Position numbers and translations under genes: made by a program. The notes under the pieces are model-generated. The model saw only the letters and a program-made list of their open reading frames with translations, had not been told where the DNA came from and made no database searches. Shown here one piece after another: positions 1 to 64,000 of a DNA stretch of 64,000 nucleotides (position 1 is its first letter; each line of letters opens with the position of its first letter). The DNA is from Minutocellus sp. GHC0000111 (taxonomy: Eukaryota), in NCBI GenBank assembly GCA_977018835.1, contig OZ361256.1, positions 3,906,001 to 3,970,000 on the forward strand, read 5' to 3'.

Positions 1-130
1 TAATTCGATCGATCGCTCCTTGAGATATTCCAGCACATAATCAATCTCTCTCGGAAAGCAAGAAACTCCAACAGTCAAATTCGGAAGAGGAATTCAAATT
101 CGTCCCAAGATATCTACTACAAGCATCAAC

Positions 131-1103
131 ATGTCATCCTCCTACCAATGCCGCCGAGCCCGAAATGCCGGCCCTCGGCACCACCGGCACAGCTCCAGTA
201 GCGCTCGACGCTGCGACTGCTGGTGGCTTCGCCGGCGGCAACCGCAACCGCAGGCGCTGCTCCGTCGCCGACTGCACCAAGCAGAGCCAGGGCGGCCGGA
301 ACAAGCAGATGTGCCGCCTCCACTTCAAGGAGTGGATGGCGGCCAACTCCGACCAGGCCAAGGATTTCAAGAAGAAGTCCCTGGCGGCCGCCACCATGGT
401 CGGGATGGGCGCCGCGGGAGAACGGCTCAAGATGGACGGCGGAGGACAGCGCCGGACGCTCTGCAAGAAGGACGGCTGTCCCAAGCAGAGCCAGGGCGGC
501 CGATGCAACTACATGTGCGCCGCGCACTACAACGAGGAGGTCAAGGCCAACAACGGCGGTGTCATCCCCTCCATCGGCACCGGCGGCAAGCTTTCCGCCG
601 GCAATGTCACCGACGCCGACATCGCCGCCGCCGCCGCTTCTGGTACTACCGCCACCAAAGCTCCCAATGCCAGCGGTGCCAAGAGGAAGTCGCACCATCC
701 GCTGTGCAAGAAGGAGGGCTGCCCCAAGCAGAGCCAGGGCGGCAGGTGCAACAACATGTGCGCCGCGCACTACAAGGAGGAGCTGAAGCAGAACGGTGGC
801 GAAGTCAAATGCATCAGGGTGCCGCCGGCTGCTGCTGCTGCCTCGTCCGGCGGCCGGCCGCGCAAGGTCCGCCGCAATCCCAACGGCGGTCATCATCCGC
901 TCTGCTCCGTGGCGGACTGTCCCAAGCAGAGCCAGGGATCGCGGTGCAACTTCATGTGCGCCTCGCACTACAAGGAAAGTGTCGCCGCCGAGGCCACCGC
1001 CAGCGCTGCCGACACTTCCGCCGCCGAGAGTGCCGCCGCCGAAGCCGTCGCTGAAGTCGTCGCCATGGCCGAGGCGGCCGAGGCGGAAGCAACTTCTGTT
1101 TAG
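131..1103 (+). CDS. Zinc-finger repeat protein (four C-x4-C-x11/12-C-x2-H units, WRKY19-like repeat type); either starts at 165 or is frameshifted just after the ATG at 131
   Basis: Four near-identical units CSVADCTKQSQGGRNKQMCRLH / CKKDGCPKQSQGGRCNYMCAAH / CKKEGCPKQSQGGRCNNMCAAH / CSVADCPKQSQGSRCNFMCASH in the 165..1103 frame. The ATG at 131 has good context (CATCAAC ATG) but is 1 nt out of frame. Confidence 0.75.
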
Positions 1104-1424
1104 ACTCGACACGGATCATCGACTCGATGCCATACGTTGAAAATGTCTTACTAGTCTAGTAGTACGTGTAGCAGGTCGTGCCTACTTTTGAAGAGTCGAG
1201 GCAAGGACGACTTCTCTCCATCTCTCTATCGGTAGCTGAAGACAAGGGAAATGATCTTTCGGCAGCATATCAAGAGTTACGAAAAGAGATTTTAAAAGAT
1301 TAATGTTTTATATAAAGTTAAAGTTAAGTTAATTTTTATCGTTTGCCACTGTATCTAGCTACGTAGCTAGGGCCAAAGGTACGCCGGCATACTAGAGCTA
1401 GCTAGATCGGCACAATATGGTCAT

Positions 1425-4400
1425 TCATTTGTTCGCATCGGCAGGGCTATCAATCCCTTCAACGCATTTTTCCCGAAGCAAATCCAGATGCAATTCCAAC
1501 CCCGTTCGCATGAGGCTGGCCACGGAAACAAAGTTTGGAAGATCATCGGAACCAATCTTTGTCCCGTTAATTGCAACGATGACGTCGCCCGGTTCCAGCC
1601 CGTGACAGTATTTGGTATTCGATCTGCCTCCTACCACTTCCAGAGTCAATGGCCGAGTAGCCGGAGAAGGAGGTGATAATGAAGGCGACAATGATGCAGC
1701 CGCTGCTCCAGAAGATTCGACGCTATGATCTACCACGGATAGTTGCAAATTCCATGGGATTGTCGTGCCCGCCCTCTTGGCCGTTGTGGTTGTTTGGAAC
1801 CACTTACCAAACCTTTTGGGGTCAGCATGATGGGGATCCACGGTAAGTCTCTCAGTGAGCACCCTTTCGTAAAGTGAGACGGATTGTCCGCCATCCATAT
1901 TGTTGGTCTTGCCCTGACTATCTTCAGTATTGGAAGATTTTCCATTCTCACCGCTCTCTTCAGAGTCTCTTGCGGCATGGAAGATGTATTCGTTTGATGG
2001 TTTGTAGTTCCGCTTCCGTGGCGATCTGTGTGATGATGAGGTGCTATTGCCAACAGTTCCAGCACCCTTGCAAAAGAGATCATGCTGTAAAAAGGCAGGG
2101 AGTTTGGTCGGAGTAGAAGGCTTGCTTCCGTTGGTACTCGCACCATCTTTGCCGATGCTATTCCCATTTGTTTCTGCGTCAGGAAGCTGCTTCTTTGTAT
2201 CGGTCGGATCGTGATCGTTAGAGGACTTCTCCAGGATATTGATTGGCCCGAACCCATTCGAATCAGTCAGATCTGAATGTCGGTCACATACAAAACCTCG
2301 CTTTCGACTGTCAAATGTCCAATCGGTCACGTCTTCAGCACACATGAGATGATAGAAACGAGGGCAGTTTTCACGTGAACATTGAATTGTGGCTCCCGAG
2401 CCTTCACACTCGGCACACTGCTTAGCTGCTTCAAAGGCTTCGAACACGTTTTGATATTCTTCTTCCTCTGCGTCATCACCACCGAGACTATCCTCTTCAT
2501 CCTGGTTCATCACACCGCTATCACCGTCGTCTTCACCTACAGGGTCTTCGACGAGAGTTTTCACCACCGTGGTGTGGCGCAGACAATTCGAATGAGCCAA
2601 GATTTGCTTCGCACCCTGGCGGAACGCCAGAAGATCGCCACAGCTACTCGCCGCCCCTCCATCCTCATTTTTGCATAGCGAACAAACAATGGGCGTGTTG
2701 GGATTCTTCAGAGAATAGAATCCTTTCGATATCAGACGGAGTTTCGAAAAGTTGGGTGCATACATACGGTGCAAATCGCAGAAGAAGGCCTTTCCATCGC
2801 GATCGAAGTTCCAGCCGGTATTCTCCGCACATCGAAAGTGGTACGATAAGAGACAAGCGTCGGTCCCAAAGGTGCATCCTATCGTCGCCCCCTTTTGGCC
2901 ACACGAGAGGCACGCCAACTTTGACCCTCGAGCGCATGCGCGGGTCACATTCTTCCAGATACCCTTCTCGAGAGAAACCTCAGGACAGGTCGCGGCGCAA
3001 TTGGAATGAGCAACATTTCTCCGTCCTCCCTTCTGAAATGCCAAAAGCGCGCCCTCTCTCTTTCTATTGCCCGGCTGCAAGCATAAATTGCAGGTCAGAG
3101 CTACGTGTGGATTCTTCTGTCGATAAATGGATATCGGAATCGACATGTCTTCAGCTTGATTGGTCTTGGCAGCGTTTGGCTTTGTGTACTTCAAAACATC
3201 CGCCGCAGCTCGAAGGCCGGAGAGATATGCACCGTGGGCCATCGACGGATGAAGGCTGGTAGTGTGCTCCCCACAAAAAAAGAGACGCATTGTCTCCGAT
3301 TTGTTTACCATGAATGCTTCTCCCTTGGAATTACACGGAGCCTGAAGAAGGAAGTAGTCCTGATCAGAAGTCCCTGGAGGAAGAAATGTGTAGCACCCCC
3401 TCGAAAACTGATCGCCACCCCATCGTGTAATTCGAACACTCGTCGGCGTCGGAACATCCATATCTGAATATAATATCTTCAGCGTAGACATTATGTCATC
3501 GGTAAGCGCTGCATCAGACATTCTCTCAGCCATCACGGCCTCGGAGCCAGAGATCAAGGTCATTAGGATCGCCGGTGGCTCTACATCATCTCGGTTGAGG
3601 GTTCTTCCTACATCAAGAAACATGTAGTGCTGTGCGTTGTGACCCGATGCATTGCCAAAGATTTCACTCCCCTTGCCCAGAAATGGAGTCCCCTCGAGGG
3701 ATGCTCTATCACCCGGCTGACGCCAAAAGGAGGTAGGAAATTGTAGATAAACCTTGTTCAGCAATCCAAAGCCAACATTCTTGATGGAATCTCTCTTGGA
3801 GAACGGCAGCGGTGGTTCGAACGTTAGCCTATCACATGCTTTTGCCGATGGGTCGGACAAAGAGGGATTGGCTGTAGTAGCGGGGGTAGATTTGGATGCC
3901 ACGCTATCCACACTGTCCTTGAGCACTCCAAGAGGAACTGCACAAACCGCAAAGTCGAAGTTGTGACTGGATTTACCATCCATGGAAGTGGCACTGCATG
4001 CGTCCGATAAATCAATACGGGTGGTAGACTTAGAAAACGACGCTTCTGTATCTTGATAGGGGTGAGAGGTACTATTCCGTGCAAATTCCAACTTGCCAAC
4101 TGGAAAGTCCCGAACGATCTTGAAGGCGTCACCATATGCCTCGCATTTCTGAAGTAGATGATCAATGAGTGACGAATACCCCTGCTTGATGTAGACATGA
4201 TCCCCTTCGAACGCATGGGTCTCATCACTATCCCAGAACATCATGCTGAGATCTTTTATGTCCGCTCCAAGCGCATATTGCGCATTCTCACAATACCAAC
4301 GAAGGAGTGAATGCTCTTGCATTGAAAGATATTCGAATTCCTCCCTCCCTCTCATGGCAGCTCCGATAGCATTATCGATGGTAATATCCGTAGACGTTCG

Positions 4401-5942
4401 ATGAGAAGGAGGCGAAGTCCTCGGGGGATCAGACTGCTCGCTGCCAGTATCCTTCCCGAGGACAGAGCCGTACCAGCGACATACTTTTTGAGCGGCCTTT
4501 GATCTAACAACGCTGGCACTCTCCTCTCGCTTCCAACACTCAGCAGCACCCTTATCTAGCAAAGAATCAAACAGATCGCCCATCTTATCATCAACAGACC
4601 GATCAATCTCCTTCATACCAGCCCCAAGCATCTTGACATCCTCAATGCTTGTGATCAGATCGACGTTTGCTTCTCTTGAAAGCGCTGTGAGCGGATTGTC
4701 CGTCACGCCGTGGATCCACGAAGCTCCCATGTCAACGGCGACCGGAGACCCATCCGATTTCTGGAAGGAATCGGGATCAGTAAGCAAACGCCCACCGATG
4801 CGATCCCGGGCTTCGAGAAGAATAACTTCCATGTTGAGTCCTTCCGACTTGGACAGACGGAGTAATTCATGAGCACATGCTAAGCCAGCGATACCGCCTC
4901 CAATGACTCCAACGCGGAAGCACGTCCGTTGATCCATCGGTAGTAAGGCTTCTACAGACGCAGCCGATGTCGCTGAGATTCCGCCACCCTTCTTATCAGG
5001 CTTGATATTAAGCATGTTCATGATTTGGCTTTGTCCACACTCTAGATTGGCAAGTGGGTACCATGGAGGAAGAGAAGTATTCCGAAGGAATGCATCCATG
5101 CCCATTGAAAGGCGATAGCTTCTTGTTCCGTGAGATTTGCCCATGGTAACGCCATCCATGATTCCACGAGAATCCTCAAAATGGTAGTAATATTTGCCAA
5201 CCCAGCCTCCTCCAGAACGACACGCATCCTGAATCAGCAGTGCCTTTTCCCTGTCATCCTCTGAAGCAGCCGATATGGATGCGTATGTTGCGACAAGTTC
5301 TCGGTATGGCTGGCCGTTGGTGTTGTCGGCAAAAGACCCCTTTGGCTCTATCAGCCGAAGCTTCTCGACCGGTTTATTATCATCCTCCAACACAATGTTT
5401 TCCGAAGAATTCTTCCCACCATCACTGATATCAGTTCTTTGTCTCTTTGCATTAGGTTCTTGTGCTTCGGTGACGGTATTATCATCAGCATCGTCTTCAG
5501 ATGTTGTGTCCTGAGTTCTAACAGATGCCAAGGACTTCATTCGATTGTTCAATTCAAGCGAGTTGGCCTCGTTGGTGAAATGCTGTTTAGTTGCCGCTTT
5601 CAGCGCTTCTTGATCGAAGAGGACGCCGTAATACCTTCGATTATGAATCAAAGCCGATACGTAACAACCATCTCCTGAAGCTGCAGCTGCCCCACCACTT
5701 GATGCCGATGCGCCACCACTATTATTACTATTATTCGATGTGGACTTACTATCACCATGTTCTGGGAGGTGTAAAGAAAATATATCTTCACAGGTCACAT
5801 CGTCTATGGACGTATTCTTTCGTGGTTTGCCACGTCTACCCCGTTTCCGGGTTGACCTGCCACCATTATCACCCTGTTCAGTTATAGAATGGGGCAAGAA
5901 AGGCGTATTGGGTGGGCAATCGCCGCCGCGGTAACAGTTCAT
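1425..5942 (-). CDS. Flavin amine oxidase (LSD1/KDM1-like) with two extended PHD (zf-HC5HC2H-type) domains and a C-terminal PDZ-like domain
   Basis: GVIGGGIAGLACA...LEARDRIGGR, DMGASWIHG, TRWGGDQFSRGCY and FCGEHT...AHGAYLSGLRAA match amine oxidases. CLSCGQKGATIGC...YHFRCA and CAECEGSGATIQC...YHLMCA match ePHD. GLEPGDVIVAING matches PDZ. Uninterrupted 1505-aa ORF. Confidence 0.85.
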   Translation of the reverse strand: MNCYRGGDCPPNTPFLPHSITEQGDNGGRSTRKRGRRGKPRKNTSIDDVTCEDIFSLHLPEHGDSKSTSNNSNNSGGASASSGGAAAASGDGCYVSALIHNRRYYGVLFDQEALKAATKQHFTNEANSLELNNRMKSLASVRTQDTTSEDDADDNTVTEAQEPNAKRQRTDISDGGKNSSENIVLEDDNKPVEKLRLIEPKGSFADNTNGQPYRELVATYASISAASEDDREKALLIQDACRSGGGWVGKYYYHFEDSRGIMDGVTMGKSHGTRSYRLSMGMDAFLRNTSLPPWYPLANLECGQSQIMNMLNIKPDKKGGGISATSAASVEALLPMDQRTCFRVGVIGGGIAGLACAHELLRLSKSEGLNMEVILLEARDRIGGRLLTDPDSFQKSDGSPVAVDMGASWIHGVTDNPLTALSREANVDLITSIEDVKMLGAGMKEIDRSVDDKMGDLFDSLLDKGAAECWKREESASVVRSKAAQKVCRWYGSVLGKDTGSEQSDPPRTSPPSHRTSTDITIDNAIGAAMRGREEFEYLSMQEHSLLRWYCENAQYALGADIKDLSMMFWDSDETHAFEGDHVYIKQGYSSLIDHLLQKCEAYGDAFKIVRDFPVGKLEFARNSTSHPYQDTEASFSKSTTRIDLSDACSATSMDGKSSHNFDFAVCAVPLGVLKDSVDSVASKSTPATTANPSLSDPSAKACDRLTFEPPLPFSKRDSIKNVGFGLLNKVYLQFPTSFWRQPGDRASLEGTPFLGKGSEIFGNASGHNAQHYMFLDVGRTLNRDDVEPPAILMTLISGSEAVMAERMSDAALTDDIMSTLKILYSDMDVPTPTSVRITRWGGDQFSRGCYTFLPPGTSDQDYFLLQAPCNSKGEAFMVNKSETMRLFFCGEHTTSLHPSMAHGAYLSGLRAAADVLKYTKPNAAKTNQAEDMSIPISIYRQKNPHVALTCNLCLQPGNRKREGALLAFQKGGRRNVAHSNCAATCPEVSLEKGIWKNVTRACARGSKLACLSCGQKGATIGCTFGTDACLLSYHFRCAENTGWNFDRDGKAFFCDLHRMYAPNFSKLRLISKGFYSLKNPNTPIVCSLCKNEDGGAASSCGDLLAFRQGAKQILAHSNCLRHTTVVKTLVEDPVGEDDGDSGVMNQDEEDSLGGDDAEEEEYQNVFEAFEAAKQCAECEGSGATIQCSRENCPRFYHLMCAEDVTDWTFDSRKRGFVCDRHSDLTDSNGFGPINILEKSSNDHDPTDTKKQLPDAETNGNSIGKDGASTNGSKPSTPTKLPAFLQHDLFCKGAGTVGNSTSSSHRSPRKRNYKPSNEYIFHAARDSEESGENGKSSNTEDSQGKTNNMDGGQSVSLYERVLTERLTVDPHHADPKRFGKWFQTTTTAKRAGTTIPWNLQLSVVDHSVESSGAAAASLSPSLSPPSPATRPLTLEVVGGRSNTKYCHGLEPGDVIVAINGTKIGSDDLPNFVSVASLMRTGLELHLDLLREKCVEGIDSPADANK

Positions 5943-6342
5943 AACAAATGGTAAGAAGAAGGCACATAATACTCAATACTCAATAAAAACGGACCATCGC
6001 GACCGCACAAATCTTTTACGATAATATCACCGATTCGACATAAACCGGTCTGAAGCGATTAAACCAAAAAACATATGAGGTGAACGAACAATTCATTCAA
6101 TTTACTTACGTCGACGGAACTCGACATGCCGCTAAAATTATTGGACTTTATGACTCAGAGAAAATCCGGTGTGCTTCGAGTACCTTAGCAGAGTAAATCA
6201 ATCAATCAGATGGCACTATAAAGACAATATGAGACCACTTTAGGGATTCTAATGGTCGTCCTAACAACACCCCGTGGGACCTTTATGCCACGGCGGCACC
6301 GACGGGGTGGAGATTGGTCCGGCGTTGCGTTGTTCGTGCGCG

Positions 6343-8945
6343 CACAGCCCCATCTCGTCTTGTTTCGCCGGTCGGATGAAGCGTTTTTCGGCAGAAGACG
6401 AACACGTCACGAAGAAACCCACCAAAACCCAATCTCGTTCGTCACCCATTCTTTGACAGTCCAACACCATGGTGGTCCGTCGGCGTTGCGCCGGCGCATA
6501 ACTATATTTTCGTACCAAATACGCATTCATTATCATGTTTGGATATAGTTGAAGCTTACTGTATCCTCAGATTGGCCTCCGCTGCGTATCAACGCCACGA
6601 ACCATCGGCCTGCTTTTCCTCCATCTGTCGGCCGTTCGTTTCTCTGGGGTGGCACCATTGCTCCGTCTTTGTGCTCGTCGTGCTCCCGTTGTGATGCCCC
6701 AGACCCTCTGGTACTTTCCCACGTTGTTGTTGATGATAAACTGCCGGGATTGCGCCGCACCCCCCGCATGACCGACTCTCGCTGATCCCGACCTATCGCA
6801 TCCCCACTCGACCTCCCGGAATTCCGACAATAATTTTGCGCCCGAGAGGAGACAGACAGTGTTGGGATAAGTTTATGCAACAATCAACCCGACAAAGGGA
6901 CTTTTTGGTCTGGGAGACAAATGGGTGAGTTAAGAAGGACGTGATGTGTTTGTTTGGGTGTACTGTTTGCTTTTTTGCTCAATTGCGACACTGTTTGTAA
7001 AAGTTGGATTGTGCAATTCATTTGTCATTGTGTAGCAGCAGTGTAATTTCATTTTCTAATTTTATACATGCCCTGCTCCCATCTCTACATCCTCATCTCC
7101 ATCGGTGGCCATCATGATCATTTGTTGGCGCTTGTCATCAGTTTCTGCTTTAACAGCTTCGGTCCTTGTCCTTTTCCTTGTTCTTGCCACCCGAGAGTTT
7201 CGCTCCCGCCTCTCCTCGACCTTTGGATTGGATGCCCTCTCCTCAGCCTTGAACTGCGCCGTCTGTTGGGCCTCATGTCCCTTGACGCCCTGAGTCCGAC
7301 GATCTTCCTTAACGCCCTCTTGGTGGGCTCGCTCTACAAACGATTCGTCGAGCCAATAGATGCCGCCCCATCCATTCTTCACTAGCCAAATGTGTTGGTC
7401 CAAGATGTGATCTTCGAGTAAGTGCCACTTGGGCGTTGTGCTAATGCCGATTGCCCGTGCTTGCTTGAGGGCACTTGCAATCAATGCTTCAAGCTCTTTC
7501 ACAGCCTTCTTTGCCTCATCATCCCATTTCATGTGCCATTTCAGAAACCTGGAATATGTTGCGTCAAGAGTGTGGAGCAAATTAGAGCAAGCTTTGCAGA
7601 GCTCTTTGATGTCGTCATCCGTCATGCCATCTTCCTCGCGATTGTGCTCTGTAGGAGAGTTCCTTTGGTGGAGGTGTTGTGGTGGCTGAACTCTGTTGTC
7701 CTTGGTTTCTTCTTGTTGTTGCCATCAGAAACATTAATAGATAAAAAGCTCTCCAGCATTCTGCCAGCACTGCCCTTATTTTACCTGAGTCGGCCGCCTC
7801 AATGCCGGCCTTTTTCAGGAAATGGAAGTGAGGGGCATCGTCATCCTCGGCATCATCGACAGCTCCCATCTCTGGCTCGCCATCACCGTGCTTCTGACGA
7901 TTCTTCTCAAAGTGCCACTGCTGCATGTGTGCTTCATGTGTAGCGTCCTCTCTTGCAATATCAGCTTCGTCCTCATAACAGGGCACATAGTCCTCGTCTT
8001 CGTCGTCATCGTCCTCACTGATCTCGCCGGCCTCCGTCGTGGTCAGGGTGCCCACCGTCCCAACATCGTCGTCATTGTCCCACCCATCGTCCTGGCCATT
8101 GCACCCACCAAGGAACTTCTGGGCCTCGAGCAACATCTGCCTGTTGATTTCGTAGTCCATCGCCGCATGTCCCACCGATATATGTGGTGCGACCGACTTG
8201 AGGAATGCATTGCATGCCTTCGTCAAATTGAGCCGCGGCGGCGGCATTTCGAGGCGAAATTGTTGCTCGACCGTGACCATGTCGAAAGCCATCCATCCAT
8301 CATCATGGAGAGCGTCGGCTGCACGAGGATTGATAGAACCGAGGCGAACAAATATGCTCCTTTTGTATGGGGTTCGCTGAACGTCGTCGGCAAGGCAGTG
8401 TCTTGATGCCATTTCATCCCATCCATTCTGGTTGTCTGTCCTCACAAAAAAAACACATCGCAGTCTTCGTGTTTCTTCTTCTTCAAACCCAAGATGCCCA
8501 CAGTGTACATGACGGCGCCGTACATGATGGGACTGCATCCCAACACATTCATCAAGGAGTCGTTGTTGCCGATGAAATTGTAGTAATGAAGTTCCTTTCT
8601 GCGAAGACGGACGAGTAGTTCAGCCAGGGCGTCCTGCACCGCAATTCTGTCTGCGGTGTTGACCGCGGGATTGCGGCAGTTATTTTTTTTGCTCATGGAG
8701 AATTATGGATCGAGACCAACGGGAATATCACCAGGATGTCGGGAGTACCTGGTTGGTCTCGTGCCGTAATTCTCCCACACCAGCGCGAGATATCGCCTTC
8801 GTTCTGCACGTAGCGGCGGCAATTTGAATTTTTGCCGCCATGGTGGCTCGCGTTGGGCGCGCCGGTCGGTTGCTTCGCGCGCCGGCCGGCCACCGAAAGT
8901 GCGACCAAAAGTATGCGAGTCATCCGGCTGGCAGATGGTGCTGTG
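6343..8945 (-). mobile_element. Decayed cut-and-paste DNA transposon of the Chapaev/Transib/RAG-like group, with asymmetric terminal inverted repeats
   Basis: Left end CACAGCCCCATCT-cgtcttgtttc-GCCGGTCGGATGA (6343-6379). Right end read inward CACAGCACCATCT-GCCAGCCGGATGA (8945-8920). CGCG on both flanks (6339-6342, 8946-8949). Internal ORF has TPKWHLLEDH...DESFVERAHQ. Confidence 0.7.
7062..8696 (-). pseudogene. Fragmented transposase-derived gene: N-terminal part (8696 down, frameshift at A8 run 8446-8453), acidic linker, probable intron 7784-7649, and a C-terminal H-x4-H / E-x3-E-x2-HQ segment
   Basis: A GT..CAG intron joins ...EAADS to EHNREEDGMTDDDIKELCK in frame. TPKWHLLEDH and LDESFVERAHQEG resemble the terminal catalytic-Glu region of Chapaev/Transib/RAG1 transposases. 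No clear first two catalytic Asp segments seen. Confidence 0.6.
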
Positions 8946-9143
8946 CGCGTTGTCGAGTTGAGTTCGTCTGTCCGTCCCCATGCACAAACAAAGAGTGAGG
9001 AAGTGAGGCAGAAGAGCCGGAAGAGAGGAACTGACTGCAGAACAAAAACAAAGCACCTGGTATTTTTTGAAGCAGCGATCGACCCCGTTTGATGTACATG
9101 TAGGCCTACTGTTGATGTTGGTGATCAGTCGGCCAATGGATCA

Positions 9144-10592
9144 ATGACCATCATAACTCGAGCCTTGGAAGATGCTGCCGATGCATCTTCTGGCGACTAC
9201 CAACCGGCATCTGTGGCGTTCCTTTCCGCAGGTGCCATCTGGGTCGTCATTGTTGTTTGCTTCATAGTCCTTGTTCTGCTGCAGTACAAGAGAGAACGGG
9301 AATATCTCATTGCTTCCGGTCGTGGCCAAGATGTTGACTGGACGGCTTCACTCACTCGATCCATACTGGTCAGTTCGGACAACGTGGCCAAGTCCGATGC
9401 CGACATCAACGTCCGCAAGTCTTCCATGCTCGATGCCAGATATAACTTTCAGACCATATTTCTTGCGCTGGTCCAGGCCTCCATATCGATGGCAATATTG
9501 GGAGGAATACAGTTAAACTTTGGCGCAACGATTCGAATAGTGGTTTATGCCGTGTTGGCATGGACGCTACTGATCGGAGTCATCGCAACACTTTGGATGT
9601 CTTACGTTTCCGAGACCATTGGCGAGAATGCCTTCGCATTCGATGACATCAATGACAATGCTACTGGTAGTAATAGTCGACGCCAAAAACTCTCCAGACA
9701 ACGCGCCAGTAATCCAACAGATACTGTACTCCACAACCTAAAAGATGAGCTGCACGGAAACCCATTACTATTTGCCAAGCATTTCGTCGAAATGAGCTTT
9801 TTCAAGCCTTTGATTAGCACATCTCAGCTTGTTGCCGGTGATATATATCAGGACATCGGAAGGGACGGAAGCCGAACGCTGCTCCTGGGACTTGGGCAGA
9901 TGATACTCCTTTCCATGTATGCGTTCAATGTCGTTGACGATGGGAAGCCCGACCTGAGCAGTCAGAGACTCTACACTTTCTACTGTTGCGGTATTTTAAT
10001 GCAGATTGCCTACATGTCGGGACAAGATGTGTTATTGAAGAGCATCCACTCTCACTTTTCATTCTGGGGAAATGCACTGCGTGCAGCGCGAATGAATAAT
10101 TCCTATTGCTGGGAACCGCCATCATATCTAATGTATCATCGACCCCACATGGTATTGACATCCGGCAGTGTGAGAGGCTTTTCAAACGAAGCTACCATTC
10201 GGCTGTCGTCCAATTCGCTATTCCTTTGGCTCCGATTCCTTTGTTCAACAATCATCAATGTCGGTGGCCTGAATGTTATCACTCTATTGCTTCCACTGTA
10301 GTTGGCTTCCAACGATGATCCACTTAATTTCGTCATGACCAGTGTCGGAGCGTACTACATTTTGGGTATCGATGACTATGGAGAGCCGATCCGTTACAAT
10401 TTGGTCATGCAAAATGATGTGCCTGTCGCTAAGAACATGACAAGCCATAGATCTGAGGATGGTGGGCTTTTCCCGGAGAGAGTGGAAATGACCAGCATTG
10501 AAAAACAACAGCAGCGGCAAGGAGCAGAAGCCTTCATCAATGATGGAAGGGCGGCCCATGCACATGCGACGGATTATCGACACATGACGTGA
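9144..10592 (+). pseudogene. Multi-pass membrane protein of unknown function interrupted by an in-frame TAG at 10299-10301
   Basis: Several hydrophobic helices. The frame continues directly across the stop (VITLLLPL*LASNDDPLNFVMTSVGAYYILGIDD) into a further TM-like segment. Confidence 0.6.
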
Positions 10593-11496
10593 GAGATGCG
10601 ATGAGAGACCAACAATTGTGTGTAGATTCCACTTGTATATTTCATTCTTTAGTAGTAGTATCTAGCTACGTAGCTAGAGGCAATTCATCAGAGAGAGGAG
10701 GAGAGACTCAGGAAAGGGCTTTTTCTTCCACCAACTGCCGCCATCGATCAGGAACAACACGTACGTACGTGTAAAGCACGTACGTACCTAACCTACTTTG
10801 AGCGAGTACGTACATTCAAAGAATAGTTTCCATGATGAAAACATGATGTTCAAGAGAAAGTTCGCACCAAATGACACCCGGCGTCAAATTCCAGCAAATT
10901 TCAGCGAGTGACTTTGGTTTTTCTTTTCCAGTGTTGGCGATGAGATGAATTGGATCGTATCGCATCGACTTGCACGACAAAGGAAAGAATCAAATAGAGA
11001 CGCAAGAGCGATTGCTACGTAGATATTACTCGAGGGGATCGGGTATCTCTGCGCGTTGATACCTCCATCTCGGAAGTTGAGGAAAAAGTTATACTTGCGG
11101 GAGTCAAAAAAGGTGCGGAGCAATCGTGGCACGCGACGTGTTGTGTTTCCGACTGATTGGATTGGACTGAATTTCCGCCCACATACATACAGTCGATACT
11201 CAAGGCAAAGACCGCTGAGAGAACGTTTCTCTTCGCTGGTTCCTGGGTTTTGAATGTCATAGAAAAGAGTTGGGTGACAACTGTCTCTCTTTGCATTGTG
11301 GGTTGAACGCTCAACTGGTCGGGCTCCAACTCCAACGACATCATTTCTTTTCGTTCTGTTTTTCCTCACCATTGGCATCTCCACATATCCTCTGCAATCG
11401 TTCGAATTCCTCCACGGCTTCATTGTATTGCTCAACCCCCCACCAAAATATCCACTGATCAATATCAGACACGGAAGGAAGAATATCGTACTGACA

Positions 11497-14400
11497 ATGA
11501 TTTCAGCTGAAGCCCCTGCGGTCGCACCGGTCGGTCCCAAGCCAGGTGCCGATGCCATGAAGCACCATGAGGGATCGTCGTCGTCGCCTCCGCCGATGAC
11601 GGCAGCAGCAGATTCAGTGCCAACTGAGGGTGCTTCCGCCACGACACCGTCCAAGGGCAAGAGGCAACCTCCTATCATCAGCACAGATGTGAACGACCAG
11701 TCCAAGTCCTCATCGGGGTCCAAATCGTCAGGTGGTACCGAAGCGTCTCGTACTGCCTTTCGACAGGCTCAGACTCCGAAGCACTGCAACAAGAACAAGG
11801 CCTTTGGCACTGGCACTGGCGCTGGTGGTGCCCCCAACAGCGGTGCAGGCAATGTTGTTCCTGGCCCAGCACCTGGTCCAGGAGGGATGCCCCCGCTCGG
11901 AGCTGGACCAGTCGGCATGACGGGACCTCCTCCGCCGGCCGGTCATCCATGGCCAGCTGCCCCCCATCAGCATCAGCAATGGCATCCTCATCCTCCTCCT
12001 CATCACGCTGGGGCGGGTTACTACCCTCAGCAGCAGCAGTATGCACGTTATGGGCCTCAAGGTCAGCAGATGCCACCGCAATACGGACCAGGTGGGCCGC
12101 CCCCTCCCCATACGCCCAATCCTCACATGCCTCCCTTTGGCTACAAGGCCGGTGGTCCTCCTCCACCTCAGACTGTATCGCCAGGCAGCTACAGAGGTGG
12201 AATGCCGCAGCATTCCGGAAGCGTTGGCAGTGGCAGCGTGGGCGGTTCCAGTTCATGGGAGCAACAGCAGCAACATGCTGCGTCGTTCCAGCACCATCAG
12301 CAACGTGCCCCCCACGGATATCCTCCCATGGGCTTCCCTCCCGTCGGTCCAGCTCCTCCTGGTCAAGGTAGACTCCATCCGCCCCACATTCCTCACCAGT
12401 ACCTCCAGCACCAACCGAAGCAGCAACGGCAGCAGATGGAGCAGGACACCGCCGCCTTCTCGCGTGCCGTTTCGTCCTCGTTCGAGAACCTCAAGTCCAA
12501 GGGATCCAACGATGGCGACAGCAAGGACGACGGAAGCAGCGGCGGCATCAACAAGCCGGCGGCGCTCTCCCACGACCTCAACGCCTACAAGAATGCCCAG
12601 CAGCAGCGCGAGAAGGCCACAGCCGCCAGCAACAGCGACGATGCTAGCGCCGACTCCTGGGGTATGCTCCACCAGGTACAGTCCGTCGACGAGGCTCAGA
12701 TGAAGGCTGCCAACGAGGCCAAGCACAAGAACGACAAGGCCAACAAGGTGGACGACAACGGGAGATCCAAGACTCCGACCGATCAGATCGAGACGGGCCG
12801 CGCGGTATCATCTCTATCCCACCTGGGCAAGTCGCCTGGTTCTCATCTTGATACCGACAAGCTCGACGCCCTCAATTGCGTTGCCTCGGTCCAAGAGCAC
12901 CTGGATACAACCGGTACTGATGCCCCCGATCTTCTGCAATGTGGCTCGGGCAGTTCCGGTAGCTTGGGACTCTTCGCCACAGTCGCAACGTCCACTTCGC
13001 GCCATGTACGTGGCAATTCTCTCGACAATTCCATTGCTCCTGATGATCTCATTGGGGCTGGATCTAAGCGCAGTCGCGAGGAGAGAGGTGATGACGACGG
13101 AAAGCGCTCTGATGATCTCGACGAGATCCGCAGTGTCGAAGTTGGTGCGAAGACGAGACCCACAAAGAGGGGCAAGGGCGATCCGATCGTCAAGTCCACC
13201 AACTCCAAGGATGGCAAGGATGCGGAGCTTCTCGAGAAGGGCAAGGCGACGCCGTTGAGCATCAGCTGTACCCCGCCGGGCTCTCCGGGGAGCAAGGCGA
13301 AGCAAGATCCTGCCGCCGCAGCAATCACTGCATCCTCGAGCACCGGCTCGGCCATCGGAGGACCCAAGCTGGCATATCTCACTGCCTCACCAGGCATGCC
13401 GAATTACTCCTTCTCTATTGATTCCATGCCTAGCTTCTCCAAGGACGCAGTCAAGCTGCCCAGCTACGGAGCCGGTCTTCCCCCCAGGCCTGGCTCCTCT
13501 GTCAGCTCTGGCTCCCTCGGTCTCGGTCTTCCCATGCAAAAGGCTGGTAATGGTAGCCAAGACGTGGGGGCCTGGCTCCTCTGTCAGCTCTGGCTCCCTC
13601 GGTCTCGGTCTTCCCATGCAAAAGGCTGGTAATGGTAGCCAAGACGAGATTCCTCACTCGATGCCATCCTGGGAGATTCACGGCCAGGACTCATTCGTTG
13701 GGAACATGTCCGTTGGATCAGGGGCATCTGGAGAGCACGGCCCTGGTCTCTTTTCATCCTTTAGCTTTACCAATGACTATCACATGCTGACTCAGGCGGG
13801 TCTCGCACAGGGGCCGCAGGATTCTAACGCAAATGATAAGAAGAAGGAAGGTCAAGATGCAAGCGTTGCGAATAAAAAGAAGGACGACAAGTCCTCCTTG
13901 ACACCGGCGGGCCAAATGCCGACGCATCAGCACCAACCATCTGTTGATTCTCGCAATCAATCCTTGCCAGGAGGAGGCCTCATCAGTCGCACAGGTACCT
14001 TTGAGTCGGCCTACACCATGTCGTCCATCCCCACCGCCCATTCTTGGCAGTCTCCCGGTGCCACCCAGTATCCCCCCCACGCCCCATCCTGGTCATCAGC
14101 AGGTTCTGGCATGTCTTATGCACCTCCACCTCCTCATATGCAAGGGTACGCGCACCCCAATACATCAATGTACTCTCCCCACCAGTCTCCAGGATATCCC
14201 AAGCCAGGCGTCCCCAATGCCTACCTTCCACCTTCTGCAGACTTTCGCGTCCCACCTCAGGGTCAGATCGGCAAGGGTCCTCCTCCTCCTGTTTACCTGA
14301 TGCCCTCTGGTCATCCTGGACCCATCCCTCCCCGGCCAGGAATGGGACACCCATCGATGATGATGGCACCTAAGCCGCATATCCAGGGACCGTCTGGGGC

Positions 14401-14962
14401 TATCTTCAACTGGACCAAGGAGGACGATACCAAGCTGATCGATGTATTGAAGAAGTACAAGAATCCTCGCGATTGGGAGCCCGTCGCTCGAGAGCACGCA
14501 AGAGGTAAGAGTGCCAAGGAGTGCCACGACCGCTGGATTCGCTATCTCAAGCCAGGAGTGCGCAAGGGTCAGTGGACTGATCAGGAAGATGCGATCGTCG
14601 TCGAGGCAGTCACCACCTCAGCCGAACAGCCCTTCACTCGGTGGTCAGATCTAGCCTCGAAGCTCCCTGGCCGCGTTGGCAAGCAGATCCGCGATCGTTG
14701 GGTGAATCATTTGAATCCCAACATCAACCACATGCCCTTCTCACGTGAAGACGACCTTCTTCTCTGGAATGGTCACAAGGAGTTCGGCAAGCGTTGGGTC
14801 GAGATTAGTACGAAATGCTTCAATTCCTCGAGATCGGAGAATCACATCAAGAATCGTTGGTATTCAGCGTCTTTCAAGAAGTTTATTGCCAACGAATTTG
14901 GTCCCGATGCCTACGCCTCCACCGTAAAGCCTTTGGTGACAAAGTCCAAAGCAAAGGCATAA
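11497..14962 (+). CDS. R1R2R3 (3R) MYB transcription factor with long P/Q/G-rich N-terminus; frame broken by a tandem duplication at 13487-13646 unless that is spliced out
   Basis: Three MYB repeats: WTKEDDTKL...ECHDRW, WTDQEDAIV...QIRDRWVNHLNP, FSREDDLLL...KNRW. ORFs 11296..13632 and 13418..14962 share the duplicated peptide PGSSVSSGSLGLGLPMQKAGNGSQD. Confidence 0.8.
13487..13646. repeat. Perfect 78-bp tandem duplication (13487-13564 and 13569-13646), period 82
   Basis: Identical copies GGCCTGGCTCCTCTGTCAGC...GTAGCCAAGACG separated by TGGG. Confidence 0.95.
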
Positions 14963-15164
14963 AGATGTCCAAGCTATTCAATTTTATCGGGGAAAATTTT
15001 CAGTTTCATTTCAATCATTTATTTACATATGTATGGTGTGTCGGAGCAAACATGTACAACATGTACAGAGGTACACAGCTTTAGGTAACGATAAGAGAAA
15101 GTTATTATTTATTTTTATAAATATAATACATGTACATTATTTCCAGAGCTCCTGCCTGTTATAT

Positions 15165-16759
15165 CTAAGCAGTCTTTGTTGCTACGAGGTCGGGAGCACT
15201 GCGAAGAAGTTTATAGATGGTCTCGACTCTCTTTGTCTCGTCTTCGGATTCAGAGGTCGGGCTCGTCACGGTAGGAAGTGGTGCATATGCCGCTATCATA
15301 AAGGGGTATAATTTGCTCCTAGTCTTATCCATAGTATGCAAAACTTTTGGATTAGCCCTGATGAGGTCCTCGACACCTTCGTTCCAAAGAATTCCATTTT
15401 CGAGAGCAATAGTGAGGGGCTGCGTGCCATCAGCGGAGGGCGCGCTCGCAGCTTTTGGATTGACATCAAGTAGCTTGACTATTGCATCTCGTCGGGACGA
15501 GGGACTTTGGAAATGAACGGACAAGGCTATTGACAAAGGAAGATGGCCGAATTGATCTCGTCCAAATGCTTGTTCAGGACTCTTTTGTAAGATGAAAGGA
15601 ACAATGCCTGTTGGAATATGAGCATTGAGTGCCAATGCAGCATGGAGGATGTTGTTGATGGAAAAATCGATGCCCATACTTGTAGCACGATGTTTTTTAG
15701 AGGTCTTGTCTTTCTCCAATGAGATATGGTGATATGCCGCCTTGAGCAAAAGTACAGCTTTATTCCACCCTGCTGTGTTCTTACCCCGTCCTCTTTTGTG
15801 AGCATTCATGTACGTGGCCTGCTTCCAAACCAATCCCAAAGGTGTAGTGGGAGTAGAAGAGGATGAAATTTTTCGTTTCGATCGGCTTTGTGCTTGTTCT
15901 TCTTGTTCATTGCCGGATTTGGGAGCCTTCTTGGTGTTCGCACCGGTAGTTTGTCTCATGGATCGATACGTCAATTCCCTAGTGGTCACTTCTTGATTGT
16001 TGGTAGTGCTCCGCTTTCTTCTTCCGATGCCGGAACAAGTGGTAACAGAGCAGTCGAAGGATCGGCCTGCAGCAGAAGGCTCAAAACATCGACGCTCGCC
16101 CTCTTTTCGACGGCATGCCATAACGGGCTTCTACCATAAATATCTCTCCGATGTACAGCGGCGGGACATGCGTCGATGAGAAGTTGTAACACCTCGATGG
16201 AGCGTATGCCATAATGGCAGGCGAAATGTAGCGGAGTGGAACCCTCGAAGTCGCGCTTCTTAGCCGCCTTGGGATAAGCCTTGATGAGAGATCGAATGGC
16301 ATCGGCAGTGGGCCCACCACTGCAAGCCCAATGCAAGAGATATAGGCCATCGGCATCTCGACGTTTGGCTTCTCGCCGCCCCTCTCGAGTAGAGCAGCGT
16401 CGAATGACGCTGTCCCAGGCCTGGATACGAACGAGATCTCTCAGTGTCGATTCTTGTCGTTGGTGTAGTGGCGTCGGCAGTGGCGCAGGGAGACAAGACG
16501 AGCTTCCGGAAGTGACACAGCAGGAAGAGATGTCGGAACGACGGCGGCCGCGACGACGACGGCGATAGCGGCGGCACCGGTGACGACGAATGCGATCCAT
16601 ACGACGCCAGGGATCGAAGTAGTCGGAATCAATGACGACAGAAACTGCGTAGTAGATCATAGTGAAGAATGCCAATGCTAGTGTCGCATTGGTTTCGATG
16701 GAGTTCATTTTACCGAGAAGTGGCACATGCTCCGAATCGACGGCACTTACGGACAGCAT
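15165..16759 (-). pseudogene. Ankyrin-repeat-like protein with N-terminal TM segment, split over two frames near 15990-16040 (frameshift or unrecognised intron)
   Basis: GLYLLHWAC, GSTPLHFAC and GRSPLWHAV in ORF 15986..16759. TPLGLVW, GHLPLSIAL, GTQPLTIAL and LYPFMIAA...TIYKLLR in ORF 15165..16121. Confidence 0.65.
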
Positions 16760-17330
16760 CGTGTTGGTATTTTTATCGGCGGAAGACTATTCAGGACGAA
16801 TCGAATGAAAAGAAAGCTAATCCGGATGTGAGCTTGCGAAAGAATGAGACAGTACTGCTAGAAGTAGATTGGTTGGATGTGATCGACGATGATTTGTTGG
16901 AATTATTTCGTGGGATATCATGATGTTGTACTGTGGTCGAGAGCGGTGCAGAATGTTGCAATCAAGCAAGAGATCCACAGCATGAAACAGCTCAGTCAGA
17001 GGCGTCAAGAGTTCGCCACGTATCTTCATTTGTGATGGTCTGCCAGATCATCGTCGCTCCACCTGGACCCCATCTCTCGTCGGCTTCTTTGGAAGATTTG
17101 GCCACGTGCTTTTTGACTCAGCCAGAGGTGTCAACGTAGAAACATACCAATGCATGATGAGCGTAAAAAGCACCAGGTGTACGTATCGTACGAGTCACGA
17201 CTTAGAGGGCTTCGCGATCGCAAGCGTACCTAGCTAGAGGTAAGCGCAAATACTCCAAGTCAAGTGATGCAGCAGCAGCATCAATCGGAATTGTAGCAGC
17301 CATCCCCTTGCCGCAGCAAGCTACGTAGAC

Positions 17331-18356
17331 ATGCAAAGCAAAATGCCTCGCCGACGGGCGAAATTCACCCCAACCACCTTTGCCGTCGTATTGCTTCTCA
17401 TCTCTGTTCTTTTTCCAACCAGTGACGCTTTTGCTTTCCCATCGACCCGTGCGGAAGGGCGATTTCATCCTGCAGATGGCTCTTATTCCTCGAATCACCT
17501 TCAAATGGACTCTATTGCCAAGATTCGAGGAGGGTACATTATGGCGCCGAAGTCATCATCTGCTCTGAAATCAGCAGCAGCGGCATTCATATCGCCTCAG
17601 GCCTTCATCAATATCTGATCTGGTTTGGACGCGTTTAGTGGAATCATGATGGCGTTCGCTCCCTCTTACATGTCGAAAGTGTACGGACTCGATGCGGAAA
17701 AGCAGGGGAAATTCTCAATGTACCTAGTCAAGGCGATAGGATGCGTCTTGATTGGCCACGCAATCAGTCTCATCTGTGCCACGGCCCTCCACATGTCGGC
17801 TCAGAAAGCTCTCGGGTTCGGCATCTTGGTTCGTCTGCTCTTTCTCATCAAATCGTTCATATTCAATGTGTACGATGACATAGATGCCAAGACAAATTTT
17901 CTTTCTGTCAATACCGCCATTATGAGCTGGTGTACATTTAGCCTGTTGACAGGAAAGGGCAATCCATTTGTGGCGGCCAAGAACTTTTCGACAGCGGCTC
18001 TGCTGAAGGCTTCTCTGCTTTTTATCAACCCGATAGCGGGGGCAAGCAAATTCTTTGGAATTGACATTGGTGGCAAAGATATGGAAAAGAGCAAGGCCTT
18101 GTGCAAGTCACTTGGGATGAATCTGTTGACGAATGCCGTATTTATGCTGACTTTGGCATTCGGCATCGAGGCCAGACGAGCAGCAGGAATTTCAGCTTTG
18201 GTTTGGTCGGTATTACTCGGAGAGACTACCTTCGTTTCCAAGTCCACTGCCCTCATGGGATCGGAGAATGAAAATGGCAACAATGTTGCGGTTGTCTACT
18301 TTTTATTGTCGGCCTTGTTATCGTATGTGTTGTTGGTAGGGCCTAGATCTACTTAG
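17331..18356 (+). pseudogene. Signal-peptide-bearing (possibly plastid-targeted) multi-TM protein with an in-frame TGA at 17616-17618
   Basis: Signal peptide ending SDA-FAFP and an IRGG motif. The frame continues QAFINI*SGLDAFSGIMMAFAP into the 17625..18356 hydrophobic ORF. Confidence 0.6.
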
Positions 18357-18778
18357 TAGATGATGGTATCTGTGTGTGAGGTGTGGGGGCAGATTCCTCA
18401 AAATCTGCACAATCAAAATGGTGGTGATGTGGTGATGGTGTGTGAAGAAGAACACAAAACACCTACATGCGGGTAAAGGAATGGAACTACATGCAGCTAC
18501 ATGTAAACACAAAAATAAAACGCTAACGTATGTCATGTAGCACGGTATCCGACATGTAGATCTACATGTATGCGATGGAATGGCCGTCAGTCAGAAACGG
18601 AAAGAAACAACAACACAGAAGGCGCGCGCGCGCAGGTTCCTGCACTTCAAGACTTCGAGAGCAAGCATGCGAGGTCACTCTCAAAAAGTTCGTCTTTTCA
18701 TCTACACGTGTTAGGTATGACTCATAACCCAACGCGGGTGCGGCGCACGACCTCCGCCTCGTACTCTTTCCTGAGAAG

Positions 18779-19190
18779 GTGAGTGAAACCATGGGGGTCT
18801 CGGGGTCGCCGTCACTGCAATTGTTGCATCCATTTTGAGACGATGCTTTGTCATACGAGTGACCCTCTATTGCAGGCGTCGATTGGAGCAGAGTGGCAAT
18901 GAGCACATCTTTTGTGTCGCTCTTCATTTGCCTCTCATTTCAATGGTTCTGGTCGTGTAGGCCCGGCGGCTCTCGGACATTTGCCTCCTCGAACAAGATT
19001 GAGCGCAATGTTGCAACCAGCTCGCACACACTGAATATAGTTGCTTCCGTCAGGTTGATAATTTGAGTCTGGTTGGCGTCTCTTCTTCGGCCAATGCCCT
19101 ATTTGTATGCACTGCACAAAACTAACACATGTCTCTGTTGTGTCTTTTTCGACTGCTCCTCGTCTCTTCCATCCGCGATCATTTCGATAG
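18779..19190 (+). other. Probable 5'-UTR intron of the DED1/DDX3 gene
   Basis: Donor AG|GTGAGT at 18779, branch ACTAAC at 19121, pyrimidine tract and TAG acceptor at 19188-19190, 22 nt before the ATG. Confidence 0.55.
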
Positions 19191-19212
19191 GGTTTTATTT
19201 TGAACGTTTGTT

Positions 19213-21972
19213 ATGCAAAATGGATCAAAGTACGTACCGCCGCACCTGAGAAATGCTCAGGGTGGAGGCGGATCTAGCTCTTCTGGCGGTGGCGGCGGAG
19301 GAGGACGGGCCGGTTACGGCGGCGGCTCTCGCGGTGGCTCGTATGGCGGCGGCGGAGACCGTGGCAGCTACCGCGGGGGCGGGGGCGACCGAGGCCCCCC
19401 TCAGCCCTCCAACTCTCGCTGGAACAACGTCGACGTAGATAGCGGCGGCGGTTACGGTGGAAGCCGTGGAGGATACGGCGGAAACTACGGTGGCCGCAGC
19501 CAAGCTCGCGTCAATGAGAGGGGCTTCCATGGCGACATGCGCCTCGACCCCCGCGTCGAGCGCCAGCTCTTCAACCGTGAGCATGAGCAGACCACTGGCA
19601 TCAACTTCGACAGGTACGACAACATTCCCGTTGAGACGTCGGGAGGTGAATGCCCCGAGCCCATCGAGGAGTACACCATCGATACCATCGGCGAGGACCT
19701 CATGAGGAACACTCAGCTCTGCGGCTACACCAAGCCCACGCCTGTCCAGAAGTATTCCATTCCCATTGGCCTTGCCGACAAGGACCTCATGGCCTGTGCC
19801 CAGACTGGTTCCGGTAAGACCGCCGGCTTCCTCTTCCCCATCATCCTCTCGATGCTTCGTCGTGGCGGCTCTCCTCCTCCCGAGAACGCCCGTGGCCGTC
19901 GTTCCTACCCCGACACCCTCGTCCTCTCCCCAACCCGTGAGCTTACGAGCCAGATCCACGAAGAGGCCAAGCGCTTCACCTACGCCACCGGCATTGCTGC
20001 CGTCGTCGTCTACGGTGGTGCCGACATCAGGGATCAGCTCCGCCAGATCGAGCGCGGTTGCGACATGCTCATCGCTACTCCCGGCCGTCTCGTCGATCTC
20101 ATCGAGCGTGGTCGCGTTTCCATGGAGGCCATCAAGTTCCTCGTCCTCGATGAGGCTGATCGCATGTTGGACATGGGCTTCGAGCCTCAGATCCGTCGCA
20201 TCGTCGAGCAGGAGGGCATGCCCTTTGGCGACGATCGTCAGACGATGATGTTCTCGGCGACCTTCCCCGCCAACATCCAGCGTCTCGCCGGTGACTTCAT
20301 GCGTGAGTACATCTTCCTCACCGTCGGCCGTGTCGGTTCGGCCAGCAAGGACGTTACCCAGACCGTTGAGTACGTCGAGGACCGTGACAAGCTCGAGACG
20401 CTGATGCGTTTCCTCCTCACCATTGAGGAGGGACTCATCCTCATCTTCGTCGAGACCAAGCGCTCTTGCGACTACCTCGAGGATGTTCTGTGCTCCAAGG
20501 GCTTCCCCGCCTGCTCAATTCACGGCGACAAGTCCCAGAGGGAGCGCGAGGATGCCCTCCGCAGCTTCAAGCGCGGCCACACTCCCGTCATGTGTGCCAC
20601 CGATGTTGCTAGTCGTGGTTTGGACATCCCCAACGTCACGCAGGTTGTCAACTACGACCTTCCTAGCAACATTGACGACTACGTCCACAGGATTGGCCGT
20701 ACCGGTCGTGCTGGTAACACTGGTGCCGCCCTTGCCTTCGTCAACGAGAAGAACGGCAACATCACCCGTGAACTTCGCGAGTTGCTCGAGGAGAACGACC
20801 AGGAGTGCCCCAAGTGGCTCAGCCAGATGTCTGGATTTGGCGGAGGCGGCGGAGGCCGAGGCCGTGGCGGCGGTCGCCGTGGAGGCGGCAGCTCCTTCGG
20901 TGGTCGCGATTACCGTCGTGAAGGCGGCGGAGGCGGCGGCGGCGGATATGGCGGCGGTGGGGGATATGGTGGCGGCGGATATGGTGGCGGCGGAGGATAC
21001 GGTAAGTTTTCTGCTTTCAAATCGCCTCTGCCTTGCACGCATCTTTCAAGAAATTTTGAACCCTATTTCTTTTTGTGAACGCCATTGCTCACATTCATCA
21101 ACATATATATGTTAGTCCCAAAATGCGCACTGTCCCAGTTCGCGAACTGGGATCCCAGTTTGCGAACTGAGATTCATTTATCCCAGTTTGCGCACTGGGC
21201 CCCAGTTCCCAAACTAGGATCTCAGTTTGCGCACTGATACTACCAGAATGGAAACTGAGATAAACACGCCAATCCGAATTTGGGAACCAGACGAGTTCGC
21301 GAACTGGAACAAAAATGAATACCAGTTTGGAAACTGGCATTCTCGGCAAGTGTCAGAATGGTAACTGCCGGTGTTGGCTCATGCACAATGATTATGTACT
21401 GGTAGATCTATCTACAATACAAGTTGCACTGTGCATCATATCTTGAATTTGCAAGCTACATGTACTGGTGCAGTAGCAACATGATGCCGGCATAGCACAG
21501 ATGCATGTATACAGTTCATGACTTATATTTGCCAGAAGCAGCTAGCTAGATATTATTATTTATTCACTATATGTATTTAGTATCAGCTAATGCCAATTTA
21601 TTGAGTATCAGCTCCGGCACTAATGTCGTCTGGACGTCTGGACCAGGTTTGGGCTGTGTTGCTTCACTATGAAAAAATGAAGCGAGGAGAAGCAAAGGCG
21701 ATATCATCCATGCTAAATATTCATTATTTCTCGATTGATCCCAGTTTGCAAACTGAGATTGTGCCTATGATCCCAGTTTCCAAACTGGGATAAATAAATC
21801 CTAGTTCGCAAACTGGGATCCCAGTTCGCGAACTGGGACAGTGCGCATTTTGGGACTAACATATATATATATATCGCACAATTCCCACTCTCTCTCAACA
21901 GGTGGCGGCGGAGGATACGGAGGCGGCGGCGGCGGAGGAGGAGGCCAGTGGGGTGGAGGAGGAGCTTGGTAG
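19213..21972 (+). CDS. DED1: DEAD-box RNA helicase DED1/DDX3; exons 19213-21001 and 21902-21972
   Basis: YVPPHLR N-terminus, [52 protein letters not shown] and RGG tails. Intron GTAAGT(21002)...CAG(21901) gives a G-rich tail ending GGAW*. Confidence 0.95.
21110..21861. mobile_element. 752-bp non-autonomous MITE-like element inside the last DED1 intron, inserted in a (TA)n tract
   Basis: 59-bp perfect TIR TGTTAGTCCCAAAATGCGCACTGTCCCAGTTCGCGAACTGGGATCCCAGTTTGCGAACT (21110-21168 / 21803-21861), imperfect to about 90 bp. TA repeats on both sides. No coding capacity. Confidence 0.92.
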
Positions 21973-22457
21973 AAGCGAGCCAAAAATTATTAGAGCTAGG
22001 GTTCCTAGTGAAGTAGAAAGAAAGAAGTGTCTGTGTCATTGGGAATTACCTGGGAATATCTCTTTCAATAGAACCATCTATCACCTCGAAAGCAATCAAA
22101 AGAACGTATTCAAAGAAAGAACTTAACAAAAGGAAATGATGCGCACGTGCTGTTGCCCTTTTTTGCTCGTTGCTTGATGTTGCAATGTTTTGTGCTATTA
22201 GTTTTATTATATAGCCTAATTCTTAGTAAGGGCTGAACTGCATGTCGAGCCATTTTTCTGCGAAGCACGTATGTTAATAAGATGTTTTATGTATGCATGA
22301 AATCAATTCATCTGTTCGTGTATTGCAATGATATGATTCTTTTTCTGCTCGGTAGGTTGTATTGTGTAGTAGACGTTATATTCATTGTGATTGGTTGCCG
22401 TTTTACTGCGCTGCTGATACCATTTGCCTGGCTCCTTCGAGACTAGCTACGTAGTAC

Positions 22458-24269
22458 TTATCCCCAGAATCGACTGATTGCCAATCCAACGGCACCTACC
22501 ATTGCGACTGCCACCGATATGCGTTCCCACTTGAGCCTTCGATCATTTTCAATCACCTTGGTTTCCATGGTCACCTTCCTCACGCGGCTTTTGAGAAGTC
22601 GGGACAGTAAGGCATCACCCAAGAGTTGGGCAGGTGTGCCAAATCCATCCTCCGAGTTGGGAGGCAAATCATCTCGGCCATGGACGAGGGTGAGAGCAGC
22701 CTCGGAAACACACTGGGCGGTACATAGATTACCTGGGTCTCCCTCGAATACGAGGCGACACGTGCCACGGTCGACAACACCTTTGGATTTGCTGTCGTCA
22801 TTTGGCACAGACAAAACCTCACAATAAACATCAGAATATCCCATTTCGTTAATCCAATCTGGTGTTCCAGCACCCGGTGGAAGAACGTAATCTAGGAGTT
22901 TCTGTCCAACGATGGGCATCTTGAGGGTAACCGTCATAGCAGCGAGGGCAAAACTATAGGAAAGAGCAGGGATGATCGAAAATATGTTGAGATAGCAAGT
23001 AAGGTCGAGACCAGCGGGAAGAAATCGCTCCCAGTACGTAAAGGACTCCTCTTTCTTGCCGTTGGCTTCACTCGGTGTGTAATACTTGAGAGCAAAAGCA
23101 GAGGCGTGCACAATTTTGGCATTGCACACGGCCATGAAGAAGGGAGCTGATACGGTGCAGCCAAAGCCACTCAATTCAGAATCAAGGGTGAGGGACTGAT
23201 TCTTCCACTCGGCAAGAGCAGCAGAATGTCTCCAAGCATTGAGGCTTGGGTCTGCCTTCTTCGATGGCAATATCAGTTCGAACGGGTCGTTCATGAAGAA
23301 TGGAATCGGGCGGAGCTCACCACTACTCTCATCGAACAACATGTGCTGAAGATTGACGGGTATCGTATTCACAGCTGTTTCGACTGTGCCGCCGTTGGCA
23401 CCACCGAAGCACGAGTGCCAGCATTTGGCTTGGACAATCTGAGGGGTGGGGGCATCCTCCTCGTTCTTGGCCTTGACCTCACGAAGAGATCTGACGGCAG
23501 CGTAGACGGCCAGATCGGAGGGGATGGAATCGAAGCCACAGAAACTGATGATGCGGGCGCCCGACTTGGCAGCCACGGGACCGAACTTGGACCTCATCTC
23601 TCCAGCCCAGTGCGTCTCGCCGGTAATGTCGACGTAGTCGGCTCCGGTCGTGGCGCACACTGAGACGACGTTGCTGCCAAACTTGGAGAATGGACCCGCC
23701 GTGTTGAGAACGACCCTGGTACGCGATGCCATGGTCGTCAAGGCATCGATGTCATCGGCATCGGCGACGAATATATCAATCTCAATGGCACTGGCTGAGT
23801 ACTCCTTGAGTGATTGGAGATTTTCCAGGACGGTCTTGAGCTTCGCCTCATTCCGTCCTGCAATTGTCAGTCGGAGAGGTTTGGTCACTGTGACAGCGGT
23901 AGTGGCCGTCGCAGGTCGATCGGGAGTAGTTTCGGCCTTGATCGCGTCGTAATCGGTGTCGTCTTCGTCGAGACGGGCCGATCCCTTCTTCTTGTCGAGA
24001 GAGGATGACCTTGACGTGGAAGCCGAACCAGAAGCGTCAGAGGGAGATGCTGCTGCTGCGGCCGCCGAAGCGACGAGGTAGTTGCACACATGTCGAGCAA
24101 CGAATCCCGTGGCACCGAATACAGTCACATCGGTGGCAATTTTCGCCTCATCGCGTTGAGTATCCGTCGTCACTTGAGGTGAAGCTTCTGCCAACGCCGA
24201 GGCATCGTTGGCGCCATCGGACGACAGCCGAGAAGACACCGATCCGGAAGCACTGCTCGAATTTCCCAT
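22458..24269 (-). CDS. Saccharopine dehydrogenase-like oxidoreductase (SCCPDH / trans-acting enoyl reductase family) with C-terminal TM anchor
   Basis: DVTVFGATGFVA, IAGRNEAKL, VLNTAGPF, YVDITGE, FCGFDSIPSD, GFGTPA. MGNSSS start is a possible myristoylation signal. Confidence 0.85.
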   Translation of the reverse strand: MGNSSSASGSVSSRLSSDGANDASALAEASPQVTTDTQRDEAKIATDVTVFGATGFVARHVCNYLVASAAAAAASPSDASGSASTSRSSSLDKKKGSARLDEDDTDYDAIKAETTPDRPATATTAVTVTKPLRLTIAGRNEAKLKTVLENLQSLKEYSASAIEIDIFVADADDIDALTTMASRTRVVLNTAGPFSKFGSNVVSVCATTGADYVDITGETHWAGEMRSKFGPVAAKSGARIISFCGFDSIPSDLAVYAAVRSLREVKAKNEEDAPTPQIVQAKCWHSCFGGANGGTVETAVNTIPVNLQHMLFDESSGELRPIPFFMNDPFELILPSKKADPSLNAWRHSAALAEWKNQSLTLDSELSGFGCTVSAPFFMAVCNAKIVHASAFALKYYTPSEANGKKEESFTYWERFLPAGLDLTCYLNIFSIIPALSYSFALAAMTVTLKMPIVGQKLLDYVLPPGAGTPDWINEMGYSDVYCEVLSVPNDDSKSKGVVDRGTCRLVFEGDPGNLCTAQCVSEAALTLVHGRDDLPPNSEDGFGTPAQLLGDALLSRLLKSRVRKVTMETKVIENDRRLKWERISVAVAMVGAVGLAISRFWG

Positions 24270-24792
24270 GATGTGTTCAAAGTAAGTTGCCGATGAGAAT
24301 AGATCGTAAAGCAAAGGACAACGTCAAGAGCGCATCCAAACTTGGCCTCGGGGTACTTGTTCCTTTGCTTTGCTGCTTTCTCTTCCGATAGATTGCTTCA
24401 ATGCGCCTCAAGCCAGCCAGGCAGAACAAGTTGGCACGCGAGAATTTTGCGCGCCAATTCAGATGATGCCAGCCCATCCAACTTCGCCGACTTCGCCGTT
24501 CAGTCGAGTGGGTCTACTTTGGCGTACTGGCACGATGGAGGTTCCTCTATCAACAATTCGGTGTTTTCACGTACGCACGAAGCTGGTCCCGTTTCTTTGA
24601 AGACCTCAGGTTGAACCTGAGCGACCGTCCATCTCCACGTGAAGGTCGGCCCATCAGCCATATCGCTCATTTAGTTAGTTGTAGTTGTAGCGGCGTTTGT
24701 GGAACCAAAGAAGCTCCACCGCAAGTATCAGTTGGATATCGGCGCATCTCTCTTGCCTACTTCCGGATCACTCACAAACAAACACTTGCACA

Positions 24793-27700
24793 ATGACCAG
24801 AGCCAACAACTGCAGGAAGCTCGTGCTTCCCGCGGCGACGACCATGGCGGCGGCTGCCGCCGTCCTCATCGCTGCTTCCACCAGTACCACTGGCGTCGAG
24901 GCTGCTCTTTCTCCCTTTGTAGTTGCCGGCGTCTCGTCGGTGGGTCGTCCCGCCGCTTGGGGGACAGTGGAGAGCATCCCTCGTGGTGGATCGACAGGTA
25001 AGACGAACAATACGTTTGGCGCGCGCTTCGCAGATGGAGCAACCGCCTTGACTTGTGGTACAGAACAAAACGAAATAGAAATTGTCAAAAGCTTCCCAGC
25101 ATACAAAATCCATGAGACATGCACCAGGATACATCTCTTGCATGCAAGAAGAACATATCGGCGCTCGTGGATTCCATTAATTCGATTTGGATGAGAAACG
25201 TCAACCAGTATTATCTCATGTGTTTGAGATATCGAAACATCTGCTTTTGATGGGTTCTCCGATCATTTTCCTCTTTTGAACCTACTTCTTCTCTAACACC
25301 CCTTCCTCTTCCCTTCACTTTTATATCTTGCGCATCTGATTTTATGAATCAAACTGACACAACAATATCATAACATCCTTTGCACTTAAAAACAGCCGCC
25401 GCACCCGCTGAAAAGCCAAAGAAGAAGAAAAAGAAGTCGTCCAGTTCGACCAAGAAGTCGTCTTCCTCGTCCTCTGCCGCCGCCAGTGCCAGCAGCAAGA
25501 AGAAGATCATTCACGCCAAGGGACATACTCTGGAAGAGGAGGACCTCTCCACCGCCATCCTGGGCGGATCCGTCGGCAAGAACACCATGAAGGTGTACCT
25601 CTACTCCGACGAAGACGGCGGCGACTCTGGCGTCGGCATGACGGAGGGTGCCATGCTCGAGCTCGGTGTGTTCGACGGAGACACCATCTCCATCAAGGGT
25701 AAGCGTGGTCGCAGGACTGTTGCCACCGTGGCCATGATTTCTGATTCCGATGCCTCGGCCCTTGGGGGTGGTGTCAGCAGTGGTGATGGCGACTCCATTC
25801 TCGATGGTTGCCTCACTGTCGGTATGTCGCAGGATGCCATGAAGAACGCCGGAGTTCGGGCCGGAGACGCCGTCAAGGTCACTCCTGCCCCCGATGTCAA
25901 GTTTGGCAAGAATGTTCTCATCCTCCCCTACGCCGACTCACTGGCTTCGGCTGGTGTTGAATCTGGCGAGGAGGCCAACATTTTCGAGGACTACCTCCGC
26001 CCCTACTTTGAGGGCAAGTTCCGTACCTTGGCTCGTGGCGATTCCTTCCGTGTTGACGGACCCCTTGGAGTTTTGGAGTTCCAGTGCGTTGAGATCGACA
26101 CTGTTGAGGTTGATGGAGACTCGGCCTGCGTCGTTGTGGACGACACCATTATTGAGTGCGACGGTGAGTCTGTTGAGCGCGACGAGAACGACCTCGACGG
26201 AGCTGGATACGATGCCATCGGTGGAGCGAGCAAGCATCTTGCTGCTGTTCGGGAGCTCGTTGAGCTGCCCCTTAAGCACCCCGAGCTTTGGAGGAAGCTT
26301 GGTATCAACCCTCCCCGCGGTGTTCTTTTGACTGGACCATCGGGTTGCGGTAAGACCGCCATGGCTCGTGCTGTTGCTGCTGAGACCGGCGCCTATTTCT
26401 TCGTCATCAATGGTCCTGAGGTTATCTCGAAGAAGGCTGGAGAGAGTGAAACCAACCTGCGACGTGCCTTTGAGGACGCCGAGGCCAATGCCGAGGATTA
26501 CGGTGGTGCCATTGTCTTCATTGATGAGATCGATTCCATTGCCCCCAAGCGTGAGAAGGCTGGCGGTGAAGTCGAGAAGCGTATCGTTTCCCAGCTCCTT
26601 ACCCTCATGGATGGCCTCAAACCTACCTCCAAGGTTGTTGTCATTGCCGCGACTAATCGTCAAGGTGTTATTGAGCCCGCCCTCCGTCGTCCTGGTCGTT
26701 TCGATCGCGAACTCGACATGGGCGTCCCCGATGAGGCCGGACGTCTCGAAATTCTTCAGATCAAGACCAGGGATATGCGTCTCGGCAAAGACGTTGACCT
26801 TGAGCTTCTCGCTCGTGGAACTCATGGTTACGTCGGTGCTGACCTCCAGCAGCTTTGTATGGAGGCGGCCCTGGAGTGCATCCGTAGCAAGATGGGCCTC
26901 ATTGATTTTGACAAGGACAAGGTTGACAAGATGATTCTTGACAGCATCGTTGTCGAAGAGAAGCATTTTGAGCATGCCATGGCGGTCGTTCACCCCTCCT
27001 CGCTCCGCGAGAGCCAGGTTGAGGTTCCCGATGTCCACTGGGAGGACGTTGGCGGTCTTGAGGACGTCAAGCGCGAGTTGCATGAGACTGTTCAGTACCC
27101 CGTTGAGCACGCCGACAAGTACGTCAAGTTCGGCATGAGCCCCAGTAAGGGTGTGCTCTTCTACGGCCCTCCCGGTTGCGGTAAGACTTTGCTTGCCAAG
27201 GCCATTGCCAACGAGTGCGGAGCCAACTTTATCAGTATCAAGGGACCCGAGCTCCTTACCCAGTGGTTCGGAGAGAGTGAGGCCAATGTTCGTGAGCTCT
27301 TCGACAAGGCTCGTGCTGCCAGTCCTTGCATTCTCATGTTCGACGAGATGGACTCCATCGCCAAGGCAAGAGGAAGCGGCGGCGCTGGTTCCAGTGAGGC
27401 CGGCGACCGTGTCATCAACCAGATCCTTACCGAGATTGACGGTGTCGGAGCCCGCAAGAACGTCTTCGTCATTGGAGCTACCAACCGTCCTGACATCCTT
27501 GACCCCGCCGTCATCCGTCCTGGTCGTCTCGATCAGCTTATTTACATCCCCCTTCCCGACCTCAAGAGTCGCGAAGCCATCTTCAAGGCCGCTCTACGAA
27601 AAGCCCCGATCGATCCGGAAGTTGACATCGAGGTCCTTGCCCGATCAACACACGGTTTCAGTGGTGCCGATATCTCCGAGATTTGTCAGTCGGCATCCAA

Positions 27701-28013
27701 GCTTGCCATCCGCGAAGCCATCCTCGCCGAGGAGGACCGCCGGAAGAAGGTCGAGGCCGGCGAGCTCGAAGAGGACGAGGGCAAGATGAGCGAGGAGGAG
27801 ATGCTCATCACCAAGAAGCACTTCAACTTCGCCATGTCCAAGGCACGACGCAGTGTCAGCGAAAAGGACCTTGCTCTTTTCGAAGAGTTCGCCGAGAAAC
27901 AAAAAGCAGGAAGAGGCGAAGCTGCTACCAACTTCAAGTTCGGCGAAGGCGGCGAAGAAGGAGATGCAGAGGGTGATGATGATGGAGCAATGGATGATCT
28001 CTATGGCGAGTAA
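24793..28013 (+). CDS. CDC48: Cdc48/p97 AAA ATPase with bipartite N-terminal targeting sequence (symbiont-specific SELMA-type sCdc48); exons 24793-24997 and 25396-28013
   Basis: Two AAA cassettes (GPSGCGKT...FIDEID...RRPGRFD; GPPGCGKT...MFDEMD...RPGRLD). Exon 1 encodes a hydrophobic signal peptide plus IPRGG. Intron GTAAGA...AACAG preserves frame. C-terminus DDLYGE. Confidence 0.9.
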
Positions 28014-28390
28014 ATATGTAATGCCAAACATAATAAATTAACAAAAACGCTAACTATATACACAGTCCTTGTATCAATAAGCCTCTAGCTAGGTGCAAAG
28101 ATTTGCTACGTAGTGAACTCCCCTACCGGTATCCGACCGACCTAAGAGTAGGCGTACTAGTAGGCCTGACTACCGGTAATTAGTCTGTCCGTCCCGCGAG
28201 CCTCTCACGAGGCTTGGAAATCATTTGGCCCTCAAGTTAATCAACCAGTACCGGTATGTTCAATAAATAGATAGGAATTCCTAGCTAGACGTTTCAAAGG
28301 TGAATAGCAATATCTTTTAAATTTACTAGTGGTAGTAACGCCGCGCTCATTAATAATGTCCGGCGTCATACTCATCGTCGTCAGGGAAGG

Positions 28391-30274
28391 TTATCCTTCC
28401 TCAATTCCTTCGTATTCGAAGAGTCTGTAACTGTACCTGTGATCGTCACTGATGAGGTAACCGACCTGACCGACCAGGTATTCAATTTGTGCATCATCGC
28501 ACTCAGCAGGGCCATCCCAAGTCTGAGAACTCAGGGTTGCCTTCCTCTTGCTGTGGATAAGATCTATGTCGTAGCTCTCAAGCCACACCTCAAAGAGAAA
28601 GTCCTCGCGCTTGGCATGGCCGTAGACGCGAGTCTCAACAAAGATCTCGAGTCCGAATTCCTCGCCCATTCGTTTGGTAATCTTCTCGGCGATCTCCAAA
28701 TCGGAATCCAAGGAAGAGCAGGCTACGACCAGGTGGCCCTGGAATTCTCTACCCTCCGGAGAATCGTACGTGATTCGCTCGGTAAAGTTCTTGCTCTCAA
28801 TGAGCTGATCCACGAACTTGAGATTCTCCTCCTTCTGTTCCTCGGTGGCATCTCCATCTTCGAGAGATTTGTTGATGTCTGACATCATCTCGTCCCATTC
28901 GAGGATTTCCTTCGGTGTCTCTTTTTGATAGAACTCCTCCGAGTACACGGAATCATAGGGCATGAAGTCGTCATCGTCGAAGAAAACTTCGTCGAACTCA
29001 GGATCGTACACCTCCTTCATCCACTCCTGCATATGAGACATTTGAATCTCATCATCGTCAGGAGTTCCAAGCTCGATAATGTTGGTTTGGCTCGGATTCT
29101 TGGTTGGAATTTCGTCGTAACCCAAGCCCTGCCAGTACTTCTCGAGCTCTGTCGTGTCAACGCTTTCAGTCTCCTCCCAGGTGAACTCAAAGTTGCGCTC
29201 TTGGTCGGCGGCATACCTCTCGTATACCTCCATCTGATACAACCACTGGGGGAGGACGATAGGGGCCTCCGGGTTGTGCTTACAAGCGGCAAGGAATATG
29301 TTAGTCATGTTGAATTGCAGATCGTAGAGGAGCATCTTCTCGGGTTTGTACATGGGACGATCGTCATCTTCCATCTCCTTGATGGTGTAAAGCAGCTCGG
29401 CGTACTGTGCTGGGTCGGTCGCATTGAGCTTGGACAGCTCCTCATCCTCATCAAGTTTGTCGAAGTTGGAGAAGCCCTCATACGTGCCATCTGCCATGGC
29501 CTCCTTCATTGCATAGTATTCTTTGGCGGCTTCATCGATACTAACGAGCATCTCGTTGGTGGCAGCGGCAGCCTCGAGAGAGGGGCCGTCCTCAGGGAAG
29601 GCATCTTCTCCCCCAAGGGCTTTGAACTCAGCAGTTGCCTCCTCGATGTCTTCATCAGTGAGCTCCTCGATTTCATCTTCAGTTACTTCAAAGGCCTTGG
29701 CCTTCTTTTCGATTTCTGCGAGTTCTTCCTTTGTGAGGTTCTCCTCGAAAAACTCGTCGAGGGTCTTATCCCAGGCATCGGTAACGCCCTCCTCCTCGAC
29801 CTGGTCACGAACCATCTTCTTCACGGCCGAAATCGCCTGAAGTCGGGGAAGACTTTTCTCGAGCAACTCCTTTTGTGCAGTATAGTTGGGATCATCAGGG
29901 TCCTCCTCAAGAGGAACGTACTCATCCTCTACATACTCGTCCGAAACTTCCTCGTCATACTCTTCGTACTCATCGCCAGCTGCGAAAAGCCGGCCCAAAG
30001 CGGCGCGGCGAGCGTTCGCTGATAAGAATGCAGTGCTGGGCAAGCTTTTTAGAGGTAATTGACGACGCATATCCAATCCACCAGCTGGCTTGACTGCCAC
30101 GGATGATCTAGGAACCCCGGTGGTGGCGGAGGCTGCGGTAGCTCCCTGTTGACGAGGCTGGTTTCGATGAAATGTGTAGGCTTCAGTAGTTTCCGGAGCG
30201 AGGCAGAAAAAGATACACGCCAACATGGCAGCATTTATACTGTAAATGGCGGCGGAATGGTTTCCGGAAGCCAT
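28391..30274 (-). CDS. Highly acidic protein of unknown function with signal peptide plus transit-peptide-like leader (probably plastid)
   Basis: Long ORF with strong coding codon bias. MLACIFFCLAPETTEA-YTF is followed by a basic Ser/Ala-rich stretch ending RLFA, then a D/E-rich body. Confidence 0.7.
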   Translation of the reverse strand: MASGNHSAAIYSINAAMLACIFFCLAPETTEAYTFHRNQPRQQGATAASATTGVPRSSVAVKPAGGLDMRRQLPLKSLPSTAFLSANARRAALGRLFAAGDEYEEYDEEVSDEYVEDEYVPLEEDPDDPNYTAQKELLEKSLPRLQAISAVKKMVRDQVEEEGVTDAWDKTLDEFFEENLTKEELAEIEKKAKAFEVTEDEIEELTDEDIEEATAEFKALGGEDAFPEDGPSLEAAAATNEMLVSIDEAAKEYYAMKEAMADGTYEGFSNFDKLDEDEELSKLNATDPAQYAELLYTIKEMEDDDRPMYKPEKMLLYDLQFNMTNIFLAACKHNPEAPIVLPQWLYQMEVYERYAADQERNFEFTWEETESVDTTELEKYWQGLGYDEIPTKNPSQTNIIELGTPDDDEIQMSHMQEWMKEVYDPEFDEVFFDDDDFMPYDSVYSEEFYQKETPKEILEWDEMMSDINKSLEDGDATEEQKEENLKFVDQLIESKNFTERITYDSPEGREFQGHLVVACSSLDSDLEIAEKITKRMGEEFGLEIFVETRVYGHAKREDFLFEVWLESYDIDLIHSKRKATLSSQTWDGPAECDDAQIEYLVGQVGYLISDDHRYSYRLFEYEGIEEG

Positions 30275-30883
30275 TTGATTCGGGTAGATTGCCGTTGCCG
30301 ATGCAGGACGACGACGGAGGTCGTCACCTGCCATCGAGCTGGCCGGCATCACTGGCGTCGATGGGCTCGAAGTCAAATCGTCGCCACCGTCAACACCCGA
30401 TTCCCGGCAGCGCCTCCTCGAGAGCATTTTACCGAAATCTGATTCGCCAATAGGCTTTGCTGCCTTTATGCTTACTAGTAGCTTCTTGCAGCTCACCGGC
30501 TGATGGTTGGAGAAAGAGATCGAGAGGTGGCTGGGCGGCAAAACGGTCGACGGAAAGACGCCAGCTCATATCCTATTGAAAGATGGACGGCTGCCAGAGT
30601 ATTACCGTGAGACGTCTACCGTAGATGAAATTGTTGTTGACAAGCCCATTCCCAATTTACCGGTATGCTAAAGGTGGCATTATTTGCTCATTATTATGTT
30701 ATGCAGGCTATTACAAGGGCTAACATCGCCCAATCAATCATCACTTTGTCAGACGTTCCATAAGTTAAATTTTCGTCATTTCGGATATCTCTGGAGGAAC
30801 CGTTCCCTTTCGAACAGTTGGTTCCCACTGGTTGCAAAAGTGAAAATGCGTCGACAATAAATTTAGAGTGCTCAATTATCAGA

Positions 30884-32635
30884 TTACTCCTTGGACTTCT
30901 TCTTCTTTTTCTTTTTCTCCTTCTTGTCCTGAGAAGAATGTTTGATTTGATAGTATAGAGAAGAGGAGGAAGTTAGATACAGGTATTCGACAGACTCACA
31001 TACATCACGATATCAAAAGCATTCACCACACACATGCGGCCAGGTCTAGTTATGCACTCACCTTCTTTGCCGACGGCTTTTCATCGGAATCGGAGCCACC
31101 ACCGTTGGGAGTGTCAACCTCCATCTTCGCATCGTCTTCCTTCTTGGCGGGCGTTGATGGAGCTGAGGAACCACCAAGGGGGGCAACAACCGAGGCACCG
31201 CTAACATCCTTGTAACCCTCTCGCCAATCAGCAGGTGTGTTGTCGTTCGGCTTTCCATGCTTATCAAGCTTTCCTTCCTTAATGAGCGACTTCTTCCTCT
31301 GAGCCATTGGTCCCAGACCCCATCGTCGAGGGTATGTGTCACGCTCCATAATAACTCGCTTGATCTTGGCGACACAGCCATGATCGCAAGTGGCCATGAC
31401 AGCCGTGGTCATTTGAGCAATGGCAACAGCGATGGCCTCACCCTTGGTCGTCATCAAGACTACCTCGTCATTGATGTCAATGTTGTCTGCGAACCGAAGC
31501 AGACCGGGGATCATCAGCTTGGCACCGTAGCAGATGGCATTCACAGCGGAATCCTTGACGACCACTCGCTTGTAGTTCGTAAGGAGGGTCTCGAGGGGCA
31601 TGACAACTCTGCGGAGGTAGGCCTCGTTCTTGGTGCTGTCATAGACGTGTTGGGCATCAAGGACGTCGTGCATGGTAACCATATTGTCCGCCTCGGACAG
31701 GACACCGGAACGGACACGGCGCAGCTCCTGCATGTGTCCGCCGGTACCAACGAGCAGACCAAGGTGGACGCACATGGTTCGGATGTACGTTCCAGCCTCG
31801 CACGAGACCCAGAAGATGCCCAAGTTGCGCTTCTCGTCGTACTCAATAAGCTTGGATTCGTAAATGGTACGGATACGAAGCTGACGCTTCACAGCCGAGA
31901 TGAGGGGAGGACGCTGGAAGAGGGCACCGGTCAGAGTTTCGACGGCGCGGTTCAGCTTGCGCGTGTCCTCAATGGCCGAGTGAAGACGGACGACGCCGAT
32001 GTACTCCTTACCAGCCGACTGCTGCGCCTTGACGAGGCGGGTGGCCCGGTCGATGCAAACGATAAGGCAGCCGGTAACCTTGGGATCGAGCGTTCCGGAA
32101 TGTCCGGTCTTCTCGACGCGCAGGATGCGCTTGATCCAGGACACGACCTCATGACTCGAGGGGTTGGCGGGCTTGTCCAGATTGATCACACCATAAGAGA
32201 GATGCGTCTTGAGAGGTCGGGCCAAGGGAGACGATCCGGCGGGGATGGGGGTATAATGAGAGGTACGGACGTGAAGCTGATCATAATTCCGAAGGAGCAG
32301 AGGCCATTTCGAGGTGTCAATCTTCGGCGTCGATGAGGAGGGCTTGATCATATGCCCAACGGAGGAATTCGCCGGCGCATCCTCGCTCACAGCAACTGCC
32401 TCGCCGTCCGAGGCCTTGCGCTTCTTTTTGGATTTCTTTTCTGCAGTTCAAGAGTGCATAATAATGTGCGACAAGGCAATAGGGATGAGATCGATATTGA
32501 TGCGGTTGGGTGTTGGCACGGAACGCCCTCGTGCCAAGAGAATATCTCATGCGGCAACTCAAAACCCAAGCAATCATATCAGTATTCGCCGCTATTGCAC
32601 AACCAGCTTCAGACATACTCACCCGAACCTCCCAT
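30884..32635 (-). CDS. CBF5: H/ACA snoRNP pseudouridine synthase Cbf5/dyskerin; exons 32635-32623, 32440-31062, 30928-30884
   Basis: [41 protein letters not shown] region, [12 protein letters not shown] and Lys-rich tail. Both introns are GTGAGT...CAG and keep frame. Confidence 0.95.
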
Positions 32636-33066
32636 ACTTCGATATTAGCAAAAGGCGAAAAGGTATCCTACACGAAATGCTCGATACTCTACTGGCTGGG
32701 CGGCTTCAATACAAGCGAACTGGGGGATGTCGGGATAATGGCGGAGAACGGCCGGCCACCAGCTGCTGTCGTTTCGACGGACAGACGAAGACGTTTGGTG
32801 CGGTGCGCGCGGGGTGCGGGGCGGATGATATGATTATGATTTTTTTCACAAGAAGAGGCTCAGTGACGGGGATCAACAGCGAGACAATACCGGTACAAGA
32901 TGTAAGGCTGGCTGGACTTAGATCTGGCTAGAGATTGGTGTATTATCAGTACGGTTTGGACATGACAGACTATCTTTAAATGCCTCCTACATGTAGTAGA
33001 GTTAGACTTCTTAGGAACCGATCAGTTACCGGTACGATCGTAAAAAAGAATAAAAAAATTAAATCA

Positions 33067-33818
33067 TCAATGCCCCCCACCGTCTCCATGCTTCTCTCGA
33101 TTCGCTCTAGCTTGTGCAACCTTCAAATATTGGGCATGGATAAGGTCCAGGAATCGCTCATCTTGAATCAGAGAGAGAAGTGATAGCTGCAGCGACTTCT
33201 TGTCCAGTACGGGATTATTGTTGGCATGATGATGATGGCGATGCGGTTGCTTCGCACCGTCGGCGCTTCCATCGGCTGGTGCTCCGGTCGCACCAGCAGC
33301 TGGAGATACCGATAAGCCCTGCATGGCAGCACCCGCCGCTGCAACTTGCTGATTAGTACTGCCAGCACTCTGCTGCTGCTGCTGCTGCCGAACTCCAAGC
33401 GCCTCGGCATCATGAGAGTGTTTCTCCTCCAACTGTTCGATCTGCTCCAGACTGGAAACGATTCTCGTCAGCAGGGTGGACACGGCCTCCCGCTCGGCAC
33501 TGTCATGGAACCAAATACCGCGGATCTGGACGACGCCATCGCCCTTGGTCTCGCGAAAGATCAAGTAGGGCTCCTGCACCTGCATTTGGAATTTGCCGGT
33601 GATGGGCACCTCGAGATTTTCCTTCGAATTGCGATTGAGCACCACCAGCTTGAAGCGGGGGGATTCGCTCCGCTTGGCAATGAAGAGGGATCCCTCGCAG
33701 CCGGTCTTCTCCCACTGCTGGCTGTCCACCGAGAACTCGTAGAGGACGACGTGCGTTGCGGACCACTGAATGTCAAGAATGAGGGGTCCAGGCGGGCTTC
33801 TGCGATTTTGGTTGCCAT
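33067..33818 (-). pseudogene. DCP1: mRNA decapping cofactor Dcp1 (EVH1 domain plus C-terminal trimerisation helix) with a frameshift at about 33781
   Basis: SATHVVLYEF...WEKTGCEGSLFIAKR...RFKLVVLNR...IRGIWFHD and LDKKSLQLSLLSLIQDERFLDLIHAQYL. The only nearby ATG (33818, MATKIAEARLDPS) is out of frame at CCC TC ATT. Confidence 0.75.
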
Positions 33819-34383
33819 GATGCTGATTAAATGAGTCAAATTCCGATACGAACAATATGATAGTGACGTGATATCGAGGAGGAGCCGAGCTAGCCGTAGC
33901 TACCGATGCGATACCGGCAGGATACGTTGAGGAACACGAGATGTGCCGGCTTGGTTTCGCTAAATAAATTACCAATGACCTCTCAAACAAGGGCAATCGA
34001 ATGAATCGAATCGAATGAATCCCGCCGACGAGCCGACGAGAAATTTCCCGGGAATGAGAAAATGTTGCGCTTGGCGCGAAGTCGATGGGCTGCGCGTTGG
34101 TGCTGTGCCCTCATATTCTGTACCAAAATCGACCACAAACGAAGCGATAAGAGAGTCAATAAGCCGAGGCGACTGTGTTAACTTCCATATATTTGTGCTT
34201 CATTCATCAGAGCGGTAGAGACAAGCTTTCTCGCCTCTCCACTTTCTTTTGATTGAAGCGACGCTTCTCGACTCCGAAGACGGTCGCATCAGATCAAAGC
34301 AAAACTGAAAAACCCACTCCCACGACCGCCGACAAACCATTACCGTGAAGCAGCCAAAGGCAACCATTTGAACCCGTTGCACG

Positions 34384-36378
34384 ATGCCTCATCTATTTTC
34401 TTCTCGTGGGGGCGGCAGCCATCATCACCACCATCACAATCGACCTTCGCAGTCGTCCAACAGCAACAAACCTCAGCACTGGGCGCGAACCCGCCAAAAT
34501 GAGAATGCAGACAAGCCAGCTGACAATAAGCATCATCAGTCCAAAGCCGCCACCGCTCCCGCCAAGCAGGTATGGAGGTCGGCCGTCGATCCCAAGACTG
34601 GAAGGACGTACTATTATGACGTTGCAACAAGACAGACGCAGTGGCGCAAGCCATTGGAACTGGCAACCGACGAGGAACGAAAGGCCATCGAGGAGAAGGA
34701 GCGGAAGCAGAAAGAATTCTTTGCAGCGATGGAGTCCAATATCCTCAAGAGTTTGGCTGGTGGCAGTCTCGTTCCTCCTGGTGGCAATAGATTGTCATCA
34801 TCAAGTGAGGGCACACATAGCAGCGGTACAAATGAAGACGGGGGCGGCCGAGAAGAAGACAAGGTTGCAGAGATGAAGACGACCAAATCGATCGATGGCA
34901 GCCGATCTTCTTTCCCATCGTCGTCATCCGATATCAACATCGACGGCAATGCAGGACCAAAAGGCGTGCTTCCCAAGACTCTGAAGCCAAATCAAAAACC
35001 AGTCCGCACGATATCGTCAATGGACGATGCTCTGATAGCGGAGTTAGCCAAAACCGTTCAGACGGTGGAATCGCCATTCGATGCCCTGGCGACGAAAGTT
35101 TCTCCTACCTCGGTCGTTTCCACGTCGTACACATATTCACTCGATGGTGATGGTGGCAGCGAAAGCGAGGGAGACAAAACACCGTTGGCGTCGCACTTGA
35201 ATGCGCTGTTTCCTCCACCTACGAAACAATCTTCTACTCTGACGGAAAATAGCTCTCCGACGAGCAGTGAAGATGATCGTGCTGTGGACGAATTTCGTCG
35301 AACCGCGGAGGAAATGGCCGCCATGACTCTGGACGGAACTGGAGAGAAGACCACCAGCTCTACACCTGACCCATCGCCAGAACAACTCAAGAGTATTCCC
35401 AAACCAGTTTTCAAGCAGAGAAATACATGCGGAACGTTGCATGTTTCCTCAACCATGTCAGATCCAGACAAGGATGCCACGATCAAGTGCATATGCGGAA
35501 TATTCCGTGCACATATCGTCCAGGCTGCGCACGAGGAGGTGGCATCAGGGTTTCGGCCGCATGTCAAATTCGATGAGTACGAAATATTCAACGACTTGCG
35601 CAGTGAGCGGGGTTCTGGAAGTCCCAAGAGAATTTCGGCCTCTGCCGCGTACGAGGACTCTCGCGACGAACCGCCACTGTCCGACGGCACAGAACCAAGT
35701 ATCGAGGCATACACCCCTGAATCGATTGAATCTTGCGTGCCATCTCATGAGGAAATCACCGCCTTCTACAGCGACATCTTCCGCCGATCACAGATGGAAA
35801 CGGACTGCATCATCATGAGTTTGATCTATATCGAGCGTCTTATCAAAGTAACAGTTGGCGGCGTTCGTCCACGAATAGGTAACTGGCGATCATTGTTGTT
35901 TGCAAGCATGGTCATGTCGAGCAAGGTTTGGGACGATCTATCGATGTGGAATGCTGACTTTAGTCAGACCTGCCCATCAGGAGTGCGCTTTCCCCTGAAA
36001 CGAATTAATGAACTTGAATTGGCCATGCTAAACTGTCTCAAATTTGATGTCAAGGTCAAGGCATCAGAGTATGCGAAGTACTACTTCTTGATCCGTTCGA
36101 TGTGCATCCGCTCCGGCCTTGCAGGACATGATCTGATCCATTCCAAGGCGCTTGATATTGAGGGTGCCAAGAAAATTGAGGACATATCGTCCAAGTTTCA
36201 TCACAAGGCCTCGAGCTCTACATCTCCTACATCTGCCAGCCCCTCAAGTGCACTACCGGTTCCAATCGCAATTGTAAATCGCAGGACAAAGTCGACGGGT
36301 GAGGTGGAAAAAACTTCATCTCCCGCTGCATCGCCCGGTGGTGTCAAGGTCCACCTTGAAAATATTATCCAAATGTAG
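34384..36378 (+). CDS. Cyclin Y-like protein with an N-terminal WW domain
   Basis: WRSAVDPKTGRTYYYDVATRQTQWRKP matches WW. CIIMSLIYIERL...NWRSLLFASMVMSSKVWDDLSMWNADF...INELE...SEYAKYYF matches the cyclin Y box. Confidence 0.88.
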   Translation: MPHLFSSRGGGSHHHHHHNRPSQSSNSNKPQHWARTRQNENADKPADNKHHQSKAATAPAKQVWRSAVDPKTGRTYYYDVATRQTQWRKPLELATDEERKAIEEKERKQKEFFAAMESNILKSLAGGSLVPPGGNRLSSSSEGTHSSGTNEDGGGREEDKVAEMKTTKSIDGSRSSFPSSSSDINIDGNAGPKGVLPKTLKPNQKPVRTISSMDDALIAELAKTVQTVESPFDALATKVSPTSVVSTSYTYSLDGDGGSESEGDKTPLASHLNALFPPPTKQSSTLTENSSPTSSEDDRAVDEFRRTAEEMAAMTLDGTGEKTTSSTPDPSPEQLKSIPKPVFKQRNTCGTLHVSSTMSDPDKDATIKCICGIFRAHIVQAAHEEVASGFRPHVKFDEYEIFNDLRSERGSGSPKRISASAAYEDSRDEPPLSDGTEPSIEAYTPESIESCVPSHEEITAFYSDIFRRSQMETDCIIMSLIYIERLIKVTVGGVRPRIGNWRSLLFASMVMSSKVWDDLSMWNADFSQTCPSGVRFPLKRINELELAMLNCLKFDVKVKASEYAKYYFLIRSMCIRSGLAGHDLIHSKALDIEGAKKIEDISSKFHHKASSSTSPTSASPSSALPVPIAIVNRRTKSTGEVEKTSSPAASPGGVKVHLENIIQM

Positions 36379-36441
36379 AGAGAGAATATATACGACACGA
36401 ATAGACATAAGATTATTGTTACCGTACTCCTCCTCTAGCTA

Positions 36442-36496
36442 GCTTCTAGAGCAGAGATGATGCTTCTAGAGATGATGCTTCTAGAGTAGAGATGAT
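36442..36496. repeat. Short imperfect tandem repeat GCTTCTAGAG(CAGAG/TAGAG)ATGAT x3 between convergent gene ends
   Basis: gcttctagagcagagatgat gcttctagagatgat gcttctagagtagagatgat. Confidence 0.8.
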
Positions 36497-36564
36497 CTCC
36501 TTCGCAAAAATGCGATGATCCTTTCTTCATTACTTGAGGCCAATATGGTAGCGTGCAACCAGTT

Positions 36565-37326
36565 TTAGGCCATATTGGCTGACAGTCTCTTGGGTTTCCA
36601 GTCGATCTCGTCGGAGATTCTCCTTCGAAGGTCTGAGGCGATATTTGCCTTGGTGGTGCTTTTCCTGCAGCATTTCTTCTTTTTGTTTTCTCCCACTTTG
36701 GCCTGTTCGGTGAGAATGATGTCCACTAGGGCATCATGGAAGGCATCTTGGCGTATACTGGTTTTGCCGCTGACGGGATCCTTGACACCTGCCGAGCAGA
36801 TCGCCGTGGTGGCAGCGTTCATCTCGTGTTCTTCTTTGCCAAGATCACCATGCGTCTTCTCTATAAACTTAGACAGATTGTCGGCGTGGAGAAAGTGTCG
36901 TCCCTTGCCTGTGGACAAAACCATATTGCCAGTGTCTTAAATGTCGACATCTCCATCGGAATGGTGATCAGTGTCTGTGATGGATCGAAGTAGGATACGG
37001 ATGTCTCTGGCGAATGGCGCCTTGATGCTGATACATGTACTGCTATGCTGGTGATGATTGTAGCTATCTTGAAGTGTGAAAGTTGGAGTAGAAGCTTTTG
37101 TAGCAACGGCGCATGAGGTGCCTGCACTGGATGGTACATGTAACGCATTGGCACCATCGTTATAGTCGTTGTCTTCCTCTTCGTCGTCATCTTCAATTTC
37201 CTCATCGAGCCGAAGTGCCTCTATGAATTTCGAAAACGAGCTTTTGCGATGAGGAGGACTGCAAGCGCCAGCACGAGTCGTCGACATTAGATCAGTAGCG
37301 CGCTTTGGCTCGTTGGAAGTAGACAT
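36565..37326 (-). pseudogene. Hypothetical protein with an in-frame TAA at 36939-36937
   Basis: ORFs 36937..37326 and 36565..36924 are in the same frame: DGDVDI*DTGNMVLSTGKGRHF. Confidence 0.5.
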
Positions 37327-37818
37327 GATGGACGATAGCCATAGCTTCAGCTACGCAGTATGTGTGAACGATTGAAGAGGAAGAGGGGAACTGAAAGTGG
37401 GTCAGTGCAGTCCGGACAGTCATGTCGCATGTGGCCCTTTCTCGAAGTAGAAGAGCCTCTTGTGTGCTGAACGGTAGGCGGTTTTGTCTTGAAGTAAAGT
37501 AGGATGGTTTACTCGTAGAAGGGACAGCACAGCTCCAAAATCAGACGTCTTGTGTCGAAATCCGATTGGCTGTCGTAACAGAAATGAAGTCATGAGGGGC
37601 TATTATTGTGTCGAGGTCTGTCCGTCGCGAAACGTGCGAAATCGGCGGCGGGCGGCCGGGGGCCGGAGGCGAGAGGCGAGGGTTTGAGGGTAGGAGTGAG
37701 AAAGGAACTCAGACTTGCAAGGGCTATCAGCAAAGTGCATGCTGGGAGCTGTACATCACGCTCAGATATTTTTCTACGCAATTGAAACTGAACTGGTTGC
37801 GGCGGAAGTGAAATTCAC

Positions 37819-38385
37819 ATGACAAACTCATCGCATTACGTGACGCGCCAACCAAGAAGATGGGATGGCTTTGGCGTTGCGTCGGTACAAGAAATCGACG
37901 CTCCTCCCTCCAGGGTTTGGTCCAATATCATTGATATTGATTCATCTCCGTTGATATTATCGACGGTGGAATCAATGGAACGAATCGATGGAAGCAGAGC
38001 TGATGATCCAGTAAAAGTGGGCACTCGATGGAAACAGACTCGACGAGGACTGGACTCCAAACAACACACAACAACCATTACATGCACGGCTCTGGACGAT
38101 GGCGGAAATGATCCTGATCGATTTCCCAAGACCTTTTCGATTACAACCTCGGTTCCTGGTACGGCTTCGACTGGATCGTTGTCAGTGGAATGCGTGGAGG
38201 GAGATTGCAGTCGATGTCGCCTTGTAGTTTCATTCGCATTGGTACCACAATCACTTTTGTCACGGATGTTATTCACCTCTCCAATTGGGCGCTATTTCAT
38301 TGATAAGACCTCAATAAAACACGTAGAAGATGATATGGCTGACATTGCCAAGGCGAGCGAGAAGGATGAGATTGACGAATCATAG
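37819..38385 (+). CDS. SRPBCC/polyketide-cyclase (START-like) domain protein
   Basis: QEIDAPPSRVWSNIIDID...VGTRWKQTR and C-terminal helix EDDMADIAKASE. Confidence 0.75.
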   Translation: MTNSSHYVTRQPRRWDGFGVASVQEIDAPPSRVWSNIIDIDSSPLILSTVESMERIDGSRADDPVKVGTRWKQTRRGLDSKQHTTTITCTALDDGGNDPDRFPKTFSITTSVPGTASTGSLSVECVEGDCSRCRLVVSFALVPQSLLSRMLFTSPIGRYFIDKTSIKHVEDDMADIAKASEKDEIDES

Positions 38386-38455
38386 TATATGAAAGAGCTT
38401 ACTAGATCTAGTATGATAAAAAGAGAGATATGTTTGTTCATGGGTATTTCTAGCG

Positions 38456-39739
38456 TCATGTTATTTGATCTGGCGGTGCCGGACAGTTGCTGCCACCGGC
38501 AAATACCGTAAATAGCTGAATGATACCGACGATCAGTCCCAGGATGGCACCGACCATGATCAATGTTATTTCGTCCTCCTCGAACGCTGGATGCAGGACG
38601 CCTTCAAATTCTGCTGGGGACAAACCTTTCATTTTTTCGCGGATAGTATTCTCCATATCAAGCGCTTCTGTCATGTATTCATATGACTGATCAATAATGG
38701 TGGGGAGTTTCTCGGATATTTTGGTGGCAATATCCTCCTTCATTTCGGCAAATCGCGCACCACCCATGGCTGCGACTGCAAACGGCTTGAGTCCGCCGAT
38801 CATCTTTTCGGTAAACACAATGGAATGTGCCCTCAGCATCGCAAAAAAGTTCTTATGCAACGGCCCCGTCAGTATTGCCTGCCAAACCGCCTCACTGTGC
38901 AGGATCTCCACGCAATTTACGCGGGCAAATGTCTCCGACACCTCTTTTTGTCGCACCAGGAACAGACCCTGGATGGTAAAACATCCAATCTTGACCGGGT
39001 CAAGGGGACGAAAGATGACCTTGAGTGCAAGCCAATTGGTGGCCCAGCCCACGAGGAAGCCAGCTAGCGGAAGAATCCACGAGCCAGTGTAGAAGAACCA
39101 GATGATCATTTGCACACACCCAAACAGAAAACCAAAGTAGAATCCCGACCGACGAATGAAGCGGAATTCCTTGTCGCCACATTCCTGGAATATTTTGTTG
39201 ATCAAGGGTTTGTTCTAAACGCAGGCGCTGACCGTCATTTGTTTCATGTCGAGAATGTCATCGACGTGCTTTTGCATATCGGTCATAAAGGCTGTGAGAA
39301 ATTCGTCGCTGGCCTGGTGCGCGACAACGACCATCTCATCCCGGACCTCTTGGGGCAGCTTCGTCCACACCTCTGGCATATACTCCATCCCGACCTCATC
39401 CAAAATCTCGTCCATCAACAAGAGCACACCGTCCTCCATCACCTCGCTAAATTTTTCCGGCTTGAGTCGGTTGAATATTTCCCGGATGTTGAGAAGTCTT
39501 GTCGTCATCAGCTCGAAACATATACTGGCCATCTTCTCCGCCTTGGTCGGTATGATCCCCTGCCACCCAAACAACCCCCACGGTTGCTCCTTTATTCGAA
39601 ACAGTTCAATGCCGAAAAATTCAATTGGCTTGAATGTCATTTCCAATGCGAGAACGTTGGTCCCCCATCCCACGAAGCCCGCTATCCAGGGTATGATAAA
39701 ATATTGCCACCATTCGAAGCAGTTGTCGTTGAACCCCAT
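38456..39739 (-). pseudogene. DUF445-like membrane protein with an in-frame TAG at 39217-39215
   Basis: Internal duplication IAGFVGWGTNVLALEMTFKP...WQGIIP / LAGFLVGWATNWLALKVIFRP...IQGLF, and FEGVLHPAFEEDEITLIMVGAILG. The frame reads TVSACV*NKPLINKIFQECG. Confidence 0.75.
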
Positions 39740-40099
39740 CCTTATGTGTGTGCCCGTGTAGTGGGTAAGTTGCTGATCAAGCAAACGGAGCGAGAAGGCA
39801 AGGGCACCACCACACCACCGGCACCACGCTCTCGCCCAAAAAATAAAAGGACCCAAAATAAAATTGCTCGCGCGGCGGGCGGCGGCGGCGGCGCGGCGCG
39901 GGCGGTGCGTGCGACAGTTTGAATTCCTTGTGACGTCGATTCAGTCGAATGGGTCGAGTGGTAAATGGCTGTTCACGCATCAAAAAAGCGAAGTCGTTGT
40001 TGGATAACAGGAACTGCAGCTAGTCTAGAGCTAGAGTCTACGTAACAGCTGACAGCTGATAAAATCTACAATGTGAGTATTAACTTTTAGCAGTCTGTT

Positions 40100-43084
40100 T
40101 TATGCGACATTACCTCCAGCAATCGGCGAGGTGCATACACCGGCACTGGTGAGGAATGGTCGGCCCATGAATTCTGGAGTGCCATATTCGTTGGTGACCA
40201 GGTGTGGCGCGAGCTTCTCGAACACCTTCTTCTTGCCGATCTTGTTCTCGGCAAAGGGCTGGCCTTCTTCACCCTCAAAGTCAATGCCAGGGATAGTGAT
40301 CCTTTCACCGATCTTGGCATCAACTGGGGGGCTAACGAACTTGACCTCCGAATGGTCCTCGTTCGACGAGCAGAGAACCATGCCGTGACTGGGGAATCCA
40401 ACCATCTTCCGTGCCTTGAGGTTGCAAAGCACAAGAACGAGACGGCCCTCCATGTCCTCCTTGTTCATGTATGGACGAAGACCAGACGCAACCTGACGAG
40501 GCTCGTCTTCGCCAACATCGATCTCTTCGCAGTATAGCTTATCAGCCTCCTCGTGCTCCCAGACCTTGGTGATGCGGCCAACACGAATATCGAGGGCGGT
40601 GATAGGAGGTCCTTCATAGCTTTCAAGAGGATCAACAGGCGCAGCAGCAGCAACTGCGGCGTTGGCCGACTCGACGACGGCGTCGGCCTGTTTCGATTCC
40701 TTTTCTGCCTTCTTCTTCTCCTTGACCTTAGGGGCGCGGAACTCTTCCGGGATGGTCTCGCAGAAAGACTTCAAGCGCTCGAGCCTGGAGGCCATATCAA
40801 CAACTCCGGCGGCCTCCTTGTCGATGCACCCATCGTCGGCAACGGCCATCTGAAGCAATGCCATCTGCTTCGTAACATCCTGCCCGCTCATTTCAGCAGT
40901 CAAAGCAAGACGAATGGGGTGGAACAGGTTCCTTCCTTTCACACCGAGTTCCTTTGAAATGGCCTTCATGTGAACCTTGTAGGCCTTGGGATACGAGTAA
41001 GCAGTTCCGCCAACCTTGTCATCTTCAACGATGGGCTTGTTGATGTCTTCCAAGAAGTGGGCAAGGGGATCGGCAGGATCAGGCTGGGGCAAGTTGCCGG
41101 CCTCAAAATCTCTAATGAGAGCCTGGGCAATAGGGTAAAAGTTGCCCAGCTGAATCATTTCCTTAGCCTCGGCATCCTCAACCTTATCGAACGACTCCGG
41201 TAGCTCATATCCCATGACCGTCTGAGCATTAGTTGCCGCGTCCCTAGTTGTTTGCATCATCTGCTTGGCAAGTGCCGTGGCAGCATACGCGACGTTACGA
41301 ACCTGAACGCCATCGGCATCCTCCTTGAAGAGACCGATGAGATCCATCTGTTCTTTGACAAGATCCGAAAGCTCCCCGATGGACTTGGTCTTCAAATGCT
41401 GCTGATTAATCCACTTCAGCTTGTCCATATCAAACATGGACGGACTACTCACAACACGGTCGACATCGAATGCCTCAATAAGCTCATCCCTGGTAAAAAT
41501 CTCATTGTCAGTACCATCGTTCCATCCTAGGAGCGCAAGGTAATTGATCATGGCATCGGGCAAGAAACCATCGAGCTTGAATTGGTTGCACGAAGTGGCG
41601 CCGTGGCGCTTGGACAGCTTTTGCTTGTCCTCGCCCAAGATGAGAGAGCAATGCGCATACCTGGGACGGGGAGCACCAAGAGCATCAAGGATGAGGCATT
41701 GCCTCAGGGTGTTAGTGAGATGCTCCTCAGCGCGAATAACGGTGGTAATGCCCATGCTGGCATCATCGACGGCGACACAGAAGTTGTAAACAGGAACTCC
41801 AGACGAACGAAGGAGGATGAAGTCACCAACGGTGGATTCGGCATCCCAGGATACAGTTCCACGGACGGCATCTTCAATGACAATACGTGCGTTGGCAGGA
41901 ACCTTGAAACGGATGGTGTACTCGGCACCTTCGGCCATCTTCTGTGCCACGAGGTCTGGATCGGCATCGCGCCAAGTGCCATCGTATCTTGTGGGTACTC
42001 CTGCGGCCTCCTGCTTGGCCTTCATTTCTTCAAGCTCTTCCTTGGTACAGAAGCAGAGGTAGGCCTTGCCTTCGTCAATCAGCTTCTCGGCAAGCTTGGA
42101 GTATATCTCATTACGCTCGGACTGGCGGTAGGGGCCATACTTGGCGAGCGGCATGTCCGGGCCTTCGTCCCAGTCCAATCCAAGCCAACTCAAATCAGCA
42201 AGAACAGACTCCTCACTCTCTGCAGCGTAGGCGGAGGATATAATGGCAATGCGTGAAGAGCTGTGAGATAATATATACAACTCCAAAGTTTTGAAACGAG
42301 GCGTACGGATTGGGCGGTGAATGATCCTCAGACAGAACATTCCCACAAAACTTTCATTATTCTTTCCCGTCAGATAACTTACCCTTGGTCGATCGAGCAA
42401 GATCAGTATCCTCAACACGCAGAACGAAGGCGCCATCATCGTCGGGGAAATCAAGCTGACCCTTCTTCGCAACGAGCCAATTGTACAGAGCAGTACAGGC
42501 TCCACCAACGTGAAGGCTGGAGAAAGGATACAGCACAGAGACAAAGAAGGGAAAAGAGAATGATGGTATCGTCAGACATTGAGAACGGACAGGAGCACAT
42601 TATGTGTCGGGAATGTGCCATTTGGCCGATCATGCAATCCATAACCCTCTCTGCACAAAATATATTTCCAAATACAATCATGAATGGAACCTTCTCACCT
42701 TCCGGTAGGACTGGGAGCGAATCTCATCCTAGGGGCGCAGTCCTCAATTCTCTTTCCAGCCTGGGGGAAAGCAATCACATCGTTGGAAGTCGTGGCCGCC
42801 TCCGTGGCAGTCTCCTCGACGGCGGAAAACATCAACGTCTCATCACTCCACCTGCCCTGCTTCTGCAGTTCCTTCACCTTGGCAAGGAGGGTGTCGGAGC
42901 TGTTCGGGACACGGCGACGACGACCGATGCTGGACGACGCAGACGACCCATCAGTCGATCGGGTGGAGAAGGCGGCACGAGAGGCCGTGGAGAAGGCGGC
43001 GACGAACACGCCGCTGTTCGCCCGGTACAGGACACCTCGACCAGCCACTGCGAGCAGTGCCATTGCTACAGGTGGGACTCGCAT
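40100..43084 (-). CDS. Organellar (bacterial-type) glutamyl-tRNA synthetase fused to a C-terminal Arc1p/Trbp111-type tRNA-binding OB domain; exons 43084-42699, 42516-42383, 42219-40100
   Basis: [49 protein letters not shown]-terminal [29 protein letters not shown]...[18 protein letters not shown]. Two in-frame GT-AG introns. Confidence 0.92.
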
Positions 43085-43517
43085 CGTTGTTACAAGCAAC
43101 GATAGGCTCCCCTTGCTTGGGTATCGGTCGGCCAGATGGCTTGTTCTGTGAGAGGGAGGTTGAGTTGGCGCAGACGCACGACGGCCGCAATGTTCAACAA
43201 ACAGCTGGACACTCCTCTATCAAATTTTATTTATCATTTTCCTTCAACAATCACTTTTGAGGAGTACATGTAATGTTGTTTACAGAAGTACAATTCACCT
43301 AATCCTGCATTTTGGTCATGGGCGAATTTTTTTCCTTGCTTGCAGAGAAGAGATTCCACATTTTGCTCTAGACTCTACATGAATGCACGCAGCTACGTAA
43401 TCATGTTGACTTATGCAGCACGAACTAATCATAGGAATTCCTAGCTAGCTAGCTGCGTTGTACAGTATCGGTCCGGTACACGTGTACACTTCGCATGTCG
43501 TCATTCGTCGTCAATAA

Positions 43518-45386
43518 TCAACCTGAAGCTTCGCCGGCCTTGGCCGCGGCTGTGCAACGTGGATGATTGCCCTCGGCGACAGCGATCTCGCTATGAAGGA
43601 ATTTGGCTGCATCTGCAGATGCTTTAACTTTGGCGGCACTTCTGCTCAACATTTCCAATTCAAAATCAGCCAATGATTCTTCAACGTCCATCTCGTCACT
43701 TTCATCCTTTGGCACTTGAAATGTCTTGTAGAGAGTCCTAGCCAGTAGCACAGCGTCAAGCAGTGCTTGGTTGGCTCCCTGTCCTTTAAAGGGACTCATA
43801 GGATGAGCCGCATCTCCCATCAATGTGACATTTGATTGATCATTATCGTCTTGCATTCCCCCTCGGAGCCTATCCGCATCCAACAATTCTCGGTCATAGA
43901 CTGGATATCCAGAGACCAGTCGATCCGGCGTCGAACGCAGCAGCTCTGGTATGGGTGCATGCCACTCACCGCACCGCTTCAAGGCCTCGGCCTTCAATGC
44001 CGACGGCCCTTCTTTGCTCAGTCGCTTTGCATCGGCCTCGTTCAATGGAAACGAAAGTTGCCACATCATTTCACCTCGTCCCCTTTCCTTATCGTTGGAG
44101 GCAGCTCCAGCCGTCTCAGCTCCGGCAGCAGAGAATGGCATGGCGTAAATACGTGTGGTACCATCGGCAGTTTGAAAGACGGTTTCTCCGTCGGCAAGGT
44201 CTGTTTCTGTCGGTGTCGGAGCAATCCCAAGAATCACGATGCAGTCCAGATATCGAAGAGGACGGGCGTCGTCCCCCACCTTGAGCCTACGGACAGCCGA
44301 GCGAATACCATCGGCACCAACCAGCACCGTGGCTTGATTCGAGACTACCTCGTTGTCCTTTTTGCGTAATGTAATCTCCACCTTTCTATTTCCATCATCG
44401 TCTCCAGCAAGCTCAGTGTAGTCTTCTAATCGATATCCCCATTGGACCGTCCCTGGTTCTAGTCGGTCCAACAGCATCCGTCTCAACTCTTGTCTTTGAA
44501 TGTGTGCATTTTGCCTACCTGCCTCCTTCTTCATCTTGGTTTCTGGCCGTCCCCAAACTCGAAGACCCCACTGCCCTACCACGGACCCATCCGTCTTGTG
44601 AACCAAATGCCTCTTGGACGTGATGCCGAATTTCTGCCCCTCGCCTTCATCGGATTTGAGCTGCTGTTGCTGCAACCCCGTCAGCCCCAGGGCCTTGACA
44701 GCGCGGGCAGCCTGCTGCATCGTCAAGCCGTAGCCTTGGCTTCGTTCGTCAAAGTTCGAATCGCGTTCGAATACCACGCAGGGAACAGACCGATGCTGAA
44801 GGGCCAATGCCAAGGCAAGACCACCGAGTCCTCCACCGACAATGGCAACCGATACATCTGGCCGTATCGGAGGCAGCAGTCTCTTTGTATCATTGGAATC
44901 ACATGCATCATTCTTTGGGACTATTCCACTGCCATTGCATTTAGGGCATATCACAGACCTCGGTGGTGCCGGAGGCGGTAATGCATCGGCTTTGCTGCCA
45001 TTTCCTCCCTCACTGGCACGTCGCTTCGCGGCCTCCATCTCTCTCTTTCGCTGTGCTCGAGCCTTCTTTGACGGTCTGGCCCATACTGACCCTTCGCCGA
45101 GGCAACGCACACAGGCTGTCGCCGGTACAATGCTGTCGCACGATGTATGAGACGAGGGTGACAAGGACTGGAGCATTGTGGATGACGAAGTCATTGAAAG
45201 CGACCTCTTATCCCCAACGCGTGGGGAGCAGCAGCTGCTCATGTACGAGTATGATTGGACGGTGAGAGGACGGCACGCGTATCGCCAAGCGGCGTTCTGG
45301 TACGCGTACGCTTTGACCTCGAAGCGGAGCACAAGATGAGTTAGAGCCCAGGTAGATGCTCGCCACCCTCTCACGCCGAGTCTCAT
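43518..45386 (-). CDS. FAD-dependent monooxygenase (UbiH/salicylate-hydroxylase family) with an N-terminal CxxCxGxG zinc-ribbon pair
   Basis: VAIVGGGLGGLALA, LVGADGIRSAVR, LMGDAAHPMSPFKGQGANQALLDA. CVRCLGEG and CPKCNGSG upstream. Confidence 0.88.
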   Translation of the reverse strand: MRLGVRGWRASTWALTHLVLRFEVKAYAYQNAAWRYACRPLTVQSYSYMSSCCSPRVGDKRSLSMTSSSTMLQSLSPSSHTSCDSIVPATACVRCLGEGSVWARPSKKARAQRKREMEAAKRRASEGGNGSKADALPPPAPPRSVICPKCNGSGIVPKNDACDSNDTKRLLPPIRPDVSVAIVGGGLGGLALALALQHRSVPCVVFERDSNFDERSQGYGLTMQQAARAVKALGLTGLQQQQLKSDEGEGQKFGITSKRHLVHKTDGSVVGQWGLRVWGRPETKMKKEAGRQNAHIQRQELRRMLLDRLEPGTVQWGYRLEDYTELAGDDDGNRKVEITLRKKDNEVVSNQATVLVGADGIRSAVRRLKVGDDARPLRYLDCIVILGIAPTPTETDLADGETVFQTADGTTRIYAMPFSAAGAETAGAASNDKERGRGEMMWQLSFPLNEADAKRLSKEGPSALKAEALKRCGEWHAPIPELLRSTPDRLVSGYPVYDRELLDADRLRGGMQDDNDQSNVTLMGDAAHPMSPFKGQGANQALLDAVLLARTLYKTFQVPKDESDEMDVEESLADFELEMLSRSAAKVKASADAAKFLHSEIAVAEGNHPRCTAAAKAGEASG

Positions 45387-45678
45387 GCCGCGCGGGGTGT
45401 GTGCTTGCAGTCAAGTTACGTAGTTATTCGACGTTCTTCACGAAGTGGCTGCCGTTGGTGGCCTCGCTCATCATGAGCATGAGCATGAGCCGCTTTTCAG
45501 CTTCGAGGCGAGGCGAGCGAGAGGCGTTCTGCCTGTTCGTCGTCCGTCAAGTTCGTCCGCCGTCGGTTCCAGAATCGAAAGAAATGAAATCCGCACAAAA
45601 AAATTTTCACATCCACTGCCACTTCTCTTGACATCCAACGCTACCAAGCGAGGCCATATTTTTAATTACTGGTCCAAA

Positions 45679-47925
45679 ATGCTTCGTCTGGCAACCCGTC
45701 GCCCGGCGGCGATGGCAGGAGGGAGCCGCCGTGCTCTCTCGCGCGCCGCGGGCGGATATCTCGGAGCACAGGCGAGCCTCCTGGCGCAGGATGCGTCAAT
45801 GTCGTCGTCCAACGCCAACGGTTCGCAAGGCAAGGCGTGGGTGGCAGGAGGTGCAGCCGCAGCTGCAGCGGCCGCCGCGACGGCTGCCGTCGCTGCCATG
45901 GCTGGCTTTGGTCCTGCAGAGGAATCGGTATCTTCGTCTTCTCCTGCTGCTACTGCTACTGCTACTACTTCGCCTCTGACCAGCATGATACAGGTGGGCG
46001 CCAACCCGGCACGCGCCGTGGCTCTTTGCGACACGTACAGCTCGTCGGATCCTCTCGTGACCATCGGGTCCAAACTCGATGGGCAGCCGGAGGAGCCCAT
46101 CCAGGTGCGCGTCGTGCCGCCGCCCAAGTCGGCGCCCGACGGTGGCCCGGCCGCGGAGTACGATGGCACGGGAAACAGTCCCATAGATCGGGGCATCCGA
46201 GCCCTGCACTGCGCTCTGGACAATGGAGAGGACGAGTGTCAGGCCGAGCAAGAGGCAGATGAACAGCAGAATGTTGGCGGTGAAGGCAATACTTCTGCCG
46301 TTGTGGAACGCTTTGCCACCATCAGTCCCTTTAGTGGTGACGCTGTGGACGTGAACCTCGTTCGTCGTCCAACTGGATCGCTGGTCACCAAACGCGATGA
46401 TCCGCACTCGCACGAAGACATGGACGATGAGTTTGATTTGCTCGACGATGATAGCGGCAGCAGCACTCCTACTGGCACTACCAGTACCAACAGTGGTCCT
46501 CGGCCTCTGGCCATGTCCATTGGCAAGCCCCTCCCCGCTCTCCCACCTGACAGGCCAGATGCCGATCATCCCATCACGACCGATGAGAGCGACGCGGTTT
46601 GTTTGGCTCGCGTCGAGTCTATGAAGAACAGAAAGTCATCCGATGCTGCACCTACCGATAATAAACATGTGACTGTCAGCACGAACAATAGCCCTAACGC
46701 CGTCACCACCAAGAGGATGTACTTCTACCGTACTCCCATGGTCCGCAATGAGCTGTCTGATAAGTTTGCAGTCTTCGCCGGCCCTTCGTCTGAGAAGCTT
46801 GGAAGGGACATCGCTCATCTCCTTGGTCTCAATCTGAATGCCATGGACGTGAAACAGTTCGCCGACGGGGAAACTTCCTGTCATATATTGGAATCTGTAC
46901 GTGGTAAGGAGGTTTACGTGGTCAATTCAACTACGTCTGTCAATGCCCTCATGGAGCTTCTTCTCGTCATCTCCACGCTCCGTCGAGCCTCGGCCAAGCG
47001 CATTATCGCCGTCATCCCCTACTACGGCTACAGTCGACAGGATAGGCGCGTGAAGCGCGAGCCCATTGCTGCTGCGGATGTTGCCAGGATGCTGGAGGAG
47101 ATGGGAGTCGATCGTGTCATGTGTCTCGATCTGCACAACGACTCCCTCCGGGGCTTCTTCTCTCCCGATACGCCCGTGGAGCATCTGCTTCCCGGCCCGG
47201 TGGCGGCGGCCTACTTCCACGAGGAGTTCTACGAGGCGGCCAAGGGCGGTGCCTTCCCGCCTGTGGCCGTCGTTGCAGCCCACGAGGGTCAAGTTGCCAG
47301 GGCGACCGAATTCCGTAAAGTGCTGCAAAAGCTTAGTGGCGAGGATATCCCGATGGCATTCATCAGCAAATCGCGTCAATTGGCTCACGAGACCGATTAC
47401 AAGCCTATCTTGGTTGGCGATGTCACAGGACGAAAATGTATCATTGTGAGTTGATTCCTCTGAACTGTTTTTGTGTGCGTACTGCATACACGTACATGTT
47501 GGCTTTCCCCCTTCATCTCCTTTCTGTAGATTGCTTCTCCTCACTCCACGACAACCAAACCTTTTTCTTGTTTCCTTCTCAATCGTTAGGTTGACGATAT
47601 TGTCAATACTGGCAGAACGCTCCAAAAGAGTGTCAAGCAGTTGAAAGAAAATGGTGCCGATTCCGTCTACGCGTGGGCGACGCATGGAGTCTTTGGCTCG
47701 CCGAACAACGACGCCCCTGAGAAGCTCCAGGCGACGGAGGGCTTGGACTACCTGCTTATTTCGAACTCTGTGAGCCTTGACCGACCCCTCCCTGATAAGA
47801 TACGACAGCTTAGCGTCGCTCCTCTCCTAGCTGAGGCGATTGCTAGGGCTCTTCATAACCAGAGCATCACGGGCATCCTTAACTTGGACGAGATGAAACG
47901 AAAGGCCGAGCGGTATGATGACTAG
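45679..47925 (+). CDS. PRS: Ribose-phosphate pyrophosphokinase (PRPP synthetase) with mitochondrial-type leader and long N-terminal extension; intron 47446-47589
   Basis: [80 protein letters not shown]. Confidence 0.9.
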
Positions 47926-48161
47926 TAGCTAGGAATTCCTTCTGCACTTGGATTCAAAGGCAAGCAAAGTGTTAGCTAAAAGGCTTAATGTAGCTTGCAC
48001 AGCCATACATATTGAGATGGATTGAAGTGTTTCTACTCTATGCCTATCTTTCATATCACCAATATCTACAATATTGTACAATTCTAACCTTTCAACTTTC
48101 GAGTCGGAATGAAATTTTTTGTTTTTTGGCCAACGTCCGTAAGAATTCCTATTCCAGCTCG

Positions 48162-49371
48162 TCATATGAGTGCATCAAGATGTCGATGTCGCATAGGCCG
48201 CTCTTTCTTTTCCGTGACATGATGATCATTATCATCAAAACGGTCATTGTCCCTCTGATGACCTGCCTTGTGCATGTTTTGCATTTGTACAGCCCTTCGA
48301 CTGCTGCTACCGCCTGTTCCTGCTGTGGACATGGTTGTATTGGTGGCAATAGTTTGGTCATCGTCATCATCTCTCTCTGCACCGTCGATATTGGCCAATA
48401 ACTCCTCAAATGTATCACTATTATTTCGCTTCAAAGACCCCCCTTTCTTTGATCGATTTTTTCTCTTTTCGCGTGCCCAGGAACCGTACATGGCCAACAA
48501 AACTACCTGCAATGCCGTGAAGCCAAGCCGTATTGTGTTCGGGACGTACACGGGAGCGTCGTCCATTCCCATCTTGCCAAAGATCGCCCATAATGCACAG
48601 TCGAAACATCCCGCGATGCTCATTGGAGCCGAAAGTGAATCGGCATTCTTGGTTTGCAATACCTCTTTCAAGCGAACGAGCGGACTCCAATCCCTAATAA
48701 CGCAGATTAAAACAGCTTGCAGCCCAACAGCCTGAACAGCAATCCACGGGGGCAGAACAACCGCCGAAAGCGATGTAATGGCAAAGAGGCCAAGTATTAA
48801 TCCCACGTACTGCATTACCGTCCCCGGCAGCTGAGTCGATTCTTGTGGCGAGTATCTCGTATACACGCAAAAACACCAAATTGAGAGTGGCAGGGATACG
48901 AGGTTCGGTACCCATAACATGCGCTGTGATTTAAGTGCCCCGTAAACAAACCACATGAATGCCTGTGTGTATTATTGTAAATCATCGCACAATTGTAGAG
49001 GAAATGAAGAGGTTGGTTAGCAAAGATGACAAGTCATTGAGGCCAAGCAAACCCATAAATAAATGTTCTCGTGTCATTTTCTTCTTCTTGTCGCGCACCT
49101 TGATGACCATGATAGAGAACGGCAGCAGCGGCAGTTTCCCCACATCCTTCTTCGAATAGATGTCGTAAACAGTCGGTAGTGGAGCAAGCGTGTAAAGGAG
49201 GGACATCATGACGGCCAGATTACCGCATACGACCACCCAACCGGCCAGGTCGAGGTCATCCTCTCCCTCACCGTCTGGTCTCGGCGCCTCATTGTGGAAG
49301 AATTCGTGTAGGAAGGCGGCTTCGTCTGTCGTTATAGACAGATCATCGATATCGTCTCTATGAAGTGGCAC
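48162..49371 (-). CDS. SWEET (MtN3/saliva) sugar transporter; intron 49098-48963
   Basis: LAPLPTVYDIYSKKDVGKLPLLPF...WFVYG...PN and SPLVRLKEVLQTKNADSL...LWAIFG...VYVPN: two MtN3 repeats. Confidence 0.85.
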
Positions 49372-49689
49372 GGCCGCTTCTATTCAGTACGGCAGCTTAT
49401 GCCTTCGTACCATTGTTGCTGTGCTATTGCTTGGCAGCTTGAAATGAGCAAATGGCGCCATGAGCGAGAAGGAAAGGCAAGTGAAATGCGAATGACTTCG
49501 CCTCCTCCGGGTTTCTCGAAGCAGCACAACATCTGGTCAGTCCTTCTCAGCTCCGGGTTTCGAAATATCGGATGCAGCCATCAGTCATTTTTGCCGTTTG
49601 CGTTGGCCCTGAGATTATGATGCCAGTGCTGTATCCTCGCATCCTCGCACACTTGTAAAGCAATTGAAATAAATACAATAAACGCAATC

Positions 49690-50436
49690 ATGCTGCAGAT
49701 TTTCTTGATTTTGGGATGCTGCACGCTCCCCTCGTTTGGCCAAGTTGCTGATGAAACAACAGCAGCAGCAGCGAGCACCTGCACCCTTTGCGATGGGGGT
49801 TCGTTTCCGTCTGATGCGGCTGCACGGTTCAAGTTTCGCGATGACATGGTCCTGAACTGCTCGCAGATGTTTGATATTGCACCTACGCTGACGGATGAAA
49901 CCGATTGTGCAGGAATTCGGCAAATTGGTAATATGATATGCCAGTGCAATCCGCCAGAACTTACCCCCTGCACTCTTTGCTCCGATGGCTCGGCCGTTCC
50001 AAACCCGGATACACCGATATTGCCCGACAATACGACCTGTTCCGATCTCGAGGCACGCGCTGCTGCCGACTTTGACAGTAACTGTCCTTCGTGGCAAAGT
50101 ACCGCCGGCATTTATTGTGGCTGTCAGTCCAATGTCGCAATGGAGGGAAGATGTGATATTTGCCCAGGCGAGCTTTTGCCCGATCCCTTCAAGGACGTAA
50201 AATTTGTGGATGGTACAAGTCGAACCTGCCTGGAATTGGAGGTTGAGGCGAATAGAGGAGGTGGAGACTGTGGTCGATACCAGCAACTGTATGCTGATCC
50301 ATGTGAATGTTTTGGAAGCGACGAACATAGTGGTGGGGATGGTGACCCCACTAGCAGCGATGCTACAATATCAACAAAAATATTCCGATGCTTGCAATTC
50401 TCTTTATTGGTGGTATTGGTGGTGGCCGTGCTCTAA
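49690..50436 (+). CDS. Secreted/cell-surface cysteine-rich repeat protein with hydrophobic C-terminus (possible GPI anchor)
   Basis: Signal peptide. Three repeats CxLC-x-DG...PD...(T)C...C...C-x-C. Terminal LLVVLVVAVL. Confidence 0.75.
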   Translation: MLQIFLILGCCTLPSFGQVADETTAAAASTCTLCDGGSFPSDAAARFKFRDDMVLNCSQMFDIAPTLTDETDCAGIRQIGNMICQCNPPELTPCTLCSDGSAVPNPDTPILPDNTTCSDLEARAAADFDSNCPSWQSTAGIYCGCQSNVAMEGRCDICPGELLPDPFKDVKFVDGTSRTCLELEVEANRGGGDCGRYQQLYADPCECFGSDEHSGGDGDPTSSDATISTKIFRCLQFSLLVVLVVAVL

Positions 50437-50508
50437 TTAATTGTGTGCAATTGTATCATATCCATTTCCCTAGATATTTGTATATTTACCGCCAGTATTT
50501 TCTGCTTT

Positions 50509-51588
50509 TCAAAGAGACTCTAGAATTCGAGGAATGGTGACCAAGAAGACGGTCTGATAAGTACTTTGAATAATTCGTGGACCCACTCCCGTGAATAAGC
50601 CTCCTACTCCGCGCTTTTGCACAATTTCATTCATAGTATCGAACATGGTGTGATGCTCTTCACCTGATGTTTGGCCGCTGATGTTGCGATTCGAGAAGGA
50701 GTGAGTCTGCGAATGTATGCGAGCAACTTCAAATGGTGTGTTCCAGCAGCTAACAGCGCCACCGAGACATCCAGCGACAATTTCTCCAGGAATGCCTCCA
50801 ATACCTATTCTAGGCCGAACAAGCTCCGTAAATCCTTGCCGAGATGCCCAATTGGTTGCCTGTCTCGCAGCGACAGCTCTGCTTCCTCTGTATAATCCTG
50901 CGAGACCTTTCCTTTCGTAAATATCTCGCGCAGCCACCATGACGTTCCCCCCACCAGCTCCAGCTGCTGCTGCTGTAACTAATAGAGAACAGGGTGTCAT
51001 AACAACTGCCTGACATGCACCACCACATGCTCCAGCGACGAACCCGATAGTGGCCGGGGCGAATCGCTTGCGAATGACTGGTGACGAGGTAAGAGCCTTT
51101 CGAAAAGCTTCCTTGGAAGAGAGCAGGACTGCCCCACTAAGACATCCTTCCACCATGCGTGCGGAGCAGCCACTCCACATTGCACCAGGACCCTTCTCTT
51201 TGATAATTCTTTGCAGTACTTGGACGCTACTGACTGGCTTTCTATTTTGATTGTCTGCGCTGATGCTTTCGAGTACAACACTGCTCTTCCACACCTCGCA
51301 GGCTTCGGATTGAGAGAGTTAGTATGTGAGGAGAGATACGATGAAATGTGAGTACGAATCGTAATGAAGATAGGCGCAGGCCTCGTACATCACGTACGCG
51401 TGTATGTGTCAGCAAAGTAGCAAACAGCAGCAAAAACCATTTTTCTATCTCCACTCACGAAGCCCGCCGCCAAGATCCGCCAAACATTTCAGAGCAGAGC
51501 CGCGAATAAGATTCTGAAGTATCGTTGTTGATGAGCCGAGGACCGTGGTGATCCCCAGTGGGAGGAGGAGCAGCAAATCTCGCTTCAT
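50509..51588 (-). CDS. Mitochondrial carrier family (SLC25) protein; intron 51458-51303
   Basis: Signature GLP|CEVWK, TPCSLLVT and TPFEVARI. G.W.G / GLYRG / GLFTG.GPR motifs. GTGAGT donor, CTAAC branch, AAG acceptor. Confidence 0.85.
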
Positions 51589-51685
51589 GGTTTGTGGTTG
51601 TGACGCCTGCGCTGCATGCATCTGAACCAAACTTTTAGTGCCACAAAACCGCCATTAGTGCCTACAATTCTGTTGGCCGGCTCAC

Positions 51686-51745
51686 TCTCGGCCGCGGTGT
51701 CTCGGCCGCGGTGTCTCGGCCGCGGTGTCTCGGCCGCGGTGTCTC
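51686..51745. repeat. Perfect 14-bp tandem repeat TCTCGGCCGCGGTG x4.3 in a ~190-bp divergent promoter
   Basis: Units at 51686, 51700, 51714 and 51728, plus TCTC. Confidence 0.95.
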
Positions 51746-51780
51746 ACGCACGCATACCGCGGGAAGCAAAGCAAACTCAA

Positions 51781-52976
51781 ATGGGTACATGTGGCGGTCA
51801 AGCGATGGGTGCTGCCGCCCCCAGCGGGCCGACATCTCGTCCCATCGCCGGTTGTGATGAAATTAATGCCCTCGTCAAGAAGAGGACCGAGTTGCGACGC
51901 GAAAAGAAATGGGCTGAGGCTGATCGAATAAAGCTGCTGCTCCAAACTGAGCCGTACAGAGTGGAATTGTTTGACCGGAGCGATGGCGTTACAGTTTGGA
52001 GACGAGTTGGAGAAAAGACAAATGCTTTTCCAAGAGGATATCTTGGTCTAGTATTGGGCATGCTTGTTCATTATCGGACTTTCCGAGCCAAAAAGATGCA
52101 CGCATTCCTCTCGTGATAGCTACTGTGGATAAACCTCATTACCGCAAGCGCTTACAAGAGACAATGAGCCATTTATCATATTATGGAAATGAGGCACTCA
52201 ATGAAGGAGTGGGGTTTGCCCTTCATTCCGTAGATATGCTCGATTTGAACAAGAATATCAATATTGGACCAAAAAGAATTGTATTCGAAGGATGGAGACA
52301 GGTTCTGCTCCCACATCTGATGGAATTATATAGTGAAACCAAGGACGGTTTCGTTGTTGTGGTGGAAGATGATGTAAGGCTCCCTTCAGCAATACGCCCA
52401 TGTAACATACGACAAGTTTGCATTACTGCTTTTCAAGACAACCCGGATGTAAACATTTTATCCTTGGGACATGCCTGGTCCCCTGCCAAGCCAAGCAGAC
52501 GTCAACGAAGAAGATATAAAAAGTACCACCACCACCACCAACAACAACAACCATCTGCTAATAGCAACGACCACGGAGGCGGTGTCGTCGATGAATTTAA
52601 GAATCAGGCAAAGCGCCACGAACTTTTAGATCATTTAGAAGGTGGTGGCAGGATTCACGGAGCTACGATGTTTGCCATTCGCACACCCGATGGTTTAACA
52701 TCCCTTTTGAGAGCCTTGAACGCGGTAACCCAAGCTGGGAAAAGGACTCATTTCGATCAATTTCTCTTCCACTCCACATTGCACAATGTGGGGCTTGCTC
52801 TGGTTGATCCGCCTCTTGCAGGCTGGGCAGAAGTTACCGAAACACTGACTTCAGTAGGACATGGTCAACGCAAGGTTGGAGGTGGACGATTGGAACATCT
52901 GCCCAATCTGGAGACTGACAATGACAGTACGAGGCTGACCTATCAACTGATCGCTCGAAAACTTGATATGGTTTAG
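51781..52976 (+). pseudogene. Protein with CysRS-C-terminal-like helical domain followed by a glycosyltransferase-like domain, frameshifted near 52010-52030
   Basis: EINALVKKRTELRREKKWAEADRIK...VELFDRSDGVTVW in one frame. VVVVEDDVRL...ILSLG...IHGATMFAI...HFDQFLF in the -1 frame, which has no ATG before 52164. Confidence 0.55.
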
Positions 52977-53627
52977 GCTTCGATCGCGCAGTGGAATTAC
53001 CAGTAATTGCTCATGTACCGGTATGTAGCAAAAAGACTTCGTGCAATATCTTCTATTACAATAGTAGCATTTATTTCTCCTCCCTTGCTTTCGCAGTTGG
53101 TACATCGTATGTGACCGGTACATGATGATAAACGACAAGTGAAAATGATTTGTCTACAAAAGTCAAAGCATCACACCCAGTCAAAAAATACTGTAGCGGA
53201 AGAACTTGATCCTCTCAAAAAGATTATCATGCTCTCGCAAAATTATCTCAAGATTGGGTCGCGTCCTTCTTCTCAATTGTTCCCGTACCGCGTTCGCCAT
53301 TTCCCAAAAGGTGATGCAGACATGAATGGGTCCAATAAAAATATATAATTTGTTTTTCCTTCGCTTGTCCCAAGGACTCTCTTTTGCAATTGACACAGAC
53401 TCTATAAAAGTTTTCGTTTTGAGCGTCTTCGGATGAGCGTTAAAAGGGGCAGATCGAAATATCATCGCATACGGTCACCTTGCTTGTTCGTTAACTCCTC
53501 CTCTCGCCTCTTATTTCCCAATATTAGAGTCTCAAACAGGGTCAATGATAGATTGGTATGTGCAAACTAGAAAAATGGCAGAACATGAATGAACAAGATC
53601 TCAAAGTGTACAGATACCGACCGATAC

Positions 53628-55397
53628 TCATTTTCCACCGCCACCCCGAGAGCCTCCTCCACCACCACCGCCACTGGCGCCTGGCCGTTGGTGACGAGGG
53701 CTGGGCTTTCTGTACCCTTTACCACCACCTCCTCCGCCGCTACCACCAGACTTTTGGTGTCCAGTACCGGGACTGGCCGATCGGTGACGGTTGCGATTTC
53801 CGCCACCGCCGACACCTCCTTTGCCTTGACTGCCTCCCGCTCTCATGTCGTCTGACTTCCTCTTCACTTCGAGGACATTGCCGTGCATCTTCCAGGGTTC
53901 TTGGCCGACCATGTCGCGCATGATGGCGGCAACGCCCTCGGGATGGTCAAAGTCGATGTAGGCGATGCTGCGACCGGGGAGGATGCTGACGACGCGGATG
54001 GGACAGCGGTGGCGTTTGGCGTAGGAGTGGAAGAGGCCGTGGAGGTCGGCGTTGGTGGTCTTGCCGGGGACGTTGCGGATGATGATGGTGGCGTCGGGGT
54101 TGCGACCGGGGGGTTCGCTGGTGGTACCACCGCGGGGGGCGGCGGGAGGGCGCTTGCCGCCGGACTTGGTGTTGTCCTTGCTGCCGTTGCCACGGTCGTC
54201 GGAGGTAGACGAGGCGGGGGCTCCGCCGTCTCCTCCACTACCACCAGCACCACCGTTCTTCTTGGCGTCGTCGTCCTTGCCTCCACCCTGCTTCTTGCCC
54301 TTCTTGGCGGCGGCGGTATCTCTGGCCGGAGAGGGGGGGACGGAAGGAGGTCCACCGGTCTTGACGCGGCTGGCCCAGGACTCGGGGACCTTGGGAGCCG
54401 AGACGGCGGCGGCGGCAGCCTCGGCGGCGGCCTTGAGATCATCCTCGACGTTCTTGGAGGCACCGTTGGTGGGAGAGGAGGAGCGGGAGGCTCCACGCGA
54501 ATTGCGTCCGGTGCGCTTCTTGGATTTCTTCTTGTCGGCCGACTTGGGAGTCGACTCGGCGGAAGCAGCAGCGGAGTTGGCCGAGGGGTCCTGAGCTGGA
54601 GCCTCGTCCTTGGCCTCCTTGTCGGTGGTCGAAGTCTTGGCGTTGGCATCATCGTCGGTGGGTACCTCGTCGGCAGCCTGAGGAGCCGGAGCAGAAGCCT
54701 CCTTGGCCTCGTCCTCGGTAGTGGCGGCAGCCTCTTCGACGAGAGCTGGAGCAGTAGCCTCCTTCTTGGCGGCCTTACTAGAAGACTTGGTACTGGTAGT
54801 AGCAGCCTCCTTGGCCTCGGTGGTAGCCTCGGCATCAGCATCAGCCGACGACGACGACGACTCCTTCTCGGCCTTCATGACACGGAGGACGTCGTTGTGG
54901 ATGTAGTACTGCTTCTTCCGGCCAGCCGGGGCCGAGTTGGCCAGGACGATGGTGTGGACGAAGGGCCGATCGGCGACGACGGAGGTCGAGCCAGGGAGGT
55001 GCATGTGACCAGCGGTGACGAGGAGGATGGCGCCGTTGACGGAGTTCTGGGCATCGATGCGAGCCTCGGGGCCGGTCAAGTCGATGGCGAGGACGTCATC
55101 GTCGTCTCCGCCATCCTCCTCCGAGGCCTTGATGGGGTAGGCCCAGGAGAAGGCGTCGTCGGGAAGGTCGGCGAAAAGGTGCGACACGGCGGACTTGCTC
55201 TCGTCGTCCCTGGCGGAGGTGCCGACGTGCTGGACTTGCGAATCGGGATGGTAGAAGTTGCGGACGCTATCCGGGTTGTCCGACAGCATCTTGTAGTACT
55301 GCTTGACGAAGGACCTGGCGACGTGGAGGGCGTGGGCGGGCCCATCCGGTTGGGGAGTGGGCGGGGCCTGCGCCTGAGGCGGAGGGGTGGTGCTCAT
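53628..55397 (-). CDS. G3BP/Nxt3-like protein (NTF2 domain, acidic linker, RRM, RGG tail)
   Basis: VARSFVKQYYKML...FYH...IDAQNS...FVHTIVLA...YYIHNDVLR matches NTF2. SWASRV. IIIRNVP...AYIDF matches RRM. G-rich end. Confidence 0.85.
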   Translation of the reverse strand: MSTTPPPQAQAPPTPQPDGPAHALHVARSFVKQYYKMLSDNPDSVRNFYHPDSQVQHVGTSARDDESKSAVSHLFADLPDDAFSWAYPIKASEEDGGDDDDVLAIDLTGPEARIDAQNSVNGAILLVTAGHMHLPGSTSVVADRPFVHTIVLANSAPAGRKKQYYIHNDVLRVMKAEKESSSSSADADAEATTEAKEAATTSTKSSSKAAKKEATAPALVEEAAATTEDEAKEASAPAPQAADEVPTDDDANAKTSTTDKEAKDEAPAQDPSANSAAASAESTPKSADKKKSKKRTGRNSRGASRSSSPTNGASKNVEDDLKAAAEAAAAAVSAPKVPESWASRVKTGGPPSVPPSPARDTAAAKKGKKQGGGKDDDAKKNGGAGGSGGDGGAPASSTSDDRGNGSKDNTKSGGKRPPAAPRGGTTSEPPGRNPDATIIIRNVPGKTTNADLHGLFHSYAKRHRCPIRVVSILPGRSIAYIDFDHPEGVAAIMRDMVGQEPWKMHGNVLEVKRKSDDMRAGGSQGKGGVGGGGNRNRHRSASPGTGHQKSGGSGGGGGGKGYRKPSPRHQRPGASGGGGGGGSRGGGGK

Positions 55398-57139
55398 GAT
55401 GATGAGGTTGTTGGTAACTTTTTACTTATCAAGCAAGGATGAAGCAAAAGGCAGCCGATGCGATGGATGCAAATACCGTTGCGTGTTGATGCAGATCAAA
55501 GGCACAAGCAAGCAAGCAAGACGGAGTTGAACCACCAATGTATGCCACGAAAAGGTAGGAATATAGTAGTGTCAAGCCCGTTTCCCCACAGTAGCGTCTT
55601 CGTTCTACTCTATCTCTAATGACTGCCTGGAGGGAAGAGAGATTGGCCGCCACAAAATAAATGCCACGCGGAGTGCCTTTGGACGAAGATATGCTCCCAA
55701 AAAATGGGTGCAAAGATGGGTACCAACAGACGCTCAGATCGCTGACGAACACAACACTCCTTCTCTGCTCAATAGAGAGGCAAAGAAGAAGGAAGGGTAG
55801 GGAGATTCTGGAGGTTGGTGGGTGATACCGACCAGCACCTCTTCCTCTTCGCAAACAAAAAGATGTGCTCGTTCGGCCACAAGAAAAATGACGGACGAGC
55901 AAGACCGCCTTTCACTCCTGATATGAATTTTTAACGGTACAAATCTCTCAATTCTTCAATTTGAGGAGTAAACTCTCGGGGCATAGTTTTATTGTTCTCT
56001 GGACAAAAGGAGGAAGATCGTTATTTATGCGAGGCACTTGACCCACATCTCAGCGAATGCATTACGTTTGACGCCGGAATTGCTGCATCTAGAAACTGTC
56101 CGAGCTCTGGCAAACAATACCAAGATCTACTTTGGTGAGAGCATTCCCAACATCTTTCTGGATAATCAGTTATCAGGAATTACAAAGTTGCCATGAGTTG
56201 TAAATCAGCAACTCTAGGCTGGGCTTAGATTTATTGGGAGTACACTGCAACATACATATTGGAAGAGCTACTGTAGAATCAACAAACAGATTTAAGAATT
56301 CCTACAGCAAGGCCCTCAAAATCTGAAAACAATACAAGGCAGTAAAAAAGCATACGATATCTATGTATATTCTGCGATTATGGGACTTGCATAATATATA
56401 TAGCAAGAAAGCAATACCGAATGTAAATTGGTCGGTTGCGAGGGGGGGGCATCCCCGAATCGGTTTCTCCTCAACCGGGCCAGACTTCACTTTTTGCATT
56501 TTGTATTTTGATTAGATCTGGCGAGGATGTGAGCCCGTACCAAGGAGAACAAGGAGAGAAGATGGATTGAAAATCAATCGTCGAAGCAAAAAAGATGTGG
56601 ATGGGGCAAATCAGATGTTCCTCTCGGTCCTCGTGTGCTGATGGAATGTGCAAAAAACACATTACATGTAGTGCTTAATCGATGCAGGTACGGCTACTAA
56701 TTGCGGTCACTTGAGATTCAAATACATGTACTCTAGTAGATTTGCACTACTAGATCTAACCACCCATTGTGTGCGTCTGCTTCTTCGGGCCATCTCGGAC
56801 AGCTGGCGGATTCGCCGGCGGCACTTTCACCTGTCCGAGCATCGGCATTTTTTGGTCGCAGGATCGATCCGTTGGCGGTATTGGCGGTTCCGCCACTGCC
56901 CTGCTCGTGCTTCATCTTCTTCAGTCCAACCGGATCTATTTGTTTCCCGAGATAGCATTCCTCAGAAGCTGAGACTAGTATCTGCCTGGTATACAGAAGA
57001 CTTGGATAATTATTTGTACGAGTTGAGTAGCGAAATTGCGCAAGCGCGTTACTGTCGTTCCAATGGCGTCCAACACTAATGTCACCGACCCTTTCACTTT
57101 CGATGACCACCATGTCACCGACCCATTCGCTTTTCCTGG

Positions 57140-57448
57140 TTCCGACGCTGAGACTGTCGCACTCCCTGATTCTGGGAGGACGAACGCGCATCCGCATCAC
57201 ACCCAGGCGCATTATCGAAACTCTCTTCATCTCCAACGAGCTCCTCCGAGTCCTCCTCGCCATTATCCTCTGCCTCCTCCTCGCCATTATCAACGTCGTC
57301 ATCAACAGACTGTCGAGGTCCCTGATTCCGACGCTGAGACGGTATTTGATTCCTACGCTGAGACTACTATCGCGGCATTTGATTCCGACGCTGAGACTGT
57401 CGCACTCCCTGATTCTGGGAGGACGAACGCGCATCCGCATCACACCCA
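57140..57448. repeat. 66-bp direct repeat (57140-57205 and 57383-57448) with two extra partial GATTCC(G/T)ACGCTGAGAC copies between
   Basis: TTCCGACGCTGAGACTGTCGCACTCCCTGATTCTGGGAGGACGAACGCGCATCCGCATCACACCCA occurs twice, offset 243 nt. Confidence 0.9.
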
Positions 57449-58476
57449 TGGACAACTCCATTTCGAATCTCGCGTGGTCGGACAAGTATCCAGCTGATTC
57501 AATCGAGGAAAGTCCTAGTGATGCGGACACGGTCAAAATTAGGGTGATCCCGACGTATACTTCGGGTGGTTCTAGCACCGAGGTCGCCTTTTGTCACGTT
57601 GTCCCACCAAAGACTTACTTCTGTCGCCGAAGTGTTCTCGGAGACGAATCTTGGGAGCGTTCTGCGATGTACTTTATCACCATTCTCAATTCCTCCTTCG
57701 CAGAGGCATCGGACTCTTTTATCAAGCTCCATTTGCATCCAGATGCTGCGGCAGTCTTTCCAATTCTTTTGGATGGTATCTACTATGGCAAATGCGAAAC
57801 CTCACCTGAAAACATCTGTGCATTTCTGAATTTGTGCAAATACTTGCGCTTCCGGTGGGGAAATGACACGGCCCTGGCCAACCTGCATTATGTCCTTTGC
57901 CAGTGCCTTGAGCAGGACAACCCTATTGAGATCTGCAGCAATTTGATGGTTGGGTGCTTTGTGAATGGCATGGAAAATGCGCTGGGTGCGATCTTGGGAT
58001 GCCATCTAAAATTCATTATGAAGTACTATGAAGAGGAGGATACGTGGGAAACCGAACCGAATCCGTACACTTACTTCAACTCTTACAGCCTCGATTTATT
58101 CGTGCCTTTGATGAAGAGTCTCCCCATCAAGTGGCTCCCGTGGAACAGTAAGGTTGTCATCTCTTACGTGAAAAATTCCCGAGAAGTTGAATTGGATAGC
58201 TTCCTAGAGCTGACCGGGGAGGAAGTTCTGGAAGATATCCATCGTACCGCAGCGATTGGGCTCCTCAAATGTGCTCTGTTGAAAAGATCTGACGGAGAGG
58301 AGGATAAGGAAAAGACTCACAAAGATTTGTGTGAGCTGATAGAGCGCTGCATCGAATCGATCGATAGCGAGCACAAGGCACTCGTTAGAATTGCAGCTAA
58401 AGATAAGGAAATCTCCGCCGTTGCCGCGCTGAAATTGTTGGGCGAGCTCGAGGAGAAGATATGCTCCCATTGGTGA
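57448..58476 (+). CDS. BTB/POZ-domain protein
   Basis: LAW...ESPSD..KIRV...KTYFCRRSVL...RSAMYF...FAEA...IKL.L...AAAVFPILLDGIY...NICAFLNLCKYL. Confidence 0.7.
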   Translation: MDNSISNLAWSDKYPADSIEESPSDADTVKIRVIPTYTSGGSSTEVAFCHVVPPKTYFCRRSVLGDESWERSAMYFITILNSSFAEASDSFIKLHLHPDAAAVFPILLDGIYYGKCETSPENICAFLNLCKYLRFRWGNDTALANLHYVLCQCLEQDNPIEICSNLMVGCFVNGMENALGAILGCHLKFIMKYYEEEDTWETEPNPYTYFNSYSLDLFVPLMKSLPIKWLPWNSKVVISYVKNSREVELDSFLELTGEEVLEDIHRTAAIGLLKCALLKRSDGEEDKEKTHKDLCELIERCIESIDSEHKALVRIAAKDKEISAVAALKLLGELEEKICSHW

Positions 58477-58658
58477 AAAGAATTACAATACTTCAATACT
58501 ATTTGATAGAGAGCTATAAATTATGGGAAAATAACACGCAAAATATCAATATACAAACGCATCACAAAAAATCAAATAGAAGTCAGCAAAGACATGCTTT
58601 GTCTTTCGGATGATGGGACTTGCATAATAATCGGGATGCAATACCGACTGCAATACAT

Positions 58659-59693
58659 TTATACGTCGGTTGCAAGGGCTGCTCTGGACCGATTCCTCCT
58701 CAGCCGAGCTCGAGCACCACTTGTGGAACCAGACCTCACAGATTCAGTCATGAGGTTGCGCCGACTGTGGTTGCTTTTTACGCCACTATTCAGTAGGGCG
58801 TCGGCTTCTCCTCCTGATGGTACAGTGATGAGACCCTTTTTGTCGGGAGTTGCAATCACACCACCTGTTCCTGAACCAGCATTGGCTACACTGTCATAAG
58901 AGCCACGGAACAAACTGACCTCGTCATCGCTCTCTCCGGGCTCATAATCATGATCCTCTTCGTCCTCGGGTTCTCTCAACCTCGGACCAAATCGTAGCAA
59001 AAGCATCATAATGGAAGTACAGAACAAGGCAGCGAAAAACAGATCGCCACCACATGCGATTCCTACCGCGGCTGACAACCACACAGAAGCCGCAGTGGTA
59101 AGGCCATGTACAACATGGCTGGTCTCGCCGTGTTCATCTGTCTGATCCTTTTTGAATATTAACCCCGCACCGAGGAAACCGACTCCGCTGGGAATTGCAG
59201 CAGATACACGTGAGGCATCCCATGCCATTGGACCGTTGAGGAAGGCGAATGCAGAATTGATTGTGAATAGGCAGGAACCCAGCGACACCAAAGACATCGT
59301 TCTAATACCAGCCGGCCGGTCGGCCTCCCTACGCTCCCATCCGATAATTCCTCCGAGCAAAACCGATGCCAAGAGCCTGCGACCGAAGGAGCATTCCTCG
59401 ACCATCATCCAAAGCAGACATGCAAAACGCATCTGTCGACACGGATTCGGGTCGTATGCCGGATTCTCGTACGGAGACTTGCCCGTCGTGGTGTCCTCGC
59501 ACGGGAGCGTTATCCAAGGTTGAAACAGGGCGACGAGGCTTGTGGAAATGACGAATGCAGCCGCTAGGAAATATACCGATCCCTTCCGATTTGTGTAATC
59601 GGTGAAGTACTGCTCACATCGACGACGGTTGTCGTCATGGTCCTTCTTCGTTGGGTACATTGATTGGCCGAGACCTCCCGATGTATTCCTCAT
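58659..59693 (-). CDS. MgtC/SapB-family membrane protein
   Basis: LGGIIGWERREADRPAGIRTMSLVSLGSCLFT, DASRVSAAIPSGVGFLGAGLI, VHGLTTAASVWLSAAVGIACG. Start uncertain (59693 or further upstream). Confidence 0.88.
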   Translation of the reverse strand: MRNTSGGLGQSMYPTKKDHDDNRRRCEQYFTDYTNRKGSVYFLAAAFVISTSLVALFQPWITLPCEDTTTGKSPYENPAYDPNPCRQMRFACLLWMMVEECSFGRRLLASVLLGGIIGWERREADRPAGIRTMSLVSLGSCLFTINSAFAFLNGPMAWDASRVSAAIPSGVGFLGAGLIFKKDQTDEHGETSHVVHGLTTAASVWLSAAVGIACGGDLFFAALFCTSIMMLLLRFGPRLREPEDEEDHDYEPGESDDEVSLFRGSYDSVANAGSGTGGVIATPDKKGLITVPSGGEADALLNSGVKSNHSRRNLMTESVRSGSTSGARARLRRNRSRAALATDV

Positions 59694-59926
59694 CTTGGAT
59701 TCCCCGATCGAATCTCTCGGGGCCACAGTCGATACGAATAATGAAGGCGATTTGCGGGCGAACGCAGACGACGTGTTGGCGCGCGGGGCGAATCCATTGA
59801 AATGCGTGGCGAGGCTGGCTCGCGAAACCGCGCCAACTGAAAAAACCACTCGCCCAAACCACCGGCACCACCTCATCACTCTTTTCGAGCTTTCTCTGCG
59901 TTGGTCATCAGCTCGTCGCTAGCGCA

Positions 59927-60712
59927 ATGTTCATACCTCCCAACCCATCAGTCAACCAGCAATCGGTGAATCAAAATCGTCGGCCGGCCTATTCCAGGCA
60001 AGCGCCGATTGATTCACTGAGCTTCCTGCCAAAGGACATGCATTCGAGCTCCTCGCTCAGCTCTACATTCGTCATCAGTGATGCTGTTGCTGCTACCGAC
60101 GCATACGCATTTGACGAAGTATTATCAACATCAGATATTGTGGTTGGCGCAATTCTGGCCTTCTCTTTGGCATTTGGCTGGTCCTTTCTCAACGGCCAAA
60201 GTTCTTCGTCTAATTTCATCTCATGGAGGTCACAACTTGATGGCAGCAATAGGGACACTGCCGAGGCAAGCACATCAGGGATAGTGGATAGTGACATTAC
60301 GCAAAGGTCCGACAGAGAGGAAAGAAATGGATATGGTGTTGATGATGACAGTGCTGAAAGTGACATAAGTACACCGAAAGTCTTCAATGCAGACAATTGG
60401 AAGGAAATGAGTCGAGAAGAGAATTACGTCCTGTACAATACCCGAGTAAGAGCAGTAAGAGACAGTGGTCGAGAAAGAAAAGCTAATCGAGATGCTGTAA
60501 CGACCAAAGGTGACACCGAAGGCGATGTTGAAATAGTATCAGGCGTTCGCAGTGAAAAGAAATGGGTATTAGTGGCATTGCTGGTGCTGTTTGTTCCCAT
60601 TTTCTCGGTCGAATTTTTCTTTGCTTTGTCCAGACAATTCATGTGTGGTGGAGATCCCCTGAATCAGTCAGAATGGGCACAAATATTATGTTCGCCTTAC
60701 AGAGGTTCCTAA
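59927..60712 (+). CDS. Two-TM hypothetical protein
   Basis: DIVVGAILAFSLAFGWSFL and WVLVALLVLFVPIFSVEFFFALSRQFMC. 261-aa ORF; start uncertain. Confidence 0.65.
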   Translation: MFIPPNPSVNQQSVNQNRRPAYSRQAPIDSLSFLPKDMHSSSSLSSTFVISDAVAATDAYAFDEVLSTSDIVVGAILAFSLAFGWSFLNGQSSSSNFISWRSQLDGSNRDTAEASTSGIVDSDITQRSDREERNGYGVDDDSAESDISTPKVFNADNWKEMSREENYVLYNTRVRAVRDSGRERKANRDAVTTKGDTEGDVEIVSGVRSEKKWVLVALLVLFVPIFSVEFFFALSRQFMCGGDPLNQSEWAQILCSPYRGS

Positions 60713-60978
60713 ACAAATGGAGGAATTGCTTTTGTGAATTGTGTTTAAAATAAGCTGTGCACGCAGGAGCAGTGAGCGCGGCGGCGGCAACTCTCGTCCA
60801 GCTACGATGTACGTACGTAGCTTCTCGCGAGCATCTTGTGCTACTTCGCCGAGCCGTCAGTTCAGTCAGTCACTCGGCGGCTGCCTGGTCTCATTCCACG
60901 ATTTCCAACAAACTCAAACTAAAATGAAAGTAAGAGTGCCAAGAGTATGCTATGAACTATCGGCACAAACAGGAAAGT

Positions 60979-63900
60979 ATGATTAGCATTAACACCCACG
61001 AGCGGCGGCGTCGGCGTCAGCGTCAATGCTCCTCTCGGTCATCGGTTCTCCAGCAGATCACTGTCATCGTCTCCGCCTTTCTGCTCATATTGACCACCGT
61101 GGAGGCATCGCTTGGAGGAGATAGAAAAAATGCACCCCACGATGCGTTCCCAAATAATGGCAACGGACTGCAACAACAAGATTCATTGATTGATGTGAAA
61201 GAGCCATTCCGTACAGCTGCATCATCCACTCAGTCTACTGGTACAACGGGCGATCAAGATGATGATGTCAATGTCTACTTTCGGCGAACGCAGACAGCCA
61301 TATCAAGTGTGCAAGTATTCACGTTGAAGCTTGCATTTCGGATGCTCTACTTAGATAAGGCCACTACCGATGTGCTGAGCAAGGGACGTCAAAGCGACCC
61401 CATTGTTCATCGGCTGTGCAGTGCCGTCAACATACAGGTGAGTTGAGATTTGGGAATCGTATCCATCCAGGGAAAGTAGAGGCGTGCTCGGAGTTTGAAC
61501 TTTGCACTGTTTGTCTCTTTTTACAAGGTTACGTACAACATAGCAAAGATATGTGAAGAGTATTTCTTGCCAAAGCCCGTTTACTACAAGAGGCACAAGA
61601 GGTAGTGGAATGAATTGATAATTCCTGGTCATGATCTTTGAATATATCTGTTCTGTTGTTCACATGGGAAAATTTGATTTGGTACAGTCCTAGCTGATGG
61701 CTCATGCACTTGCCCAGGTCCTAGCTAGAACACAAAGTTGGGGGGGATATGCCATATATATGGGCTCATTTTGCTTTCCTTGTTGATAGAGGATGATATC
61801 AACTTCAAAGGGCCTCCGCATATCCGGTATTGTCTCCAAATCGTGTCCAGTTCTTGTAAACGAAGTTCGAGAAAGCAAGCCGTTTCGGTATTGCGTCATT
61901 TTTACATCATTTACTCATCCGATTTGCACTTTTCGCTGCCTACCTCCCTTTTCCTTGCACATTTATTTCCAAACAGAGTGGAGGCCTTGAAGCCACAACA
62001 TCTGCCAGCGAAGACAATTTGTTGCTATCTACACGTTCTAATTACGGCTTTCCACGAACTGGCTGCAGAATTCTCGATACGAACAGGATTTTCTATGACG
62101 ATGTTGGCGAAGCTGCCATCGCCATGGAGATTCTGTTGAGCCAAGAGGTTTCAGTGTCCATTTCTTCGGATGATTTGCCGGGCAATAATACTGCATCGGC
62201 GGTGGAACCTGGCCCTATATCGTATGATAGAGTGTATAAGCATGTATCTCGGGGCTTTAGTGGAGGTACCGGCGGCAGGAACAAGTTCAAAATGCTCCTG
62301 ATGGCTGAGGATGAAGAGACTGGACTTACAATCCTGCCGTTTCTAGAGCTCGAGGATGTCATGTTGATCAAGAGGCTTAGTAATCCAATACCTCGCCCAA
62401 CCCTTCCACCGTCGCGAGTTCCAACGAGATTGCCGGCCAATGCAATTGTAGAGACAAACCAGCCGTCTACTGTGGCACCAACCATGACACCAACGAAGAC
62501 ACCATCTTCCTCTCCCACATCTCCCACTGTGCCGTCGAGAAGCCCTCAGCAGCAAACAAAACCGCCGGGTGATAGCATCCTAACAAATTCGCCAACGGGT
62601 GGCTATGACCGGCCTCTCGCTCCAGGAAAGGGTGATATAAGTATCGATGAGTTCCCTTCGCCAGGCCCAGGTCCAGCCATTAATCGTGCTTCTTGACCAC
62701 AGGGCTCCGAAACTCAAGATGATATCATACCCATAGCCGTGGTCGCCGCAGCAGCTGGCGCTGTTGCCGGCATATTTGTCGTGGCCTTATTGTCGTTGTA
62801 CAGGTATCGGAAGGAATTACAGGAATATCAGAAGAGAGATCGAGATCGCACATGCAGCCAGTTCCCAGTTGCAACTGCTGTGCCGACCGAGATGAATAAA
62901 GAAAGAGGAAAGAAAGGTTGGGGTTCCATCAACCGCGCTCATGTTATTCCCAATGGGCCTCGTGCTCGTGAAAGTACGGCGCCAAAACAGCATCATGTTG
63001 GTGCCCGACCCCCTCCGATTCCAACCGTTGTCGTCAATGACGAGGAGCGATCGCTTGCAGAGTCTACACGTGGAGATCGCACTGCCGGTAGGAGACTTTG
63101 GTCAGTACCCCCGCCGCCTGTGCAGTTCCTTCAGAGCTCTTGGATTCCGGGAGAAGGTCGACGCGGGCGCGTACCAGCAGGTCCTGTATCTGGAGGGAGC
63201 GTCGCCATCAGTCAGATTTCTTCTTTGGGTGGTGGCACTATTGGAGCAGGTGGTGGGGCCGCCACAATTGGGGAATTCAGTCTCGAGGCTGCCATCAAGG
63301 AGGATGACACTAGTCGCTGCAATGACGATGATGGTAGTGGTGATCAATCTACCATCAATCGAGGTGAAGATATTTCCGCAAGGTTGGACGAAAGCATCGC
63401 CGATGGTGGTAATGATCATGGGTTTAGTGGTGGAAGTGGTGACCAGCGGCGATTGCCTGTGCCAAGCGAGAACTCTTCGTCCAAGGCAACAGCTGATGTA
63501 GCTTTACCTCCAATTAGTGAGGCCGCGAGCGGTGCCACTGCTCCGAGTAGCACCCCAAGTAGTTTGGTTGGAACAGCCTCCCTCTTTGAAGCGTCGACGC
63601 TGAGCTTGAGCGATGAGGCGACGGGTACTTCAGAGAGTTTCGCCACCAACAATGTCTCGGCCAATGCTTCGAACGTCACGCCTGATCACTACAAAGGGCA
63701 CCCTGAGCCTCCTTTAGATCTCACGCCACGGATATCGGGAGGTGGAGGTGGACCTTTCAAGTCACCACCGAATATTCTTATTGGTCAAGATGAACACAAT
63801 AATACCGAGAACAATGAAGAAGTGAGCATTTCCGATGATTTGAGCTATACGCTTCCTCAGACAATAACTCCGGAGAGGAAAAGGTCGGTGGTGTCAGAAT

Positions 63901-64000
63901 CCTCCTCGAGACCCTGGTCGCGTGCTTTCGCTGAAGGCACTGCTGCAGTCCTGTCGGCGTCGTTTAGATGCGCAGAGAATCTTATTCTGCCATCATCAGC
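60979..64000 (+). pseudogene. Type I membrane protein (signal peptide, PTxxPT stalk, single TM, long cytosolic tail running off the window) with an in-frame TGA at 62694-62696; probable intron 61438-61976
   Basis: CAG|GTGAGT donor and AAACAG acceptor are phase-compatible. AINRAS*PQGSETQDDIIPIAVVAAAAGAVAGIFVVALLSLYRYRK, and the frame appears to stay open to the window end. Confidence 0.6.

Follow-up and report, generated by a model that had tools for sequence, protein, structure and literature searches.

The window, the whole 64-kb stretch of DNA analysed, contains on its minus strand an internally deleted, non-autonomous DNA transposon copy of 2,603 bp (CACAG...CTGTG; 6343–8945), whose bounds at 6343 and 8945 are marked by steps in depth, by loose ends and by an empty allele; no second copy of the element was found within the window. 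CGCG occurs on either side (6339–6342 and, with the same letters, 8946–8949) as a candidate target site duplication (TSD) of 4 bp; the interval 6339–8949 of the original prediction takes in both flanks. Because the transposase gene is on the minus strand, its 5′ side is the right end of the element and its 3′ side the left end. Adjoining the start codon on its upstream side is a 24-bp inverted repeat (8697–8775, minus strand) predicted to form an RNA hairpin, and the 8690–8945 segment gave an RNA folding z of −4.0, with an equally good fold in 1 of 200 shuffles. The stretch matching full-length sister proteins (7062–8696, minus strand; tblastn, 91–97% identity per piece), which has indels relative to other copies, includes an internal-deletion junction (7645–7660, minus strand), evident from alignment to the sister ORF P0165 and from a loose end at 7650 that matches the full-length form. 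The ORF tail TPKWHLLEDH...DESFVERAHQ is in frame at 7062–7724 and, like the quoted end strings, the CGGATGA motif and the CGCG flanks, lies where it had been placed.

The two ends form a 26-bp inverted repeat, to which the left end adds 11 bases, or about one DNA turn. The repeat is built from a 13-bp outer and a 13-bp inner block, which are contiguous in the right end (outer, CACAGCACCATCT, 8933–8945; inner, GCCAGCCGGATGA, 8920–8932; both minus strand) and 11 bp apart in the left one (outer, CACAGCCCCATCT, 6343–6355; inner, GCCGGTCGGATGA, 6367–6379; both plus strand), where the intervening segment (6356–6366, plus strand) has no counterpart on the right. Between ends, the outer blocks are identical at 12/13 positions and the inner blocks at 11/13, with 11 as the best gap, in agreement with the alignment first described, while the DNA beyond the inner blocks is unrelated. 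Counted from each terminus, CGGATGA (6373–6379 and 8926–8920) begins at 31 in the left end and at 20 in the right. With one block anchored and a gap of 0–30 on either side, 238 of 200,000 random pairs reached at least 11/13 (P = 0.0012); with the block allowed anywhere in the first 60 bp, the count was 48 of 4,000 (P = 0.012).

These ends had been likened to the 12/23 recombination signals (RSS) of V(D)J recombination, with the caveats that the count hinges on where the inner block is taken to start and that CGGATGA does not resemble the RSS nonamer. Both caveats hold: starting at CGGATGA gives 7+12/7+23, and starting at GCC gives 7+6/7+17 or 13+0/13+11, so that 12/23 is one among several possible spacer readings, and the nonamer positions (CGGATGAAG and CGGATGACT) score 2/9 and 3/9 against the RSS nonamer, the A-rich nonamer with conserved A5 and A6 being absent. 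Either end matches the CACAGTG heptamer at 5/7 positions. A strict RSS-like architecture is not supported, given these nonamer scores and a spacer that does not vary: among 585 contigs, 470 of them at least 99% alike, the left end (6343–6383) showed neither a listed substitution nor an indel at a level of at least 1%, and spacer length and spacer sequence were both fixed across copies of one young family. Since the left end is unvarying in these contigs, the 11-bp insert is family-wide rather than private to the window copy. The right end, where other copies are also bounded at 8945, was examined at the 5% level, among the variant-table rows listed. A few single-copy contigs have 7–13 gap letters at undisplayed positions within the initial 80 bp, and rare copies without the 11-bp insert may exist. 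Constancy of the left end requires no selection, because the 108 bp of invariant sequence there hold no TpA.

Contigs from public runs revealed a high-copy family rather than the lone decayed copy that had been supposed, with depth within the element two to three orders above that of its flanks and sharp depth steps at its bounds in three of four runs (run X19 yielded just 10 contigs). The insertion is polymorphic, being present on some chromosomes and missing from others: filled and empty junctions were both seen in runs X1 and X4, only empty ones in X2 and only filled ones in X8, so that the empty sites whose search had been proposed do exist. Copies of the family are hypermutated from TpA to CpA/TpG, which resembles the TpA-directed hypermutation reported for integrated viruses of Bigelowiella. 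Other insertions have differing flanks, rich in GC for the most part, and the boundary of the family is at 6343 and 8945; this rules out the earlier suggestion that CGCG could belong to the terminal inverted repeat (TIR) and makes it flank instead. At this one site the candidate TSD is exact by flank identity (CGCG/CGCG, 4 bp), but the empty allele carries a substitution and is 1 bp under a clean 4-bp model, the filled allele exceeding it by the element plus 5 bp. Measured against flank plus flank, the empty allele thus lacks 5 bp, the length expected of Transib/RAG, yet only 2- and 4-bp duplications agree in sequence and the 5-mers on the two sides agree at 0/5 positions. Within Transib, too, TSD length varies (10.64898/2026.08.26.747230). 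The CACAG..CTGTG bounds follow the CMCT rule of CA..TG termini and 2–5-bp TSDs, the TSD here being 2 or 4 bp by identity and 5 bp by allele length.

Sister copies encode a DDE transposase of ~1,100 residues, and the sister ORFs P0001, P0162 and P0165 retain the full core, P0162 and P0165 being near-intact one-gene enzymes. Relative to full-length P0165, the window copy is without residues 329–901; this 573-residue core deletion, common to 32 of 35 informative ORFs, removes a region resembling the nonamer-binding domain (NBD) of RAG1, both catalytic Asp, CxxC and LH, leaving only H(4)H and E. In an 85-sequence transposase alignment, the catalytic motifs are conserved: D339 (66/69), D438 (82/82), C455/C458 of C(2)C (79/80), H527 of LH (L526–H527; 81/82), H801 (73/76) and H806 (79/79) of H(4)H, E827 (73/75) and E831 (72/73). 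The NBD-like region is also conserved across the diatom family, and a coiled-coil insertion of ~120 residues occupies model positions 556–673. No GRPR hook was conserved (any GRP/RGR string occurred in just 4 of 45 rows, and not in one column), which agrees with the lack of an A-tract in the inner block. Nor did we find a CCGHC tail in the alignment or a Chapa zinc finger, CxxC being absent from the first 350 residues in 15 of 16 long members and present once in the sixteenth. The 2.6-kb copy has one gene, within which the shared deletion falls, and no RAG2-like second gene. Nine RNA runs hold 0.37–0.56 of words, and no expression claim rests on these.

The model of the full-length transposase (pLDDT 86) has a predicted RAG1-like core fold that includes the NBD-like region. 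In the Foldseek comparison that had been recommended, RAG1 (E 3.5e-13), BbRAGL and HzTransib were the best matches to the predicted model, and VIA gave Z 22.0 against RAG1 (6xnz; rmsd 4.2, 476 aligned), Z 20.8 against HzTransib (6pqx; rmsd 3.9, 429 aligned) and Z 13.4 against the P element. Several structural alignments place model residues 152–163 onward on RAG1 394–413 (NBD), the NBD-like region (P0001 150–225) covering RAG1 394–459. Heading the Foldseek matches does not make RAG1 the closest relative, given that HzTransib ties with it in its best conformation, within about 1 Z. To our knowledge, no solved Chapaev structure exists to compete in such a ranking. The N-terminal model is alpha/beta with no clear PDB match, and the deleted 543-residue form gave no clear fold match, its N-terminal part having been modelled as part of that whole form. 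By sequence, neither phmmer nor profile searches of the PDB matched RAG1 or HzTransib (the best 60 of 259 profile matches were all of coiled-coil type), none of 37 proteins scanned matched RAG1 in Pfam, and the window ORFs and P0001 had no Pfam match. Three outcomes had been named as refuting the original reading; instead, other copies exist, the insert is not private (for the right end at the 5% level only) and the protein matches DDE transposases, its motifs and structural matches supporting a RAG1/Transib/Chapaev-type transposase in a real transposon family.

Within the CMCT clade (EnSpm, Mirage, Chapaev and Transib), defined by a DDE triad in which C(2)C and H(3–4)H lie after the second D and before the E (PMC12730594), the family has all three motifs. 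It also has the C(2)C, LH, H(4)H and CAC..GTG termini which, with a 3–4-bp TSD, are hallmarks of Chapaev (PMC4079192), and its ExxxExxH and LH motifs resemble Chapaev3. DUF1280, the Chapaev transposase family (PMC3985635), was matched by 4 of 33 relatives, one above the cut-off, and not by P0165 itself. From these motifs, the weak DUF1280 Pfam matches and a by-eye comparison with Garfield_BM, the transposase likely belongs on the Chapaev side of the clade, as an unnamed diatom branch resembling Chapaev; the named relatives are diatom hypothetical proteins only (3 of 30 clusters looked up). With Chapaev/Chapaev3 (PMC4079192, PMC4411706, PMC12730594) it further shares the candidate 4-bp flank duplication at the window site and an excess of non-autonomous deletion derivatives over full copies. 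It differs in its length of ~1,100 residues, coiled-coil insertion, diatom hosts and GC-rich rather than TWA targets, and in having neither RING nor the N-terminal Chapa zinc finger, the latter described for Chapaev with or without RING (PMC4411706, 10.64898/2026.01.24.700457). Bipartite ends with an 11-bp offset are not described in the Chapaev literature examined. Our literature search found no account of Chapaev TIRs in diatoms; Repbase Reports lay outside that search, and Repbase may already list such diatom families.

An analogue of the 12/23 rule outside animals had been proposed, but asymmetric ends are not new there: the TIRs of Subgroup I Transibs are all asymmetric, and AanRAGL of the stramenopile alga Aureococcus anophagefferens has bipartite TIRs with 4/13 spacers (PMC9435367). 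RSS12/RSS23-like ends were also described for Transib5, Transib2_AG and N1–N3_AG (PMC1131882). The element shares with Transib (PMC1131882, PMC9435367) a RAG1-type fold, CAC ends, GC-rich targets, a single gene and a short 5′ and long 3′ end offset by one turn, but lacks a CACAATG/A-tract nonamer and an exact 5-bp TSD at the window site, and its much longer protein shows no detectable sequence similarity to RAG1 or HzTransib. AanRAGL likewise has a stramenopile host, polymorphic insertions and a 13-bp terminal block followed by a second block that has no A-tract, the distances being unequal in both (4/13 versus 0/11), but encodes RAG1L and RAG2L and makes 5-bp TSDs, whereas the element contains a single Chapaev-like gene without RAG2L. 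With V(D)J RSS and RAG1/2 the likeness extends to the predicted core fold with its NBD-like region, the 5/7 heptamer bases and, on one reading, a second block beginning at 20/31, and stops short of the nonamer, the GRPR hook, RAG2, a varying spacer and evidence for a pairing rule. A scan for the end pattern in metagenome and viral contigs returned 71 and 3 loci (spacers 2–22), none related to the element or its protein and attributable to chance; protein-based locus scans returned none in viral contigs, prokaryote genomes or phages, the query alignments being too diverse for the method.

Taken together, we consider it probable that this is an internally deleted copy of a high-copy, RAG1-fold and likely Chapaev-like diatom family with two-block ends whose asymmetry is most likely tolerated. 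A full-length sister likely mobilised the window copy in trans through cut-and-paste. The catalytic core likely reads the outer block as its cleavage site, and the GC-rich inner block is likely gripped by the RAG1-NBD-like helical domain, for which 6367–6379 is the candidate site in the left end. With an offset of 11 bp, the inner block would lie on one and the same helix face at both ends, so that long and short ends could both fit one transposase dimer, the asymmetry being inherited and most likely not enforced as a pairing rule.

It is possible, if somewhat unlikely, that the 11-bp segment is a neutral founder indel, that only the outer block (alone or with unrelated subterminal DNA) matters and that the match to one turn and to 12/23 is coincidental. 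Imperfect TIRs are common, youth and the lack of TpA targets account for the constancy, the 12/23 count depends on the chosen start of the inner block, the nonamer scores are only 2/9 and 3/9, and the looser chance level of 0.012 has to be set against the very many windows scanned. Against this, the inner block has been kept at 11/13 in both ends amid unrelated DNA beyond, an enzyme carrying an NBD-like domain requires an inner site, and offsets of about one turn recur in published relatives.

That the asymmetry is enforced, a tilted NBD-like dimer making only long plus short ends productive in a 12/23-type rule without RAG2, seems unlikely to us, and we put correspondingly little confidence in its fuller form: a single-gene diatom transposase on the Chapaev side whose NBD-like dimer requires a one-turn long/short pair with a GC-rich inner signal and no GRPR or RAG2. 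It would account for the offset and for a perfectly shared 7-mer beginning, like RSS nonamers, at 20 and 31; it is also consistent with the conserved region aligning to RAG1 394–459, the fixed long end and a short 5′/long 3′ polarity as in asymmetric insect Transibs (PMC1131882) and AanRAGL (5′ spacer of 4). However, one family with one ancestor points to inheritance rather than selection, no RAG2-like gene fits inside the element, and RAG1 alone is reported (PMC8355894) to show no 12/23 preference in the absence of RAG2. Moreover, Chapaev3 Merrow termini, judged by eye, are offset by 10 and 9 bp in two species versus 0 and 1 bp in two more; their long end is 5′ (PMC4079192, Fig. S6). Such a spread argues that offsets of this kind are gained and lost. 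Least probable is a Transib/RAGL-lineage element with 5-bp duplications whose flanks in the window copy changed after insertion, since the 5-bp allele difference, GC-rich targets, fold ties to RAG1 and HzTransib and asymmetric ends typical of Subgroup I are offset by flanking 5-mers agreeing at 0/5, the lack of RAG1 Pfam (37 proteins) and PDB sequence matches, the DUF1280 matches, Chapaev3-like ExxxExxH and LH motifs, and the missing CCGHC tail and GRPR.

The origin and timing of the 12/23 rule are an open question, and asymmetric ends, known in Transib and RAGL, are not described for the more distant Chapaev side in the literature examined. With P0162 and P0165, a predicted NBD-like domain and matched long and short ends, the reading of one-turn asymmetry by an NBD fold alone becomes directly testable. 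Should the offset be neutral, the family would add to the unannotated CMCT families of diatoms; if the pairing requirement is true, one-turn end discrimination would predate the Chapaev/Transib split, or have emerged twice out of one domain, and would be dissectable in a one-protein system.

The element extends from 6343 (CACAG) to 8945 (CTGTG), and the strings quoted in the original prediction are all present in the window. Read inward, the left and right ends share an outer block of 13 bp (12/13 identical) and an inner block, also of 13 bp (11/13 identical), which are separated by 0 bp at the right (short) end and by 11 bp at the left (long) end. A gap of 11 was optimal at the left end (11/13 matches, runner-up 7/13), and a block match this good occurred in 238/200,000 random window pairs when anchored and in 48/4,000 with the block allowed anywhere within 60 bp. 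CGGATGA, identical at both ends, begins at position 20 on the right and 31 on the left, which does give the 12/23 spacers originally proposed, but the shared block starts 6 bp earlier and several readings are possible. Compared with V(D)J signals (RSS), both ends match the heptamer CACAGTG at 5/7 positions, and the element 9-mers match the nonamer at 2/9 and 3/9.

No second copy was found within the window, and parts of the window were present in 20 of the 22 public sequencing runs listed. Contig depth rose by 2–3 orders precisely within the element in runs X1, X2 and X4 (X19 contributed 10 contigs only), although summed contig depth does not equal copy number. From single left-end contigs, with depths of up to 25,000 in X4 against ~220–310 in the flank and up to 1,470 against 11.7 in X8, we estimate roughly a hundred copies. 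This depth, and the other insertion flanks in these contigs, confirm that the family has other copies; since those flanks differ, and are mostly GC-rich, CGCG is target DNA and not, as had been considered, part of the TIR. The insertion site is polymorphic: X1 and X4 contain the empty junction alongside the filled left one, X2 has only the empty and X8 only the filled form. A single-copy derivative in X1 joins 8559/8560 to 8919 across GAGTC microhomology and retains of the right end just the terminal ~29 bp, with both blocks. The insertion is placed between divergent genes (5972–9093), namely an LSD1-like amine-oxidase gene that also matches PHD and PDZ (1425–5972, minus strand) and an unannotated ORF (9093–10301, plus strand), and may therefore affect a promoter region common to both.

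Exact identity between the flanks holds at lengths of 2 and 4 bp and fails at 3, 5 and 6. Between 6337 and 8947 the empty allele contains a single T, so that filled minus empty length equals the element plus 5 bp, and a clean 4-bp target duplication predicts an empty allele 1 bp longer than observed. Because 2–3 nearby SNPs separate the empty haplotype and the insertion lies in a short tandem repeat, an old footprint or prior polymorphism is a possible source of this mismatch.

The transposase gene (8696–7062, minus strand) consists of four frameshifted pieces and lacks residues 329–901 of the full-length sister ORF P0165. Among 47 same-family ORFs, the deletion junction occurs in 32 and the full junction in three; the other 12 give no information. 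The shared deletion, near 7650, is in frame and leaves a ~540-aa ORF without catalytic core, which many deleted copies (P0167, P0170, P0175, P0187) retain; it could act as a KP-element-like repressor, or it could be just a young derivative. A 24-bp inverted repeat lies directly 5′ of the transposase start (8697–8775), and the predicted fold of the 5′ 256 nt beats 199/200 shuffles (z = −4.0).

The full-length ORFs P0001, P0162 and P0165 are 91–97% identical to the window copy, and a wide protein search recovered 609 representatives at E ≤ 0.001. An alignment of 85 of the longer search matches shows almost no variation in the DDE residues, CxxC, LH and H(4)H, and neither a Chapa/RING finger nor a CCGHC tail. 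Named members, found for 3 of 30 clusters looked up, are all hypothetical proteins of diatoms (Thalassiosira exigua, T. oceanica and Cylindrotheca closterium), which makes a diatom the probable host of the window. PDB sequence and Pfam searches yielded no sequence match to RAG1, nor did the best 60 of 259 matches of a PDB profile search, and 4/33 relatives (one above cut-off) matched DUF1280, the Chapaev transposase family (PMC3985635). Compared by eye with PMC4079192 (Fig. S1), the family enzyme follows the motifs of the Chapaev3 enzyme Garfield_BM. The P0001 model (pLDDT 86, pTM 0.76) matched RAG1, BbRAGL and HzTransib in Foldseek and VIA-align, the latter giving Z 22.0 for RAG1 (6xnz; rmsd 4.2, 476 aligned), 20.8 for HzTransib (6pqx; rmsd 3.9, 429 aligned), 20.1 for BbRAGL and 13.4 for the P element, with coiled-coil noise at ~10. 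Together, the modelled fold and DDE motifs uphold the predicted RAG1/Transib/Chapaev-type transposase, and the element likely belongs, judging by its motifs and the DUF1280 matches, to a Chapaev-like diatom branch. In 10 of the 32 RAG1/RAGL rows listed, the alignment reaches as far as model residues 152–174 and, with them, the start of the RAG1 nonamer-binding domain (NBD), with the higher rmsd (6–9) that a mobile domain should give. This NBD-like helical region is conserved throughout the family, whose alignment has no GRPR hook in it. At P0001 556–673, a ~120-residue antiparallel coiled coil, family-wide in diatoms and structurally matched by unrelated coiled coils only, interrupts the zinc-binding region of the core.

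Copies of the family (the element and sister ORFs P0001–P0205) are hypermutated. Among the 37 best-supported variant sites listed within the element, 24 are TpA <-> CpA/TpG (21% expected, P = 7e-9), seven involve CpG and six fall in neither class. At 12 columns with Tyr in a 70%-identical outgroup, the copies carry Tyr 96 times, His 124, Cys 94 and Ser 3, so ancestral Tyr became His or Cys in 218/317 cells, which sets the direction as TpA to CpA/TpG; other-residue columns, picked by a different rule (family majority equal to outgroup), are kept at 96–99%. This is the reverse of fungal RIP and resembles a signature reported for integrated viruses of Bigelowiella natans (10.64898/2026.01.13.699255), the available text of which makes no mention of diatoms. 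A second, unrelated non-coding element (21103–21868), bounded by ~97-bp terminal inverted repeats (94% identity) and containing CCCAGTT-type repeats, lies in a TA run and is probably a MITE.

The left end (6290–6450) was surveyed in 585 contigs from four runs, of which 470 reached ≥99% identity, 98 fell at 95–99%, 13 at 90–95% and four below. At the 1% variant level no substitution and two 1-bp indels (6384, 6424) were listed, so the 11-bp insert is not private to this copy and the long end is family-wide. Against this, three single-copy contigs have 7, 12 and 13 gap letters somewhere in the first 80 bp, one lacks a base at 6355 and three diverge before 6350, and contigs lose rare variants. 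At the right end (8830–8945), no variant occurs among the 40/83 substitution and 12/21 indel sites listed (5% level). The spacer is invariant in sequence as well as length, and the first 108 bp contain no TpA, the dinucleotide behind most divergence of copies, and left-end constancy is therefore no proof of selection.

We propose that the few intact copies would supply full-length enzyme, a dimer of which would engage both ends, cleave at the CAC termini and integrate into GC-rich targets; deleted copies such as this one would be mobilised in trans. The NBD dimer of RAG1 is described as pivoting to accommodate 12 and 23 spacers (PMC10629977), and by analogy the NBD-like region may grip the inner block, which the 11-bp offset would leave on the same helical face, so that both ends would fit. 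Our leading view is that the asymmetry would be read but tolerated. That it is a neutral accident is possible, if doubtful. Enforced pairing of long with short ends agrees with the one-turn offset, the 20/31 register of CGGATGA and the polarity (short 5′, long 3′) seen in AanRAGL and in asymmetric insect Transibs (PMC1131882), but is unlikely given a family from one founder, the lack of RAG2, without which RAG1 reportedly has no 12/23 preference (PMC8355894), and the Chapaev3 Merrow ends of four species, whose offsets, counted by eye from a printed partial alignment (PMC4079192 Fig. S6), are 10, 9, 1 and 0 bp.

Asymmetric TIRs are published for five insect Transib families, Subgroup I Transibs, several RAGL elements and AanRAGL (PMC9435367). 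In the last, from a pelagophyte alga, spacers of 4/13 follow a 13-bp block and lead to a 10-bp block, so asymmetric ends outside animals are no novelty. A search of that paper's supplement found no diatoms, and a literature search, with Repbase outside it, found nothing on diatom Chapaev-like elements or long/short Chapaev ends. In the printed part of Fig. S6, the Merrow 5′ end is 9–10 bp longer in two species, with no difference in two lampreys, which goes unremarked in the main text of PMC4079192, where ‘asymmetr’ is absent. The element is a real, high-copy, polymorphic transposon of the EnSpm/Mirage/Chapaev/Transib (CMCT) clade with a family-wide one-turn long end; its family makes a good system in which to test for a 12/23-type rule, for which it does not yet count as evidence.
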